This document shows, one piece after another, positions 1-64,000 of a stretch of DNA of 64,000 nucleotides (positions are counted from its first letter, which is position 1; each line of letters begins with the position of its first letter). Source of the DNA: an uncultured delta proteobacterium (GTDB taxonomy: Bacteria; Desulfobacterota; BSN033; UBA1163); NCBI GenBank assembly GCA_963827685.1, contig CAWHBU010000003.1, forward strand, positions 576,001-640,000, in the 5' to 3' direction. Below the pieces are notes generated by a model. The model ran no database searches. It had not been told where the DNA came from and saw only the letters and a program-made list of their open reading frames with translations. The translations under genes and the position numbers were made by a program.

Positions 1-294
1 AACCTCTATAATGCTATCCATCCGTTTCAAGTCTACGACAATACCGCCTTGGAAAGGCACAGCCAGGCCAGCCAGGGAAAGCCCGCCGCCCAGGGGAACA
101 ACCGGCACATTTTCTTTGTTAGCCAGCTTGACTATTTTCTGTACGTCTTCGGTTGTCCTCGGTGATACAACATACTGCGGACGGTGGGGTTCCGTTGTCC
201 CGAGATCGAAGGAGTAGATGTAAAGCTCCTCCGGCCGATTTGAGACGTATTCTTCCCCCACTATTTCTACCAGCGCCTCATACACAGTGTCCAT
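1..294 (-). CDS. FAD-binding oxidoreductase (GlcD/D-lactate dehydrogenase family), 5' part, runs off window
   Basis: Not in ORF track. Manual translation from ATG at 294 gives MDTVYEALVEIVGEEYVSNRPEELYIYSFDLGTTEPHRPQYVVSPRTTEDVQKIVKLANKENVPVVPLGGGLSLAGLAVPFQGGIVVDLKRMDSII, a typical FAD_binding_4 N-terminus. Directly follows a CCG Fe-S gene. Confidence 0.85.
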   Translation of the reverse strand, partial: MDTVYEALVEIVGEEYVSNRPEELYIYSFDLGTTEPHRPQYVVSPRTTEDVQKIVKLANKENVPVVPLGGGLSLAGLAVPFQGGIVVDLKRMDSIIEV

Positions 295-298
295 TAAA

Positions 299-1348
299 TC
301 ACCTCCATCCCGCAGGCTTTTCACCTATGGCAAGCCGGCAAAGGTCGCTCATAAAGATGGGTCTCATCCCATTTCGGGCGACCATCTGACCCAGAGTCTG
401 GTAACAGGCCGGGCAGTTGAAGACACAGACTTCCGCCCCGGCATTTTTCATGTCTTCAATATTCCTCTTCTGTAAATCAGCGGCAAGTTTACGACTTCCT
501 TCTTTTTTCTGCCCTTGAATTGTCCCGCCGCAGCAAAGGGCATTCTCCTCCACGTAATTTCTCCGGACGCTTTCCGCGCCTATCAGGTCAAAGATATCCT
601 GGACGAAATGGTGTTTATCTGGTGAAAGTCGGGAAGAACATGGGCGCTGATAGGCCACTTTCAGCTTGACCGGTTCTATTTCTTCCTTGAGATCGTTAAG
701 CCTGTTATAAAGATACTCAAATAGATGAACGGGCTTGAAGGGAACGTCAATATTCACCGCCGGGCAGTAAGAGCTAAAAGTACCATAACACTCATCATGG
801 AAGCAGACCACCTCCGTGACTCTGTGTTTGGCGATGGTCTTGATGACGCCGGGTAATCTCTCCTTGATCACCGAGCTCCTGGCAAAGTGGAGGTACATCA
901 GCTGACAGAAGTAATGAAACATCTTACGTGGGTCGGTTGAGATGACCGGCAGACCTTCAAAAACCTTACCCTGTATCAAGTACATGAGGTCAGAAAAAAC
1001 GCCCATATCAAGCGCTGGCCCGTTAATCTCTTCGATGTCCGGTTCGCCTCGGAAGGGTATCCCTATGTTTATGCCCCGCTGGATAAGCGGCCTGGGCAGA
1101 GGTGGAACGTTCAGCTCTTCCTGTTTTTCAACAATGAGATAGAAGGGGTGGTTATGTACCGGGCAGTATTCCTCACAGGCATAACAGGTCACGCATTGGT
1201 GGAGGACGAAGGAGTCCTCACCCCGCGCTATTTTAAGGATTTCTCTCCTGGCCGTCTCTCTGTCAATATCCATATATTGGCATTTGGTTAGGCAGGCTTG
1301 TGTGGGACAACCAAGACAGGCGGTATCGTTAAATCTCAGCTCAACCAT
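299..1348 (-). CDS. Fe-S oxidoreductase with CCG domain (GlcF/HdrD-like)
   Basis: N-terminal Cys clusters (CLGC..C..C, CVTCYACEEYCP) and C-terminal YQRPC...LCCGG...CPAC CCG motif. Confidence 0.85.
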   Translation of the reverse strand: MVELRFNDTACLGCPTQACLTKCQYMDIDRETARREILKIARGEDSFVLHQCVTCYACEEYCPVHNHPFYLIVEKQEELNVPPLPRPLIQRGINIGIPFRGEPDIEEINGPALDMGVFSDLMYLIQGKVFEGLPVISTDPRKMFHYFCQLMYLHFARSSVIKERLPGVIKTIAKHRVTEVVCFHDECYGTFSSYCPAVNIDVPFKPVHLFEYLYNRLNDLKEEIEPVKLKVAYQRPCSSRLSPDKHHFVQDIFDLIGAESVRRNYVEENALCCGGTIQGQKKEGSRKLAADLQKRNIEDMKNAGAEVCVFNCPACYQTLGQMVARNGMRPIFMSDLCRLAIGEKPAGWR

Positions 1349-1495
1349 TCAATTCCCTCCTTGAGTGGATTTTCAATTTAGGCGCTGGGCTGGTTAGCAA
1401 CCCTATGTTACTATTCAGGCGCGGTAAAATCAACGTTTTATCATTAATACAAGAGCTTTGCTATAACATCCAGACTATGTGGCTACAATCTTTCA

Positions 1496-1524
1496 TTGAC
1501 AAAATACACTTACAAGTCTAAAAT
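1496..1524 (+). promoter_or_regulatory. sigma70-type promoter
   Basis: TTGACA-N17-TAAAAT upstream of the cupin gene. Confidence 0.65.
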
Positions 1525-1572
1525 CTCTCCAAAATACAACTTACAGTTGACTTGTTGACAGAAGGAGAAAAT

Positions 1573-1938
1573 GTGGATATCTCAGTAGTCAACTTTGGAG
1601 AAAAGTTTCGCAAGATCAAGGAACAGCATTCATATAAAGTAATTGCTCAGATGAATAATTATCAGTTCAAATTGGTTAGAATGCAAAGAGAATTCATATG
1701 GCATAAGCATCCTGAGACGGACGAAGTTTTTGTGGTCATTGACGGCAATTTGCAAATCGATTTGCGCGGTAAGACGCTAACTCTAAAAAAGGGTGAAATG
1801 GTTGTTATCCCAAAAGGCGTGGAGCACAAACCATCTTGTAAAGAAGAATGCAAGATTTTATTAATTGAACCTGCAGGAACTCCCAATACCGGTGATGCAG
1901 GAGGAAATTTAACAGACACTCATTTGGAATGGATCTAA
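1573..1938 (+). CDS. cupin domain protein
   Basis: WHKHPETDEVF...GEMVVIPKGVEH cupin motifs; probable GTG start after GGAG. Confidence 0.85.
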   Translation: MDISVVNFGEKFRKIKEQHSYKVIAQMNNYQFKLVRMQREFIWHKHPETDEVFVVIDGNLQIDLRGKTLTLKKGEMVVIPKGVEHKPSCKEECKILLIEPAGTPNTGDAGGNLTDTHLEWI

Positions 1939-2010
1939 CCTATTAAATCCTTCTGACAAGTGGTTCCAGCGCACTGGAAACAGCGCGGCGGTCTAACTCG
2001 TTCGTTTGGT
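1933..2010 (+). repeat. degenerate attC-like palindrome
   Basis: ATCTAAC overlaps the cupin stop; TTCTGACAAGTGGTTCCAGCGCACTGGAAACAGCGCGGCGGTCTAACTCGTTCGTTTGGT resembles attC architecture with damaged cores. Confidence 0.4.
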
Positions 2011-2059
2011 CGCTGGATAGCATGGAATCAGTTACCAATATTTGAAGGTGAAGCGGAAA

Positions 2060-2947
2060 ATGGGAAGGCTGACTTTTTACATCGTTGATGTATTTGCCGA
2101 AGAAAAATATGCCGGCAACCAGTTGGCTGTTTTTCGAGATGGAAATACACTTGCCGACATCGATATGCAGCGCATTGCGAAGGAAATGAATTTCTCTGAA
2201 ACCACATTTATCTTGTCTGAAACCCAACGTGAGGGGGGTTTCGATGTACGTATTTTCACCCCCCGCCGGGAAGTACCTTTCGCAGGTCACCCCACGTTGG
2301 GAACAGTCCATATTATTCGAACAGAGATTATTCAAGGGAGTGCGGGAAAGATAGTTCTGAATTTGAAAGTGGGACAAATTCCTGTTATTTTTAGCGGTGT
2401 TGTCGAACAGGAAACCACCTATTGGATGAAGCAGATCGAGCCGATTTTTGGCGAGACACTGAGTGCGGAAGTCATTGCGCCTGTATTGAGCCTCAGCACA
2501 AGCGAGATAGATGACCGTTTTCCAATTGAGGAAGTTTCAACGGGGCTGCCCCACATTCTTGTTCCACTCCGAAGCTTAGAATCTTTGAAGAGAGCCCGGG
2601 TGGCTCAGGATAAATATTTCGAGCTTATCGAGAACAGGTGGGCAAAACCCATCCTGATTTTTTGCCCACAACCGCATAACTCGCAGAATGATATAAGTGT
2701 CCGCATGTTTGCAGATATTTTCGGCATTCGCGAAGACCCGGCAACAGGAAGTGGAAATGGTTGTCTTGCAGCGTATTTAGTGCGACATCGTTATTGGGGA
2801 CGAGAGAAAATTGATATTCGTAGTGAGCAAGGATACGAAATAGGCCGGCCGTCTCTACTGTTCTTGAGAGCCGAAGAAAAGGGCGGCGAAATAAGCATAT
2901 CGGTTGGTGGTAAAGCAGTCACAATAGCTAAAGGTGAGTTTGTCTAA
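2060..2947 (+). CDS. PhzF family phenazine biosynthesis-like isomerase
   Basis: VDVF..GNQLAV, NFSETTF, EVPFAGHPT, EDPATGS motifs. Confidence 0.92.
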   Translation: MGRLTFYIVDVFAEEKYAGNQLAVFRDGNTLADIDMQRIAKEMNFSETTFILSETQREGGFDVRIFTPRREVPFAGHPTLGTVHIIRTEIIQGSAGKIVLNLKVGQIPVIFSGVVEQETTYWMKQIEPIFGETLSAEVIAPVLSLSTSEIDDRFPIEEVSTGLPHILVPLRSLESLKRARVAQDKYFELIENRWAKPILIFCPQPHNSQNDISVRMFADIFGIREDPATGSGNGCLAAYLVRHRYWGREKIDIRSEQGYEIGRPSLLFLRAEEKGGEISISVGGKAVTIAKGEFV

Positions 2948-2975
2948 GCGTCAACTTCTTTGGTGTTAGTGCGCG

Positions 2976-3060
2976 GCCCGACAGGCGCATGAAGCCGATC
3001 GCTTCGCCAGCCGCTGCGCGGCTTGCTTGCGGCGGATGATGCTTAGTCCATTGCTTAGAA
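2976..3060 (+). repeat. degenerate attC-like palindrome
   Basis: GCCCGACAGGCGCATGAAGCCGATCGCTTCGCCAGCCGCTGCGCGGCTTGC...GATGATGCTTAG; GC-rich imperfect palindrome with a decayed core site. Confidence 0.35.
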
Positions 3061-3069
3061 GGAAAAGGA

Positions 3070-4161
3070 GTGAGAATAATGAAGAGAATTAAGGTAGGGG
3101 TGATCGGCGGAACCGGCATGGTAGGCCAGAATTATATCAGACTGCTCAGGAATCATCCTTGGTTTGAAGTGACGTATGTTGCAGCCTCCCCTCGCTCTGC
3201 AGGCAAGAAATACGCAGAGGCCGTTTCGGGCCGTTGGCTAATGCCTGAACCGGCTCCGGAGCAGATCGAGGATCTTGTGGTTCAAGACGCAAACCTTGTT
3301 CAATCGGCGAAAGGGAAATGTGAGTTGGTGTTCTCGGCTATTGATGCGGACAAGGACACGGTACGAAAACTTGAGGAGGAATATGCCAAGAGCGGTATTC
3401 CGGTGGTATCGAACAACTCAGCACACAGGAATACGCCAGACGTGCCGATGATGATACCGGAAGTGAATCCAGGCCATACTGAGCTGATCCGACTTCAGCG
3501 GACGCAGAGAGGCTGGGGAAAAGGACTGATCGCCGTCAAGCCGAACTGCAGTATCCAAAGCTATGTCACTCCGCTCTTCGCTTTGATCGAGGCGGGCTGT
3601 AAGATCGAGGCCGTCATTGTAACGACCCTTCAAGCGGTTTCCGGGGCTGGCTTTCCGGGTCCTGCGTCCCTGCAAATGATAGATAATGTCATTCCCTTTA
3701 TCAAAAATGAAGAGGAGAAGTCAGAATTGGAGCCATTGCGGATTCTGGGACAGCTTCGTGATGGCAGAATTATTCCAGATAACTCGTTTAAAATTTCGGC
3801 CCACTGCAATCGGGTCCCTGTCATCGACGGGCACATGGCGTGCGTGAGCGTGAAGTTTAAGGGACGAAAGCCATCTGTAGAGGAGGTCTTGAAGATCTGG
3901 AAAAGCTTTGCCGGCGAGCCTCAGAGGCTGAAACTTCCCTCAGCTCCTGAGAACGCCATCATCTACCGAGAAGAAGTCGATAGACCTCAGCCACGGATGG
4001 ACAGAGATGCAGGAAGGGGTATGGCAGTGACGGTTGGGCGACTACGGGGATGCGAGGTTTTTGACTACCGGTTTGTAGGCCTTTCGCATAACACCGTGCG
4101 AGGCGCAGCCGGAGGCGCAATTCTCACGGCAGAATTACTAAAAGCAAAGGGGTTTTTCTGA
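3070..4161 (+). CDS. asd: aspartate-semialdehyde dehydrogenase (archaeal/spirochaete-like clade)
   Basis: GGTGMVG Rossmann motif, KPNCS catalytic Cys, QAVSGAG, CNRVPVIDGH, HNTVRGAAG. Confidence 0.93.
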   Translation: MRIMKRIKVGVIGGTGMVGQNYIRLLRNHPWFEVTYVAASPRSAGKKYAEAVSGRWLMPEPAPEQIEDLVVQDANLVQSAKGKCELVFSAIDADKDTVRKLEEEYAKSGIPVVSNNSAHRNTPDVPMMIPEVNPGHTELIRLQRTQRGWGKGLIAVKPNCSIQSYVTPLFALIEAGCKIEAVIVTTLQAVSGAGFPGPASLQMIDNVIPFIKNEEEKSELEPLRILGQLRDGRIIPDNSFKISAHCNRVPVIDGHMACVSVKFKGRKPSVEEVLKIWKSFAGEPQRLKLPSAPENAIIYREEVDRPQPRMDRDAGRGMAVTVGRLRGCEVFDYRFVGLSHNTVRGAAGGAILTAELLKAKGFF

Positions 4162-4183
4162 AGGTGGCAGCGCCTTATCTATT

Positions 4184-4241
4184 GGCCAACAATGGAATCG
4201 AGGCGAGACCTTCCGACCACGGTGGATCCCTCGCGTTAGCG
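4184..4241 (+). repeat. attC-like site
   Basis: GGCCAAC-AATGGAATCGAG...GGATCCCTCGC-GTTAGCG, 58 bp, complementary AAC/GTT core ends. Confidence 0.5.
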
Positions 4242-4252
4242 GGAAAAAAATA

Positions 4253-4803
4253 ATGGTGAATCCTAAAATCCGAGCAGGTGGCCAAAAAGACATTGGAATT
4301 CTGACAGAAATTATTCGAAGTTCTTTTCGGGATGTGGCCGATCGCTTTGGCCTGACACAGGAGAACTGTCCGACGCACCCGTCTAACTGCACGGTGGACT
4401 GGGTCCAACGGGATATGGACCGACGCGTCACCTATTTTGTCCTCGAGGACAACGGCCTCGCCTCAGGATGTGTTGCTCTCGAACTGGCTGATTCCGAGTT
4501 GTGCTACCTCGAACGCCTTGCCGTTCGACCGCCCCAGCGGCGGCGCGGCCTTGGGAGAGCCCTGGTTGAGTACGTGTTGGCAGAAGCCAAACGCTGCAGG
4601 CTCGTCGTGTGAGTATTGGAATCATTGCCGAGCAAACAGAACTGAAGAACTGGTATCAGAAAATCGGCTTCGTTGAAGCCGAGACCAAGGAATTCGCTCA
4701 CCTGCCTTTCCGGGTGACCTTCATGTCTTACGCAGTTAATCCGAGCTGCCGGTCATCGCTTTCAACAGATGCGGTAAACCGCTCGGCTGATTTCGACCAT
4801 TAG
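4253..4803 (+). pseudogene. GNAT acetyltransferase, frameshifted
   Basis: ORF 4253-4612 (YLERLAV..RRRGLG motif A) and ORF 4609-4803 (VSIGIIAEQTELKNWYQKIGF motif B) join if one base is restored near 4592. Confidence 0.8.
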
Positions 4804-4936
4804 GTAAAGAGAGGTGGTGAAGGGGGGACAGGATGGGATGTAAATTTGTTAGTTTATGGTTAAGGATGTGCCAGCTCCACGCCTGCGGGTGCAGAATAGA
4901 CGGTTTAGTCAGAAAAAAACTTGAAAGGAGATCGCT

Positions 4937-5659
4937 ATGGAACAAAAGTCTATCGATTTAGCTTCTATGTTAGCTTCTATTCAGAAAACGGCAATGAGTG
5001 TTTTGACATCCCCGTCCGCCTTTTTCAGGGAGATGCCAAAAACAGGCGGGTTTGTTGAGCCGCTGATATTCATGGTAATCATGGGTATTATCGGAGGTCT
5101 CATCCAGACCATCTTCAGCATTGTGGGTCTGCATTTTGGGATTATGGCAATGAGTGTGTGGTCCATTATTTTATTTCCCATATATATTGTCATAGGCGGC
5201 TTCATAGGTGCTGCAATCCTCTTTGTGATATGGAAACTCTTAGGCTCTCAGGAGTCCTATGAAACCGCTTTTCGATGCGGGGCGTACATTTCCGTCCTGA
5301 TGCCGATCATCACTGTACTCGGGCTCATTCCTTACTTAGGCTCAGCCGTTGGGATTGCCCTTTACGTTTACTTTCTCGTGATCGCAAGCGTGGAGGTTCA
5401 TAAGATCCCTTCTCAAAAGGCTTGGCTTGTGTTCGGGATCATCGGTGCAATATTGATCATTTTAAGTATCAGCGGCCAAATTACTGCAAGAAAGTATTCA
5501 AGAGAGGCGATCAAATTCCGGGAAAAGATGGAAGAGACCTCAAAGGCCATGAAGAAGCAGGCCGAACAGATGCAGAAGCAGACTGAGGATATGCAGAAAC
5601 AGGCGGAGGAAGCAAAAAAAGCCGCCGAAGAGATGCAGAAACAATTGGAACAGAAGTAG
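4937..5659 (+). CDS. Yip1 family membrane protein with C-terminal coiled coil
   Basis: VLTSPSAFFREM Yip1 start, five hydrophobic segments, Q/K/E heptad tail. Confidence 0.8.
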   Translation: MEQKSIDLASMLASIQKTAMSVLTSPSAFFREMPKTGGFVEPLIFMVIMGIIGGLIQTIFSIVGLHFGIMAMSVWSIILFPIYIVIGGFIGAAILFVIWKLLGSQESYETAFRCGAYISVLMPIITVLGLIPYLGSAVGIALYVYFLVIASVEVHKIPSQKAWLVFGIIGAILIILSISGQITARKYSREAIKFREKMEETSKAMKKQAEQMQKQTEDMQKQAEEAKKAAEEMQKQLEQK

Positions 5660-5717
5660 TTTATGAACAATTGACAAGAACCCTATATCGAGTTGTTAAG
5701 ATTATTAAGAACTAAAC

Positions 5718-6023
5718 TACCCTCGCCTTCAAGGCGAGGGGTTTGAAATAACAGGTCGACTTGAAGTCGACCTTGCCCGTTCTCCTTCTTTCGTCCGTCA
5801 TTCCTGCGCAAGCAGGAATCCAGTTCTTATTGGTTCCCTGCCTTCGCAGTGGCAGCGTCCTGGATTCCCGTTTTCACGGGAATGACAATGGTGATGCTAT
5901 ATGGTCGGCTTTATCTCAATCCCATGAAGAATATGTCACCAAGGGCTGGCCGACCATTTCGCAAAATCTTTACTTCGCCTGAAGGCGAGGGGTTTCCACC
6001 ATCCCCGATGGTGACACTAAAAT
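5718..6023. mobile_element. IS200/IS605-like non-coding relic with nested palindromic repeat
   Basis: Two copies of hairpin TCGCCT(TC/G)AAGGCGAGGGG (about 5721 and 5973); between them GTCATTCCTGCGCAAGCAGGAATCCAG...CTGGATTCCCGTTTTCACGGGAATGAC (5797-5886). Confidence 0.5.
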
Positions 6024-6184
6024 CCCTCCCAGCCTCCCATGACCAAAGGGAGGAGGACAAAGGAGACGTAAAATCAGCATCTCTCAATCTATCTTCTCCG
6101 GAATGGTTCGGGGAGCGGCGGAATCCTCGCCTGTCCGCAGTTCTGATCGGCACCACCGATACTTTTTAGGTGGGAATTTTGGCC

Positions 6185-6213
6185 TTGACTCTCTTGATAA
6201 AAATTATTAAGAT
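6185..6213 (+). promoter_or_regulatory. sigma70-type promoter
   Basis: TTGACT-N17-TAAGAT upstream of the CBS gene. Confidence 0.5.
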
Positions 6214-6310
6214 ATTAAAAATATTCAATTTTTATTATTATTGTTGCCGAATGGGGATATCGATGATTATATTAACATGAGAGAAGAAAATCTTGGAGGA
6301 GGGATGAAAA

Positions 6311-6976
6311 ATGAGAATTAAGGATGTGATGACAAGGAATCCAGTTACAGCGGATAGTGAAACATTGGTCTTGGACGCCCAAAGGATAATGAAAGAAAAC
6401 AATATTCGCAGGCTTCCCATTGTGGACAAAGGTAAATTGGTGGGCATGGTCACGAAACACGATCTCCTCGAGGCTTCACCTTCACCAGCCACATCGTTGA
6501 GCGTATTCGAGTTGAACTATCTCCTTGCAAAAATGAAGGTCAAGGAAATTATGAAGAAGAATCCCGTGACGATTACTCCAGATACCCCTTTCGAGGAGGC
6601 CTTGAGACTTGGACAAGAGAAGAAGATCGGCTCGTTCCCGGTGGTGGAAAACGGGAAACTGGTTGGCATTACGACCGAATCGGACATCATCCGATTTGTA
6701 ACACGCGTCTTAGGCATAAAGGAGGAAGGATCGAGGATCACCATTGAGGGATTGGGCGCGAAGTTGGGCGATCTCGAGAAGATCGTTTCAATCGCAAACA
6801 AACACCACACGGTTATTTTGAGCATGATGTCATTACCCAGACCTGAAAACAAGGATTGGATGATCGTGCTTCGGCTAAAGACGAATGATCCCGACCCGAT
6901 TGCCAAAGATTTCAGGAAGGCCGGCTTCAATGTCACCTATTCATCTTGGTTCCGTTGCGAAAAGGGGCAGGCCTAA
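6311..6976 (+). CDS. CBS-pair plus ACT domain protein (AcuB-like)
   Basis: Two CBS repeats, ASPSPATSLSVFEL AcuB signature, C-terminal ACT-like region. Confidence 0.88.
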   Translation: MRIKDVMTRNPVTADSETLVLDAQRIMKENNIRRLPIVDKGKLVGMVTKHDLLEASPSPATSLSVFELNYLLAKMKVKEIMKKNPVTITPDTPFEEALRLGQEKKIGSFPVVENGKLVGITTESDIIRFVTRVLGIKEEGSRITIEGLGAKLGDLEKIVSIANKHHTVILSMMSLPRPENKDWMIVLRLKTNDPDPIAKDFRKAGFNVTYSSWFRCEKGQA

Positions 6977-7007
6977 ATAATTAAATCAACAATCCATGCC
7001 GCAAAAT

Positions 7008-7043
7008 AAAAGAGGGGTGCGTTCACGAAACGCACCCCTCTTT
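7008..7043. terminator. bidirectional intrinsic terminator
   Basis: AAAGAGGGGTGCGTT-CACGA-AACGCACCCCTCTTT between convergent genes. Confidence 0.8.
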
Positions 7044-7062
7044 GTTATTCTTTAGTAAGAAT

Positions 7063-8904
7063 CTATCCCTTCTTATTGTGATAAAACCGATAAACCCTTT
7101 GGGCTGACTTTCGATTCATCTTGGGTGCGTTGGCCAATTCTTCTTCTCCGGCTTCTTTGATTTTCTCTACCGTTCCAAAATATTTCAATAACTCCTTCTG
7201 TCTGATCTGACCGATCCCGGGGATCTCTCCCAATTCTGATTTGATCGTCTCCCTACTCCTGACCTTCTTATGATAAGTGATAGCAAATCGATGGGCTTCA
7301 TCACGGATTCGGTCAAGGAGATGGAGGACTGGCGAGCGCCTTCCCAAAATGAAAGGTTCCTTATATTGAGGATGGAAGACCTTTTCCTCGGTCTTTCTCA
7401 ACCTCGAAAGACGAGGCCTTTCAATCGTCCTTTCCTTGGCCAGGCTGATGAGATCAACTTCCTTCGCCTTCAGTTCTTTGAATACTTCTCGGGCCACATT
7501 CAATTGACCTCTTCCACCATCTAACAAAACCAGATCCGGAAGATCACTTTCTTCAACGGCCTTTTGATACCGGCGGAGGAGGACTTCGTACATCATGCCA
7601 TAATCGTCCGCTCCTTCTACCGTTTTGACCCTGAAATGGCGGTATCGTTCCTTATTGGGTTTTCCATCCTCAAAAAAGACCATCGATCCAACAGCATTTC
7701 CCCCTTGGAGGTTGGAGATATCGAAAGCCTCAATCCTTCGAGGCACTTTTCTTAGATGAAGCTTCTCCTTTAAGGCATCCAAAAGTTTCTCCTCATCCTT
7801 ATCCAGTTCATCCTTTGCAAGAAGAAATTGCTCAGCATTTTCACAGGCCATTTTGAGAAGATGTTTCTTATCCCCTTTCACAGGAACAAAGATCCGGACC
7901 TTTTTTCCCTTTAGTTCTGTCAACCATTGTTCTACAAAGTCCTGTTCAGGAATTGACTTCGGGATCAAAATCTGTTCAGGAATGAATTTACCTTCCCGAT
8001 AATATTGAAAGAGAAAGGATGAAAGGACCTCCTTGTCCAGAAGTCCCGTGGAAGGGATGACAAAGCCCCTCCCTCCCATGAGTCTTCCTGCTCTGACTAA
8101 GAACGGATAGATGATGATCTTATGGTCCTGGCGATGGAATCCGATTACATCCTGATCGAGGAAATCCTGCGAGACGATCTTCTGTTTTTCGATCACCTGC
8201 TCAATATAGGCGATCTGGTCTCGAATTTTGGCAGCCCCTTCAAAGTTGAGCTTTTCCGATTCTTCTTCCATCTTTTTTTTGAGGTTCTCCAACAAATCCC
8301 TATTCTTTCCAGCAAGGAACATCCTCACCTGTTGAACGACCTCCCGGTATTTCATCGGATCGACCTCTTCGCAACAAGGACCCGGACACCGGCCCATCTC
8401 ATAATTGATGCAGGGCCTCAGCCGATGGGTGAATTTGGTATCCATGCAGGTCCGGATTGGAAAGAGCCTGCGGATCAGCCTCAGGGTCTCCCTGAGGGAG
8501 GTGGCAGAAGGATAAGGGCCGAAATAGAGAGAACCGTCTTTCTTGATCCGCCTCACGATACATAAAGTTGGATATGCTTCCTCCAGCGAGAGTTTGAGAC
8601 AGGGATAATTCTTATCATCCCTGAGCTTCACGTTATAGCGGGGATGGTGCGCCTTGACGAGGTTATCTTCCAGGATGAAGGCCTCTTTCTCCGTATCGGT
8701 AACAATGGTATCGATGTCCGCCACCTTTTCTAACATCGTCAAAGTTTTCAAATCCTTTCCAGCCGGTTTCTGAAAATAAGAACTCACCCGATGTTTGATA
8801 TTCCCCGCCTTCCCCACATAGAGGATTGTTCCCTTGCTGTCTTTGAACAGATAGACACCAGGATTATTCGGTAGGCGATCAATTTTTTGACTTAAAGATT
8901 CCAT
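7063..8904 (-). CDS. uvrC: excinuclease ABC subunit C
   Basis: GIY-YIG (PGVYLFK..YVGKA), IEAFDISN, DGGRGQL, RDEAHRFA, HhH. Start moved to ATG 8904 because the longer ORF reads through a repeat. Confidence 0.97.
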   Translation of the reverse strand: MESLSQKIDRLPNNPGVYLFKDSKGTILYVGKAGNIKHRVSSYFQKPAGKDLKTLTMLEKVADIDTIVTDTEKEAFILEDNLVKAHHPRYNVKLRDDKNYPCLKLSLEEAYPTLCIVRRIKKDGSLYFGPYPSATSLRETLRLIRRLFPIRTCMDTKFTHRLRPCINYEMGRCPGPCCEEVDPMKYREVVQQVRMFLAGKNRDLLENLKKKMEEESEKLNFEGAAKIRDQIAYIEQVIEKQKIVSQDFLDQDVIGFHRQDHKIIIYPFLVRAGRLMGGRGFVIPSTGLLDKEVLSSFLFQYYREGKFIPEQILIPKSIPEQDFVEQWLTELKGKKVRIFVPVKGDKKHLLKMACENAEQFLLAKDELDKDEEKLLDALKEKLHLRKVPRRIEAFDISNLQGGNAVGSMVFFEDGKPNKERYRHFRVKTVEGADDYGMMYEVLLRRYQKAVEESDLPDLVLLDGGRGQLNVAREVFKELKAKEVDLISLAKERTIERPRLSRLRKTEEKVFHPQYKEPFILGRRSPVLHLLDRIRDEAHRFAITYHKKVRSRETIKSELGEIPGIGQIRQKELLKYFGTVEKIKEAGEEELANAPKMNRKSAQRVYRFYHNKKG

Positions 8905-8917
8905 AAGATTTTCTTTG

Positions 8918-9113
8918 CCATTGCGAGGAGCCCGGAAGTTTCGGGACGACGAAGCCTTGTCTTGAGCGAAGCGAAGGAACGCTTGAGATTGCCACGCCTG
9001 CGTGCCTGCGCGCTGGAGCGCTTCGGCGCGCAAGCGTGCCGAAACACCCGCTGCATAAACGTTTCGAAGATGTCAGGCACTACGGCGTGCAGGCACGCTC
9101 CGCTCGCAATGAC
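8918..9113. repeat. nested palindromic repeat element (CATTGCGAG...CTCGCAATGAC family)
   Basis: Same ends as the compact copy at 19840-19904, with extra palindromes inserted inside. Confidence 0.7.
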
Positions 9114-9124
9114 ACTTAAAGGTA

Positions 9125-11119
9125 TCACCTCATCTTCAGCTCCATCTCTTCAAGGTGTTGGATCTTATCGCGGAGTTCTGCCGCACGCTCAAATTCCAAA
9201 TGACTCGCTGCCTCCTTCATCTCCTTCTTCAACTTCTGAATCATCGAAGGAATCTCTTTGATGGGAACATATGGCTCTTCAATGTCGGATACACCGGGAA
9301 TCGCTAAATAGTCTGCCTCATAGATCGAAGCCATAATATTCCGAACCGACTTCTTCACAGTCTGCGGGGTAATTCCGTGAACTCTATTATACTCTTCCTG
9401 GATCTTTCTTCTCCGATTCGTCTCTAAAATCGCCTGATCCATGGATTGGGTCATTTTATCTGCATAGAGAATGACCTGGCCGTTTACATTTCGGGCAGCC
9501 CGGCCGAAAGTCTGGATGAGAGATTTTTCAGACCGTAGAAAACCTTCCTTATCGGCATCCAGAATGGCGACCAAGGAAACCTCCGGAATATCGAGTCCCT
9601 CCCTTAGAAGATTGATCCCGATGAGGACATCGAACTTTCCCAACCGGAGATCTCTGATGATCTCCACCCGATCAAGGGTATCAATATCGGAATGCAGGTA
9701 TTTCACCCGAATCCCAAGATCAGCATAGTATTCGGTCAGATCTTCTGCCATCCGCTTAGTGAGAGTGGTGACAAGAACCCTCTCCTTTCCCTTCACCCGC
9801 TTCTGTATCTCAGCCAACAGATCGTCGACCTGGTTCTTCGCCGGTTTGACATCCAGGAGAGGATCGCTCAAACCAGTCGGACGGATGATCTGTTCTACAA
9901 TCTTTCTGGGGCTCTTCTTCATCTCATATTCACTCGGGGTCGCTGAGACATAGACGACCTGATGGACCCGCTCCTGAAACTCCTCGAACATCAGTGGCCG
10001 GTTGTCCAGCGCGGACGGAAGACGAAATCCATACTCCACCAGCGTTTCTTTCCTGGACCGGTCTCCCCTATACATCCCGATTAGTTGAGGAATGGTCACA
10101 TGGCTTTCGTCAATGAACAAAAGAAAATCCTTTGAATAGTAATCCAGTAGAGTAGGAGGAGGTTCCCCCGGCCTTCTTCCGGTGAGATGGCGGGAATAGT
10201 TTTCAATTCCCTGGCAGTAACCGAGCTCTTGAAGCATCTCTAAGTCGAATTTCGTTCTCTGCTCAAGCCTCTGCGCCTCCAAAAGTTGATTCTGGGATTT
10301 AAACCATTCCAACCTTTCCTTCAGTTCCTCCCGGATGCTCTCAATGGCTTTCTGCAATCGGTCCGGAGGAGTAACGTAATGGCTTCCCGGATAGATAGGT
10401 ACTTTATCTAAACGTTCGACAACTTTTCCTTTTAAAGGATCAATTTCAGAGATGTCCTCCACCTCGTCTCCAAAGAGTTCGATCCGAATCGCCCGGCTTC
10501 CCTCATGGGCAGGGAAGACTTCAATCACATCCCCTCGAACCCGAAAGGTCCCCCGGTGAAAATCGATATCATTCCGCTCATACTGTATCTCCACCAATTT
10601 TGAAAGGATCTCCTCCCTGGAGATGTCCATCCCTCTTTCCAGATAGAGGAGCATTCCATGGTACGCCTCCGGAGATCCTAAACCATAGATACAGGAGACG
10701 CTGGCAACAATGATGACATCGTTTCTTTCAAGAAGGGAGCGGGTGGCGGAGTGTCGCATCTTATCGATTTCTTCATTGATCTGAGTGTCCTTCTCGATAT
10801 AGGTATCGGTGGAGGGGATATAAGCTTCGGGTTGATAATAGTCGTAATAACTGACGAAAAATTCGACAGCATTCTCCGGAAATAGCTCTTTGAACTCACC
10901 GTAAAGCTGGGCGGCCAGAGTCTTGTTATGGGAAATGACCAGAGTGGGCTTCTGAACCTTCTCAATCACATTGGCCATGGTGAAGGTCTTTCCAGACCCG
11001 GTCACCCCCAAGAGGACCTGGTGTGTGGCACCTTCCAGAACACTCTCGCTCAGTGATTCAATGGCCTGAGGCTGATCACCCTTAGGTTGGAATTCGGAGA
11101 CGAGTTTAAATGAGTTCAT
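9125..11119 (-). CDS. uvrB: excinuclease ABC subunit B
   Basis: [33 protein letters not shown]-terminal UVR domain. Confidence 0.98.
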
Positions 11120-11305
11120 GGGTTAATCTTACAACAAAAAAGGAAAGAGGGGAAAGGCTTTAGTTCGGAGTTGGGAGTGCAGAGTTCGGAGTTTAAGAAA
11201 GGAGAAGCTGAAAAAGGATTTACTATCACAGATAGCTGATGGCAGATGGTTATTTCTCCTTGACGGGTTACATTTTCTAAATGTTTTCTTTTCCTTCAAT
11301 TCTAT

Positions 11306-11614
11306 TTATCGTCTTTCGCGCTCCCAGAGGGCGACCAGATCGCGTGCACCATGGATAAATCCAACGATATATACAGTTTGCCCTGTTACCTGATAAATAA
11401 GGCGATAACTTCTGACGAAAAGCTCCCGGATACTTGGATCATTAAATTCGGGAACTGCCCGCCCTCGCTCCGCAAGATAAGCCAATGATCGTGCAGCATC
11501 TCGTACCTCACGGACAAATGCCCCTGCATAGTGGGGAGAATCCTTGCCAATGTAGTCCGCTATTTCTTCGAGGTCTATCCAGGCGGATTCGGTCCAGGTT
11601 ACTTTCCGAGCCAT
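11306..11614 (-). CDS. type II toxin, RelE/ParE family
   Basis: VTWTESAWIDLEEI..YI, GRAVPEF..RELFVRSYRLIY...IHGARDL. Confidence 0.9.
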   Translation of the reverse strand: MARKVTWTESAWIDLEEIADYIGKDSPHYAGAFVREVRDAARSLAYLAERGRAVPEFNDPSIRELFVRSYRLIYQVTGQTVYIVGFIHGARDLVALWERERR

Positions 11615-11787
11615 TTAGACATCCTTTGCTCCACCTCTTCCTGACTTAGTAAGTGCCCCTCTTGAATATCCTTCAGCCCACGTTCGATCTTCTCCCGAAC
11701 ATATATGTGGTATTGAATGTCCTCGAAAGTCGCATCATCTGGGATCTGGTCAAGCATCCTCCTAACTTCTTCTTTTGCTGTTCTCAT
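11599..11787 (-). CDS. cognate antitoxin
   Basis: 62 aa, AKEEV..LDQIPDDATFEDIQYHIYVREKIERGL, overlaps toxin start. Confidence 0.85.
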   Translation of the reverse strand: MRTAKEEVRRMLDQIPDDATFEDIQYHIYVREKIERGLKDIQEGHLLSQEEVEQRMSKWLGK

Positions 11788-12010
11788 CTTTTTCTCCTAT
11801 TTGAAAGGATGTGGAATAACCTTTTGGTTTGGCGAAGTCGCAACTCAGTCGGGATTTCCCGAAGTGTGTAAACGCCAAAAACTCATATACATTCACCTAA
11901 TAACCTCCCTTTTAACCGAATTATAACAAATATAAGGGCGAAAAAGACATAAATCAAAAACTTGACCTCAAAGCATTCTGGTATCTGCCGTTATGGGCAT
12001 TGAAAGAAAT

Positions 12011-12721
12011 TTACCTTAGAATCGTCAGTCCCAAAAATCTATATTTTCCATCAAAATCAAAAATAACCGGGAAATGCTTCAAATCCTTTCTTTTTATCTC
12101 CCATGGGAATCCACCGTATCTCTTTTTCCCACGCTTTCTGTCCTTATCGCGTAGTCTTATGTGAATAAGATGCTGGTCAATATGACATTCGACGTTATCT
12201 TCTTTTAAGTTAACGATCCTCTCGGCAGCCATATTAATCCCTTTATCGAAGAGGTTCGATTTATAGGAATTATGGACGTCCACATTTACGACAGCACCAT
12301 AAAAATCGATTGTATCATTAACGATCTCCGCATCCTTTTTGGTTTCAAAGGTCTTTTTGGAATTGGGTTTCAACTTCACTCCCAATTTCTTAGGCCCCTT
12401 TTGGGAAAGCAGGATGTAGAAGTCATCGGCCCCTTTGATGTTCCCACATATTCTGCAGGCTTCCTTCTTATCCTTTGTTTTCTTATATCCATCCCAATGC
12501 TTGCACTGCAAGCCTAAGAACTCCCAGGCTATCCCAAGCTGTTGATAGATGCGAAAGAAACGCTGAAATTCTTTTTCGCCCATCTTCTCGCTGTCAAGAA
12601 AATTGTTGCTGACGAAATCCATGCTCTTAAAGAGATCTTTCAGTTGTTTCTTGAGATCTTTTTTATTTTGCCCCAAATCCATTTCTTTCGGTGTCTCCAT
12701 AGAATCATTTATCGATTTCAC
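12011..12721 (-). CDS. hypothetical protein (Lys-rich; CKH...CRICG possible metal site)
   Basis: Long AT-rich ORF with no recognised family; start may be ATG 12700. Confidence 0.6.
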   Translation of the reverse strand: MKSINDSMETPKEMDLGQNKKDLKKQLKDLFKSMDFVSNNFLDSEKMGEKEFQRFFRIYQQLGIAWEFLGLQCKHWDGYKKTKDKKEACRICGNIKGADDFYILLSQKGPKKLGVKLKPNSKKTFETKKDAEIVNDTIDFYGAVVNVDVHNSYKSNLFDKGINMAAERIVNLKEDNVECHIDQHLIHIRLRDKDRKRGKKRYGGFPWEIKRKDLKHFPVIFDFDGKYRFLGLTILR

Positions 12722-12908
12722 TCATTCTGGCAGCATAACTGAGAGCAGCCTCAATGTCCTCTTCAGTTACTTCGTATTCTCGCATAATTTCGTCTTTTGT
12801 CATACCACCTGCAAGCCCTCCGATAATACGAGCAACAGGAACACGAGTCCCCCGAATTACTGGTTTTCCGTGTTGGATTTCTGGGTCTATTACAATTCGC
12901 TCGTTCAT
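12705..12908 (-). CDS. DUF433 family antitoxin-like protein
   Basis: RIVIDPEIQHGKPVIRGTRVPV...EI..EY.VTEEDIEAALSYA. Confidence 0.9.
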   Translation of the reverse strand: MNERIVIDPEIQHGKPVIRGTRVPVARIIGGLAGGMTKDEIMREYEVTEEDIEAALSYAARMSEIDK

Positions 12909-13092
12909 CTTTTCCCTTCTTTTTCTTTTCATCTTAAATCATTCAAAGCTGATTTTACATACATTCAGGGCCAAGAGATCTGCCGCAGTATTTAGAGCAC
13001 GAGCGGTTGGCATATGCGGCACAGACGAAGCCGTTAGGTTTTAGAGCAAGCGCTTGTGGCGTCGTCAGGTGACGGTGTATCGCAAAACGAAC

Positions 13093-13446
13093 CTACGGGT
13101 CTTCATTTATTCTTTTCGCCCTCTTACTTCCAAAAGCGTAAATAGTCCTCGTTCCTTTCTTTGATTCCCCCGAATGCGGAGTCCCCTTGGGAACATGATA
13201 TTCATCGCCTTTTCGTAATATAGTCGTCTCATTATTTATTTTCAGTTTGTACTCGCCCTCAACTACGATGAAGTATTCGTCATAGTCGTGAACGTGTTCT
13301 TTTGAGATCACATCTTCCGTTGAAGTCCAGAAAGCCATCTGGCTTCCGTCAATCCCATCATAAACGTAGCCAACATTTCCAGGTGTCTGAGATTTTGGAT
13401 CAATAGCGTTTAACGGATTTCTCATAAATTCAGGGAAATCACTCAT
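13093..13446 (-). CDS. cupin domain protein
   Basis: EHVHDYDEYF...GDEYHVPKGTPH. Confidence 0.85.
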   Translation of the reverse strand: MSDFPEFMRNPLNAIDPKSQTPGNVGYVYDGIDGSQMAFWTSTEDVISKEHVHDYDEYFIVVEGEYKLKINNETTILRKGDEYHVPKGTPHSGESKKGTRTIYAFGSKRAKRINEDP

Positions 13447-13635
13447 TTCCACCTCCAAAAAGTCTCGCTAAATTTTTGCTAACATTCAAGGCTAAAAGAA
13501 GTGCGATAGCATTTGAATGTAAATCCTTTAGCCTATTGCAATCTGAAGTGGGTAGCAAATTCGTACTTGATTTTATCACAATTAAGTTCTAATATGAAAT
13601 ACGAATAGTAAGAGTAGCTTTTCAAGGAGGAATCT

Positions 13636-13905
13636 ATGCCAATCATAAAATCCATTTCAAGCCTGCGCAACCGAACGAGAGACATAGCCTCCCTGTGCCA
13701 TAAACAAGACGAGCCTGTTTATTTGACAACGAATGGTGAAGGCGATCTTGTTGTTATGAGCATTGAGCATTATGAAAGACTCAAGGCGAGGGTGGAGCTT
13801 TTCGAAAAGCTCGCTGTTGCTCAAGCCCAAGCTGCGGCAGGGGAAAAAGGGTTTACACATACGCAAGTGATGAACAAGCTTAGGAAGCGCTTGCATGGGA
13901 AGTAA
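13636..13905 (+). CDS. Phd/YefM family antitoxin
   Basis: IKSISSLRN...EPVYLTTNGEGDLVVMSIEHYE. Confidence 0.9.
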   Translation: MPIIKSISSLRNRTRDIASLCHKQDEPVYLTTNGEGDLVVMSIEHYERLKARVELFEKLAVAQAQAAAGEKGFTHTQVMNKLRKRLHGK

Positions 13906-14200
13906 GCACACGCTTCGTTACCTTCCTGTTGCCGTTGATGACCTTGTTTCAATATTCGACTGGATCGCAGATGACAGTCCGGCAAATGCCGCAGCGTTTG
14001 TTGAAAAAATCGATCACCGTATCGGCAACCTCAAAACACACCCCTTCCTTGGTCACGTGCCACGTGACGAAAAACTCAAGAATTCAGGTTATCGAATCCT
14101 TGTCATTGACTCCTACCTCGTATTCTACATGATTCGTGCCAAAACCGTTGAAATTCATCGTGTCGTCCACGGCTCCCGGAATCTGGACGATATCGTATAA
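13895..14200 (+). CDS. type II toxin, RelE/ParE family
   Basis: AVDDLVSIFDWIA..L.THPFLG..GYRILVIDSYLVFY..VHGSRN; overlaps antitoxin. Confidence 0.9.
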   Translation: MGSKHTLRYLPVAVDDLVSIFDWIADDSPANAAAFVEKIDHRIGNLKTHPFLGHVPRDEKLKNSGYRILVIDSYLVFYMIRAKTVEIHRVVHGSRNLDDIV

Positions 14201-14260
14201 AACCTCTGTTTATCCGCTTTGCGGCATATTTCGAACAACGCCCCCTGCCCTTGTGCCAAA

Positions 14261-14911
14261 CTACTTCAGTTCTTCCGCAAACCTGGCACCCATCTTAAAG
14301 GCATTTTCGCAATCGATTGGAAATACTTCTCTCCTTACCTTTGCCTTTTTCTCGGGATCGAAACGAGGCGCATACACCTTCGAATAATCCTCAAATTGAG
14401 TCGTGTCGTAACTGCATAGGGTTTCTGAAGCCCCGAAGGCCCTCTCCATAATCATCTCATTCAAAGATATAGGTCTGTCAAAACCGCGCTCTTTTGCCAT
14501 GGCTTCAGGCGCGCCCAGGGTATAGACGAAGGCTGTACGAACCTTTCGGGAAAAGAGACTCACCGGAGGATCGGTATAGGTCATCAGGGGAAAGAAGAGG
14601 CGCTCCATGAAAGACCTCATTTCTCCGGTGACCGTTCCAAAATAGATGGGCGATCCCAGGAAGATGACATCGGCCTCGTTCACTTTTTTCAAAAGCGGCG
14701 CCAGCCCGTCCCGGACGGCACATTTGCCGTAGCTCTTGCCGTCTTTCATCTTACAGGCAAAGCAGCTGATACATCCTTTGTAGTCGAGGTTGTAAAGATG
14801 AACGAAAGCCGTTTTCGCTCCTTCTGATGCCGCACCTTCAAGGGCTTTTTTGAGCAAAGTGGCCGTGTTCCACTTTTTTCTCGGACTCCCGTTCACACCA
14901 ATCGTCTTCAT
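14261..14911 (-). CDS. iron-sulfur flavoprotein / NADPH-dependent FMN reductase family
   Basis: NGSPRKKWNT, CISCFAC, GSPIYFG. Confidence 0.88.
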   Translation of the reverse strand: MKTIGVNGSPRKKWNTATLLKKALEGAASEGAKTAFVHLYNLDYKGCISCFACKMKDGKSYGKCAVRDGLAPLLKKVNEADVIFLGSPIYFGTVTGEMRSFMERLFFPLMTYTDPPVSLFSRKVRTAFVYTLGAPEAMAKERGFDRPISLNEMIMERAFGASETLCSYDTTQFEDYSKVYAPRFDPEKKAKVRREVFPIDCENAFKMGARFAEELK

Positions 14912-15000
14912 ATCTCTACCTCCTCTCCAATCTCTTCCTCAATCTGTCCCGTGTCAGGGGCTGACTCCTCAGCTTCTTGCGAAGTTTCTAAGACTGCTCG

Positions 15001-15705
15001 TTACTCGAGGTGGCTCTTGGCTTCCAATTGCTTGATGAATGAATGTACTGCCTCAATTTCGTAACAAAAGTGTCCTTTGCCTTTTGCGTCTTTAACATCA
15101 ATTCTATTTGGTTGAATTCGCTTGAAACCGGAAATCAATTTTTTCTTAGATTCAGGAAGTTGTTTTTTAAAGAAAGCTTTAAAATTGCCCGATAACAACA
15201 GTTTGGGACTGTTAGGTTGCTTTGTTTGGGATTCAAGTCTCGCCGCCGTATTGATTACGATTCCATAGACGTAATCTTTCTCGGATCGATACACAACACA
15301 ACCCCCACAATGAATACCGATTCCGAAGTCTACAGATAAGCTGTATTTATATTTCTCTCTCAGAGTTTTGTTGTAACTGCTTAGGGTTGATTCTAAATAA
15401 ATATACAGAGGCAGGGCCACTCTCAGACATGTAATTGAATGTACCGGATTCCAAAAGACGCAGAGTTGACCATCTCCAGTATCGTTAAGAGAATACCGAT
15501 CACCAATTCCAAGCGTACCAATTTTAGCACGAATGAAATCCTTAATATTAGTCATTAATGTAATGTGATCTACTAAGGGTTGGCTGAATCCTTTGTTATC
15601 GGTTCGATAACTTAGAAGGCGAATTAATCTTGTGGAATTTCGCAAATCGAATAGAAATGCACTCGACCCATTCTCATAGTTAAGGTATATCAAATCGTAA
15701 TTCAT
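15001..15705 (-). CDS. stand-alone class III nucleotide (adenylate/guanylate-type) cyclase domain protein
   Basis: FDLRNST, TGDG, GIGIHCG, YGIVINTAARLES class III cyclase motifs. Confidence 0.8.
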   Translation of the reverse strand: MNYDLIYLNYENGSSAFLFDLRNSTRLIRLLSYRTDNKGFSQPLVDHITLMTNIKDFIRAKIGTLGIGDRYSLNDTGDGQLCVFWNPVHSITCLRVALPLYIYLESTLSSYNKTLREKYKYSLSVDFGIGIHCGGCVVYRSEKDYVYGIVINTAARLESQTKQPNSPKLLLSGNFKAFFKKQLPESKKKLISGFKRIQPNRIDVKDAKGKGHFCYEIEAVHSFIKQLEAKSHLE

Positions 15706-15747
15706 ATGTATCGTCCTTGTTTATAGGGGGTATTCTGAGATACGTCC

Positions 15748-15815
15748 GCATAACGGGCGTCGCCACAGACGAAGCCGGAAGGGCCTTCAGAGAATGTATT
15801 GTGCTGCTGTTATGT
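15748..15815. repeat. attC-like site
   Basis: GCATAAC...GTTATGT ends, 68 bp; shares the 14-mer CACAGACGAAGCCG with 13020-13033. Confidence 0.55.
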
Positions 15816-15843
15816 ACTGCTTTTGGAAATATCCTTTTCGATC

Positions 15844-15949
15844 ACCTGCTCAATTTGTCGCGTGTCAAGGGTTGACCCCTTGCCTTTTTCGGAAAATATT
15901 CTTTCTAATTACCTGCTCAATTTGTTCCGTGTCAAAGGCTGACCCCTTG
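15844..15949 (+). repeat. two 39-bp direct repeats (third partial copy at 14941-14969)
   Basis: ACCTGCTCAATTTGT(CG/TC)CGTGTCAA(G/A)GG(T/C)TGACCCCTTG at 15844 and 15911, 4 mismatches, internal GTCA..TGAC hairpin. Confidence 0.8.
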
Positions 15950-15974
15950 GCTTCCCAGGTTAATTCTAATGATA

Positions 15975-17690
15975 TTAAAAGAGCTTCAAGATTTCATCAA
16001 TGGTCTGTTTCTGGCTTGTGGTGTAAAAATAGCCTTTACCTCTTTCCAGAGCATCTGCTCCATCTCTGCATATCGGTTCTATCTCTATAGCTTTTTGGTA
16101 GCAGGTTTTTGCCTCCTTAATTTTCTTCTGTCGAAAATAGACTATTGATAGACCAATGTAAGGGTCTACATAATTTTTATCGAGTTTAATGGATGTTTGG
16201 AAATCCTTCATTGCCGATTCATATTTTCCTAACTCAAGATAGGCGAAACCGCGGTCGTTATATCCAGGGGGGACATTGGGTCTTATATCAATTGCTTTAT
16301 TGAAATCTTCAATTGCCCTATCGTATTTACCCATCTTAAAATAAGTGAACCCACGTGACCCATACACCTCAGCAAAATCAGGCTTTATGAGGAGTGCTTC
16401 CCTGAATGCTTGCATCGCTTCTTCATAACGATCGAATCTGCCATAAGCCGAACCCAAAAGACGGTGTGCCTCAGCGAAACCTGGCTTTATCCGAATTGCT
16501 TCTTTTGCAGCGTCTATTGCTTCTTGGTAATTACCAAGCATGCCATAAGTTCTGCTTAGGAGGCAGTAAGCCTCAACCCAATCGGGTTTAATACGGATTG
16601 TTTCCTTAAAGGCTTCGAGGGCTTCATGGCGACGACCAATCATAACATAGACAATACCCAAATCTAAGTGTGCCCTTGCCTCACTCGGTTTTATACGGAT
16701 CCCCTCCTTGAAAGCCTCTATCGCCTCCTGGTAACGACGAAGTCTGCCATATACCGATCCTAGGGCGAAGTATGCCTCAGCAATATCAGGTTTTAATTCA
16801 ACTACCCGTTTGAAATATTCAGCCGCCTCCTGGTTACGAGCAAGCTTACTATAACACTGACCTATCCACCAATAGGCTTCATAGTACTCTGGGTTCTTCT
16901 TCACTGCTCTCTTAAGATAAGTAAGAGCCTCCTCATAATCTTCTGTGTTGAAAAGGCGAATTCCTTTGGAGTTAAGCTCTGCTGCGGAGGCGAGCCACTC
17001 CTCTTCTCTTTGTGCCTCCCAACTAGCGATACTCTTCTCTTTACCTGGCTTAAGTTTTGTCACCCTTTCACCCGGAATTGCGAAATTTAGGTTTTGACCA
17101 CCTTCAAACAAAAACGTTGAAACTCCAATAACCTCTCCTTTGATATTGACGACAGGGCCGCCACTTGAACCTGGGGATATAGGAGCCGAGATCTGAAGAA
17201 CTTTCCCTCCAACTCCAAGAGATTTACGAATAGCCGAGACAATGCCGTCAGTAACTGTCCGCTCAAGCCCTAATGGACTACCAATTACGATTACACGTTC
17301 AGCAATTTCGGGAAAGGAAGCGCTTACCGTCAAAGGTATTACAACATTCCGAGGGGCATCTGTTGAGACTCTGATAAGATCACCATCTTCATCCTCCCCG
17401 ACTACCTTTTTAACATTAAAAACCCTTCCACCTGCTATTTTAATCTCAGCACGGTATGCTCCTTCAAGCACATGGCGATTAGTGATGACATGACCGTCTT
17501 CATTGATCCAAAAACCGCTTCCTAGACCAAGAGCTTCTCCTGTTTTCTTATAGGTTATAACTGTAACAACAGATGGCTGAATCTTTTTGACAATGGTTAT
17601 CAAATTTTCCTGTGACAGTAATGGGGCAGAAAGCACAATACACAAAAGAAATACAATCCAAGGTATCAGAAAAGACCTAAATATTTTCAT
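15975..17690 (-). CDS. exported trypsin-like serine protease with TPR array
   Basis: Signal peptide, GSGF, TNRHV, ISPGSSGGP catalytic Ser, about 9 TPR repeats. Confidence 0.9.
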   Translation of the reverse strand: MKIFRSFLIPWIVFLLCIVLSAPLLSQENLITIVKKIQPSVVTVITYKKTGEALGLGSGFWINEDGHVITNRHVLEGAYRAEIKIAGGRVFNVKKVVGEDEDGDLIRVSTDAPRNVVIPLTVSASFPEIAERVIVIGSPLGLERTVTDGIVSAIRKSLGVGGKVLQISAPISPGSSGGPVVNIKGEVIGVSTFLFEGGQNLNFAIPGERVTKLKPGKEKSIASWEAQREEEWLASAAELNSKGIRLFNTEDYEEALTYLKRAVKKNPEYYEAYWWIGQCYSKLARNQEAAEYFKRVVELKPDIAEAYFALGSVYGRLRRYQEAIEAFKEGIRIKPSEARAHLDLGIVYVMIGRRHEALEAFKETIRIKPDWVEAYCLLSRTYGMLGNYQEAIDAAKEAIRIKPGFAEAHRLLGSAYGRFDRYEEAMQAFREALLIKPDFAEVYGSRGFTYFKMGKYDRAIEDFNKAIDIRPNVPPGYNDRGFAYLELGKYESAMKDFQTSIKLDKNYVDPYIGLSIVYFRQKKIKEAKTCYQKAIEIEPICRDGADALERGKGYFYTTSQKQTIDEILKLF

Positions 17691-17792
17691 TTTTTACCTC
17701 CTTTATCGCCCGCTTCTTAGTATTTACTATAAAGATAACGTTGAACTCTTACGTGGACAGTTAACACAAGTATACGATGTTACTTAACCCCC

Positions 17793-18518
17793 CTATTTCT
17801 TCCCTTCAATCAATTTCTCGGCGCTCCTTTTCCATTCCTCGTCCAAACTCTGATTTACTGAAATATAATCCCTAACTTTTTTGACAAGCATTTCTTGAGA
17901 GGGATGTTCAACACCAATTACATCAAGTATTTCCTTAGTCAATTTAGTCCTTGAACGAACCCAATCAATTTCTAGATGGTCTTTATGCTGGTAAATAACA
18001 ATTACATTATTCTTCAGAATATCCTCTATGTTACTTTCCATCTTAGTATCCAATAGTAATCGAGGCCCTTTAGGATTTAACATCGATAACTTATGCGCGT
18101 TTATTAATGCATCTCCCAAGACTGGATTAATTGTCATAATACCTCTGCCAAGAGGTACGCTTCCATCTTTTAGATTATCTGTAATCTCTCTTTGATAACA
18201 GCTAACAACATCCGCGATTTCACCTTGAGAAATTGCGACTCTTGCAAATCCATCTTTAGAAGTTAAAGATTGCATTAGTGCAATAGCAACTGAAATGGGC
18301 CTTTCTAAAGTGGTATCTCCTATGTAAGGACAGACTATAAAACCATCACCAAATTGGTAAATGAACAATCTGCTCTCATCATCTGGATACATTTTTGTTC
18401 CTATCTTGTACAAATCTAACATCAGGAAAGAAAGTAATCTCAAAGCCTTGTCTCCCTGACCCGAAAAATAATAATAACTAAATCCTTCCAAATCAATCCA
18501 CAATGACCATTTCTTCAT
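17793..18518 (-). CDS. divergent nucleotide cyclase-like protein
   Basis: IDLEGFS, QFGDGF, RVAISQGE, GDALINAH follow the order of class III cyclase-fold motifs. Confidence 0.55.
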   Translation of the reverse strand: MKKWSLWIDLEGFSYYYFSGQGDKALRLLSFLMLDLYKIGTKMYPDDESRLFIYQFGDGFIVCPYIGDTTLERPISVAIALMQSLTSKDGFARVAISQGEIADVVSCYQREITDNLKDGSVPLGRGIMTINPVLGDALINAHKLSMLNPKGPRLLLDTKMESNIEDILKNNVIVIYQHKDHLEIDWVRSRTKLTKEILDVIGVEHPSQEMLVKKVRDYISVNQSLDEEWKRSAEKLIEGKK

Positions 18519-18659
18519 ATCAATGCCTCTAAACGCATAAAACTTATAAGGAATGAAAACAGAAATTTGGACAACCCAAAAATATCACAACTGCAAAATA
18601 TTTCAATTGTTTTTTGTAGGGGAAAGGATAGGAGGTTTTGAAATCAAATTCTACTTTGT

Positions 18660-18818
18660 CTAAGAACTTTTTTCTTGTTTTGCGGGGACGGCAGGTTCTT
18701 CAATTTTGTTGTTATTAACATCTTCGGGTTTCAACTTCTTCTGCACGCCGGAGGCGTAGACAATGATTGCTGCCTCTCCATCGACAGGGCACTTGTTTTC
18801 ACAGGGGGGTACTCTCAT
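18660..18818 (-). pseudogene. remnant of a 4Fe-4S dicluster protein downstream of DUF362
   Basis: 52-aa ORF MRVPPCENKCPVDGEAAIIVY...; only the last half-motif CxxxCP remains; ATG overlaps the DUF362 stop. Confidence 0.6.
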
Positions 18819-19771
18819 CATGATGTAGCGCTGACCTTTTTAACCCGAACTTTTGAGAGATCAATCTCGCCCAGACCTAAATCATAAGCATTCTTAACGA
18901 ACTGGATCTCCTCCGGCTTAAAAGGTTTTCCGGTCTGGGGATGCTTGAAGAACGCAGCGGCATAAGCATCCGCCGCCACAATATCTGCCGAAGCGATCAC
19001 CTCGCCGATGTCCTCTGTTTTTCCAGGCCCCTTTGGACCATTGGTTGTGAGAATCCGGATGGCATCCATCACAACCAGATCCGGTTTTCGAACCGTATTG
19101 ACATCAGCGATACATTGATGGAGTCCGATCTTATGCAATTGCTCCATATCCCATGTGATCCCAATTAAGTTTTTCATTCCAAGGGTCAGTTCGGTAGCAA
19201 AGTGCTGTTTGGGAATGGGGAAATTGACAAAGACATCTGATTCAAGCACATCTCTGAGGATTTCAACCGTCCTAAGCTTCTTGCCTTTCTGAACCTCGAC
19301 CTGTTTATAGGAGTTCCGGCCATGGCCGGAGAAAATGTCAGCCCCTGCCTTCTGGGCAGTCTCTTTTAACCCTGACCTGGAAAAACAAAACTGGTAATTA
19401 TCACAAGTATGATCCCAGATGGCGACTCGCTTCGCGCCCGTGTCATAGCACATCTTGATCAATGCCGAAAGAAGATCTGGGTTATTGGTGCAGGCCTGTT
19501 CGGGTGTCCTTGCCCAGGCGAAGTTCGCTTTGATCACGACTCTCTGGCCCTTCTTCACAAATCGACCCATTCCTCCCAAAGGAGCCATGGCGGCCTGTAG
19601 GAGTTGGGAAGCACTTCCATTTTTGGCAATGACCAGATCGGACTCTTCAGCGGCATGTGCCAGGGATCCGTAAAAAGGAAGCTTATTCGATAAAAGAGGA
19701 AGTGCTGCCGCAGCAGCTGCTCCCTTAAGAAATTGTCTTCGGGTAATCTTTTTACTCAGGGAATGGTCCAT
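18818..19771 (-). CDS. Tat-exported DUF362 family protein
   Basis: TRRQFLK Tat motif, GGMGRFVKKGQRVVIKAN, TLGMKNLIG. Confidence 0.9.
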   Translation of the reverse strand: MDHSLSKKITRRQFLKGAAAAAALPLLSNKLPFYGSLAHAAEESDLVIAKNGSASQLLQAAMAPLGGMGRFVKKGQRVVIKANFAWARTPEQACTNNPDLLSALIKMCYDTGAKRVAIWDHTCDNYQFCFSRSGLKETAQKAGADIFSGHGRNSYKQVEVQKGKKLRTVEILRDVLESDVFVNFPIPKQHFATELTLGMKNLIGITWDMEQLHKIGLHQCIADVNTVRKPDLVVMDAIRILTTNGPKGPGKTEDIGEVIASADIVAADAYAAAFFKHPQTGKPFKPEEIQFVKNAYDLGLGEIDLSKVRVKKVSATS

Positions 19772-19839
19772 ATATCAATTCCTCCTCTTCTATTTCTAGC
19801 TGAGAGCATGAAATAGCTTATGCCGGAAGATTGAAGGGG

Positions 19840-19904
19840 GTCATTGCGAGGAGCGGTAGCGACGTGGCAATCTCAGGAGATTGCTTCGCTTCGCTCGCAA
19901 TGAC
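19840..19904. repeat. palindromic repeat element
   Basis: GTCATTGCGAG-GAGCGGTAGCGACGTGGCAATCTC-AG-GAGATTGCTTCGCTTCG-CTCGCAATGAC. Confidence 0.8.
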
Positions 19905-20057
19905 CATTTCGCCACTCCAAAATCCGCAATTGGGCACCTCAGTCCTCAGCTCTTTTATTTATCCTTTATCCTTTGTCCTTTTTCCTCACTCCGCAATCCG
20001 CATTCCCTGCCTGCGCGAAGCCGCTTCGGCGAAGGCAGGCGAAATCCGCAATATCAT

Positions 20058-21116
20058 TTACGGTGTCAATATCAGCCGTGACGCTCCTTTATCTGTCCCG
20101 AACCAGATACTATTCTTATCCTCGGCTGCACAAAATACCGCATTGCTCAATAATCCATCAGAAACCGTCAACGACTCCCACTGCCTCGTCGGAAGATCAT
20201 AAATACTTACCCCATTATCCCGACAGATGAAAACCTTCTCTTTTGTCACAGCAATGGAACTGATTCCTCCGTTCTTCAATGGATCCGTAGGCTCGATTTT
20301 ATTCCAACGGTCTGACGCAGGATCATACTCAAAGAGGGTCCCTCCAATCCCCCCTGCCCATATTTTCTGTCCGACACTGACTAAAGATTTGATCTCTGTC
20401 TCGGTTAGCCCTTCTTTCTGGGAATAGGCCTTCCAACTCTTTTTGACTTTGTTAAATTGACTGATCCCTCCGTTTGTCCCTGCCCATAGGAAATTGGATT
20501 GGACGAGAAGGGAATTGACAAAATTTCCAGAGAGGCGATCTTCCGTTGAGTAAAATCTCTTCCACCCCTCTGTCTTTTTATCAAGCAGGGAGAGGCCCTT
20601 TTCAGATCCCACCCAAACCCAATCTCCATCTAAAGCCATGGAGTTGATTTTTTTGGCACGGCCGTCGTTCGTATTGAAGCGTTTCCACGAAGGGCTTCTC
20701 TGAGGTTGATAATAGGATATTCCACCCCCTCCAAATCCATAAAAATAGGTGCCGAACCAGATGCGGTCCACATCCGGAAGGATGACAGAAACATGATTAT
20801 AAGGGAGAAGATTTTGCCAATTGATGCTTACCCCCTTGTCCACTTTATCCATCGGCTCGCCCTTGGTCGTATAGGCTCTGCAAGTCTTTTTGGACGGATC
20901 ATAGAGGGTGGCTCCTCCGCCATAGGTTCCGAACCAAACCTCCTCACCTTGAATAGCGATCGCATAAACCATCTCGCTGGAGAGACCCTCTTTGGGGGTG
21001 ACGTGTTGGAAGGACAAGGGCCTTTTGAGCGGGCCGGCTTCGGCATGGACGAAAATCGAAAGAAATAAAATGAGAGATAAAGATAGCTTCATTAAGGAAT
21101 GAAGGATCTTCGTCAT
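20058..21116 (-). CDS. exported beta-propeller protein (two-component regulator propeller repeats)
   Basis: Signal peptide; repeated WFGT/WVGS/WAGT and GLxSNxV motifs. Confidence 0.8.
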   Translation of the reverse strand: MTKILHSLMKLSLSLILFLSIFVHAEAGPLKRPLSFQHVTPKEGLSSEMVYAIAIQGEEVWFGTYGGGATLYDPSKKTCRAYTTKGEPMDKVDKGVSINWQNLLPYNHVSVILPDVDRIWFGTYFYGFGGGGISYYQPQRSPSWKRFNTNDGRAKKINSMALDGDWVWVGSEKGLSLLDKKTEGWKRFYSTEDRLSGNFVNSLLVQSNFLWAGTNGGISQFNKVKKSWKAYSQKEGLTETEIKSLVSVGQKIWAGGIGGTLFEYDPASDRWNKIEPTDPLKNGGISSIAVTKEKVFICRDNGVSIYDLPTRQWESLTVSDGLLSNAVFCAAEDKNSIWFGTDKGASRLILTP

Positions 21117-21446
21117 TTCCTCCTCCTAAAAATTTCCCTAATTATGTCGAATCGAATAGAGTTTTTCAATAGTTCCTGTTATTTCATTCTAAAGGAAACC
21201 GTCAGAGAACGGAAAAAATTTCGTTAACTTACCTTGACAATCTCCTTTTTGATGATTATCTAAAGGGCAGCGTTAAAGGGATGTATTTCGCCTATTAACC
21301 AACCGAACTTACAGAACACCTCTAACCAATTAATTTTAAAGAGTTTTTCTTTTTAAGGAGGTGATGCGATCTATTCATTAATATTGTAATTTTATTTTTA
21401 ATTTTACCGTTTTGAAAACCACTGACCAAGAAAGGAGAAGTCAAAG

Positions 21447-21740
21447 ATGAAGATCAGACCGTTACAGGACAGAGTGATTGTCAAACGACTCGCGGAGGAA
21501 GAGAAGACAAAAGGCGGGATCATCATTCCTGATACTGCAAAAGAGAAACCGCAGGAAGGGAAAGTTATAGCGGTTGGGAAGGGAAAGATGACAGAGGAAG
21601 GTAAGTTGATCCCTCTCGACGTAAAGGTTGGAGACAAAATTCTTTTTGGCAAGTATTCGGGCACAGAGGTCAAGATTGAAGGGGAAGAGCATCTTATCAT
21701 GAGAGAAGAAGATATCTTAGGAGTAATTGAAGGAAAATAA
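21447..21740 (+). CDS. groES: co-chaperonin GroES
   Basis: [10 protein letters not shown]...[18 protein letters not shown]. Confidence 0.98.
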
Positions 21741-21764
21741 CAAATTTCAAAGAAATGGAGGTAA

Positions 21765-23408
<1,644 letters not shown>

Positions 23409-23431
23409 GATTCGATTTATATTGAATTCGA

Positions 23432-23472
23432 GAAAAGGCTTGGGGACTCGGATTTTTCCCAAGCCTTTTTTC
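23432..23472 (+). terminator. intrinsic terminator of groESL
   Basis: GAAAAGGCTTGGG...CCCAAGCCTTTTTT. Confidence 0.75.
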
Positions 23473-23558
23473 ATTTCAATCCTTTCAAAAGCCCCCTCAC
23501 TAAGATGAATATAACTTTTTTAAAGGACTCTTTAACTTTTCAAAACCTTTATTATCTT

Positions 23559-23683
23559 TACGAAAATGCTGCAGAATGCCCCGCCGTGTGGGCGGGGATG
23601 AATGCAGCAAGTCAAATTTCGATAGGCGGGACATTCTTGTCCCGCCAGCATTTTCGCCGAGGCTGGAAAGCCTCGGCGAAATA
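23559..23683. repeat. cluster of IS605-end-like and REP-like hairpins
   Basis: GCTGCAGAATGCCCCGCCGTGTGGGCGGGGATGAATGCAGC; GGCGGGACATTCTTGTCCCGCC; TTTCGCCGAGGCTGGAAAGCCTCGGCGAAA. Confidence 0.6.
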
Positions 23684-23779
23684 ACACTGCCGATATTAGA
23701 TTTTGAAGAAAAAATGTAGTCTTTCCGCTTCTAAAAAAGAGGTAACTATTCAATTCCGTTTTAAAAAACAAATTTTCCC

Positions 23780-24769
23780 TTGCCTTTAACACAAAAGAGC
23801 GATAATATTTTCCCCATTGTGGAAAAAAAGGCATTGCCTATCGATTTTCGGCATTTGGAAACTTTTTGCCGTGTAGCCGGTTTAAAAAGTTTCTCCAAAG
23901 CGGCTGACGATCTGTTCCTCACCCAACCCACGGTGAGCGGTCACATCCTCTCCTTAGAACAATCCTTGTCCCTGCGTCTCTTTGACAGGACGAGCAGGGA
24001 GGCTCGACTCACCAAAGCAGGGGAGGTCTTCCTGGAATATGCCTTAAAAATTTTGTCGCTCCGCAAGGAGTCGTTGAATGCTTTGAGCGAATTCTCACAG
24101 GGGATCAGAGGAGAGCTTTCTCTGGGTGCAAGTACCATTCCGGGAGAATATCTCCTTCCCAAACTCATGGGTGATTTCAAAAAAGAACATCCTCATTTTA
24201 TCATTGCTCTTAAGATTGCTGATACGAAGGAAATTATCCAATATGTCCTTCAAGACAACGTCGAGTTTGGCATCACTGGGGCTAAGTTGAACCATCCATC
24301 TCTCCATTATGAAAAATATGAGGAGGATGAAATTATTGTCGTAGCCCCATCCGACCACCCCCTGGCCCGAAAGAAGAGAGTGAACCTGGAAGAGCTTTTA
24401 AAGGAACCCTGGATTATTCGGGAGGAGGGTTCCGGAACTCAGATAGCGGCCGAAAAGGCATTAAGAAAGAAAGGCAGGAGCCTAAAACAGTTTAATGTGG
24501 TCATGGAGATGGGAAGTACTTCTTCGGTAAAAGAGGGCGTGAAGGCGAAATTAGGCCTCGCCTTCATCTCCGGAAGAGCCACGGAAGAAGAAATCAGACA
24601 GGGCTTCGTCTCCCGAATCGATCTGGAGGGGATCGAACCCATCTTTCGACAAATTTATATCGTTTCTCATCGTGGGAGAACGCTTTCCCCGATAGGCATG
24701 GAATTCCTTCGATTCCTCAAAAGGAAGAAGGAGAGAGAGTCTCTGAAAAACCGCTTTTCGCTCTCTTGA
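23780..24769 (+). CDS. LysR family transcriptional regulator (CysL-like)
   Basis: SFSKAA..LTQPTVS HTH, GASTIPGEY, REEGSGT; true start probably near 23834. Confidence 0.9.
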   Translation: MPLTQKSDNIFPIVEKKALPIDFRHLETFCRVAGLKSFSKAADDLFLTQPTVSGHILSLEQSLSLRLFDRTSREARLTKAGEVFLEYALKILSLRKESLNALSEFSQGIRGELSLGASTIPGEYLLPKLMGDFKKEHPHFIIALKIADTKEIIQYVLQDNVEFGITGAKLNHPSLHYEKYEEDEIIVVAPSDHPLARKKRVNLEELLKEPWIIREEGSGTQIAAEKALRKKGRSLKQFNVVMEMGSTSSVKEGVKAKLGLAFISGRATEEEIRQGFVSRIDLEGIEPIFRQIYIVSHRGRTLSPIGMEFLRFLKRKKERESLKNRFSLS

Positions 24770-24909
24770 TTACGCAGATTCTAAGAAATGATTGCACAGA
24801 TTTCCGGGCTTCTTCAGAAATCTTCTTAAAGAAATGGTTGACTTAGAAACCATAATTGTCTTAATAATAGGGCTGAACGGGAGAATCTAATGACTCCGGA
24901 TTCAATAAG

Positions 24910-26214
24910 ATGAAAAGATATCTCATACTTCTCTTCTTCATAATTCTCATCTTTACTTCCATCGCCGAGGCAAGAGTCTACCTTGATATCAACGCTCCGA
25001 CTTTTGTCCAGATCCCTATCATCCTTGCTAAATGGAAATCTGGGGACAAAACCCCTTCTTCCTTCTCAGACAAGGCTTACGAGATTCTGGCCAATGATCT
25101 TACCCTCTCCGGTTTTTTTAAGGTGATGGATTACAATCATCTTCCCCCTTCCCTCCGAGAAAAAGAAGGGATCCCGAATACGGAATCTCTACAAGAATGG
25201 GTCCCTGCGGGAGGAGAAATCCTCTTGGCCGGAGAAACCCTTTTGGAACCCGATGGTCTCAATTTCAAGTTGAAGTTTCATCTGTTTGATTTAGTGGAAC
25301 AGAGCCACATCGTTGGGAAACAGTATGAAGGTCCTTCACAAACCCTTCGATCCGCTGTCCACAGAATGGCCGATGAAGTCACTCTTCAGATCACAGGCGA
25401 GAAGGGGGTTCATAATACGAAGATTGCCTATACGGTTCGCCAGGGGGAAAACAAGGAAATCTTCATTGCTGATTTCGATGGTGCTAATGTCAAACAGATC
25501 ACTCAAAACCAATCTATCAACGTTTCGCCAGCCTGGGCTCCAGATGGTAAAAAAATCGCTTTCACTTCTTACCTCAGGCGAAATCCGGATCTCTATCTGA
25601 TCGATGTGGACGGGAAAAATCTTCAGCGACTCTCCCGCTACCCAGGGTTGAACGTCTCTCCCTCGTGGTCACCGGATGGGAAAAAGATCGCACTCATGAT
25701 GGGAATGGAAGGAAAGTCGGACATCTTCCTCATCGATACGAATGGGGGCAACCCAAAGAAACTGACGAAGGGGCACGGTAATGAGGCTTCGCCCACGTGG
25801 TCTCCGGATGGTGAGTGGATTGCCTTTATCTCCGACCGATCCGGTTCCCCACAAATCTATATCATGGCACACGATGGGTCCAATGTGCGTCGTCTGACTT
25901 TTGAGGGGAGTTACAATACCAACCCTTCCTGGTCCCCTAAAGGGGACCGGATCGCTTTTTGTGGAAGAGCAGAAGGTCATTATCATATCTTTACTATCGG
26001 AACGGATGGGCTGGGGCTCCGGAGATTGACCTCCAATTCTGGGAATAACGAAAGCCCTTGCTGGTCCCCGGATGGTCGTTACATCGCTTTTAGCTCCAAT
26101 CGGACAGGTGCGTCAAAGATTTTCATTATGAATGCCAACGGATTCAATCAGAGAAGTTTAACGCCATCGAAAGGAGGTGAATCGAGCCCAGCCTGGTCAA
26201 GGCGATTTGAATAA
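24910..26214 (+). CDS. tolB: Tol-Pal beta-propeller protein
   Basis: TolB N-domain plus repeated SPxWSPDG. Confidence 0.95.
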   Translation: MKRYLILLFFIILIFTSIAEARVYLDINAPTFVQIPIILAKWKSGDKTPSSFSDKAYEILANDLTLSGFFKVMDYNHLPPSLREKEGIPNTESLQEWVPAGGEILLAGETLLEPDGLNFKLKFHLFDLVEQSHIVGKQYEGPSQTLRSAVHRMADEVTLQITGEKGVHNTKIAYTVRQGENKEIFIADFDGANVKQITQNQSINVSPAWAPDGKKIAFTSYLRRNPDLYLIDVDGKNLQRLSRYPGLNVSPSWSPDGKKIALMMGMEGKSDIFLIDTNGGNPKKLTKGHGNEASPTWSPDGEWIAFISDRSGSPQIYIMAHDGSNVRRLTFEGSYNTNPSWSPKGDRIAFCGRAEGHYHIFTIGTDGLGLRRLTSNSGNNESPCWSPDGRYIAFSSNRTGASKIFIMNANGFNQRSLTPSKGGESSPAWSRRFE

Positions 26215-26215
26215 A

Positions 26216-26316
26216 CCCCGTTAGAAAAGGCGGCGCTTTGACCCCTGCCCTTTCTGTAAGGGCTCGAAGTTTTATAATATGATTCCCACCATAGAGGACG
26301 GGGATTTCTAACGGGG
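26216..26316. mobile_element. 101-bp MITE-like element
   Basis: Perfect 12-bp terminal inverted repeats CCCCGTTAGAAA / TTTCTAACGGGG. Confidence 0.6.
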
Positions 26317-26356
26317 AAAACATGAATTTCCAAATCATTCATCAAGGGAGGTTACC

Positions 26357-26920
26357 ATGACTAAGAAAAGTCTCATCGTCGCTGTTCTTATCCTCTGCAT
26401 TGGACTCATCATGATGGGTTGCCCGGCAAAAACCGTTGTGAAAGAAGAACCGTCTGTCAAGAAAGAAGAAGCCAAGACTGAAACAGAGCGCGCAAAGGAA
26501 CAGGAAACCAAAGCCAAAGAACAATTTGACAAAAGTCTTGTCGCGAAGGAAACTCCCGGCATTGCAGGGGAGGTTTTCGAAAGCTCTCTGCTTAAGGATA
26601 TTCACTTCGACTTCGATCGATATAATATCCGCCCTGCCGATGCATCCATTCTTAAGGAAAACGCAGCCCTTTTGAATAAATACACGAATGTCAAGATTCA
26701 AATCGAAGGACATTGTGATGAAAGAGGAACCGTAGAATACAACCTTGCACTCGGCGAAAGGCGGGCGACCGGTGCCAAGAATTACCTCGTCTCATTAGGC
26801 ATCGCCCCGGCTCGTATTTCTACGATCAGTTATGGAAAGGAAAAGCCGTTAGATCCTCGTCATAATGAAGAAGCCTGGACAAAAAACCGAAGGGCCCATA
26901 CCCTTGTCACGGCTAAATAA
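26357..26920 (+). CDS. pal: peptidoglycan-associated lipoprotein
   Basis: Lipobox MMGC, IHFDFD, EGHCDERGTVEYNLALGERRA. Confidence 0.96.
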   Translation: MTKKSLIVAVLILCIGLIMMGCPAKTVVKEEPSVKKEEAKTETERAKEQETKAKEQFDKSLVAKETPGIAGEVFESSLLKDIHFDFDRYNIRPADASILKENAALLNKYTNVKIQIEGHCDERGTVEYNLALGERRATGAKNYLVSLGIAPARISTISYGKEKPLDPRHNEEAWTKNRRAHTLVTAK

Positions 26921-27003
26921 TATGCCGGAGCACTCCTCAGGGAGTTTCTTGGCTCCCCGAGGAGAGCTTGCTTCCGGAAAAAATCTTGTGAAAAGGTGAT
27001 GGT

Positions 27004-27861
27004 ATGAAAGGATGGATTATCTTTTTAGCAGGACTGTTGCTTTTTGGATGTGCGAGCACCAGAGATGTGCAAGTTCTTGACCGGGGGCTGGATGTGCTCC
27101 AGTCCCAAATCAATACCCTCCAAAAGGAAAATAAATCCGCCAAGAACGAAATCTCTGATCTGAGAGCGGAAAATCAAAAGCTGAAGGCCGACCTCTCCCT
27201 CCGGCTCGAAAATCTTCAATCCGAAATCCAAACCGTCTCGACAAGTGTCGAGGAATATAAGGAGCTTCTCAAGAGACCTTCAAAAGAGATGGACCGCTTC
27301 AAAGAGGAGATGGAGGGCCGATTGAAAACCATAGAAGAAAAGAGAAAGATGCAGGATGAAAAATTCAAGGAAATAGAGGATCGCCTCAAGGGATTGGATG
27401 GAAGGATAGCCGGGTCGACTTCGAAGCCGGAGTCGGAAAGACTAGCCTCAACCAAAGAGGTCCTCTCCGAGCTAAAGGGGGTTTCCACAGGAATGGGAGA
27501 CCTCTATCGAGACGCTTATGAGACCTTCCATAAGGGAGACATAGAAGGAGCCCGAAGGAAATTCGAAGCTTTTCTCAAACAATATCCCAACACAGAGCTG
27601 TCTGATAACGCGCAGTTTTGGATCGGGGAGACTTACTACCTAAGAAAAGATTATGAGAAGGCGATCTTAGAATATGAGAAGGCGATTGTAAAATATCCGG
27701 AAGGGGACAAAATACCTGCGGCCTTATTCAAACAAGCCCTCGCCTTCTTGGAACTTGGAGATAAGACGAATGCCAAAAATTTACTCAAGCGGGTGATCGA
27801 AAAATATCCCCAATCGGACCAAGCCGGAATAGCCAAGAAGAAACTGGAAACCATAAAATAA
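27004..27861 (+). CDS. cpoB: Tol-Pal protein YbgF/CpoB
   Basis: Lipoprotein, coiled coil, TPR NAQFWIGETYY; follows pal. Confidence 0.92.
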   Translation: MKGWIIFLAGLLLFGCASTRDVQVLDRGLDVLQSQINTLQKENKSAKNEISDLRAENQKLKADLSLRLENLQSEIQTVSTSVEEYKELLKRPSKEMDRFKEEMEGRLKTIEEKRKMQDEKFKEIEDRLKGLDGRIAGSTSKPESERLASTKEVLSELKGVSTGMGDLYRDAYETFHKGDIEGARRKFEAFLKQYPNTELSDNAQFWIGETYYLRKDYEKAILEYEKAIVKYPEGDKIPAALFKQALAFLELGDKTNAKNLLKRVIEKYPQSDQAGIAKKKLETIK

Positions 27862-27898
27862 ACAAGGTCCATCCCCTTTTTAAGGGATGGACCTTGTT
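27861..27898. terminator. hairpin terminator between convergent genes
   Basis: AACAAGGTCCATCCC...GGGATGGACCTTGTT. Confidence 0.75.
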
Positions 27899-27948
27899 AC
27901 CTTTTGGCCATTGCCTCTGGTCTTCCACCTACAGAAATCGACTACCTA

Positions 27949-28260
27949 TTAGACGGCGTAAATGTCCTTTTTGTCGTCAATCTTAAGTTTTATCGGAGTC
28001 AAATCATTCATCTTGTCAAAAATGGAGCTATATTTATATATCGTACCATCATCAACATTAAAAATAGAAAGATGACATTCACACAATAATTTATTAATAT
28101 CTGCATCCCATACAATGGTCCCTCCTTCATGGGGGCACACCTTGCTGTACGCAACCAGCTTGCCTTTCTTGGTTTTTACTAATATACCCTCTTTTCCCTG
28201 ATAATGAAAATTGATAGATTCTCCACGCTTCAAATCTTTAACCCTTCCGATCTTTTCCAT
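27949..28260 (-). CDS. Rieske (2Fe-2S) protein
   Basis: CPHEG ... CECHLS. Confidence 0.85.
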   Translation of the reverse strand: MEKIGRVKDLKRGESINFHYQGKEGILVKTKKGKLVAYSKVCPHEGGTIVWDADINKLLCECHLSIFNVDDGTIYKYSSIFDKMNDLTPIKLKIDDKKDIYAV

Positions 28261-28654
28261 CTCGCATGTCCTTATTTATTATTTCTTAGGTGATCCCTGT
28301 CCGTACGGGTTCTCATACATCGCATCATCTTGCATCATCATGTTTGTATGGAATGATAGACCTAGTTGAATATAGAAAAAACGGGATGGATTGTCAAGAC
28401 AACAAATATCATTAGAAAATGCCACAATTCCTCTTGGATTAATACGGAAGACAACGTTTAGATTTCTCTGGGCAGGGCGTGAAATATCCGATCACTCTTC
28501 GAATATCTTATTACTGATGCCCCACTATTTTCCGTCAACCGTCGAGTTGTTTTAGAACCTACGTCCCGTTTCCTTACCCTCTGGTTATTTTGGCCCGAGC
28601 CAACCCAGCAATCCGAGATACAAAAATGAGGGGCGATCCCACCCTGGATAGGTT

Positions 28655-29467
28655 TTACGCGTCTGGGTTTGTGAGGCTTGGGTCACTTTTCTCTGACGGG
28701 GATTGCCCTCCCTCATCCTTTTTGCTCATGAAATCGAACCTTGCTAACCTGAGCAGTGCCAGCATGAGCAGGTGCGTGTTGTCAAAATTATAATCATGAA
28801 TATTTACAAGTGAGTGGGCTATCTTGTTTCTTAAGTTCAAGCCTGCCTTCTCAATCAGCAGGTACCTGAGGAACAGCAGTTCATCTTCGTCAAACAGCTT
28901 TTTTATATCTTCTTCGTATAAAAGGGCATTGATGTCTTTCTCCCTTACAAGATTCCTGCCCTTGTTGTCCTTTGTAGTATAAAAGGTCGTAATCCCGGAA
29001 AATTCACAAAGGTCCCTAAGTAAGCCTTCTAATTTTAAAATGAGGGAATCGATGGTAAGGATGAAGTTCGGGTGGTTGATTGCAGGATTTAAGAGGAACA
29101 TCCTCATCTGGGAAAAATATTCGTGTAGGGCTGGCGTTAAAAAACCCAGCCACTTGAAAGCAATAGTCTCCCCGTCAGGCATCTTTTTCTCAAAGGTTTT
29201 CCCATACCACGAGTGTTTTTGTAAAAAATCGACCACAATTTCTAGGGACATTTTTTCTTTCCTTAATGCTTCGAGGAAAATCTCATTTATTAACAACATG
29301 CTGCTCAGCTTAATTTGCGAATTATATTCCCAAAGTATCCAGTAGTGCTTTTTCTCATTGTCATCTGAAAAGTGCTGGGCTGTGTGCCCGCTTTGGTCAA
29401 TTATTTCAGTAGAGGCAAGATTTGGAAAAACAAAGTTTTTGATGTTCTCTTCAGCCTTTTTTTCCAT
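28655..29467 (-). CDS. DUF4209-like HEPN domain protein, probably N-terminally truncated
   Basis: LEGLLR...GLNLRNKIAHSL (RxxxxH); ORF begins abruptly inside the upstream gene. Confidence 0.7.
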   Translation of the reverse strand: MEKKAEENIKNFVFPNLASTEIIDQSGHTAQHFSDDNEKKHYWILWEYNSQIKLSSMLLINEIFLEALRKEKMSLEIVVDFLQKHSWYGKTFEKKMPDGETIAFKWLGFLTPALHEYFSQMRMFLLNPAINHPNFILTIDSLILKLEGLLRDLCEFSGITTFYTTKDNKGRNLVREKDINALLYEEDIKKLFDEDELLFLRYLLIEKAGLNLRNKIAHSLVNIHDYNFDNTHLLMLALLRLARFDFMSKKDEGGQSPSEKSDPSLTNPDA

Positions 29468-30366
29468 GTCTTTATACTGAAATAACTTATGAAGCTGTCA
29501 TATTGCTTTTCACGGTTTATCTCCACGAGCAGCCTTCTCGGTACAAATGTATCAAAAATTGAGTACCCTCTTTTCCCGCTAGCCGGCAATAGATAATCTA
29601 CAAGCTTTTCGCAAGGAACATCCATTAAAGATACTCCGCAAGTAGCCCAATAATCCAAAGTTTCAGGAGCTTGGCCACAGTTTACAATCTTTTCACAGCA
29701 CGTCACTAAAGAGCTGAGGGCAAGGACGTATTCTGCCTCAGAATAGGAGAAGTTTAACAGAATTAGGTCCTTGGAACTGAGCATTTCGCAAATATTCAGG
29801 AGTTGTATCCTATTCTGCTCTGACTTCGCCATTTGCTGATAAAGCCCAAACCATGGGTTAGCGGCACCCGGGTTAGGGAAAAGGAAGAAAATGTTTGGCT
29901 TCCTGTAGTCGCTTTGCCTCCAAGAACCCATCATCTGTGATTCCCAATCGTGAATGATGGGTGTTTTCCCTTGAGCAATCAGAGCACTGTGAAGTGACCT
30001 ATCAAAAGTTGCGTCGATGAAGTTAGAAATCGGTAACGATGCTATTCGGTTGTGGATGGGTCTCGGGGCAACGCTGCAAACCCTTTCAAATACAAATGAT
30101 TTTACTTGTTCCCTTCCCGCTGACTTCTCAGCCTTTTCTATTATCTCATTCCACACCTTGAAGTACTCGACATCCCACTTTATTTTCACATTTAGTTTAA
30201 AGGTACGGACAATCTCTTTCCCAAGAGATGGTATAGAACACTTCGAATCCGACAAGGAACTTCCAACAGCCACAGCAATTTGGTTCGATAGGGATTTTCT
30301 TCTAAGGCGCTGGAGGGTGTTGTTTAGGAAAACCTTATTCATAAGAACCCAAATAACAATCCACAA
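29401..30366 (-). CDS. degenerate SIR2-like domain protein ending in a TIR-domain stub
   Basis: AVAVGSSLS, PIHNRIASLP..FIDATFDRSL, LILLNFSYSE follow SIR2_2 motif order; KQYDSFISY is a TIR beta-A start. Confidence 0.6.
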   Translation of the reverse strand: MWIVIWVLMNKVFLNNTLQRLRRKSLSNQIAVAVGSSLSDSKCSIPSLGKEIVRTFKLNVKIKWDVEYFKVWNEIIEKAEKSAGREQVKSFVFERVCSVAPRPIHNRIASLPISNFIDATFDRSLHSALIAQGKTPIIHDWESQMMGSWRQSDYRKPNIFFLFPNPGAANPWFGLYQQMAKSEQNRIQLLNICEMLSSKDLILLNFSYSEAEYVLALSSLVTCCEKIVNCGQAPETLDYWATCGVSLMDVPCEKLVDYLLPASGKRGYSIFDTFVPRRLLVEINREKQYDSFISYFSIKTWKKRLKRTSKTLFFQILPLLK

Positions 30367-30391
30367 GAAATCAAAAGAAAAAGGTTCCGAA

Positions 30392-31327
30392 TTATTCGTA
30401 CACTGTGAAGAATTTTGGGCCGTTGAAGTGAATCATATGGGCGGGGTTTGCTTCTACCCAGACTTCCGTTTCCCATGCGATGTTATCGATATGCCTTTTG
30501 AATTCTCGAAAGTCAGGAAAAGCACTGATGTAGACTTTTCTTGCTTTGCACTTTACAAGTGTCTTCTCCAGTTCGATCTGCCTCTTGGGGGAAAGTGGGC
30601 CGTGTGATGTAACCGCCTCTATAAGGAAAAGGAGATTTTTTGATTCGTCGTAAAGCACAACGTCTGGCAACTTATCGTGCTCAGTAATTGGAATGTTGAG
30701 CCTTTTGAGGACTGCCTCATCCTTATGGAGCAACTTCCTTGCCGCATCTCCTACGTAAACAACTTTAGACTTGGGGCAAAACTGTGCCCTGAAAAGCTTT
30801 AATATCGTGATCTGAAGTTTGTTATGCTTCCCGGGTGTGAAATCAATTGAGGTGCCATCGGGCAATTCTGCAGACGAATACAGCTCTTTTTTCCGTTTAT
30901 CGTATAAGTCAACGAGTCTTCCCTTCAATTTCAGAAATTCTTCTAATGCCTTCTTCCATTCTTTCGTGTTGTATTTTCTTATTACTTCTAAAGCCTCCTC
31001 GGCCACCATGTAAACATTGTTGGGGCTGTTGGTCGGCCTTGAGGGATTGTCAGGATTCCTTACCGCTAAGGCAGCCTGCTCAAATTGGTGCAACGTCTGC
31101 CTTCTAATAGTCTCTCGCGTATTTTCGGCATATTGCTTCCCATAATTTTCTTGGATGAATACTAAGATGTCATGAATTCGAATGAATCTTGACTTGGCCT
31201 TAGACCAGGGTGTCTTTTTCTTCAGATCAGCAAGGGCAAGGAGGGTTAATGCGGACCTCTCATTCTGTTGTGCTTTAGGAAGCCCGACAGCCTTCAGAAT
31301 AGATAAAGCTTCATCGATTTTTCCCAT
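30392..31327 (-). CDS. BsuBI/PstI family type II restriction endonuclease
   Basis: QQNERSALTLLAL, YAENTRETIRRQTLHQF, PGKHN.LQ, HDKLPDVVLY..IEAVTSHGP, IAWETEVW. Confidence 0.92.
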   Translation of the reverse strand: MGKIDEALSILKAVGLPKAQQNERSALTLLALADLKKKTPWSKAKSRFIRIHDILVFIQENYGKQYAENTRETIRRQTLHQFEQAALAVRNPDNPSRPTNSPNNVYMVAEEALEVIRKYNTKEWKKALEEFLKLKGRLVDLYDKRKKELYSSAELPDGTSIDFTPGKHNKLQITILKLFRAQFCPKSKVVYVGDAARKLLHKDEAVLKRLNIPITEHDKLPDVVLYDESKNLLFLIEAVTSHGPLSPKRQIELEKTLVKCKARKVYISAFPDFREFKRHIDNIAWETEVWVEANPAHMIHFNGPKFFTVYE

Positions 31328-32894
31328 TATACCTCTCCTCAAGATGTTTGATGATTTCAGCATCAATTCCGAGTTGCGAACCAATGATTTCGTCCAGATT
31401 AGCCGGCATATCTTTTACCCTGGACACAACTTCACCAATCTTTTTTATGACAGAGAGGTCAGGCAAGGGAAGGTTTCTAATCTCTGTGGCATTTACCTGT
31501 GTATGGCCGTTAAGCGACCTGAAATAATTATCAATTAAACCAGTATTCAAAAGGGCAGCTATACCAAAAGCCTCACCGACGGACAAGCTCCCCTTTGGCC
31601 TATGAATATAGTTCACATGGTTTTCTATTCCCACGGACTCGTGGGGAAACTCGGATTGCTTCAGCACTGCTGAGTCAAGGCGTCTTCTTTGTTCTTTGGA
31701 TGTAAATCGTTTTAAAAGCACATAATTCTTCACCGGCAGCAACAGCGGAGAAGTTTCTTCTGTGGAAGCTATCGCTGCGGGTTTCTTGTTTTTCTTGGAT
31801 GGCCATTCCACCCTCATGTTTTGCATGTTATGCATCCATAGAAGGGGTACCGACCCCTTCGTTAACCCCTGGCGTAAATGCTCCTTAGCCCTGAAATCAA
31901 CAACCGGCCCCGTCGAAATCTGCACGCCCTGCTTGTTTAAGGTAGAGGGCCATTTGTCAATAATGTGGAGTATCTTAACGTCAAGCTCGCTGGTTGGTAT
32001 CCTGATAAAGCTCTCGCTATTCTTAGGGAAAATTATATCGGAATAATCAACCTCAAGTCTCCCTAACACATTTAACTCTTTATCCTTGCTTGTCGTTATC
32101 GTTACCATTCCTTCTTTCCCATTCTTACTTGCCTTAATTATTATATTCTCCTGCAAAACTTCATCCTTGTCGAAAATACCCTTCCTGGACTCAAAAATGT
32201 GAATCCTCGTGATTCTTGCCTTCCGCAGAAACCATTTCCTGAAATTCTTATAGTAAAGACCCGAGCAAAAGCTCCGTGGCGTAATAAAAACCATCTCGCC
32301 CTTATCGGCAAGCATGCTTGCAGCCATGGTCATAAAAAAAGCGTAAATATTAGGTTGCCCGCATATTAACTCTGCCATCATTCTTGAATAGGGAGATTCT
32401 GTACCTACCTTGTAATAAGGAGGGTTCGAAATTACGAAATCGTAGAACTTTTCGCTCCTTTCAAATAGGCCGGGCCCGCTAAGATATGGCTTATTTGTGA
32501 GTATGAAATCTTTGGTTAATACGTTAAACTCGAGCTTCAAGCCCTTTTCTTCCAAGTCCTTCTTGCACTCCTGTAAGACCTTTTTTAGGAGTGGAATTAT
32601 TTCAGGGTCGTTCTCGTATGTGTCTATTACCAGAGAAACTGGCTTCTTTCTGCTCAGTAGCTTTTCACAAAACGCAGCTGACAGCACGCCTGTTCCAGCC
32701 CCCGGGTCGAGCAGGGTTATCTTATCTCGGTTAATATCAAACAGCTCTGCCATAAAGATACTGACTTGCTTTGGGGTGAAAAACTGTCCCTCAGGTTTTA
32801 TATCTGTTGGCCTTAAGACATTAGAGTACAAAGCGGAAAGTCTCTCCGCATACTCTACCAGCCCTTCGTTCTTTTGTCTTTCTGGAATCTTCAT
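31311..32894 (-). CDS. N6-adenine DNA methyltransferase (Eco57I/BsuBI-type)
   Basis: GQFFTP, LDPGAGTG, ISNPPY, STGPVVDFR, NGHTQVNA. Confidence 0.93.
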   Translation of the reverse strand: MKIPERQKNEGLVEYAERLSALYSNVLRPTDIKPEGQFFTPKQVSIFMAELFDINRDKITLLDPGAGTGVLSAAFCEKLLSRKKPVSLVIDTYENDPEIIPLLKKVLQECKKDLEEKGLKLEFNVLTKDFILTNKPYLSGPGLFERSEKFYDFVISNPPYYKVGTESPYSRMMAELICGQPNIYAFFMTMAASMLADKGEMVFITPRSFCSGLYYKNFRKWFLRKARITRIHIFESRKGIFDKDEVLQENIIIKASKNGKEGMVTITTSKDKELNVLGRLEVDYSDIIFPKNSESFIRIPTSELDVKILHIIDKWPSTLNKQGVQISTGPVVDFRAKEHLRQGLTKGSVPLLWMHNMQNMRVEWPSKKNKKPAAIASTEETSPLLLPVKNYVLLKRFTSKEQRRRLDSAVLKQSEFPHESVGIENHVNYIHRPKGSLSVGEAFGIAALLNTGLIDNYFRSLNGHTQVNATEIRNLPLPDLSVIKKIGEVVSRVKDMPANLDEIIGSQLGIDAEIIKHLEERYNGKNR

Positions 32895-33200
32895 GGTTAT
32901 TTCTTGATGGCTATTTTCTATTTAGAAAACCTTTTCTTCTAATTGAATTTTGGAATGAAATGGTCAACTTTGTCAACAAAATTCTGTCAAATATCCTTAA
33001 CCCCCTTATTCATATTTACCGCACACAGAAAATAATCAACAGGTTTATATTTCTTCAAATAAGTCAAGGGAAGTTGACTTAAAATTAACATGAGGTTTCT
33101 AAGTCAACCTTGCTTGTTGCACAGCACAGAGCCCTAAAGAATCCTGGAACACCTGTTTCTGTATGTCCAAGTTTCCTGATCACAAGCGCACCAGGTACAC

Positions 33201-33243
33201 AAAAAAAGGCCCATTCTACGTACTACAAGAATGGGCCCTTTTC
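33201..33243 (-). terminator. intrinsic terminator after rpoC
   Basis: AAAAAAAGGCCCATTCT...AGAATGGGCC; U-tail on the minus strand. Confidence 0.8.
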
Positions 33244-33270
33244 TCTTATAATTATTTTTTGGAGTAAAGA

Positions 33271-36200
33271 TTAAGCAGCGCTTTCGGCGGAACCCGCTTC
33301 TCCACCTTCCGTCCCTACCTCTTCTTCGGTATACCCCTCCACCCAGAGCTCCAATTGTTTGTACTTAGAAAGACCCGTCCCTGCAGGAATCAGGCGTCCC
33401 ATGATCACATTTTCCTTCAACCCTTTTAGATAGTCCATCTTTCCTGCTACGGCCGCCTGCGTGAGTACTTTGGTGGTCTCCTGGAAGGAGGCGGCAGAGA
33501 TAAAACTATCTGTAATGAGCGAAGCCTTCGTGATGCCCAGGAAAAGAGGTTCTCCCACAGCGGGCTTTCCTCCTTCCCTCATGACTCGGGCATTCTCTTC
33601 CTGAAAGACATATTTTTCCACTTGGTCGTCCACCAAAAAGTGTGTATCTCCAACCTCTTTGATCTTTACTCTTTTCAGCATCTGGCGAACGATGACCTCG
33701 ATATGTTTATCGTTAATCTTGACCCCCTGGAGTTTATAAACTTCTTGGATTTCATCGACCAAATACCGGGCCAGGGCCTTGTCCCCCAATACTCTCAAAA
33801 TATCATGGGGATTGGAAGGGCCATCCATTAAGGCCTCCCCTGCCTTCACAAAATCGCCTTCATGGACGCTGACGTGTTTTCCTCTGGGAATCATATATTC
33901 CTTGGATTCACCTACGTCGGGTCGAATGACTACCTTCCTTTTCCCTTTGAGGTCCTTTCCAAATTCAACCATGCCGTCAATATCGCTGATCAAGGCATAC
34001 TCTTTGGGCTTTCTGGCTTCAAAAAGTTCAGCCACTCGAGGAAGACCTCCTGTGATGTCCTTCGTCTTGGTCGTCTCTCGCGGGATCTTCACGATGACAT
34101 CCCCGGCTTCCACCATATCTCCCTCGGAGATAAAAATGTTCGCCCCGACCGGAAGGAGATACCGAGCTTGGGAGGTAGAAGCAGGAAGATTCATGGTCCT
34201 GCCTTTTTCATCTTTGATGGAAATCCTCGGCCGAAGCTCTGCATCTTTTGATTCGGTGATCACTTTTCTCGAAAGGCCGGTAAACTCATCCACCTGTTCC
34301 TGCATGGTCGCCCCCTCGATGACGTCCCCGAATTTCACCCTCCCTGAGACCTCCGTCAAAACGGGGATGGAGTAAGGATCCCACTCTGCCAGGATCTCTC
34401 CTTCCTTTACCTTTTGCCCATCCTTGACCCTCAGTTTGGCGCCATAGATCACGGAATACCGTCTTCGTTCTCTTCCGTTTTCATCCAAGATGGCAATCTC
34501 TCCATTGCGGTTCATGACGATCAGGTTCCCTTCGCGGTTTTTGACGGTCTTGAGATTGATAAATTTTACCCTCCCGTCAATCCGGCATTCCAGCGTAGTC
34601 TGTTCTGCTCGCCGGCTGGCTGTTCCACCGATGTGGAATGTCCTCATCGTCAACTGGGTTCCCGGCTCACCAATCGACTGGGCAGCGATAATGCCGATCG
34701 CCTCCCCCACACCGACCAGTCTCCCTCGGGCCAAATCCCTTCCGTAACAGAGGGCACAGACACCTTGTCTCGATTTGCAGGTAAGCACCGATCGAATCTT
34801 GACCTTATCAATGCCGATATCCTCAATACGATCGGCCAAGGTCTCGTCAATTTCTTCATTCCCTTTGGCGATCACCTCATTAGAAAAAGGATCTCGGATT
34901 TCTTCCAAGGCCACACGGCCCAGAATTCTTTCTTTCATCGATTCGATGATCTCCCCTCCCTCGACGAGCGATTCGACTTCGATCCCGTCCAGGGTCCCAC
35001 AGTCATTCTCCCTGATCACGACGTCCTGCGCGACATCCACTAATCGTCGGGTGAGATATCCCGCATTGGCTGTTTTCAATGCGGTATCAGCGAGCCCCTT
35101 TCGAGCCCCATGGGTAGAGATGAAGTACTGCAGAACCGTCAGCCCTTCCCGAAAGTTCGCGGTGATAGGAGTTTCGATGATCTCTCCGGAAGGTTTGGCC
35201 ATCAAACCCCGCATCCCGGCTAATTGCCGCACCTGTTGGGCGCTGCCTCGAGCTCCGGAGTCGGCCATGATGTAAATGGGGTTTAAACTCTCCGTCGTCT
35301 GTTTCTCTCCGGAAGGGGCCACCACCTCCTCGCTCCCCAGTTCCTTCAACATCACCCCCGCAATGTTTTCAGTGACCTGAGCCCAGATGTCGATGACTTT
35401 ATTGTATCGCTCTCCATCTGTAATCAATCCCTCCGTATATTGTTCTTGAACCCTCTCGATCTCCTGCTGGGCTTCTTGAAGGAGTTTTTCCTTGTTGGAA
35501 GGAATCAGCATGTCATCGAGGGAGATGGAAATCCCGGCCAAGGTCGCATAATAATAACCCAGACCCTTCAACCGATCGGAGAGAAGGACCGTTTTCTTAT
35601 CTCCCCCATACCGGTAGCAATAGTCGATGAGATTGGCGAGCTCGCTCTTCTTCATCACCTTGTTGATCAATCGAAACGGGATCTCCTCAGGGAGAATCTC
35701 CTTCAGGAGGACTCGGCCTACGGTTGTCTCGACGAGCTCCCCATCCAATCGGACTTTCATCCGGGCATGGAGGTCGACTTCATTCGCATCGTAAGCGATT
35801 CGGACCTCTTCTGGATTGGAGAACACTTTTCCTTCCCCTTTGACATAGGGGCGCTCCCTGGTCATGTAATAAATTCCAAGGACGATGTCTTGGGTGGGGA
35901 TAATGATGGGTTTCCCATTGGCAGGGGAAAGGATGTTATTGGTGGACATCATCAGAATCCTCGCCTCTGCTTGGGCCTCCACGGAGAGGGGAACATGGAC
36001 AGCCATCTGGTCCCCATCAAAATCTGCGTTAAAGGCAGCACAGACCAACGGATGAAGTTGGATGGCCTTGCCCTCAATCAAAACGGGTTCGAAGGCCTGA
36101 ATCCCTAAACGGTGAAGGGTGGGAGCCCGGTTGAGGAGCACAGGATGTTCCCGAATCACTTCATCCAGAACATCCCAGACCTCGGGCCTCTCTTTCTCCA

Positions 36201-37401
36201 ACATCTTCTTAGCGCTTTTGATCGTGGTCACCAAACCTTTCTCTTCCAAACGGTGGTAGATGAAAGGCTTGAACAGTTCGAGGGCCATCTTCTTGGGAAG
36301 TCCGCACTGATGCAGTTTCAGCTCGGGACCGACGACGATCACCGAACGGCCGGAATAGTCCACGCGCTTCCCCAAAAGGTTCTGACGGAAACGGCCCTGC
36401 TTCCCTCTGAGCATATCGCTCAATGATTTGAGAGGTTTCTTATTCGCCCCCAAGATCGTCCTCCCTCTCTTTCCGTTATCGAACAGGGCATCCACGGCTT
36501 CCTGAAGCATTCGCTTCTCGTTACGGATGATGATCTCCGGAGCGTTCAATTCGAGAAGCCGTTTGAGACGGTTGTTTCGATTGATGACCCTTCGGTAAAG
36601 GTCGTTGAGATCGGAGGTGGCAAACCGACCCCCATCCAAGGGGACAAGAGGGCGAAGATCAGGCGGGATGACGGGAACGACTTCCAAAATCATCCATTCC
36701 GGTTTGTTCCCTGATTCCAAGAAAGACTCAATAATTTTGAGTCGTTTGGCTAATCTCTTTTTTTTGGCCTCCGAGCTTGTCTCTTTCATTTCAGTCCGGA
36801 GCTTCTGCGAAAGTTCTTTCACATTGGTGTTTCTTAACAGCTCGCGAATCGCATCCGCCCCCTGGGACGCCGCAAATTCATCCCTGTATTTCTCCCTGGC
36901 CTCCCGATATCGATCTTCAGAAAGAATTTCACCCTTCTTCAGAGGCGTTTTCTTCCCATCGAGAACAAGGTAGGCTTCGAAGTAGAGAATCCGCTCTAAT
37001 TCTCTTAGTGTCATGTCCGAAAGGATCCCGATCTTACTGGGGATGCTTTTGAGGAACCAGATATGCGCCACAGGGGTGGCCAGCCGGATATGCCCCATCC
37101 TCTCTCTGCGCACCTTGGACTGGATGACTTCCACCCCGCACTTCTCACAGACAATGCCTCGATGTTTCATCCGTTTGTATTTACCGCAATTGCATTCATA
37201 ATCTTTGGTGGGACCAAAGATTTTGGCACAGAAGAGCCCATCTTTTTCCGGCTTGAAAGTCCGATAGTTAATGGTCTCCGGCTTCTTCACCTCTCCATGG
37301 GACCACGATTCAATCTTTTCTGGAGAGGCGATGGAGATCCGGATGGCATTATAACTAATCGGGCTTTTCGCCTTTTCAAAGAATGATAGATAATCTTCCA
37401 A
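33271..37401 (-). CDS. rpoC: RNA polymerase beta' subunit
   Basis: NADFDGD, zinc ribbon, SI3 insert; start placed at TTG 37401 behind AAGGAGG. Confidence 0.99.
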
Positions 37402-37422
37402 TGTCTTCCTCCTTTTTTGAGA

Positions 37423-37525
37423 CGATGAACGACGAACGATAAACGATGAACTGTTCATAGTTCATTGTCATTGCTCATGGTTCATTGTTCATCGTTCATA
37501 GTCCATAGTTCATCGTTCATGGTTC
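37423..37525. repeat. inverted heptamer tandem-repeat array
   Basis: (CGATGAA)-like x4 facing (GTTCATN)-like x10. Confidence 0.85.
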
Positions 37526-37527
37526 CG

Positions 37528-40500
37528 TTAGATCTCTTCCCTCTTCTCTTCAATCAGTTCTGTATCGAGACAAAGGCTCTGTAACTCTTTGACCAAAACA
37601 TTAAACGATTCTGGCAATCCGGGCTCCAACGTGTGTTCCCCTTTGACGATCGCCTCATAGACCCGAGTCCTTCCCGCGACATCGTCCGACTTTACGGTCA
37701 AGAATTCCTGCAAGGAGTGGGCTGCCCCATAGGCCTCCAGAGCCCACACCTCCATCTCCCCTAACCGTTGTCCTCCGAACTGAGCTTTGCCGCCCAACGG
37801 TTGCTGTGTCACCAAAGAATAAGGACCGATGGACCGGGCATGAATCTTATCGTCTACCAGGTGGTGCAATTTGAGGAGGTACATATAGCCTACGGTCACC
37901 TTCTGGTGAAAAGGTTCTCCGGTTCTTCCGTCATAAAGGATCGTTTGCCCAGTCGTCGGAAGCCCGGCTTTCTTCAATAGGTCTTTAATCTCTTCTTCTG
38001 AAACGCCATCGAACACAGGAACCGAAACAAAAATCCCCTCGCCCAGTTTACGAGCCAACTCGATAATCTCTTCGTCGGTCGCTTGCTCCAGATATTCATT
38101 CATCTCTTTTGAGGAATAGATTTCTTTAATCTTTCTTCGAAGCAATTTGGGGTCGAAATGTTTCTGCAAAAACTCCTCAATCTTCCATCCGAGACCCTTG
38201 GCAGCCCATCCCAGGTGGGTCTCAAGAATTTGGCCCACATTCATTCGTGAGGGGACGCCTAATGGGTTGAGGATGATTTCGACCGGGGTCCCGTCTTCTA
38301 AATGAGGCATATCCTCCTCAGGGAGAATTCGGGAGATGATCCCTTTGTTCCCATGACGTCCGGACATTTTATCCCCAACAGAGAGTTTCCGCTTTATGGC
38401 AATGTGGACCTTGACGGTCTTGATGACGCCCGGAGCCAGCTCGTCTCCCCTCTTCAGTTTAGCCAATTTATCTCCAAAAACTCCCTTGACCACATTGATC
38501 TGGAGCTCTGCATGATCGAGAAAACGGTGAACGTCAGGAAGAACTCTCTTCCCCTCCGTCACATCAATCTCCTTGAGTCGATCCAAGGGAATGGCATAGA
38601 GATGCTCTTCTTTGATCCGTTCTTTGGCATCCAAATAGACCCGGTTTTTCTTCTCATCCGCAATTTTATGGGCGGCTTTTTTACCGATCAGATATTTTCC
38701 GATCTTTCTCCGCGTACTATTCTGGATGATTCGGATCTCATCGGCTTGATTTTTTAACAACCTTACTTTCTCTTGGTCCTCAATCGCCTTCGTCCGCTCG
38801 TCCCTTTCCTGCCCTTTCCGGGAGAAGACCTTGGCATCGATCACGATCCCTTCAATCCCGTGAGGGACTTTCAATGAGGTATCTCGAACATCTCCCGCTT
38901 TTTCACCAAAGATGGCTCGAAGGAGTTTCTCTTCCGGAGAGAGTTGGGTTTCCCCCTTGGGGGTCACTTTTCCGACCAGAATGTCACCGGACTTCACCTC
39001 GGCTCCGATCCGGATAATCCCGCTCTCATCAAGATCCTTCAAGGCTTCTTCCCCTGCATTGGGAATATCACAGCTAATCTCCTCTTTTCCCAATTTCGTG
39101 TCCCGAGCCACACACTCCAATTCTTCGATATGAATCGAGGTATAGGTATCTTCTTTCAGCAACTTTTCGCTAATGAGAATGGAATCCTCAAAGTTATATC
39201 CTCCCCAAGGCATAAAGCCGACCAGGACATTCCTTCCCAATGCCAGCTCTCCCATATGGGTCGCTGGCCCATCCGCAATCACTTCACCCTTTTTGACCCG
39301 TTCCCCGATACGGACGATCGGTCTTTGATTAATGCAGGTATTCTGGTTGGATCGCTTGTACTTGATCAACGTATAAATGTCAACGCCAGGATCGTCCTCC
39401 TTCTGCCCATCTTCATCGGCACGGATGACGATACGCGAAGCATCCACGTCTTCTACAACACCGTCCCTTTTGGCAACCACCGTCACTCCAGAATCTCTCG
39501 CCACAATGGCTTCCATTCCCGTTCCAATCAACGGGGCATCCGTCCTGAGGAGAGGAACGGCTTGTCGTTGCATATTCGATCCCATCAGGGCTCGGTTGGC
39601 ATCATCGTTTTCCAAAAAGGGAACCAGGGAGGTGGCCACGCTTACCAACTGTTTTGGAGAAACATCCATGTACCGAATTTCCTCGGGTTTCACCATCATA
39701 AATTCGCCCCCTCTTCGGGCAGAGATGAGCGGGGCGATAAATCTCCCTTCTCTATCCAGAGTGGCATTGGCTTGGGCGATGGCGGGCTTCTGTCCGTCGA
39801 TTTCTTCCTCTTCATCCAGAGCAAAAAGATATCGGATATGATTCGTGACCTTCCCATTGATCACTTCCCGATAAGGGGTCTCAATAAATCCATAGTCATT
39901 GACGCGGGCATAGGTGCTGAGAGAGGTGATCAAGCCAATGTTCGGACCCTCTGGGGTCTCGATGGGACAGATTCGGCCATAATGAGTGGGGTGGACGTCC
40001 CTCACCTCAAACCCTGCCCTCTCTCGGGTGAGCCCTCCAGGGCCCAGGGCGGAGAGCCGACGCTTGTGAGTAATCTCGGAGAGAGGATTCGTCTGATCCA
40101 TAAACTGGGAAAGCTGACTCGAGCCAAAAAACTCTTTGATCACAGCCGAGAGGGGTTTTGAGTTGATGAGATCATGGGGCATTAAGGTTTCCACATCTTG
40201 GAGGCTCATTCGCTCCTTGATCGCCCTTTCAATCCTCACCAGCCCAATGTGATATTGATTTTCCAAGAGCTCCCCAACAGTCCTCACCCGTCGGTTTCCC
40301 AAGTGGTCAATATCGTCAACAGCACCCTGACCATCCTTCAGTTTGATTAAGTACTTGACGACCTCGAGAATATCCCTCCTTCTCAGGGTGGTCTTCTCAT
40401 CTTCCAGAATCTTTCGAACCTTGCCTTGAACATCATCCGTGATGCTTCCGTCCTTCAAGGTAGGCATGAGCCCGATGGGATAAAGGATCTTGGCAATGCG

Positions 40501-41988
40501 TTGAATCTCTTCGGCCATCTCCGGCGTAGCAATCGCTTCGTCAAAATCAAGCCATCCCTCCGAGATGCGATCGACCAGCTCTCTCCCTCCTGCATAGGCC
40601 GCTCCAGCCGCTAACGCCTCTTTCTTCCATCTTTCGGTCAACACCAACACTCTGGGAGGGTTTCCCTTCAGACCGATTTTATGGTTCAACTTCATCCTTC
40701 CCACTTTGGAGAGGTCGTAGCGTTCCGCGTTGAAGAAAAGATTGTAGAAGAGGCCGATGGCTGTCTCAATGGTAGGAGGATCTCCAGGACGGAGCCTTTT
40801 GTAAATGTCAATCAAGGCCCTTTCGGATTCCTTTTCACGAAGGGACTTGCCAGACTCGAGAACGGGCAATTTCTCTCTTTCTTCTTGGGTCAACCCAATC
40901 TTATCCACCACCAAGGTATCCCGCAATGAGGAGCTGACATTAATGTTATCGATGAACAGGATTTCGAAGACCTCGATCTTCCTCTCTTTCATCTCGTTCA
41001 GAAGCTTCTCCGTAACCTCATCGTTACATTCGGCAATGACTTCTCCTGTTTCGGGGTCGACCACATCCTTCGCCAGGTATCGACCGATCAGATCCTGAAC
41101 CTCCACCGAAATGGTATTGATCTTGGCCAATTCCAATTTTTTAAAAGCGTCTTCTGTAATGCGACGATGTTTCTTGAGGATGATCTTATGGGTTTCCGGA
41201 TCTAAGATATCGGAGGTCGCCTTCTGTCCCACCAACACGTCTTTCGAAATCTCTTTTTGGAATCTCCCTCTCCGGATGAGAACCTTTTCCCTATGATAGA
41301 AATAGTCCAGAAGTTCTTCTCCAGTGTATTTGAGAGCCCGAAGGAGGACGGTGACAGGAATCTTTCGACGTCGGTCGATCCGAACATGGAGAAGATCTTT
41401 CTGATCAAATTCGAAGTCAATCCAAGATCCCCGGTAGGGAATGATGCGTCCATAATAGAAAACCTTCCCACCGCTATGGGGTTTGATTTGATCCTGATCA
41501 AAAAAGACTCCCGGGGAGCGATGAAGTTGGCTGACGATCACCCGTTCGGTCCCGTTTACAATAAACGTTCCGTTTTCGGTCATGAGAGGGATTTCACCAA
41601 AATAGACTTCTTGCTCTTTGACGGCTTTGATGCTCTTGGCCTTGGTCTCTTCATTCACATCCCAAACCACTAAGCGAACCGTCACCTTAATGGGTGCCGC
41701 ATAGGTCATCCCCCTTAACAAGCATTCTTCTACATCATATTTCGGCTCGGTGAGACGGTAGTTCACGAAATCGAGAGAAGCGGTTTCATAAAAATCTTTG
41801 ATCGGGAAGACGGTTCTAAAGACCGCTTGCAGGCCGACGGGCTCCCGTTTGTCCGGATCCACATTGGCCTGTAGAAACTGTTCGTAGGATCTTTTCTGAA
41901 CCTCGATCAGATTGGAGATCTCTAACACTTCTTTAATTTTTGAAAAGTTCTTCCGATACCTTCGATAGATAGGGACAACGCTCGGCAT
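37528..41988 (-). CDS. rpoB: RNA polymerase beta subunit with unusual insertions
   Basis: [40 protein letters not shown]; about 1486 aa; ATG 41988 behind GAGGAG. Confidence 0.99.
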
Positions 41989-42344
41989 AATCACTCCTCT
42001 CCCTTAAGAGAGCTCTCAAAAACTACTGCACGCTCTCTTTGGAGATTTCTGAGCTTTTTCGGAAATCTCCCTTAAATAGAAAGTCTCCTCCCGCTCGGAC
42101 TGTCACCTAACATTCTCTTTGTCCTTCTGGGAAGAGACCACAATATTCCTTGCCCGGCGTAGCCGGAACCAAACAGGGTTTGCGATCACAAATTCCAAAT
42201 GACCGAAACAATCTTGCTTGGAATTCGATTTTTGTTCATTGGAGCTTATTTGTAATTTGGTGCTTCGCTTAACAAGAGAAATCTATTATTGCCAATTTGG
42301 TAACAATCTAATTTCTAAGCGCCAGAATACCTCTGAATGTTTCC

Positions 42345-42734
42345 TCACTTAACTTCGACCGTCCCCCCGCCTTCTTCAAGCTTTTTCTTCATCGTTGCGG
42401 CTTCGTCCTTCGAAACCCCTTCTTTAACTGGCTTGGGGACACCTTCAACAAGGTCTTTGGCTTCCTTCAAACCCAACCCGGTCAGTTCCCTGACCACTTT
42501 GATCACCTGGATCTTCTTATCACCAAAACCCGTCAGGATCACATCAAATTCTGTCTTCTCTTCAGACGGGGCGGCTTCCGCCCCGGCGACTGCCCCAGCA
42601 ACTGGCATGGCCGCCATTGTCATCGGCACAGAGGCCTTGATTCCCAATTTTTCTTCCAAGACCTTCACCAAGTCACGCGCTTCCAACAAGGTTAACCCAC
42701 CGATCTCTTCAGCAATTTTTTGGATGTCTGCCAT
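42345..42734 (-). CDS. rplL: 50S ribosomal protein L7/L12
   Basis: [32 protein letters not shown]. Confidence 0.98.
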
Positions 42735-42821
42735 TTTGAAAATCCTCCTATCTTATTAATTAGAAAGTGGAATGTGGAAAGCGGCCCAAAAGCCTATCCT
42801 CTCTCCTCCACTTTTTTAACG

Positions 42822-43358
42822 TTATGTTTCAGATCCTGTTTGTTTCTCCAGTTGATCGACACGGGCCTGAAGGATTCCAAGCGTCCGCTGAATCGCATTG
42901 TACAGAACTGCTCCAAGTTGACTGGCTGTCCCCTGAATCCCTCCCAGGACTTGCCCAAAAAGCACTTCACGAGAAGGCATCGTTGCCAGGGCCTTAACCT
43001 CTTCAGGAGACGCCACCTTTCCTTGAATCAACCCGACCTTAATTTCAAGGTTGGGTTGTATTTTGACGAATTCCAATAAGATCTTTGCCAAAAGGACGGG
43101 ATCTCCATAAGAAATCGCCATCGCTGTGGGTCCTTCAAAATAGTTATCCAGTTTCTCCAAGTCCGTCCCTTTAGATGCCAGTTTCATCAGCGTATTTTTG
43201 ACCACGTGATAGGAAATCTTCTCTTCCCTTAACCGTTGCCTCAAACGACTCATCTGCTCAACATTGAGCCCCCGGTGATTGGTCAGGACAACAGCCCGAA
43301 ACCCCTTTACCCGTTCACCAAGATCTGATACGACCTGTGCTTTCTCTTTCCGATTCAA
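42822..43358 (-). CDS. rplJ: 50S ribosomal protein L10
   Basis: RGLNVEQM..LR, VVKNTL, GPTAMA. Confidence 0.96.
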   Translation of the reverse strand: MNRKEKAQVVSDLGERVKGFRAVVLTNHRGLNVEQMSRLRQRLREEKISYHVVKNTLMKLASKGTDLEKLDNYFEGPTAMAISYGDPVLLAKILLEFVKIQPNLEIKVGLIQGKVASPEEVKALATMPSREVLFGQVLGGIQGTASQLGAVLYNAIQRTLGILQARVDQLEKQTGSET

Positions 43359-43395
43359 CGAACGCTACCTCCTCCGATGAAGTCCGTCGCCTTTC

Positions 43396-44103
43396 TTAGG
43401 ACTTCAAAACATTTCTCACATCAAGTGGGTCAATTTTAATTCCAGGCCCCATGGTTGTGGATAAGGCAATGCTACGTAAATAGATCCCTTTGCTGGTCGG
43501 TGGTTTTGCCCGCATGATCACTTCCAGAAGCGTTTTGATGTTTTCTGACAATTGACCAAATCCAAAAGAGACCTTTCCTACAGGGACATGGATCACCCCG
43601 GCTTTCTCGACTTTAAACTCCACCTTGCCTGCTTTGATCTCTTTGACGGCCCTTTCCAGATCGAAGGTAACGGTTCCCACTTTGGGGTTGGGCATCAAAC
43701 CACGAGGCCCTAAAATCTTCCCCAATTTGCTGACCAAACCCATCACGTCCGGCGTAGCAACCGCTTTGTCAAACTCCAACCACCCTTTTGAAACTTTCTC
43801 AATGAGGTCTTCTCCTCCCACGAAATCGGCACCCGCATCCAATGCCTCTTTCTCTTTCTGACCTTTTGCAAAGACCAATACCCGGACCTTCTTGCCCGTT
43901 CCATGGGGGAGGACAACGGTTCCTCGAACCATTTGGTCTGCTTTCTTAGGATCGACCCCAAGGCGAATAGCGAGGTCCACTCCTTCATCAAATTTAGCGT
44001 ACGCCGTCTCCAAAAGAAGTTTAACGCCTTCCTCCAGTTCGTACCGTTTGTTTCGATCAACCTTGCCTCTTGCCTCTAAATATTTTTTCCCTCTCGTTGC
44101 CAT
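43396..44103 (-). CDS. rplA: 50S ribosomal protein L1
   Basis: [43 protein letters not shown]. Confidence 0.99.
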
Positions 44104-44112
44104 AATCTTCTC

Positions 44113-44535
44113 TTATTCAATCTCCAGACCCATGCTCCTTGCTGTCCCCTCGATCGTGCGGATCGCACCCTCCATGTTCACGGCGTTAAGATCTTTGAAC
44201 TTAATTTGGGCAATCTCCCGAATCTGGTCTCTGGTGACTTTGCCCACTTTGTTGCGATTGGGTTCCCCAGAACCTTTCACAATTTTTGCCGCCTTCTTCA
44301 AAAGAATGGAAGCAGGCGGAGTTTTGGTCACAAAGTTGAAGGACCGATCTGAATAGATAGTGATCACCACGGGGATGATCATTCCTTCTTGTCCCTGGGT
44401 CCGACCGTTAAAGGCTTTGCAAAACTCCATGATGTTGACCCCGTGTTGTCCCAGGGCCGGCCCGACCGGGGGAGAAGGGTTGGCTTGCCCTGCCTGAATT
44501 TGAAGCTTTACCATTGCCGCCACTTTCTTTGCCAT
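44113..44535 (-). CDS. rplK: 50S ribosomal protein L11
   Basis: [23 protein letters not shown]. Confidence 0.99.
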
Positions 44536-44559
44536 TGCTCACTCCTCAAATGAGGACCA

Positions 44560-45090
44560 TCAATTCTTTTCCACTTGGATAAAATCCAGTTCGACTGGAG
44601 TCGCTCTTCCAAAGATAGAGACTAAAACCTTCAATTTCCTTTTTTCAGGTTTGACCTCTTCAATGGTCCCAATAAAGTTGACGAAAGGACCGTCGATGAC
44701 TCGAACGCTATCTCCGACGCCTAAAGAAACTTTAGGTTTTACCCTCGAAACACCTTCTTTCATTTGAGACAAGATCTCATCAACCTCTCCCTCTGAGATG
44801 GGGATCGGTTTGGTACCATCGCCGGCAAAACCCGTGATTTTTGGGGTGTCCTTGACGATATGCCATGTCTCCTCGTTCAATTCCATTTTCACCAATATAT
44901 ATCCAGGGAATATCTTTCTCTGGGAGGTCTTTCTCTTTCCCTTCACCAACTCCACCACGGTCTCCATGGGGACTAATATGTTGGAGAAAAATTCTCCCTT
45001 GCCCAAGTTTTTAATTCGTTCTTCTAAATTCTGTTTGGCCCTGTTTTCGAAACCTGAATAGGTGTGGACCACATACCACTGTTGCGTCAT
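44560..45090 (-). CDS. nusG: transcription termination/antitermination factor NusG
   Basis: [35 protein letters not shown]. Confidence 0.98.
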
Positions 45091-45134
45091 AATGTTTACC
45101 ATTTGAATGGAGGAGGAAGTCCATTCCATCCCTT

Positions 45135-45353
45135 TTAACTCACTGCCCTCTTCAATAATTGCTTGATGAGATTTGACAGCCCAGAATCAACAATCCCTAA
45201 GAAGATGGCAATGATAAAAACAGCCACCAAAACAACAAGGGTACCCGAAAGGGTATCCTTCCTTGAAGGCCAGGTTACCTTTTTCAGTTCGGTTTTAACC
45301 TCCCTTAAAAATTGTATTGCCGCTTCAAATTTGTCTTTAATTGAAAATTCCAT
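45135..45353 (-). CDS. secE: preprotein translocase SecE
   Basis: [16 protein letters not shown]. Confidence 0.96.
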
Positions 45354-45458
45354 CTATTCTATTCCATAAGTAATATGGCAGCCGTGAACCATGTAAGATT
45401 CCTGGCTTGCCATGAACCTAGCATGGTACATGGCTTGCCACGTACCGAATATGGTTCA

Positions 45459-45535
45459 TGGCAGGCCAGGAGGGATTCGAACCCCCATCACCCGGATTTG
45501 GAGTCCGGTGCTCTATCCGTTAGAGCTACTGGCCT
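45459..45535 (-). tRNA. tRNA-Trp(CCA)
   Basis: AGGCCAGTAGCTCTAACGGATAGAGCACCGGACTCCAAATCCGG...GGTTCGAATCC...GCCA. Confidence 0.96.
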
Positions 45536-45618
45536 GTATCTCTATCTGGACAGTAGAGAGCAGAGAGTGGAATGTCGATAGAAATATAAAACAACCCTCC
45601 ACTTTCTACTTTCCATGT

Positions 45619-45768
45619 CTATTTCGTCTCTTTATGAACGGTATGTTTACGACAGAACCGGCAATATTTCTTGAACTCCAACTTATCCGGAGTGGTCCGC
45701 TTATTCTTAGTCGTAGAATAGTTCCTCCGCTTACACTCTGTACAGGACAAAGTCAAAATATTCCTCAT
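45619..45768 (-). CDS. rpmG: 50S ribosomal protein L33 (zinc-binding form)
   Basis: Below ORF-track cutoff; [49 protein letters not shown]. Confidence 0.97.
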
Positions 45769-45802
45769 CAAATACTCCTAAACGGGAGGTTTACCCTCTC
45801 CG

Positions 45803-47002
45803 TTATTCGAGGACATCACTGATGACGCCTGCCCCCACGGTACGACCCCCCTCCCGAATCGCAAACCGCAACTCCTTCTCCATCGCGATCGGCGTAATCA
45901 ACTCCACCGTCAACGCCACATTGTCCCCTGGCATCACCATCTCCACCCCCTCCGGCAATGCCGCCACCCCCGTCACATCCGTCGTCCGAAAATAAAACTG
46001 CGGCCGATATCCATTAAAAAACGGCGTATGCCGACCCCCCTCCTCCTTCGTCAAGATATACGCCTCCGCCTTAAACTTCCGATGCGGTGTGATCGACCCA
46101 GGCTTGGCCACCACCTGACCTCGCTCCACCTCCTCACGCTTCACCCCTCGAAGCAACGCCCCGATGTTATCCCCCGCCTGACCCTGATCCAACGTCTTAC
46201 GAAACATCTCCACCCCCGTACACACCGTCTTCATCGTCGGCCGTATCCCTACCACCTCCACCTCATCACCCACCTTGATCACCCCTCGCTCTACCCTCCC
46301 CGTCACCACCGTCCCCCGACCCGAGATGCTAAACACATCCTCTATCGGCATCAAAAACGGCTTGTCAATATCCCGAACCGGCTCCGGGATATACGTGTCC
46401 ACTGCATCCATCAGCTTCCAAATCCCACTACACCACTGACAATCCGGCTTCCCACAACCACACTCCAGAGCCTTCAAGGCACTGCCCCGTATCACCGGCG
46501 TCGACTCCCCAGGAAAATCATACCCCGATAGTAACTCCCTGACCTCCAACTCCACCAAATCCAATAACTCCGGATCTTCCACCATGTCCACCTTGTTCAA
46601 AAACACCACGATGTAAGGCACTCGCACCTGCTTGGCCAACAACACATGCTCCCGCGTCTGCGGCATCGGCCCATCCGCCGCCGACACCACCAAGATCGTC
46701 CCATCCATCTGCGCCGCCCCCGTGATCATATTCTTGATATAATCCGCATGCCCCGGACAATCAATGTGCGCATAATGACGCTTCGCCGTCTCATACTCCA
46801 CATGCGCAATCGCTATCGTCAACCCACGCTCCTTCTCCTCCGGCGCCTTATCAATCTGATCAAACGCCATATAGGAGGCCAAATGCTTCGTCGCCAATAC
46901 CTTCGTGATCGCTGAGGTCAACGTCGTCTTCCCATGATCCACATGACCGATCGTCCCCACATTGACATGCGGCTTCGTCCTCTCAAATTTCGGCTTCGAC
47001 AT
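45803..47002 (-). CDS. tuf: elongation factor Tu
   Basis: [28 protein letters not shown]. Confidence 0.99.
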
Positions 47003-47053
47003 GGCTCAAACCCTCCTTATCTCTCGAAAAGATCTTTCAATCCACCTTTTCCT

Positions 47054-47129
47054 TGGAGCCCACGATCGGATTTGAACCGATGACCTCTTCCTTACCAAGG
47101 AAGTGCTCCACCGACTGAGCTACGTGGGC
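47054..47129 (-). tRNA. tRNA-Thr(GGT)
   Basis: GCCCACGTAGCTCAG...CTTCCTTGGTAAGGAAG...GGTTCAAATCC...CTCCA. Confidence 0.96.
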
Positions 47130-47212
47130 CAAAAATAAAGAAAAACCTGTCAATCAAAAAGACAGGCTGGCCGAATTATTTAAAGATAAATTAACAATAC
47201 AATTTATCACAA

Positions 47213-47288
47213 TGGAGCGGGAAACGGGGATCGAACCCGCGACCCTCAGCTTGGAAGGCTGATGCTCTACCAACTGAGCTACTCCCGC
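47213..47288 (-). tRNA. tRNA-Gly(TCC)
   Basis: GCGGGAGTAGCTCAG...TCAGCCTTCCAAGCTGA...GGTTCGATCCC...CTCCA. Confidence 0.96.
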
Positions 47289-47504
47289 GTATGAATAAGA
47301 AGCAATCTTCACCAATCGCAGATATCCAATCACCAAATTTTCTTCTCGCCTTATTTAAGTCAAAACCCTTCCGGTGAAGATCAAACTCTCCCCCTGTCAT
47401 GCCTGACAGAGGTAGATAATGAACCACGCTTACGGCGTTTGAATTATTCAATTTGAATTTAATAATAAGGTTGAATGGTTCAGACAATCGCCCGCTGGCA
47501 AGCC

Positions 47505-47589
47505 TGGTGGAGAGGGGAGGATTCGAACCTCCGAAGGCATCGCCAACAGATTTACAGTCTGTCCCCTTTGGCCGCTCGGGAACCTCTCC
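47505..47589 (-). tRNA. tRNA-Tyr(GTA)
   Basis: GGAGAGGTTCCCGAGCGGCCAAAGGGGACAGACTGTAAATCTG, long variable arm, CCA end. Confidence 0.96.
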
Positions 47590-47847
47590 GACTCTAAATC
47601 CTCATTTTTTTGATTGAACATTTCCTCCTGGTATAGAAAAAGAATGGGAAATCAATGAGTTACATTAGTGGAATAAGGATCACAAAGAATTTAACTTATT
47701 ATTATTAACAAAATAATTCCTTTTTGTCAAGAAATTTTTTAAGAATTTTGAAAAAAAATAAATAATTCCTTGCCCCTAACTCTGCTTACCCATATACTAT
47801 ATTTCAGCCTCATTCCAAATCTAAATCAATGATGGGGGGTACTCGCT

Positions 47848-49680
47848 GTGAAAAAATTGGGAGGGTGCTTTTTGACCATTTCAGTCGCACTGTCTTTCTC
47901 TCTGTTTTATGCCACTTCAATCCTTTCCCAAGATACATTCCATCAAAAGATTACCCTTAAGGGATTCGATGGGCGTTCACTTACCTTTGAGAGTAAAATG
48001 CCTTACAGCCCTAAAAAAACCTGTGGGGGCTGCCACGATTATAATCAAATTACTAATGGTTACCATTTCCAGCAAGGCCGGACGGATGGAACGGGTAAAA
48101 TCGTCGTGAGTGATACATTCGACCCCAAATATCCTTGGAGTCTGTCCTCAGGCATGTATGGCAAGTTTATGCTGGCTTCTATGGATTCAAGCCAATTGGC
48201 TAAGAAAGTTAATCAACATCCCTCTGAAATTGACAAATCCTCTTTTTCTTTTGTTCAGAATTGCGGGGTCTGCCACCCCGGAGGGGGATGGGGTGAATAT
48301 GATCGGAGCGGTCACCTTTACTATGACGAAGAAAGTAAGAAGTTCGGTTATGAAGATTCAGAAGGAAGTCATCTGTTGGATGGAGACTATACTCCGTTTA
48401 GTAATGGGGATGCTCAATACGGAGCTCCCTGGGACCAAAGCGGCGTGAGCGAAGCCGACTGTCTCATCTGCCACTTAAAGGGGTATCAATGGAAAGAACG
48501 GGCCGCGACCTTGAGAGGAAAGTTTTTTAAGTACGGGCCTACGGTTGGAGTCGGATGGGCGAATATTAAACTCTCTCAGGATGAATCGGGAAATTCAAAA
48601 GTGGATGAGGTAACAGTAGATTATGCCAAAAAAGACGTGGCTGATTTCGAAAATCTTCACCTTCAGATTGTAAGAAGACCCCCTGACGAGAATTGTTGGT
48701 CCTGCCATGCCACGGCTGACGGAAAAAGGAGAGGTCGTCAGTGGAATCCAGAAAAGGATGTCCATAAAGCTAAAGGCCTCCACTGCCTCTCCTGCCATCC
48801 CAGCGATAAGGAGCATCATTTTGCTAAAGGAGATACCATCCAGCAGACAGTGCGAAATGACTTGAACAATAGCATGTATTCCTGCGAAGACTGCCATTAC
48901 AAAGGCAAGGACAAGAAAGCGCCCAGATACAAACATCCTTTCTCCCCACGTCATTTGAAGCTTATCGCCTGTCAGACTTGCCATATTCCCTTTCTGACCA
49001 CCCCAGCAGACCTCGTTTATGAATATGCCTCAACGGGAAAGCCTCTTGTCTATGATACCTCAAAATTTCTCTCCAATGATCCTCTGAACCCCAAAAAGCC
49101 AGTCCCTGGAGTAGACCCAAACATCTGGTATCCTGCTACAACAAAATGGAAGGGTAGAATCGTTCCTGTTAAATCATTAGCGGTTAGCTACTGGGGAGAC
49201 GTGGATCCAAAGACCAATGTGGTGAGACCAATCCCCCTTTGGAAGATACAGGAATTGAAAAAACCCCCTCTCAAAGATGACAATGGAGATGGAATTCCCG
49301 AAGTGAATTCTCTTGATGAAATCAAAGCCTTTTTGAAGGCACTGAAGGGGAATGATAAATATGGGAATCCTGTAGCCTTACATCCCGTGTTGATGAAAGG
49401 CGGTTTTCTTTACCAGCTGGATAAAAAAGGAGAGGTGGAAAAGATGAAACACGAGCAGGCTGAAGTTCTTGACTTCTCTCTCAGCCATAATGTGATGTCC
49501 GGACCGGATGTCATCGGTGCTCGGGGTTGCAAGGAATGCCATGCTAAGAACTCTTCGTTCTTCTTAAGAAAAGTTCTGATCGATCCTTACGATGAGAAAG
49601 GGAAACCCGTCTATATTGAAAATTGGGAACGTCTCGGAATCGATAAAGAAAAATTGAGCCGACTTTTACTGGATCAATAA
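47848..49680 (+). CDS. exported multiheme c-type cytochrome (8 CxxCH)
   Basis: Signal peptide; CGGCH, CGVCH, CLICH, CWSCH, CLSCH, CEDCH, CQTCH, CKECH. Confidence 0.9.
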   Translation: MKKLGGCFLTISVALSFSLFYATSILSQDTFHQKITLKGFDGRSLTFESKMPYSPKKTCGGCHDYNQITNGYHFQQGRTDGTGKIVVSDTFDPKYPWSLSSGMYGKFMLASMDSSQLAKKVNQHPSEIDKSSFSFVQNCGVCHPGGGWGEYDRSGHLYYDEESKKFGYEDSEGSHLLDGDYTPFSNGDAQYGAPWDQSGVSEADCLICHLKGYQWKERAATLRGKFFKYGPTVGVGWANIKLSQDESGNSKVDEVTVDYAKKDVADFENLHLQIVRRPPDENCWSCHATADGKRRGRQWNPEKDVHKAKGLHCLSCHPSDKEHHFAKGDTIQQTVRNDLNNSMYSCEDCHYKGKDKKAPRYKHPFSPRHLKLIACQTCHIPFLTTPADLVYEYASTGKPLVYDTSKFLSNDPLNPKKPVPGVDPNIWYPATTKWKGRIVPVKSLAVSYWGDVDPKTNVVRPIPLWKIQELKKPPLKDDNGDGIPEVNSLDEIKAFLKALKGNDKYGNPVALHPVLMKGGFLYQLDKKGEVEKMKHEQAEVLDFSLSHNVMSGPDVIGARGCKECHAKNSSFFLRKVLIDPYDEKGKPVYIENWERLGIDKEKLSRLLLDQ

Positions 49681-51122
49681 TCTTTTAGCGAAAAGAGTTC
49701 ATCGGGGATGCCCCCGAGACCCCCCGCTGATCTAAGCTTATTTTGAATCGTGGTCCCAGCCCTCGAACCCTCGACCCCTTTCAAGACATTGGAATGATGT
49801 TGAAGGATATTCCCTGACCGGCTGCGCCAGAATTGGTAGTTATGCCCAGACTTTCCATTAAAAGGTTGAACAGGAACCTGATGGTTTCCTTCTCTTAATA
49901 GCTTCTCAAATTCTTTATTCCCTTCCGCAATCCCGTCAAACCCTTCGTTCGATCCGTAGTCAAAATAGAGCCACTGGGGTAACTCACTTATTCCTTCCTT
50001 TTTGATCAGGGTAAAGGGATTGTTGGCTCGGATATATATTGGGTCAAGAGAAGAACTGGAAGGAAGTTTATGAGGCTCGAGGCGGCCGAACACCCCTAGA
50101 AATTCAGGCAGAACCATCTTCAGCATCCACTTATCTTGAAAGAGTCCGATGTCGAGAAGTCCGCTCTGGCTGCTCAGGGACTGGAAAAGATGGGGATATT
50201 TCAGTCCAAGCTTTATCGCTCCGAATCCCCCCATTGAAATACCACCCAGACCCCTTCTCCGAAGAAGCCTCTCCCTGAATGGAGATTGAGATTCTATGTA
50301 TTGCAGAAATTCAAGAAAATAGGATTCATGTTTTCCCAGGGCGCCAGGCTTCATATAAAGGAAAGGAAAGAGCGAATAATTCAGGGCCTCTCCAGGGTAA
50401 AAATCATCACAAGCCTTTTGATTCTTTGTTTCAGGGAAAAGTTTCTTCCCCTCATTCGCATCCGTATAAAACCCATTGTCTCCGTCGGGAAGGACGATGA
50501 CCATCTTCTGAAGGGGATGAAATGGATCGTTCATATTTCTTTGGGGATGAAGGTTATGGGAAACGATCGATTGGGCAATCTCCTTCGGAGTATAATCACT
50601 TTTGGAGAGACCGCCGTATTGAGAGAGTTCTTGGAACCTCATCTCAAGCGATTTTTCCAGATCCCGATAAGTCTGATTTTTCAAATCCATCATCGCATAG
50701 GCAATGACAGCAATACCTTCGTGGAAGAGCCAATGATATTCTTCCTCCTTCACCTCACAAAGTAGCCTCTTTGCTTTTTCAGGAGAGTGGACCTTCCACC
50801 AAATTCCTGTCCGATGAAAGTTATACCCATGGAGAAGAAAGAGAATTGGATATTTGGTGTTCAGATTCTGGAAAAAATCTTCTGGCAGGACGATGAAAAA
50901 ACTTTTCTCCTTACCCAGCGCCGTCGAAAAGAATGTCTCATATCGAACCAGATATTGAAACCTCTGGGACGCCTTTGGGAAAAGGAAATAGGAAAACTCT
51001 GGATCTTCAGGACAACAGGGCGGTTGAGCACTGGAGGAGAGAAAGGAGCCTACGAAGAGGACAACGACGCAAAGCCCCATTACCAGGAACGAATACCATC
51101 TTGTAGTCTTCATCAAAGGCAA
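49674..51122 (-). CDS. exported alpha/beta hydrolase (esterase family)
   Basis: YPILFLLHG, GISMGG nucleophile, GHNYQFW. Confidence 0.85.
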   Translation of the reverse strand: MPLMKTTRWYSFLVMGLCVVVLFVGSFLSSSAQPPCCPEDPEFSYFLFPKASQRFQYLVRYETFFSTALGKEKSFFIVLPEDFFQNLNTKYPILFLLHGYNFHRTGIWWKVHSPEKAKRLLCEVKEEEYHWLFHEGIAVIAYAMMDLKNQTYRDLEKSLEMRFQELSQYGGLSKSDYTPKEIAQSIVSHNLHPQRNMNDPFHPLQKMVIVLPDGDNGFYTDANEGKKLFPETKNQKACDDFYPGEALNYSLFPFLYMKPGALGKHESYFLEFLQYIESQSPFRERLLRRRGLGGISMGGFGAIKLGLKYPHLFQSLSSQSGLLDIGLFQDKWMLKMVLPEFLGVFGRLEPHKLPSSSSLDPIYIRANNPFTLIKKEGISELPQWLYFDYGSNEGFDGIAEGNKEFEKLLREGNHQVPVQPFNGKSGHNYQFWRSRSGNILQHHSNVLKGVEGSRAGTTIQNKLRSAGGLGGIPDELFSLKDY

Positions 51123-51300
51123 TATATCTTTAAAAATGATTCATGACAATAACAAATGGATAAAAATCTATTAAGACTGTTTGAACATCCTCTGGGATTG
51201 GTTTAGAGTATAGGGGATGGGGGAAAGGGTGAAAATGAATTCCTCCTGCCCTGGATCGGCAATTCGTATCCCAGAACCGAGAGTTAGAAGGAGAAAGGAT

Positions 51301-52689
51301 ATGGAGAGAGGTTTAGCGGGAATCGAGGCGATCTTCAATCCAGGATCTGTTGCAGTGATCGGGGCTTCGGACAATCCGGGGAAATTGGGATCTCATGTCA
51401 TGAGAAGCCTGACGGAAGGGCGATATCCTGGCAGAATCTATCCTGTCAATCCAGGAAAAAATGAAATCCTGGGGATCAAAACCTACCCTTCCCTTCCCCA
51501 GGTCCCTGATACCGTTGATTTGTCCATCATCGTCCTCCCAGCCGAACAGGTGCCGCGAATAATAAAGGAATGTCGGGAAAAGAACGTCAAGGGAATCGTC
51601 CTCATCACCGCCGGATTTAAAGAAATTGAAGATAAAAGAGGAGAGATATTACAGAAAGAGATAACAGAATTGGCATGCCAGTCCAACATCAAGATCATCG
51701 GCCCGAATACCTTTGGAATTGTAAATCTCCATCTTCCCCTTAATGCATCGTTTACACCGGAATTCTCCTTGATGGAGAAAGGGGGAATCAGCTTTGTCAG
51801 CCAGAGCGGAGGGATGTCTCACCTGATGGCCTTTCTATCTCTTCAAAACAAAGTTGGATTCAGCAAAATCGTCGGATTAGGAAATCGCTGTAACGTTGAT
51901 TTCGCGGAGATGGTCGAATACCTCCTCCGCGATGATCAAACCAAGGTCATTGCCCTGTATATGGAAGGAATCGATTTCCCGAAGAAATTGATGGAGGTGG
52001 CCAAGAGTGGAAATCGGGAAAAACCTATTCTCGCCTACAAGGTCGGTCGCTCCTCCACAAGTGATAAGGCGTCCCAGTTTCATACGGGTTCCCTCGCAGG
52101 GAGACATGAGATCTACGAGGGCGCCTTCAGGCAGGCAGGTATTCTAACGGTAGGAAGCTCGGAAGAACTCCTGGATGCGGCAAAGGCTTTGGCCATGTGT
52201 CCATTTCCCGGAGGAGCCAAAGTGGCTGTGCTTTCGGGTCAGGCCGGTCCCGGGATGGCGGCCTGCGATGTCTGCGAGATGGAAGGGCTAACGATTCCTC
52301 CTTTCTCGGTAGAAACCCAAAGGAGAGTGGACGAGCTCCTTCCTCCTCTTGCCATCAGAACAAACCCGGTGGATATGGGACCGGCATGGTATGACTCAGA
52401 AGCCATCAAAGGGATTGTACAGGCTGTTCTCGAAGATAAAAGGATTGATGCCGTAATTCTATGCCTCATGTTCGCATCGGCCAACAGGTCTGCTGTCGGA
52501 GTCTTGGGCGACCTATTATCGGAAAGGAGAACAAAGAAGCCGATCCTCTGCTGTCTTTCCTCCCCTCCGGGAATCTGGAATGATGAAATTAAACGGCTCG
52601 AAGGATCGGGTATTCCAAATTATCCTACCCCGGAAAGGGCTGCCAAAACTCTTGTCAACCTTTACAGGTTCAAGAATACGAGAGGTTAA
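51301..52689 (+). CDS. acyl-CoA synthetase (ADP-forming) alpha subunit
   Basis: SVAVIGAS CoA-binding, IIGPN, VSQSGG, FHTGSLAG phospho-His, NPVDM. Confidence 0.9.
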   Translation: MERGLAGIEAIFNPGSVAVIGASDNPGKLGSHVMRSLTEGRYPGRIYPVNPGKNEILGIKTYPSLPQVPDTVDLSIIVLPAEQVPRIIKECREKNVKGIVLITAGFKEIEDKRGEILQKEITELACQSNIKIIGPNTFGIVNLHLPLNASFTPEFSLMEKGGISFVSQSGGMSHLMAFLSLQNKVGFSKIVGLGNRCNVDFAEMVEYLLRDDQTKVIALYMEGIDFPKKLMEVAKSGNREKPILAYKVGRSSTSDKASQFHTGSLAGRHEIYEGAFRQAGILTVGSSEELLDAAKALAMCPFPGGAKVAVLSGQAGPGMAACDVCEMEGLTIPPFSVETQRRVDELLPPLAIRTNPVDMGPAWYDSEAIKGIVQAVLEDKRIDAVILCLMFASANRSAVGVLGDLLSERRTKKPILCCLSSPPGIWNDEIKRLEGSGIPNYPTPERAAKTLVNLYRFKNTRG

Positions 52690-52773
52690 GCTTGGAAGAA
52701 GATACTCTCATTCTTACCACGGGGAGACGAATAGGACTTCTTCAGGATTCATGTTTAAAAACCTTTAACAGGA

Positions 52774-53133
52774 TTATTTCTTGGGATTCAAGATTTCCTC
52801 CACCAAACTCTTCATGCTCGAGAGATCTAAGGGTTTTGTTAAGAAGGCATCGGCCCCTGCCTCTCTAAAAAAGGCTTCGCCCACACCGGATCCAGACATG
52901 ATCAAAATCGATAAGGAGGGGTAATACAGCTTTATCTTTTTTGTTAAATCAAGACCATCCATTTTAGGCATTGCAAAATCAGCGACGACAAGATCATATT
53001 GTTTTTTCTCTACCAGCCTGATTGCCGCTTCGCCATCTTCCACACTCTCTACCTCATACCCGTTCAAAAGAAAGAATTTAGACAAGAGATCCCTTATTTC
53101 TTTTTGATCATCGACAAGCAAAATTCTTTTCAT
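52774..53133 (-). CDS. single-domain response regulator
   Basis: LLVDD, ADFAMPKMDG, KP. Confidence 0.92.
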   Translation of the reverse strand: MKRILLVDDQKEIRDLLSKFFLLNGYEVESVEDGEAAIRLVEKKQYDLVVADFAMPKMDGLDLTKKIKLYYPSLSILIMSGSGVGEAFFREAGADAFLTKPLDLSSMKSLVEEILNPKK

Positions 53134-53176
53134 TTCGCCCTCGTTTGATGTAAGAATTTAGAAATTGAGTAGATAA

Positions 53177-53228
53177 TTACAACCATTAATTGTAAAAGTC
53201 AAGAGGAAAATACAACCAGTGGTTTATA
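53177..53228. promoter_or_regulatory. putative operator sites between divergent genes
   Basis: TTACAA-N7-TTGTAA and a second TACAACCA half-site at 53211. Confidence 0.4.
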
Positions 53229-53238
53229 GACATTCCCG

Positions 53239-53682
53239 ATGCACCCTTATATTCGTTTACTTAAGGATGGGCGAACGAGTTTGGAGCAATCAGTGACGAA
53301 GAGCCACAAACAGATAGGCATCGAAATCAAGAGAATTCGAGAGACCCGTGGAATGTCTCAAATGGAATTAGCCGAAGAGGTGGGGGTTTCGTTTCAGCAG
53401 ATTCAGAAATATGAAAAAGGCATCAATAAGATTTCTGTGGAGAGGATTCAGCAAATAGCAAAAGCCTTAGGGACTTCAGTGAATACTTTTTTTGAAAAAG
53501 AAAAAGTTCCCATGGTGTCAGAACCTCCCGATGAATATTTCCCCAAGGGGACATTGATGGACGTGACTCGGGAGGAGGCCAAACTGCTCCAACTTTTCCG
53601 GAAGATTGATAATAAGAAAATAAGGGAAGGTCTTCTTCAGCAACTGAGGGGACTCGCAGAGTTACTGGAAAGAAAGGAATAA
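53239..53682 (+). CDS. XRE family HTH regulator
   Basis: MSQMELAEEVGVSFQQIQKYEKGINKIS; start may be GTG near 53293. Confidence 0.9.
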   Translation: MHPYIRLLKDGRTSLEQSVTKSHKQIGIEIKRIRETRGMSQMELAEEVGVSFQQIQKYEKGINKISVERIQQIAKALGTSVNTFFEKEKVPMVSEPPDEYFPKGTLMDVTREEAKLLQLFRKIDNKKIREGLLQQLRGLAELLERKE

Positions 53683-53748
53683 GGATCTCTTATGGATTGA
53701 ATAAATTCAGATTTTTGTATACGATAAGCTCATCTCTTTGGAGGAAAG

Positions 53749-54178
53749 GATGGGCTTTTTCAATTCCCTTCTGATACGGATCACTTTGGCAGTTATCGGA
53801 GGAATCTTCTATGCCTTTCTTACCTATTTGATCGTCGTGTTCCTTAATCTTCCCTATGAATTTGCCTTCCTCGCAGCGGTCTTTGTCTACCTCTTCTACC
53901 TGAGTTCAAGGCTTCTTCTCCTCTTCTCTGGAATCGACTCCCCCTATTATTCCAAAGGAAGAAAAATGCCTTCAAAAACATCTATTAGAGAAAACTATTT
54001 CTATGACACGGCCCAATGGGTCGGAAAATTTTATCATCGACATGACCTTATCCTCTTTGTTTTTCTGGGTATCCTATCCATTGTTTTTCTCATCTCCCTC
54101 GTCATGGATGGGTTGAATGGAAACCCTTTTGGAAATACGATTCAAAATCTGTGGAATACCCTATTGCCTATTCGCTGA
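53749..54178 (+). CDS. hypothetical membrane protein
   Basis: Three hydrophobic segments; RBS GGAGGAAAGG. Confidence 0.7.
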
Positions 54179-54300
54179 CGCTCATCTGTTCTACCAAACC
54201 CACTGAGTGGTGGAATGTCTCAAAGCTCATTAACCAAAAGATAAAAATGGGCGTAGGCCTAAATCACGGATAATTTATCATCAACGGAGAACATGGTAGG

Positions 54301-55587
54301 TTACAGTCTCTGAATGAGATAAACAAAAGTAGGAAGACGGCTCTGGGTTTTTAATTTAAGGAATCTCCTCAGTAATTCCCTCTTACCCTCCTTATCTCTC
54401 ATCCCTTCCTCCATAAGGGGAGACAGATAGACAGCTCCTTTGTTGCGAGAGAGATCTGATCTGTCTCTGGTCAACTCTAAAAGTGAGGGTAAATGACCTG
54501 AAGGAAGATCTTTTCCGAAAACGAAGTTCGCAGTCACTTCAATCTTTTCATACCCTCTATTGATGTCTAAAATCCTGGTAAAAGCCTCGCGAACCTTTTC
54601 GACAGGAACAGGTTTCTTCAACGCCTCCAACGTGGCTGGATCATTCGACTCAAGTCCTATGTTGATATAAGTAGTAAAAGGGAGGTCGTTGAGTGACTCA
54701 AAAAGCTTTTCTTCAGAATGAATCATCGAATCGACGCTCCCAAAAAGAAAAAGACAGGTTCCTCTCAGATAAGACCGTTCAAATTCTAATATGTCGTAGG
54801 CTTTTTGGGCTGCCACCTCAAGGAGTTCTCGGCCTGCGGAAAGAGCGTCGTGCTGTCCCAAAAAAATGGCATTATAGTTGTGAAGGTCCTTCCCATAGAA
54901 CCGCTTCAAGTTTTTGATCTGTCCTATGATGTTTTTTGGAGTGTGAGGAGCGAAATCATGGCCTGTCTTCACTCGACAAAAGCCGCAGTTGTAAAGACAC
55001 CCGTCCGCCACAACGATGGGAATGACTTCGTAATCCACATGCCGGGTATCAGGCGGAAGAACGGTCACCTGGCCCCCAACGAAATGATGCAATCGGTCTG
55101 ATCTCGATCTCAGAGTCTCTTCATCGTTCTTCTTGATGATACGAGCTAAGAAATCCTTAAGGCTCCTTGGCTTAGCACCTAAAACCATTTTCTTTATTTT
55201 GACCTGAACCAACGGCCAGGACTTCAGGGCAAAATTTACGGCATCGTCGCCAAAAGGATTGTCGCCAATAATGGAGTTACTTGAATAAGAAAGACATGGG
55301 AAATAATATTCACCAAAGTAGTCGTAAATATCCTTATAATTACCAGCCGAGTAGTAAATCCAATCATGACCCACGGTTCGCTTCAGCCATTCTGCCGGAT
55401 GAGGCCAGTTCTTACCAATTCCCTGGATGTATTTGATCTCTCCATCCAGATTGAATTGAAAAATGTATTCTGGAGTCTTTATCTCTGAAAAACGACCATA
55501 CCGGACTGGAAAGCTGACCTTAGAGAACTCCTTTGATCCTTCTTTATCAAGGGTGATGATGAGATCATGAAACTGATAGGATTCCAT
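54301..55587 (-). CDS. radical SAM protein
   Basis: GCLYNCGFC (CxxxCxxC), INIGLES. Confidence 0.82.
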   Translation of the reverse strand: MESYQFHDLIITLDKEGSKEFSKVSFPVRYGRFSEIKTPEYIFQFNLDGEIKYIQGIGKNWPHPAEWLKRTVGHDWIYYSAGNYKDIYDYFGEYYFPCLSYSSNSIIGDNPFGDDAVNFALKSWPLVQVKIKKMVLGAKPRSLKDFLARIIKKNDEETLRSRSDRLHHFVGGQVTVLPPDTRHVDYEVIPIVVADGCLYNCGFCRVKTGHDFAPHTPKNIIGQIKNLKRFYGKDLHNYNAIFLGQHDALSAGRELLEVAAQKAYDILEFERSYLRGTCLFLFGSVDSMIHSEEKLFESLNDLPFTTYINIGLESNDPATLEALKKPVPVEKVREAFTRILDINRGYEKIEVTANFVFGKDLPSGHLPSLLELTRDRSDLSRNKGAVYLSPLMEEGMRDKEGKRELLRRFLKLKTQSRLPTFVYLIQRL

Positions 55588-55821
55588 ATGATCAAAGTAG
55601 TCCGATTTTGAGCTAATGTTAAATCTCACATGCTTGTTTTTCAAGCCCGCTTTCTGTGTTATCGTTAATAACTAATACAAACACACTAATTCATAGAATC
55701 CCCCCCCGCCCCTCCCCCTCAACGGGGGAGGGTGAGCCTGCCTGCCGGTAGCCAGGGGAGGGGGTGATGCCTAGGAAAATGTGGAGATAATGCAAAATTA
55801 GAAACTGGAGGAAGAGGATTA

Positions 55822-56586
55822 ATGAAATCAAAAATTAAAGAATTTGTTTTGAGTCTCGGAATAGACGATGTAGGTATCGCTGCGGTTAAAGACTATAAAA
55901 GCCCAAGGTCTCCAGATCTCCAGGCCATTTTCCCCGGGGCCAAGGCATTCGTTGTCCTCGCTTATAAAGAGCCCTCAAACTGCGAGAGCGAAAATATGCA
56001 GATCGCCATGGGTGGGCGATTGGATACAATGGAATTCTCCCGCTCGTCCAATTACAGAGTGGCGCGTTTTCTGGAAAGGGAATTTAAGGCAAAGGCGATG
56101 ACCGTACCCACATCTTATCCTCTTCATATGAGCTATGAAACCAGAGGAACAGTGGGAGATGTCTCTCTCCGTCATGCAGCTGTCGCCGCAGGTCTGGGTA
56201 ACTTTGGCCGACACAATCTGGTGATCCATCCAAAAATGGGGACAAGAGTTGTCTTTACAGCAGTGATCACGAATCTGGAGTTGCCTTCAGATCCCGCTGC
56301 TACGGAGAAGCTCTGTACGGATTGCAATCTCTGTGTCGACAATTGCCCTGTCCATGCCCTGGAGGAGGAAGGCAAAACCGATGATATGAAGTGCCTTAAA
56401 AATAGCCAGCCTTATGGCATTGGGAGTGTTATCCGTTTTTGGACCAAGTTTGCAGAGAGCACGCCGGAAGAGCAGAAAAAGATGGTGAGGGATGTGAACT
56501 TCTGGCGCTTATACCAAGCAGGGTTTATTGGGTTTCAATATTTCTGCTTCAACTGCATGAAGTCCTGTCCGGTCGGCCAAGAATAG
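55822..56586 (+). CDS. QueG/reductive-dehalogenase-like Fe-S protein
   Basis: SLRHAAVAAGLG..GRHNL, CTDCNLCVDNCP, CFNCMKSCP. Confidence 0.85.
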   Translation: MKSKIKEFVLSLGIDDVGIAAVKDYKSPRSPDLQAIFPGAKAFVVLAYKEPSNCESENMQIAMGGRLDTMEFSRSSNYRVARFLEREFKAKAMTVPTSYPLHMSYETRGTVGDVSLRHAAVAAGLGNFGRHNLVIHPKMGTRVVFTAVITNLELPSDPAATEKLCTDCNLCVDNCPVHALEEEGKTDDMKCLKNSQPYGIGSVIRFWTKFAESTPEEQKKMVRDVNFWRLYQAGFIGFQYFCFNCMKSCPVGQE

Positions 56587-56808
56587 AGTTTACAGACAAA
56601 AATAGAATACTTCCGTTTAATCTCTAATAATTGTATGTGCCTTTGCGCTCTTGCCTTGAACGCTTAACCTCACGCTCAACAAAATAATAATTTTTTTGGA
56701 ACCAAATCGGGGCGGTTGTTGTCTTTAATACTATAAAACAAATGCCCCTCACCCTTCCCCTCTCCCCACAGGGGAGAGGGAGGGATTAGAAGAAAGGAGG
56801 ATTTTCCA

Positions 56809-58224
56809 ATAAAAAGGCTTATCGTTTTAATTACCCTCATCTTTTTCATCTTTTCTATCCAAATAGGTGATGCAGCACAGTTGACCAGTTCGCTCAAGGA
56901 TCAGCAGGATGTGGCGGTCACCATTTACAATTCGAATGTCGGTTTGGTTAAGGATATTCGCCTTATTGATTTTAGACCCGGTATCCACGAATTGAAGTTC
57001 ATGGATGTCGCAGCAAAGATTGACCCCACGACTGTTCACATTAAATCCTTAATCAACGGATCCAGTCTCAACATCTTGGAACAGAATTATGAATACGATC
57101 TTCTCAGCCCTCAGAAGCTTCTTGAAAAATTCGTAGGGCAGAACGTCCAACTTGCCACGAATAACCCCGAAACGAAAAAAGAGGAGATTGTTGAAGCAAC
57201 CCTTCTCTCCACTCAGGGTGGAAATATATTTCAGATAGGAGACAAAATCTCCATCAGCCATCCAGGACGCATTTTGCTTTCAAAGATCCCTGAAAACCTC
57301 ATCGCTCAGCCCACCTTAGTATGGATGTTGGAAAATAAACTTTCAAAACCTCAGAAATTAGAAGCCTCTTACCTCACCTCAGGGATTAACTGGAAGGCTG
57401 ATTACGTAGCGGTCGTGAATAAATTGGACACGATGACTGATTTGACCGGCTGGGTGACCATAGACAATCGGAGTGGCGCCACTTACCAAAATGCACTGCT
57501 TAAATTGGTAGCCGGCGATATCCATCGGGTTCAAGCAGAGGTGCAGATGGATTACGCAAGGGCAAAAGTGGCTGCTAAAGAAGCTGCCAGTCCTCAGTTT
57601 AAAGAAGAATCTTTCTTCGAATACCATCTCTATACTCTGGATCGAAGAACCACAATCAAAGATAATCAAACCAAGCAAATGACTCTTCTTGACGCTAATC
57701 AGGTCCCCATCAAGAAACTCTTTATCTTTTCAGGCAACCCCCAATACTATTATTACCAGGATCAGAGCTCAAATAAGCAAAAGATTGGGGTCTTTCTCGA
57801 ACTGGAGAACTCGAAGAAAAATAACCTGGGAATTCCCCTCCCCAAGGGAACAATCCGTGTGTATAAAGAAGACAAAGATGGAAGCCTCCAATTTGTGGGA
57901 GAGGACAGCATCGATCATACTCCAAAGGACGAAAAATTTAAGATCAAGATCGGAGAGGCCTTTGACGTGGTTGGAGAGAGGGTTCAGACGGATTACAAAC
58001 GGCTGGGCCGAAACCTTTTTGAGGTGGCCTTTGAGGTGAGTTTAAGAAATCACAAGAACGAAGACATTAAGGTTTTCGTCGAAGAACCCATCCCTGGCGA
58101 TTGGGAGATGCTTTCGAACACCCATCCGTTTGAGAAACTGAGCGCTCATCTGATGCGTTTTGAAGTACCCGTAGCTAAAGATAAGGAAGTGAAAGTGAAA
58201 TATAGGATTCGGTTTAAATATTGA
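56809..58224 (+). CDS. DUF4139/DUF4140 family exported protein
   Basis: VTIYNSNVGLVKD, YEYDLLS, SYLTSGINWKADY. Frame extends upstream to ATA 56809 behind AAGGAGG, adding a signal peptide. Confidence 0.85.
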   Translation: MKRLIVLITLIFFIFSIQIGDAAQLTSSLKDQQDVAVTIYNSNVGLVKDIRLIDFRPGIHELKFMDVAAKIDPTTVHIKSLINGSSLNILEQNYEYDLLSPQKLLEKFVGQNVQLATNNPETKKEEIVEATLLSTQGGNIFQIGDKISISHPGRILLSKIPENLIAQPTLVWMLENKLSKPQKLEASYLTSGINWKADYVAVVNKLDTMTDLTGWVTIDNRSGATYQNALLKLVAGDIHRVQAEVQMDYARAKVAAKEAASPQFKEESFFEYHLYTLDRRTTIKDNQTKQMTLLDANQVPIKKLFIFSGNPQYYYYQDQSSNKQKIGVFLELENSKKNNLGIPLPKGTIRVYKEDKDGSLQFVGEDSIDHTPKDEKFKIKIGEAFDVVGERVQTDYKRLGRNLFEVAFEVSLRNHKNEDIKVFVEEPIPGDWEMLSNTHPFEKLSAHLMRFEVPVAKDKEVKVKYRIRFKY

Positions 58225-58291
58225 AAGACCCTGTCACCGCGCCGTCGCCAAAGCGGCTATGGCGCGTCGGCGACCTTCCCCTCTCCCCTCA

Positions 58292-58545
58292 GAGACTGTG
58301 TCGTAATCGCAGTGAGGGACAGGTGACCAGCTTCGGAAGCTTTAGAATTGCGGGTTTTTGAAAGGTATGGTCAATCATTCTTGCCATCAGGAATGATGTC
58401 TTCATGAAGTATATGCGTATGAATTTACATGATAAAAGGTTCCGCTCTAAAGCTTTCTCAGCCAGCCCCCTGTCCCCTAACAATCTTGTATTCTCTAACA
58501 TGAAGGATTCATCTCTTTGCGTAGTCACCATTGCGACACAGTCTC
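58292..58545. mobile_element. 254-bp MITE-like element inserted in a CCCTCTCCC/GGGAGAGGG hairpin repeat
   Basis: TIRs GAGACTGTGTCGTAA / TTGCGACACAGTCTC (1 mismatch). Confidence 0.7.
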
Positions 58546-58605
58546 CCAGGGGAGAGGGCGGGGTGAGGGGAACTCTGCATTCCGCATTCTGCAATCCAAA
58601 ATCTG

Positions 58606-59373
58606 TTAAATTACCGGTTTTTGTTTCTCTTCCATTCCTTTCTTCTCATTCACCGTCCGTAGGATTGCCATTCCGACAATGAAGAAGAGAAGGACGGAAA
58701 GGATACCCGATTGGACACTTCCCGTGATGGCAATTAATATTCCGTAGATCAGAGGTCCAAAGATAGAGGCAAATTTTCCGGAAACACCGAAGAAGGCAAA
58801 AAACTCCGCGCTATTGACATCCGGAGTAAAGATGCCTTGGAGGAAACGAGAGGCGGCCTGACTTCCGCCCATCACTAATGCGGCCAACACCCCCAATATC
58901 CAGAATTCTGTCTTTGGATCCCATAAAACGCCCAACCGGAAGGCCCACAGGACAATGAAGGACCAGATCCCTAATGTAAAAGACGTTTCCCTCCGCAAAA
59001 CCGATATTAGCAATGATGAAAAAGATCGCGCCCATCCAATAATCACCTGCATGGACGAAATAAAGGAGGCCGGAGAAAAGGACGCCGCCAAAACAAAAGG
59101 CCATCAAAAACCGTTTCTTTGATCCGAAGGCGTCGGCTATCGCACCTAAAAAAGGCGAAAAGATGGCTGAGATGGCCATGCTGAGAGCCACGGAGAAAGT
59201 GAAAAAGGAGGCACCGTGGAGACGGAATCCCAAAATTCAACCCCTTTCTCTCCACCTGCTACGACCGTGGCAAAATATTGATTGAAGATGACGGCGAGAA
59301 TGGTGGTGGCAAAAGCAGAGTTGGCGAAATCATACATCGCCCACCCAAAGATCTCTCGTTTTTGCACCGGCAT
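58606..59373 (-). pseudogene. MFS transporter (UMF1/ATG22-like), fragmented
   Basis: WAMYDFANSAF, SPFLGAIADA, GGSQAASR..AEFFAFFG lie in three frames; total length is far below a full MFS. Confidence 0.85.
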
Positions 59374-59481
59374 GGTTAAATGATGGCGTGACGCGCAGAA
59401 ATAGATGATGGCATGACGCGGAGATTGGGAGATAAGGTGATTTTTTATCTCTCTGTCTCCGCGTCTCCCTATCTATCTTGA

Positions 59482-60453
59482 TCAGACTGCCCTGATCTCC
59501 TGCCGCATAAAGACGAGGTAACAAACTCCAAAACAGAGGAAAGTCATGGCGACAATAGAAATCAGATACGGGGCGACGATAAGGAGGCTCTGCAAAAGGG
59601 GAAGCGGGTTTTGAAAACGAGACGCAGAAAGTTTCTCCAAGGGTCCCATTAAAGCATAGGCTATGGGTCTTGTTGTTTGATTCATCGGGTTGAGGACCAA
59701 GGAAGTAGCTTCGCTATAAAGAGTCACGGGAGAAAAAAGGGAAACAGTGTGCTGTATTTGTTCATTTAGAATAACGACATTGCGGTCAACTCCAGCGCCG
59801 CTTTGACTGATCGGAGCAATCGCATTTGCAAGGGCGCCTGCCCCCAAGCTCACGAAGAATGAGAAAAATATCCAGACCGCTAAGGAGGCCAGCGCGGAAG
59901 TGGCCGTACTGCGAAAGACCACTGAAAAGAGGATAGATATCCCTAACCAGAAAGAAACGTAGAGAATACTCGTGATCACATAGATCGCAAGACGCCAGAC
60001 CTCTTCCGAACCAGGCACCACACCGATCAATCGAATGCCCAAGCCTGAGATGATCAGGATAATGGCGACCAATACAATAGAGATAATCGTAACACCTGCC
60101 AGAAACTTTGCATTGATAATCGAGTCACGATAGATGGGCTGGGAGGCCAGCTTGCTCAGCGTCCGGGAGACTCTTTCCCGATTGATCGAATCGAATCCAA
60201 GAAAGATGCCGATGAGGGGACCAAAAAAGCCGATGAACTGGACAAAGGAGAAGAGTTTTCCTGTGGAGGTAAACAGCCACAAGAAGAGGAGGGTGGGTTT
60301 CGCCGCTCCTTTCGCTTCTTCCTGGATGCCCATGCCCACCATGGCGGCAATAATCACGCCTACCATCACAATCAATGCAGAGATAAGAAGAAACCGTACA
60401 CTGCTGAAATGGTCCTCCAGCTCTTTTCTCAATAAGGTGAATATCCCGCGCAA
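59482..60453 (-). CDS. ABC transporter permease
   Basis: GFDSINRE..RTLSKL..QPIYRD..INAKF. Confidence 0.9.
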   Translation of the reverse strand: MRGIFTLLRKELEDHFSSVRFLLISALIVMVGVIIAAMVGMGIQEEAKGAAKPTLLFLWLFTSTGKLFSFVQFIGFFGPLIGIFLGFDSINRERVSRTLSKLASQPIYRDSIINAKFLAGVTIISIVLVAIILIISGLGIRLIGVVPGSEEVWRLAIYVITSILYVSFWLGISILFSVVFRSTATSALASLAVWIFFSFFVSLGAGALANAIAPISQSGAGVDRNVVILNEQIQHTVSLFSPVTLYSEATSLVLNPMNQTTRPIAYALMGPLEKLSASRFQNPLPLLQSLLIVAPYLISIVAMTFLCFGVCYLVFMRQEIRAV

Positions 60454-60454
60454 G

Positions 60455-61207
60455 TTAAGCCTCCTTGAAATATTTCATATAGATTTCTTCAAGCGTGTAA
60501 TGTTCTTTATCCACACCCAATTTCTTTTTGGCGAGATCTTCGATAGGACCCACCGCTACCAAACTTCCTTTGATCATGATGCCAACCCGATCGCAAATCC
60601 GTTGAACCTGATCGAGGAGATGGGAGGACAGAAAAATAGTGATATGCTGTTCTCGACTGAGATTGTGGATAAGGTCGAGCATTCGATTCGTTCCGTCTGG
60701 GTCCAGACCAATGGTCGGCTCATCGAGGAAGATGAGCTTCGGTTCCTTGATCAAAACCTCCGCAATTCCAAGGCGCTGTCTCATTCCCTTCGAATAGGTC
60801 CCCACCTTCTTCTTTACTTCTTCAAAAAGACCAACCTCTTCGAGCAACTCGTCAATCTTCTTGGCAGAGACTTTATCGGGGATGCGGTTCAAACGGGCGA
60901 TGAACCGGAGATTCTGCCTGGCATCCATATCATCATAAAAACCCACATTTTCAGGCAGATACCCAACCTTCTCCTTCACGCGGAGTGGTTCGCGTGCTGG
61001 ATCGAATCCAATAACTCGGACCTTCCCTGAGGAAGGCTCGGTTAGGCCCAAGAACATGAGAAGGGTCGTCGTCTTACCTGCTCCATTGGGACCGAGAAAT
61101 CCAAACACCTCCCCTTCCCGAATCTGAAGAGCGAGGTTATTCACGGCGAACTGAGTTCCATACTTCTTCGTCAGCCCTTCGGCTTCGATGATGATCTGCT
61201 CTTCCAA
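60455..61207 (-). CDS. ABC transporter ATP-binding protein
   Basis: GPNGAGKTT, YSKGMRQR, LDEP, SSH. Confidence 0.95.
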   Translation of the reverse strand: MEEQIIIEAEGLTKKYGTQFAVNNLALQIREGEVFGFLGPNGAGKTTTLLMFLGLTEPSSGKVRVIGFDPAREPLRVKEKVGYLPENVGFYDDMDARQNLRFIARLNRIPDKVSAKKIDELLEEVGLFEEVKKKVGTYSKGMRQRLGIAEVLIKEPKLIFLDEPTIGLDPDGTNRMLDLIHNLSREQHITIFLSSHLLDQVQRICDRVGIMIKGSLVAVGPIEDLAKKKLGVDKEHYTLEEIYMKYFKEA

Positions 61208-61208
61208 T

Positions 61209-62441
61209 TTATCGTCTCCCCAACCAGATGAACAAGCCGCTCAACCCGGCAATTACAAAAATAATGACAAAGATTGCGATCCAGCCCCATTTGGCAGAGG
61301 CCTTCACCGTCACTCTCATTTCAATTGTCTTATCCGTTTTTTCTCCATTGACTAAGACCCCTACTGAATAATCCCCAACCAAGGCCTGTGCTGCCGGCTT
61401 GACTGTGACCTCAATCTGTTTCAAAGCGTCGGTTACTAAAGCATCGATTTTTTCCGGTTTGAAAGTGACTTCCCAATTCTCAGGTTTGAAGGAAGAAAAA
61501 GTAATGTTCCGGTTCACCGCAGAGCCCGTGTTCTTTACGAAGAATGAAAAATTGGCCGTTTTACCTGCAACGGCTTCCAGAGAGAGGATCCCCGAAGGCG
61601 TTCCCGCATCGAGCTTGTAAATACCTGTCAGGACCACCATCAACTTTACCTCAGCCCTTTTCTCTCCCGAAGTCACCCTTACCAGTATGGGATATTCCCC
61701 GGCGGGAGCTTCTTTCGCAGGAGTGACTTCAACAGCCACCGACTGACTCGTTCCTCCCTTGATCCGGAAACTGGAGATCTGTTTCTGTTCATAAGAGGGC
61801 TTGAAATTGATCTCCCACTTTTCTGGCCCGACCGCAGCTAAGTTGAATGTCCGATCCGTCTCAATCTTGTTCATGATATCCAAAGAAAATTCGAACTTGG
61901 CATCTGTCTGTCCCCTTAATACTGGATAGGATGTCGTGATCTGGATGTCCTCCAGACCTGCGGTTCGTTCCTGAACTGTTACATTCAGCTTATTCGAAAA
62001 AGTGAACTTTCCGTCAGCCGTCTGGGCGTCGAACTGAAAGATATAATCTCCAGGCCCCACCGTTTTATCGGGTTCCAGAGTCAGAGCCAGGTTCTTCGTC
62101 TTTCCGTTGGGAACGTATAACCCTGAGACCACGTAACTTCCCCCTTTCAGCGTAGCTTTCCATCCCTTTGGAATCGTAGAAATCTTGACATCGATGATTT
62201 CATCCGTGCGGCCTTTGTCCTCCAGGATTAGATCCATTCGAACTGTCTCTCCTCTGGGCACAACCACTCCAGAAAATTCCGGAAAAACTGCGATGCCGCG
62301 CTCTGGCCTGTGGTCCTTCTTATCCTCCTGGGCAAGGATAAAGGATGGAGTGATGAGACAAAATATCAGAGCAACCAAAAAAATAGATAATGATTTTCGG
62401 CTTCGATTCACTCGCCACATATGTCTACCTCCTAAAAACAT
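61209..62441 (-). CDS. NEW3 (NPCBM-associated) Ig-like membrane-anchored protein of the ABC system
   Basis: Signal peptide, three Ig-like repeats (PKGW, PEKW, PENW; GDY/GEY), C-terminal TM. Confidence 0.8.
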   Translation of the reverse strand: MFLGGRHMWRVNRSRKSLSIFLVALIFCLITPSFILAQEDKKDHRPERGIAVFPEFSGVVVPRGETVRMDLILEDKGRTDEIIDVKISTIPKGWKATLKGGSYVVSGLYVPNGKTKNLALTLEPDKTVGPGDYIFQFDAQTADGKFTFSNKLNVTVQERTAGLEDIQITTSYPVLRGQTDAKFEFSLDIMNKIETDRTFNLAAVGPEKWEINFKPSYEQKQISSFRIKGGTSQSVAVEVTPAKEAPAGEYPILVRVTSGEKRAEVKLMVVLTGIYKLDAGTPSGILSLEAVAGKTANFSFFVKNTGSAVNRNITFSSFKPENWEVTFKPEKIDALVTDALKQIEVTVKPAAQALVGDYSVGVLVNGEKTDKTIEMRVTVKASAKWGWIAIFVIIFVIAGLSGLFIWLGRR

Positions 62442-62544
62442 CTGTTAGAATTTCAAACCTTTTAGATTTTGTATTTTGAAAAACCCGAGAGGAATTTTTC
62501 GCACCAAAATGTAATCGTTTGACAATTGGTTGTCAAGATAAACT

Positions 62545-63651
62545 TTATAACATTTTTCCGACAGATTTCAAACCCGTCCCCGTTAAAGTGGAGACCACGG
62601 TTTCCCGTCTTCTCCTTTTTCTGAAGTACTTTTTTAATCCGGCAATCGTCGCTGCGGAGGTGGGCTCGATGAAATGACCTTTTCGACCCATTTCCATCAG
62701 GGCCTTCCTAATCTCCTCTTCCGTTACCACCAGAATCTCTCCATCCGTCTCCTGGATCGCCTCCAGTATCTGCCTTCCCCTGACAGGTTCTGAGATGGCA
62801 ATCCCCTCGGCAATGGTCTCTTCCTTTTTAGTGGGCCGGGTCTCTCTCCAACCTTTTCTAAAGGCCTGATAGAGAGGGGCGCAAAGAACAGATTGGACAC
62901 CCACCAGCCTGGGAATTCTCTTAATCATCCCTGCTTCCTTCAACTCTCTGAAGCCCATCGTGGCTCCTAAGAAAAGCGTCCCATGTCCAATGGGGAGCAC
63001 AAGTACATCCGGAGCCTTCCAACCCATCTGCTCCCAGACTTCAAAGGCGAAGGTTTTTGTTCCATGGAGAAAAAAAGGATTCCAGCAATGACTGGCATAA
63101 GGGATTTTGGAGGCAGCTTCAATCGCCACCTCCGCTGTCCTTTCCCTCGAACCCCGCACCTTTTTTAAGGTCGCCCCGTAAGCTTGGATTTGGACTGTCT
63201 TCTCTGAAGAGGTGTCCTGGGGAACGTAGATCTTACATGCTATTTCTGCTCTGGCACAGTAAGCCGCAATGGCTGATCCCGCATTGCCTGAGGAATCCTC
63301 GACCACTTTTTGAACTCCCCACTCCTTCATTTTACTGATGAGCACTGTGGCTCCGCGATCTTTATAAGATCCTGTCGGGAAAAGATAATCGATCTTTATG
63401 AGGGTGCGATACCCGTCGAACTCTATCTCCTCCAGAGGAGTAAACCCTTCATTCATCGAGAGGATAGAGGCCTCGTGATGGATTGGGATCGCTTCACGAT
63501 ATCGCCATAAGGTAGGACCTCTTATTAGAATTCTTTCAATGAAAAATTTGGATTCAAATTCGAGGTCTAGAAAGGAACCGCAATCGCATCGCCATCTGGA
63601 CGGCTGAAGAGGATAGAAACGGTTGCAATTTGAACAAAAAAATCTCTCCAT
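62545..63651 (-). CDS. thrC: threonine synthase-like PLP enzyme
   Basis: EGFTPL, PTGSYKDRG, DSSGNAG, EPTSA, LTGTGLK. Confidence 0.8.
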   Translation of the reverse strand: MERFFCSNCNRFYPLQPSRWRCDCGSFLDLEFESKFFIERILIRGPTLWRYREAIPIHHEASILSMNEGFTPLEEIEFDGYRTLIKIDYLFPTGSYKDRGATVLISKMKEWGVQKVVEDSSGNAGSAIAAYCARAEIACKIYVPQDTSSEKTVQIQAYGATLKKVRGSRERTAEVAIEAASKIPYASHCWNPFFLHGTKTFAFEVWEQMGWKAPDVLVLPIGHGTLFLGATMGFRELKEAGMIKRIPRLVGVQSVLCAPLYQAFRKGWRETRPTKKEETIAEGIAISEPVRGRQILEAIQETDGEILVVTEEEIRKALMEMGRKGHFIEPTSAATIAGLKKYFRKRRRRETVVSTLTGTGLKSVGKML

Positions 63652-63660
63652 GATTAAAAA

Positions 63661-63737
63661 TCAAGGGATTGAGGAATTGAGGAATTACAAATTCCTAAAT
63701 TCCAAAATCCCTGAATCCCTAAATTCCTGAATTCCCT
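63661..63737. repeat. inverted octamer tandem-repeat array
   Basis: (AGGAATTG)-like x3 facing (AAATTCCT)-like x6. Confidence 0.8.
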
Positions 63738-63748
63738 ATGCGTTTTTA

Positions 63749-64000
63749 TTATTTGACGAGCGGGAACATCACTCGGAAGGTCGTTCGACCTTCCCCTGAC
63801 TCAACTTCCATCTTTCCTTTCATCTGTTTGACCAATCGGGTGGTGATATGGAGTCCTCTGCCCCTCCCCTCGCCAAGGAGGTACCGGTCTCTATCCTCCT
63901 CTCGAATTTCCCCTGTATTGGTCACCTCAGCCACTGCCCAACAATCTTTTTGATAGGATCGAATGGAGAGATATCCTCCCTCTTCAGGCATGGCGTTGGA
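63749..64000 (-). CDS. histidine kinase-like ATPase C-terminus (partial, enters from window edge)
   Basis: NAMPEEGG, NTG, GRGLHIT, G.MEVES..G.TTFRV. Confidence 0.75.
   Translation of the reverse strand, partial: SNAMPEEGGYLSIRSYQKDCWAVAEVTNTGEIREEDRDRYLLGEGRGRGLHITTRLVKQMKGKMEVESGEGRTTFRVMFPLVK

Follow-up and report, generated by a model that had tools for sequence, protein, structure and literature searches.

The window, that is, the whole 64,000-nucleotide stretch of DNA analysed here, carries on its reverse strand, like all the features described below, the rpoB gene for the RNA polymerase beta subunit (37528..41994). Profile searches identify it as a 1488-codon open reading frame beginning with GTG; since the database forms of the protein have 1486 amino acids, translation probably starts at the ATG at 41988. 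RpoB residue numbers are counted from the GTG throughout. The frame matches the rpoB equivalog TIGR02013 over its full length (1834.8 bits, cut-off 801.15), and the Pfam Rpb2 domains 1, 2, 3, 45, 6 and 7 are all present. Directly downstream lies rpoC, which encodes beta prime (33271..37458). On the other side, rplL (42345-42734) and rplJ (42822-43358) stand between rpoB and rplA (43396..44103), and rplK (44113-44535), nusG (44560-45129) and tuf (45803-47002) form the usual upstream part of the cluster. The rplA gene, about 2.7 kb upstream of rpoB on the same strand, encodes a ribosomal protein L1 of 235 aa; its match covers positions 1-198 of the 198 in the Ribosomal_L1 profile PF00687 (236.7 bits), and the gene is intact, as the initial annotation of this DNA had stated.

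Within the rpoB frame lies a segment of 85 amino acids (RpoB residues 445-529, 40408..40662) that alignment, profiles and fold assign to domain II of L1. Alignment with six RpoB sequences from sister families places it between ...GLKG and LEDEKT... and reveals a clean insertion, at which none of the flanking RpoB residues has been lost. Both flanks, residues 412-444 on the upstream side (40663..40761) and residues 530-565, ending in DDIDHLGN, on the downstream side (40300..40407), are conserved in RpoB sequences that have no insert. The initial annotation had given the insert as 40408-40653, and the start determined here is 9 bases further out at the upstream end. The sequences that it quoted for this stretch and for L1 (43636-43884) are exact translations of the reverse strand, and the stretch is indeed in frame and free of stops within the 1488 codons.

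A single BLASTP comparison of the insert with the L1 of the same window gives 39/83 identical positions (47%), 61/83 positives and one gap (E 2e-26), the same identity as had earlier been counted by hand. The profile search of RpoB that had been proposed as a check is significant: PF00687 matches residues 427-532 with 58.1 bits against a gathering cut-off of 32.2, and still scores 54.2 bits on an 82-residue piece of the insert alone. The match covers positions 28-139 of 198 in that profile; TIGR01169 likewise matches at positions 68-154 of 227, with 75.9 bits; one domain alone would not be expected to reach the whole-protein cut-off of 216.3. Since only the middle of the profile is matched, the segment is a homologue of L1 domain II and not a ribosomal protein L1; neither the N-terminal nor the C-terminal part of domain I is present, and the two-domain architecture of L1 is absent. 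The insert boundaries coincide with those of the domain, as had been proposed: domain II comprises residues 70-160 in Thermus L1, as described in PMC3602588, and the corresponding segment of the window's own L1 comprises residues 71-156 (43636..43893).

Structural comparisons agree with this assignment. In a search of PDB chains with the insert, all matches at E <= 0.1 are L1 chains (best 3.2e-17), four unrelated chains follow at E 0.42-1.3, and no RNA polymerase beta chain appears at E <= 10. An AF2 model of the insert (mean pLDDT 77.6) has the alpha/beta fold of L1 domain II: every one of the 36 Foldseek matches in the PDB at E <= 0.001 is an L1 structure or a ribosome entry, with TMq up to 0.78 (0.73-0.78 for solved L1 structures) and, for most matches, an rmsd of 1.1-1.8 A over 84-89 columns. 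Note that the alignment used for folding contained L1 sequences, which favours an L1-like result. A look-up of RpoB residues 441-532 in the ESM Atlas gave no usable match. We conclude that the insert is a homologue of L1 domain II.

A donor-like gene lies just 2.7 kb away, and the source genome was assembled from a metagenome, with contamination estimated at 7.98%, so an error of assembly or binning could have joined rplA-like sequence into rpoB. This explanation is refuted, and we give it practically no credence. The insert is only 47% identical to the window's own L1, and it recurs in frame in 51 of the 54 other genomes of the same family, in 35 named MAG loci and in 126 clusters of insert-bearing RpoB from metagenomes, which come from several sources. 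Both junctions are bridged by a 361-nt contig from an independent DNA run (X2) and by a 988-nt contig from an RNA library (X16), and no joints skipping the insert were seen in the independent DNA and RNA libraries. The initial annotation, which had excluded an assembly duplication and asked for reads across the junctions, is borne out on both points.

The three genomes of the family in which the insert was not found are 69-87% complete and are missing the whole region, including the rpoB flanks. Among the 52 genomes of the family that hold this part of rpoB, which represent 21 genera, no loss was seen. The insert was found in 0/8 and 0/5 genomes of the two sister families; the two flanks are directly adjacent, in frames of 1388-1408 aa, in 11 genomes of four other families, and elsewhere in the phylum (76 other families, 146 genomes) only L1-sized frames matched. 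In an exhaustive phmmer search of 1.84 billion cluster representatives, the 150 matches listed out of 2568 included no further RpoB lineage carrying an L1 insert. This negative is weak, since at 50% identity a cluster whose representative has no insert can contain members that do. One candidate for a second lineage (L050) was rejected as the ordinary L1 gene of a Binatia MAG, and another (L051) is a Holosporales RpoB that has no insert. The distribution is that of a single clean insertion in the common ancestor of an uncultured family of sediment bacteria within the Thermodesulfobacteriota, kept in frame since.

Maximum-likelihood trees unite the inserts in a single long-stemmed clade (SH-aLRT 99-100). 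The tree comparison that had been suggested succeeds in part: the single insert clade is firm, but its attachment point among the L1 sequences has supports of only 35-73% and carries long-branch warnings, in the quick tree as well. An AU test does not reject a clade uniting the inserts with the L1 proteins of their own class (p 0.712), and the nearest free L1 proteins, which are taxonomically scattered, reach at most 79 bits at 44-61% identity. The donor was probably the lineage's own rplA, 2.7 kb upstream in the same cluster; a foreign donor is the less probable alternative that the poorly supported placement among L1 sequences leaves. After its capture the domain would have changed rapidly, by about 0.9-1.0 substitutions per site on the stem, retaining its alpha/beta core while losing the arginine of the rRNA groove, altering the GPRG...NPK loop and turning from basic to acidic; its sequence would then have frozen.

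The details of this remodelling come from a comparison of 28 inserts with 183 L1 sequences, in which L1 sites are numbered after the window's own L1. The core motifs of L1 are kept in the inserts, as are the loop residues P133, G135, M137, P138, K141, G143, T144 and T146. In contrast, G132, which is present in 100% of the 183 L1 sequences, is replaced by H, Y or Q, R134 is I in 27/28 inserts, N139 is S or T, P140 is L, M or V, and M121 is A. The GPRG and NPK changes noticed in the initial annotation are thus real and family-wide, and the inserts do not have the invariant L1 loop with its H77-groove arginine. In Thermus, Arg135 of L1 contacts the H77 groove (PMC3602588 section 11); its equivalence to R134 was derived from alignment offsets and the motif, not from a printed alignment. 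The median pI is 5.19 for the inserts and 8.31 for L1, with net charges of -3 and +1. Seven positions that are variable in L1 show the same residue in at least 90% of the inserts (P447, E454, K458, G470, E486, E496 and R499), which goes beyond the requirements of the fold.

The insert is under strong purifying selection, similar to that on real L1. Its median dN/dS is 0.080 (NG86; range 0.026-0.137 in 102 usable of 378 pairs), compared with 0.033 for the rest of RpoB and with 0.043 and 0.067 for L1 domains II and I of the same family. An old domain capture kept under selection, as had been proposed together with a dN/dS check, is therefore what we find: one clade, spread over 21 genera of one family, with purifying dN/dS. 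The low value could in part reflect the mere need not to misfold an essential protein. This leads to a reading in which the insert is an entrenched passenger in a tolerant loop, conserved for clean folding or through adaptation of the lobe, with no function of its own. The site accepts unrelated insertions in other phyla (our alignment; PMC11515920 section 6), the sister families manage without the insert, and it has no known partner or phenotype. Against this, dN/dS is close to that of genuine L1 domains, no loss was seen where the region is present, the shift to an acidic domain is directional, and five of the fixed positions (E454, K458, E486, E496 and R499) are charged and probably at the surface. 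On balance we consider a passenger rather unlikely.

Bacterial RNA polymerase is well known for its lineage-specific insertions, and a recent survey assigns most of the ones in beta to a single recurring domain type, BEAN (PMC11515920 section 6). In solved proteobacterial beta subunits, the residues flanking the present insert are only 3-8 residues apart; on E. coli beta, their alignment reaches about 408-418 and starts again at 419. The site is a surface loop of the beta2 lobe, corresponding to about 410-418 of E. coli beta. It is the position of beta-i5, where the YDLS.VGR.K.N segment passes to a helix of the beta2 lobe. The beta subunits of B. subtilis and S. aureus align here in a single stretch of equal length (query 13-229, chain 227-443), and they therefore hold a comparably long insert at the same place.

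That insert is the Firmicute SI1, named beta-i5 in PMC8318588 after Lane and Darst 2010; it corresponds to about 280-375 of B. subtilis RpoB and binds the C-terminal domain of the helicase PcrA (PMC8318588). It shares with the present insert the same loop, a nearly equal length and the character of a surface module of the lobe, with a docking role for a protein described for the Firmicute one in PMC8318588. However, it is classed as a BEAN domain in PMC11515920 section 6, whereas the present insert has the L1 fold, and there is no sequence similarity between the two at E <= 10 in the PDB chain search. Since no beta chain is matched and all fold matches at E <= 0.001 are L1, the two have the site in common but are not homologous. 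A further difference concerns the helicase-interaction motif of PcrA/UvrD described in PMC8318588: the resembling motif of the window's RpoB, VVDPETGEV (residues 311-319, 41038..41064), has its DPETGE core in the E. coli-type, or Proteobacteria-type, SI1 of the same lobe and not in the L1-like insert.

This E. coli-type SI1 (beta-i4) is a separate element: in a single stretch, RpoB residues 140-439 match E. coli beta 132-408 as well as the beta2-beta-i4 crystal fragment 3LTI. It resembles the insert in being a lineage-specific insertion of the beta2 lobe, but it has another site and another fold, and it is widespread in Gracilicutes (PMC11515920 section 10), whereas the insert is confined to one family. 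The BEAN domain, which is common to bacterial RNA polymerase subunits and the archaeal ribosomal protein uL10 (Alvarez-Carreno et al. 2024, PMC11515920), provides a precedent for one domain type inserted in both RNA polymerase and a ribosomal protein. It differs in fold and is old and polyphyletic, with no direct donor-recipient pair evident; the present case is a recognisable ribosomal-protein domain in the RpoB of a single family. The gene for uL10, rplJ, lies in one cluster with rplA and rpoB. The uL1 domain II itself (the middle part of PF00687) is alike in sequence, predicted fold, boundaries and core motifs, and the insert differs from uL1 in being embedded in RpoB, in its altered GPRG...NPK loop and lost groove arginine, in being acidic instead of basic, and in having no domain I, the main part binding rRNA and mRNA.

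Much of the conserved loop survives along with the fold (G135, M137, P138, K141, G143, T144 and T146), and the inserts keep a lysine at the position of Thermus Arg130, which touches G19 of tRNA and A2169 (PMC3602588). Together with the place of rpoB in the nusG-rplKAJL-rpoBC cluster, this is consistent with a retained L1-like activity, by which an RNA elbow or a ligand of the L1 stalk (tRNA, an rRNA-like fold, EF-P or E-site factors of the ABCF type) would be recognised and the polymerase linked to components of translation. Yet RNA binding by L1 is mainly a matter of domain I according to PMC3602588, and that domain is absent; the arginine of the H77 groove is isoleucine in all but one of the inserts; and the pI and net charge have moved the wrong way, so that we regard this activity as quite unlikely. 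Very unlikely is the specific version in which the captured domain recognises a ligand of L1 domain II (the tRNA elbow, EF-P, an ABCF ATPase or the ribosome) and lets transcription sense or be coupled to the state of translation; a transcription-ribosome link was also among the conjectures of the initial annotation. That the insert touches DNA or RNA directly, one of the candidate functions proposed earlier, is made less likely by the acidic switch and the loss of the rRNA-groove arginine. Some residual RNA contact is possible because the lysine at the Arg130 position, K141, G143, T144 and T146 survive.

Another conjecture of the initial annotation, a decoy that would shield the beta lobe from inhibitors encoded by phages or of other origin, is no more than conceivable, in that insertions in the lobe are surface-exposed. 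The sequence is, however, conserved and not diversifying in every usable pair, unlike surfaces in an arms race, which makes a decoy highly improbable.

The best explanation overall, to which we assign a probability of roughly 0.55, is that L1 domain II was captured and remodelled into a module exapted for protein docking or for a structural role. Binding to rRNA and tRNA would have been lost, and the insert would give the beta2 lobe an extra acidic surface beside the Proteobacteria-type SI1 that the same RpoB carries. This surface may dock a protein partner or tune the behaviour of the lobe in initiation or elongation, as other lobe insertions do. A complex prediction of RpoB 20-444 plus 530-720 with the insert (445-529) gave a best score of 0.30, the mark being 0.32, and is silent on packing against the lobe.

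To our knowledge, no such insert appears in Lane and Darst 2010, the main catalogue, or in Iyer et al. 2004; the MAGs that carry it postdate both. Searches of the accessible literature brought up no published description of an L1-type insert in RpoB, though the supplements to PMC11515920 may list rarer architectures. The earlier statement that no beta insertion derived from a ribosomal protein was on record agrees with sections 6 and 10 of PMC11515920. An apparent mention of ribosomal protein L1 in PMC11515920 was rejected as a prior report; it refers to L10.

A recognisable ribosomal-protein domain has thus moved into the polymerase, with a donor-like gene three genes upstream in the same conserved cluster, and the copy was remodelled and then fixed throughout the history of one bacterial family. 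This makes it a datable and unusually clean case of domain capture, with neofunctionalisation on the preferred reading, within two of the cell's most conserved machines, and it suggests that neighbouring genes can provide the raw material for insertions of this kind. The insert is a second, unrelated occupant of the beta-i5 loop and marks it as a general docking site for additional modules. Should the domain still bind any ligand of the L1 kind, transcription and translation would be physically linked in a new way. For the uncultured family itself, the insert is a simple molecular marker.

Judged by its profile matches, the 1488-codon ORF at 37528-41994 on the minus strand is RpoB: it scores 1834.8 bits against the NCBIfam equivalog TIGR02013 (RpoB; cut-off 801.15) and contains the full set of Pfam Rpb2 domains. 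It lies in the usual cluster, with tuf, nusG, rplK, rplA, rplJ, rplL, rpoB and rpoC in this order, all on the minus strand. The listed ORF opens with GTG, and database forms of the protein have 1486 aa; translation probably begins two codons further on, at an ATG (stretch 41988-41994), and the residue numbers used here, counted from the GTG, are two higher than those in database records. Beta prime, encoded by rpoC (33271-37458, minus strand), gives weak Biotin_lipoyl_2, RPOC_hybrid and Apocytochr_F_C matches at about aa 1008-1214, the pattern typical of an SI3-type sandwich-barrel-hybrid insertion, for which this region would be a candidate.

Within this frame, the minus strand at 40408-40653 encodes the RpoB peptide that the initial annotation had likened to a segment of the window's own L1, located at 43636-43884. 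BLASTP reproduces the hand count of about 39/83 exactly (39/83 identities, 61/83 positives, one gap; E 2e-26 as a single comparison). As also claimed, rplA itself is intact (43396-44103; 236.7 bits, whole Pfam profile covered), and the 82-aa piece matches two places in the entire assembly, namely the rpoB insert and rplA. The Pfam profile Ribosomal_L1 (PF00687) scores 58.1 bits (gathering cut-off 32.2) nested in RpoB at aa 427-532, over profile positions 28-139 of 198, and positions 68-154 of 227 in TIGR01169 (rplA_bact) correspond to aa 444-529. When a 105-aa piece was compared with PDB sequences, 50 distinct sequences matched at E <= 10; those at E <= 0.1 were L1 chains without exception, followed by four unrelated chains (E 0.42-1.3), and RNA polymerase chains were absent from the 50. 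The identity of the insert as L1 domain II is near certain.

The boundaries were determined by aligning the window's RpoB with its counterparts in six genomes that represent four further families of the phylum. Colinearity holds on both sides of the insert: the other RpoBs read ...KLGLKG directly followed by VPEDQTVLRRED..., and the window's protein reads ...KIGLKG, 85 aa and then the downstream flank. The insert is therefore aa 445-529 (40408-40662), with no flanking residues deleted. Its counterpart in own L1 is residues 71-156; domain II of Thermus L1 comprises residues 70-160 (PMC3602588, in part). In proteobacterial beta subunits just 3-8 residues separate the two flanks in the PDB sequence alignment; in E. 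coli beta the upstream flank stops near 408-418 and the downstream flank begins at 419. The beta subunits of B. subtilis (6wvj_C) and S. aureus (8x6f_C) align in a single equal-length stretch (query 13-229 to chain 227-443), so they have a similar-sized insert in the very same loop. This Firmicute insert is known as SI1 or beta-i5 (PMC8318588, in part), and it shares the loop and approximate size of the L1-like insert. The Proteobacteria-type SI1 (beta-i4) is present as well: RpoB 140-439 aligns in one stretch with E. coli beta 132-408 and with the beta2-beta-i4 crystal fragment 3LTI. The beta2 lobe of this RpoB therefore has two insertions. Within the E. coli-type SI1 region, VVDPETGEV (aa 311-319; 41038-41064) resembles the PcrA/UvrD helicase-interaction motif with its TGE triad (PMC8318588, in part), and a weaker second motif, DPETH, occurs at aa 265.

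In a search of genomes of the class, 51 of the 54 additional genomes from the window's family carry the insert, with matches in 21 genera (E <= 1e-25, 68-96% identity); it was found in none of the genomes of two sister families (0/8 and 0/5). The three family members without it are 69, 79 and 87% complete; the conserved rpoB flanks are missing from them too, which means that this part of the gene is unassembled there. A 154-aa query spanning the insert and both flanks gave a contiguous match in 24/24 genomes of the family, one clipped by a contig end; in eleven genomes of the sister families and two other families of the phylum, both flanks are adjacent in frames of 1388-1408 aa. In a sample of 146 genomes that covers 76 further families of the phylum, every match was to a frame of L1 size (160-499 aa), and four genomes gave no match.

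A search of GTDB species genomes gave 37 loci, of which 35 encode an RpoB with the insert, two of them clipped by contig ends; of the remaining two, one is a normal L1 gene and the other a Holosporales RpoB that lacks the insert. The MAGs behind all 35 bear the titles Thermodesulfobacteriota, Syntrophaceae, Syntrophorhabdus sp. or delta proteobacterium, and no cultured strain is among these titles. One of the 35, L049, is frameshifted at many places, its rpoB being split into many short frames, and in another genome (G048:C33:73691-73897) a TGA lies inside the insert, leaving a 73-aa frame; in both cases the likeliest cause is an error of assembly or sequencing, not decay of an essential gene into a pseudogene. 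A collection of 5.8 billion proteins contains 126 (818-2604 aa) that match the insert, and all 120 of these that were listed combine PF00687 with Rpb2 domains (insert identity 71-100%).

Spanning of the junctions was checked with Logan contigs from four runs of four studies. Both junctions are crossed by a 361-nt DNA contig from run X2 (40339-40699) and also by a 988-nt contig from metatranscriptome X16 (40202-40860; 60 differences and not a single gap), and a 151-nt contig of RNA library X15 crosses the upstream one; RNA libraries may contain DNA, so the X15 and X16 contigs indicate presence and are not proof of transcription. No joint that skips the insert was reported among the Logan contigs of these runs. 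Given these contigs and the family-wide occurrence, an artefact is extremely improbable. Parts of the window are covered by contigs of runs X1-X14, from sediment, wetland, freshwater-sediment and soil metagenomes of about ten studies, and sediment runs X2 and X4 contain contigs at least 99% alike to it (12 and 22).

The inserts form a single clade, with SH-aLRT values of 99 and 100 and a stem about 0.9-1.0 substitutions per site long. Its attachment among L1s has supports of 35-73%, with a program warning of long-branch joins, and the closest free L1s in the large collection reach at most 79 bits and are scattered across phyla, a result biased by the word-seeded search; a foreign donor may thus be considered. 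A tree grouping the inserts with L1s of the own and sister families is not rejected by the AU test (p 0.712) and lies 17.7 log-likelihood units above the quick free tree. With no insert in the sister families, and with rplA only 2.7 kb upstream in the same orientation, the most economical reading is a copy made within the cluster: rplA codons 71-156 would have entered rpoB in the ancestor of the family, and a burst of change, then stasis, would have followed.

Selection was estimated from Nei-Gojobori pairwise comparisons of 28 full-length genes (the window's and 27 loci of at least 1400 codons), using the 102 of 378 pairs with dS < 1.5 in the rest of the gene. Median dN/dS is 0.080 in the insert region, aa 441-532 (range 0.026-0.137), and 0.033 in RpoB outside it (0.020-0.055). 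For the family's own L1 (25 genes, 124/300 pairs usable) it is 0.043 in domain II and 0.067 in domain I. Constraint on the insert is thus roughly that of a genuine domain in a ribosomal protein. Together with the single clade and the family-wide presence, this bears out the earlier proposal of an old domain capture kept under selection. That the insert is an entrenched passenger we consider unlikely.

The insert is a lineage-specific RNA polymerase insertion with a new fold and a ribosomal-protein origin. According to the part consulted of a 2024 survey of beta and beta-prime insertions, most lineage-specific beta insertions are BEAN domains, related in structure and sequence and found at five sites; L1 is not mentioned there, text matches to 'L1' being L10 (PMC11515920). 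Full-text searches of the accessible literature returned no description of an L1 insert. The initial statement that no beta insertion derived from a ribosomal protein is known agrees with these sources; automatic Pfam annotation of these RpoBs already shows PF00687, so the insert is visible in databases, and no paper discussing it was found. L1 domain II alone is also a module in other non-ribosomal proteins: P0374 (1017 aa) has a weak TIR_2 match, Ribosomal_L1 at aa 552-646 (profile 45-146) and Sel1 repeats, and in P0279 (463 aa) Ribosomal_L1 at aa 119-227 is fused with an FGE-sulfatase domain. The 7 and 5 proteins in their respective clusters are almost all alike in length and come from different contigs, so neither fusion is an isolated chimera. 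Co-option of the domain seems to have taken place on more than one occasion.

A column-by-column comparison of 28 inserts with 183 L1 domain II sequences reveals remodelling. The inserts retain (own-L1 numbering) V77, A87, G91, A92, G96, L100, the motifs G-W-L-x-F-D and A-T-P, L131, P133, G135, M137, P138, K141, G143, T144, T146 and D148. The GPRG and NPK changes first seen in the window are real and family-wide, and they affect sites almost invariant in L1: G132 (100% in L1s) is replaced by H/Y/Q, R134 (75%) by Ile in 27/28, N139 (96%) by S/T and P140 (95%) by L/M/V. In addition, M121 (99%) is mostly A, D93 (92%) is T/A and K157 (92%) is L, and seven positions variable in L1s are at least 90% fixed in the inserts (P447, E454, K458, G470, E486, E496, R499). 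The inserts have a median pI of 5.19 and a net charge of -3, against 8.31 and +1 for the L1s. The fold of L1 domain II is kept in an AF2 model of aa 436-540 (mean pLDDT 77.6), whose input alignment of 21 inserts and 29 L1s biases it toward the L1 fold; each of the 36 Foldseek matches in the PDB with E <= 0.001 is either an L1 structure or a ribosome entry (TMq up to 0.78; rmsd mostly 1.1-1.8 A across 84-89 columns).

The identity, site and age of the insert, the constraint on it, its loss of a residue that contacts rRNA and its reversed charge are shown by these data, and how the domain works is inferred from them. In L1, domain II begins and ends at the hinge adjoining the GPRG...NPK loop. 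In RpoB this side would have to face the lobe, and the more hydrophobic changes G to H/Y, R to I and P to L would suit a newly formed interface for packing. In Thermus L1, most rRNA contacts come from domain I; in domain II, Arg135 inserts into the H77 groove and Arg130 links A2169 and tRNA G19 (PMC3602588, in part). By alignment offsets and motif, Arg135 probably corresponds to own R134, now Ile, and Arg130 to own K129, still Lys in the inserts. Retention of L1-like ligand binding, which would link transcription to translation, is a doubtful alternative, less probable than a passenger, and a decoy against inhibitors is very improbable. We favour, at a probability of roughly 0.55, the reading that the captured domain would no longer bind nucleic acid and would give the beta2 lobe an additional acidic surface, comparable with Firmicute SI1 in the same loop and with the neighbouring SI1 of E. 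coli, two modules that make contact with proteins (PMC8318588, in part).
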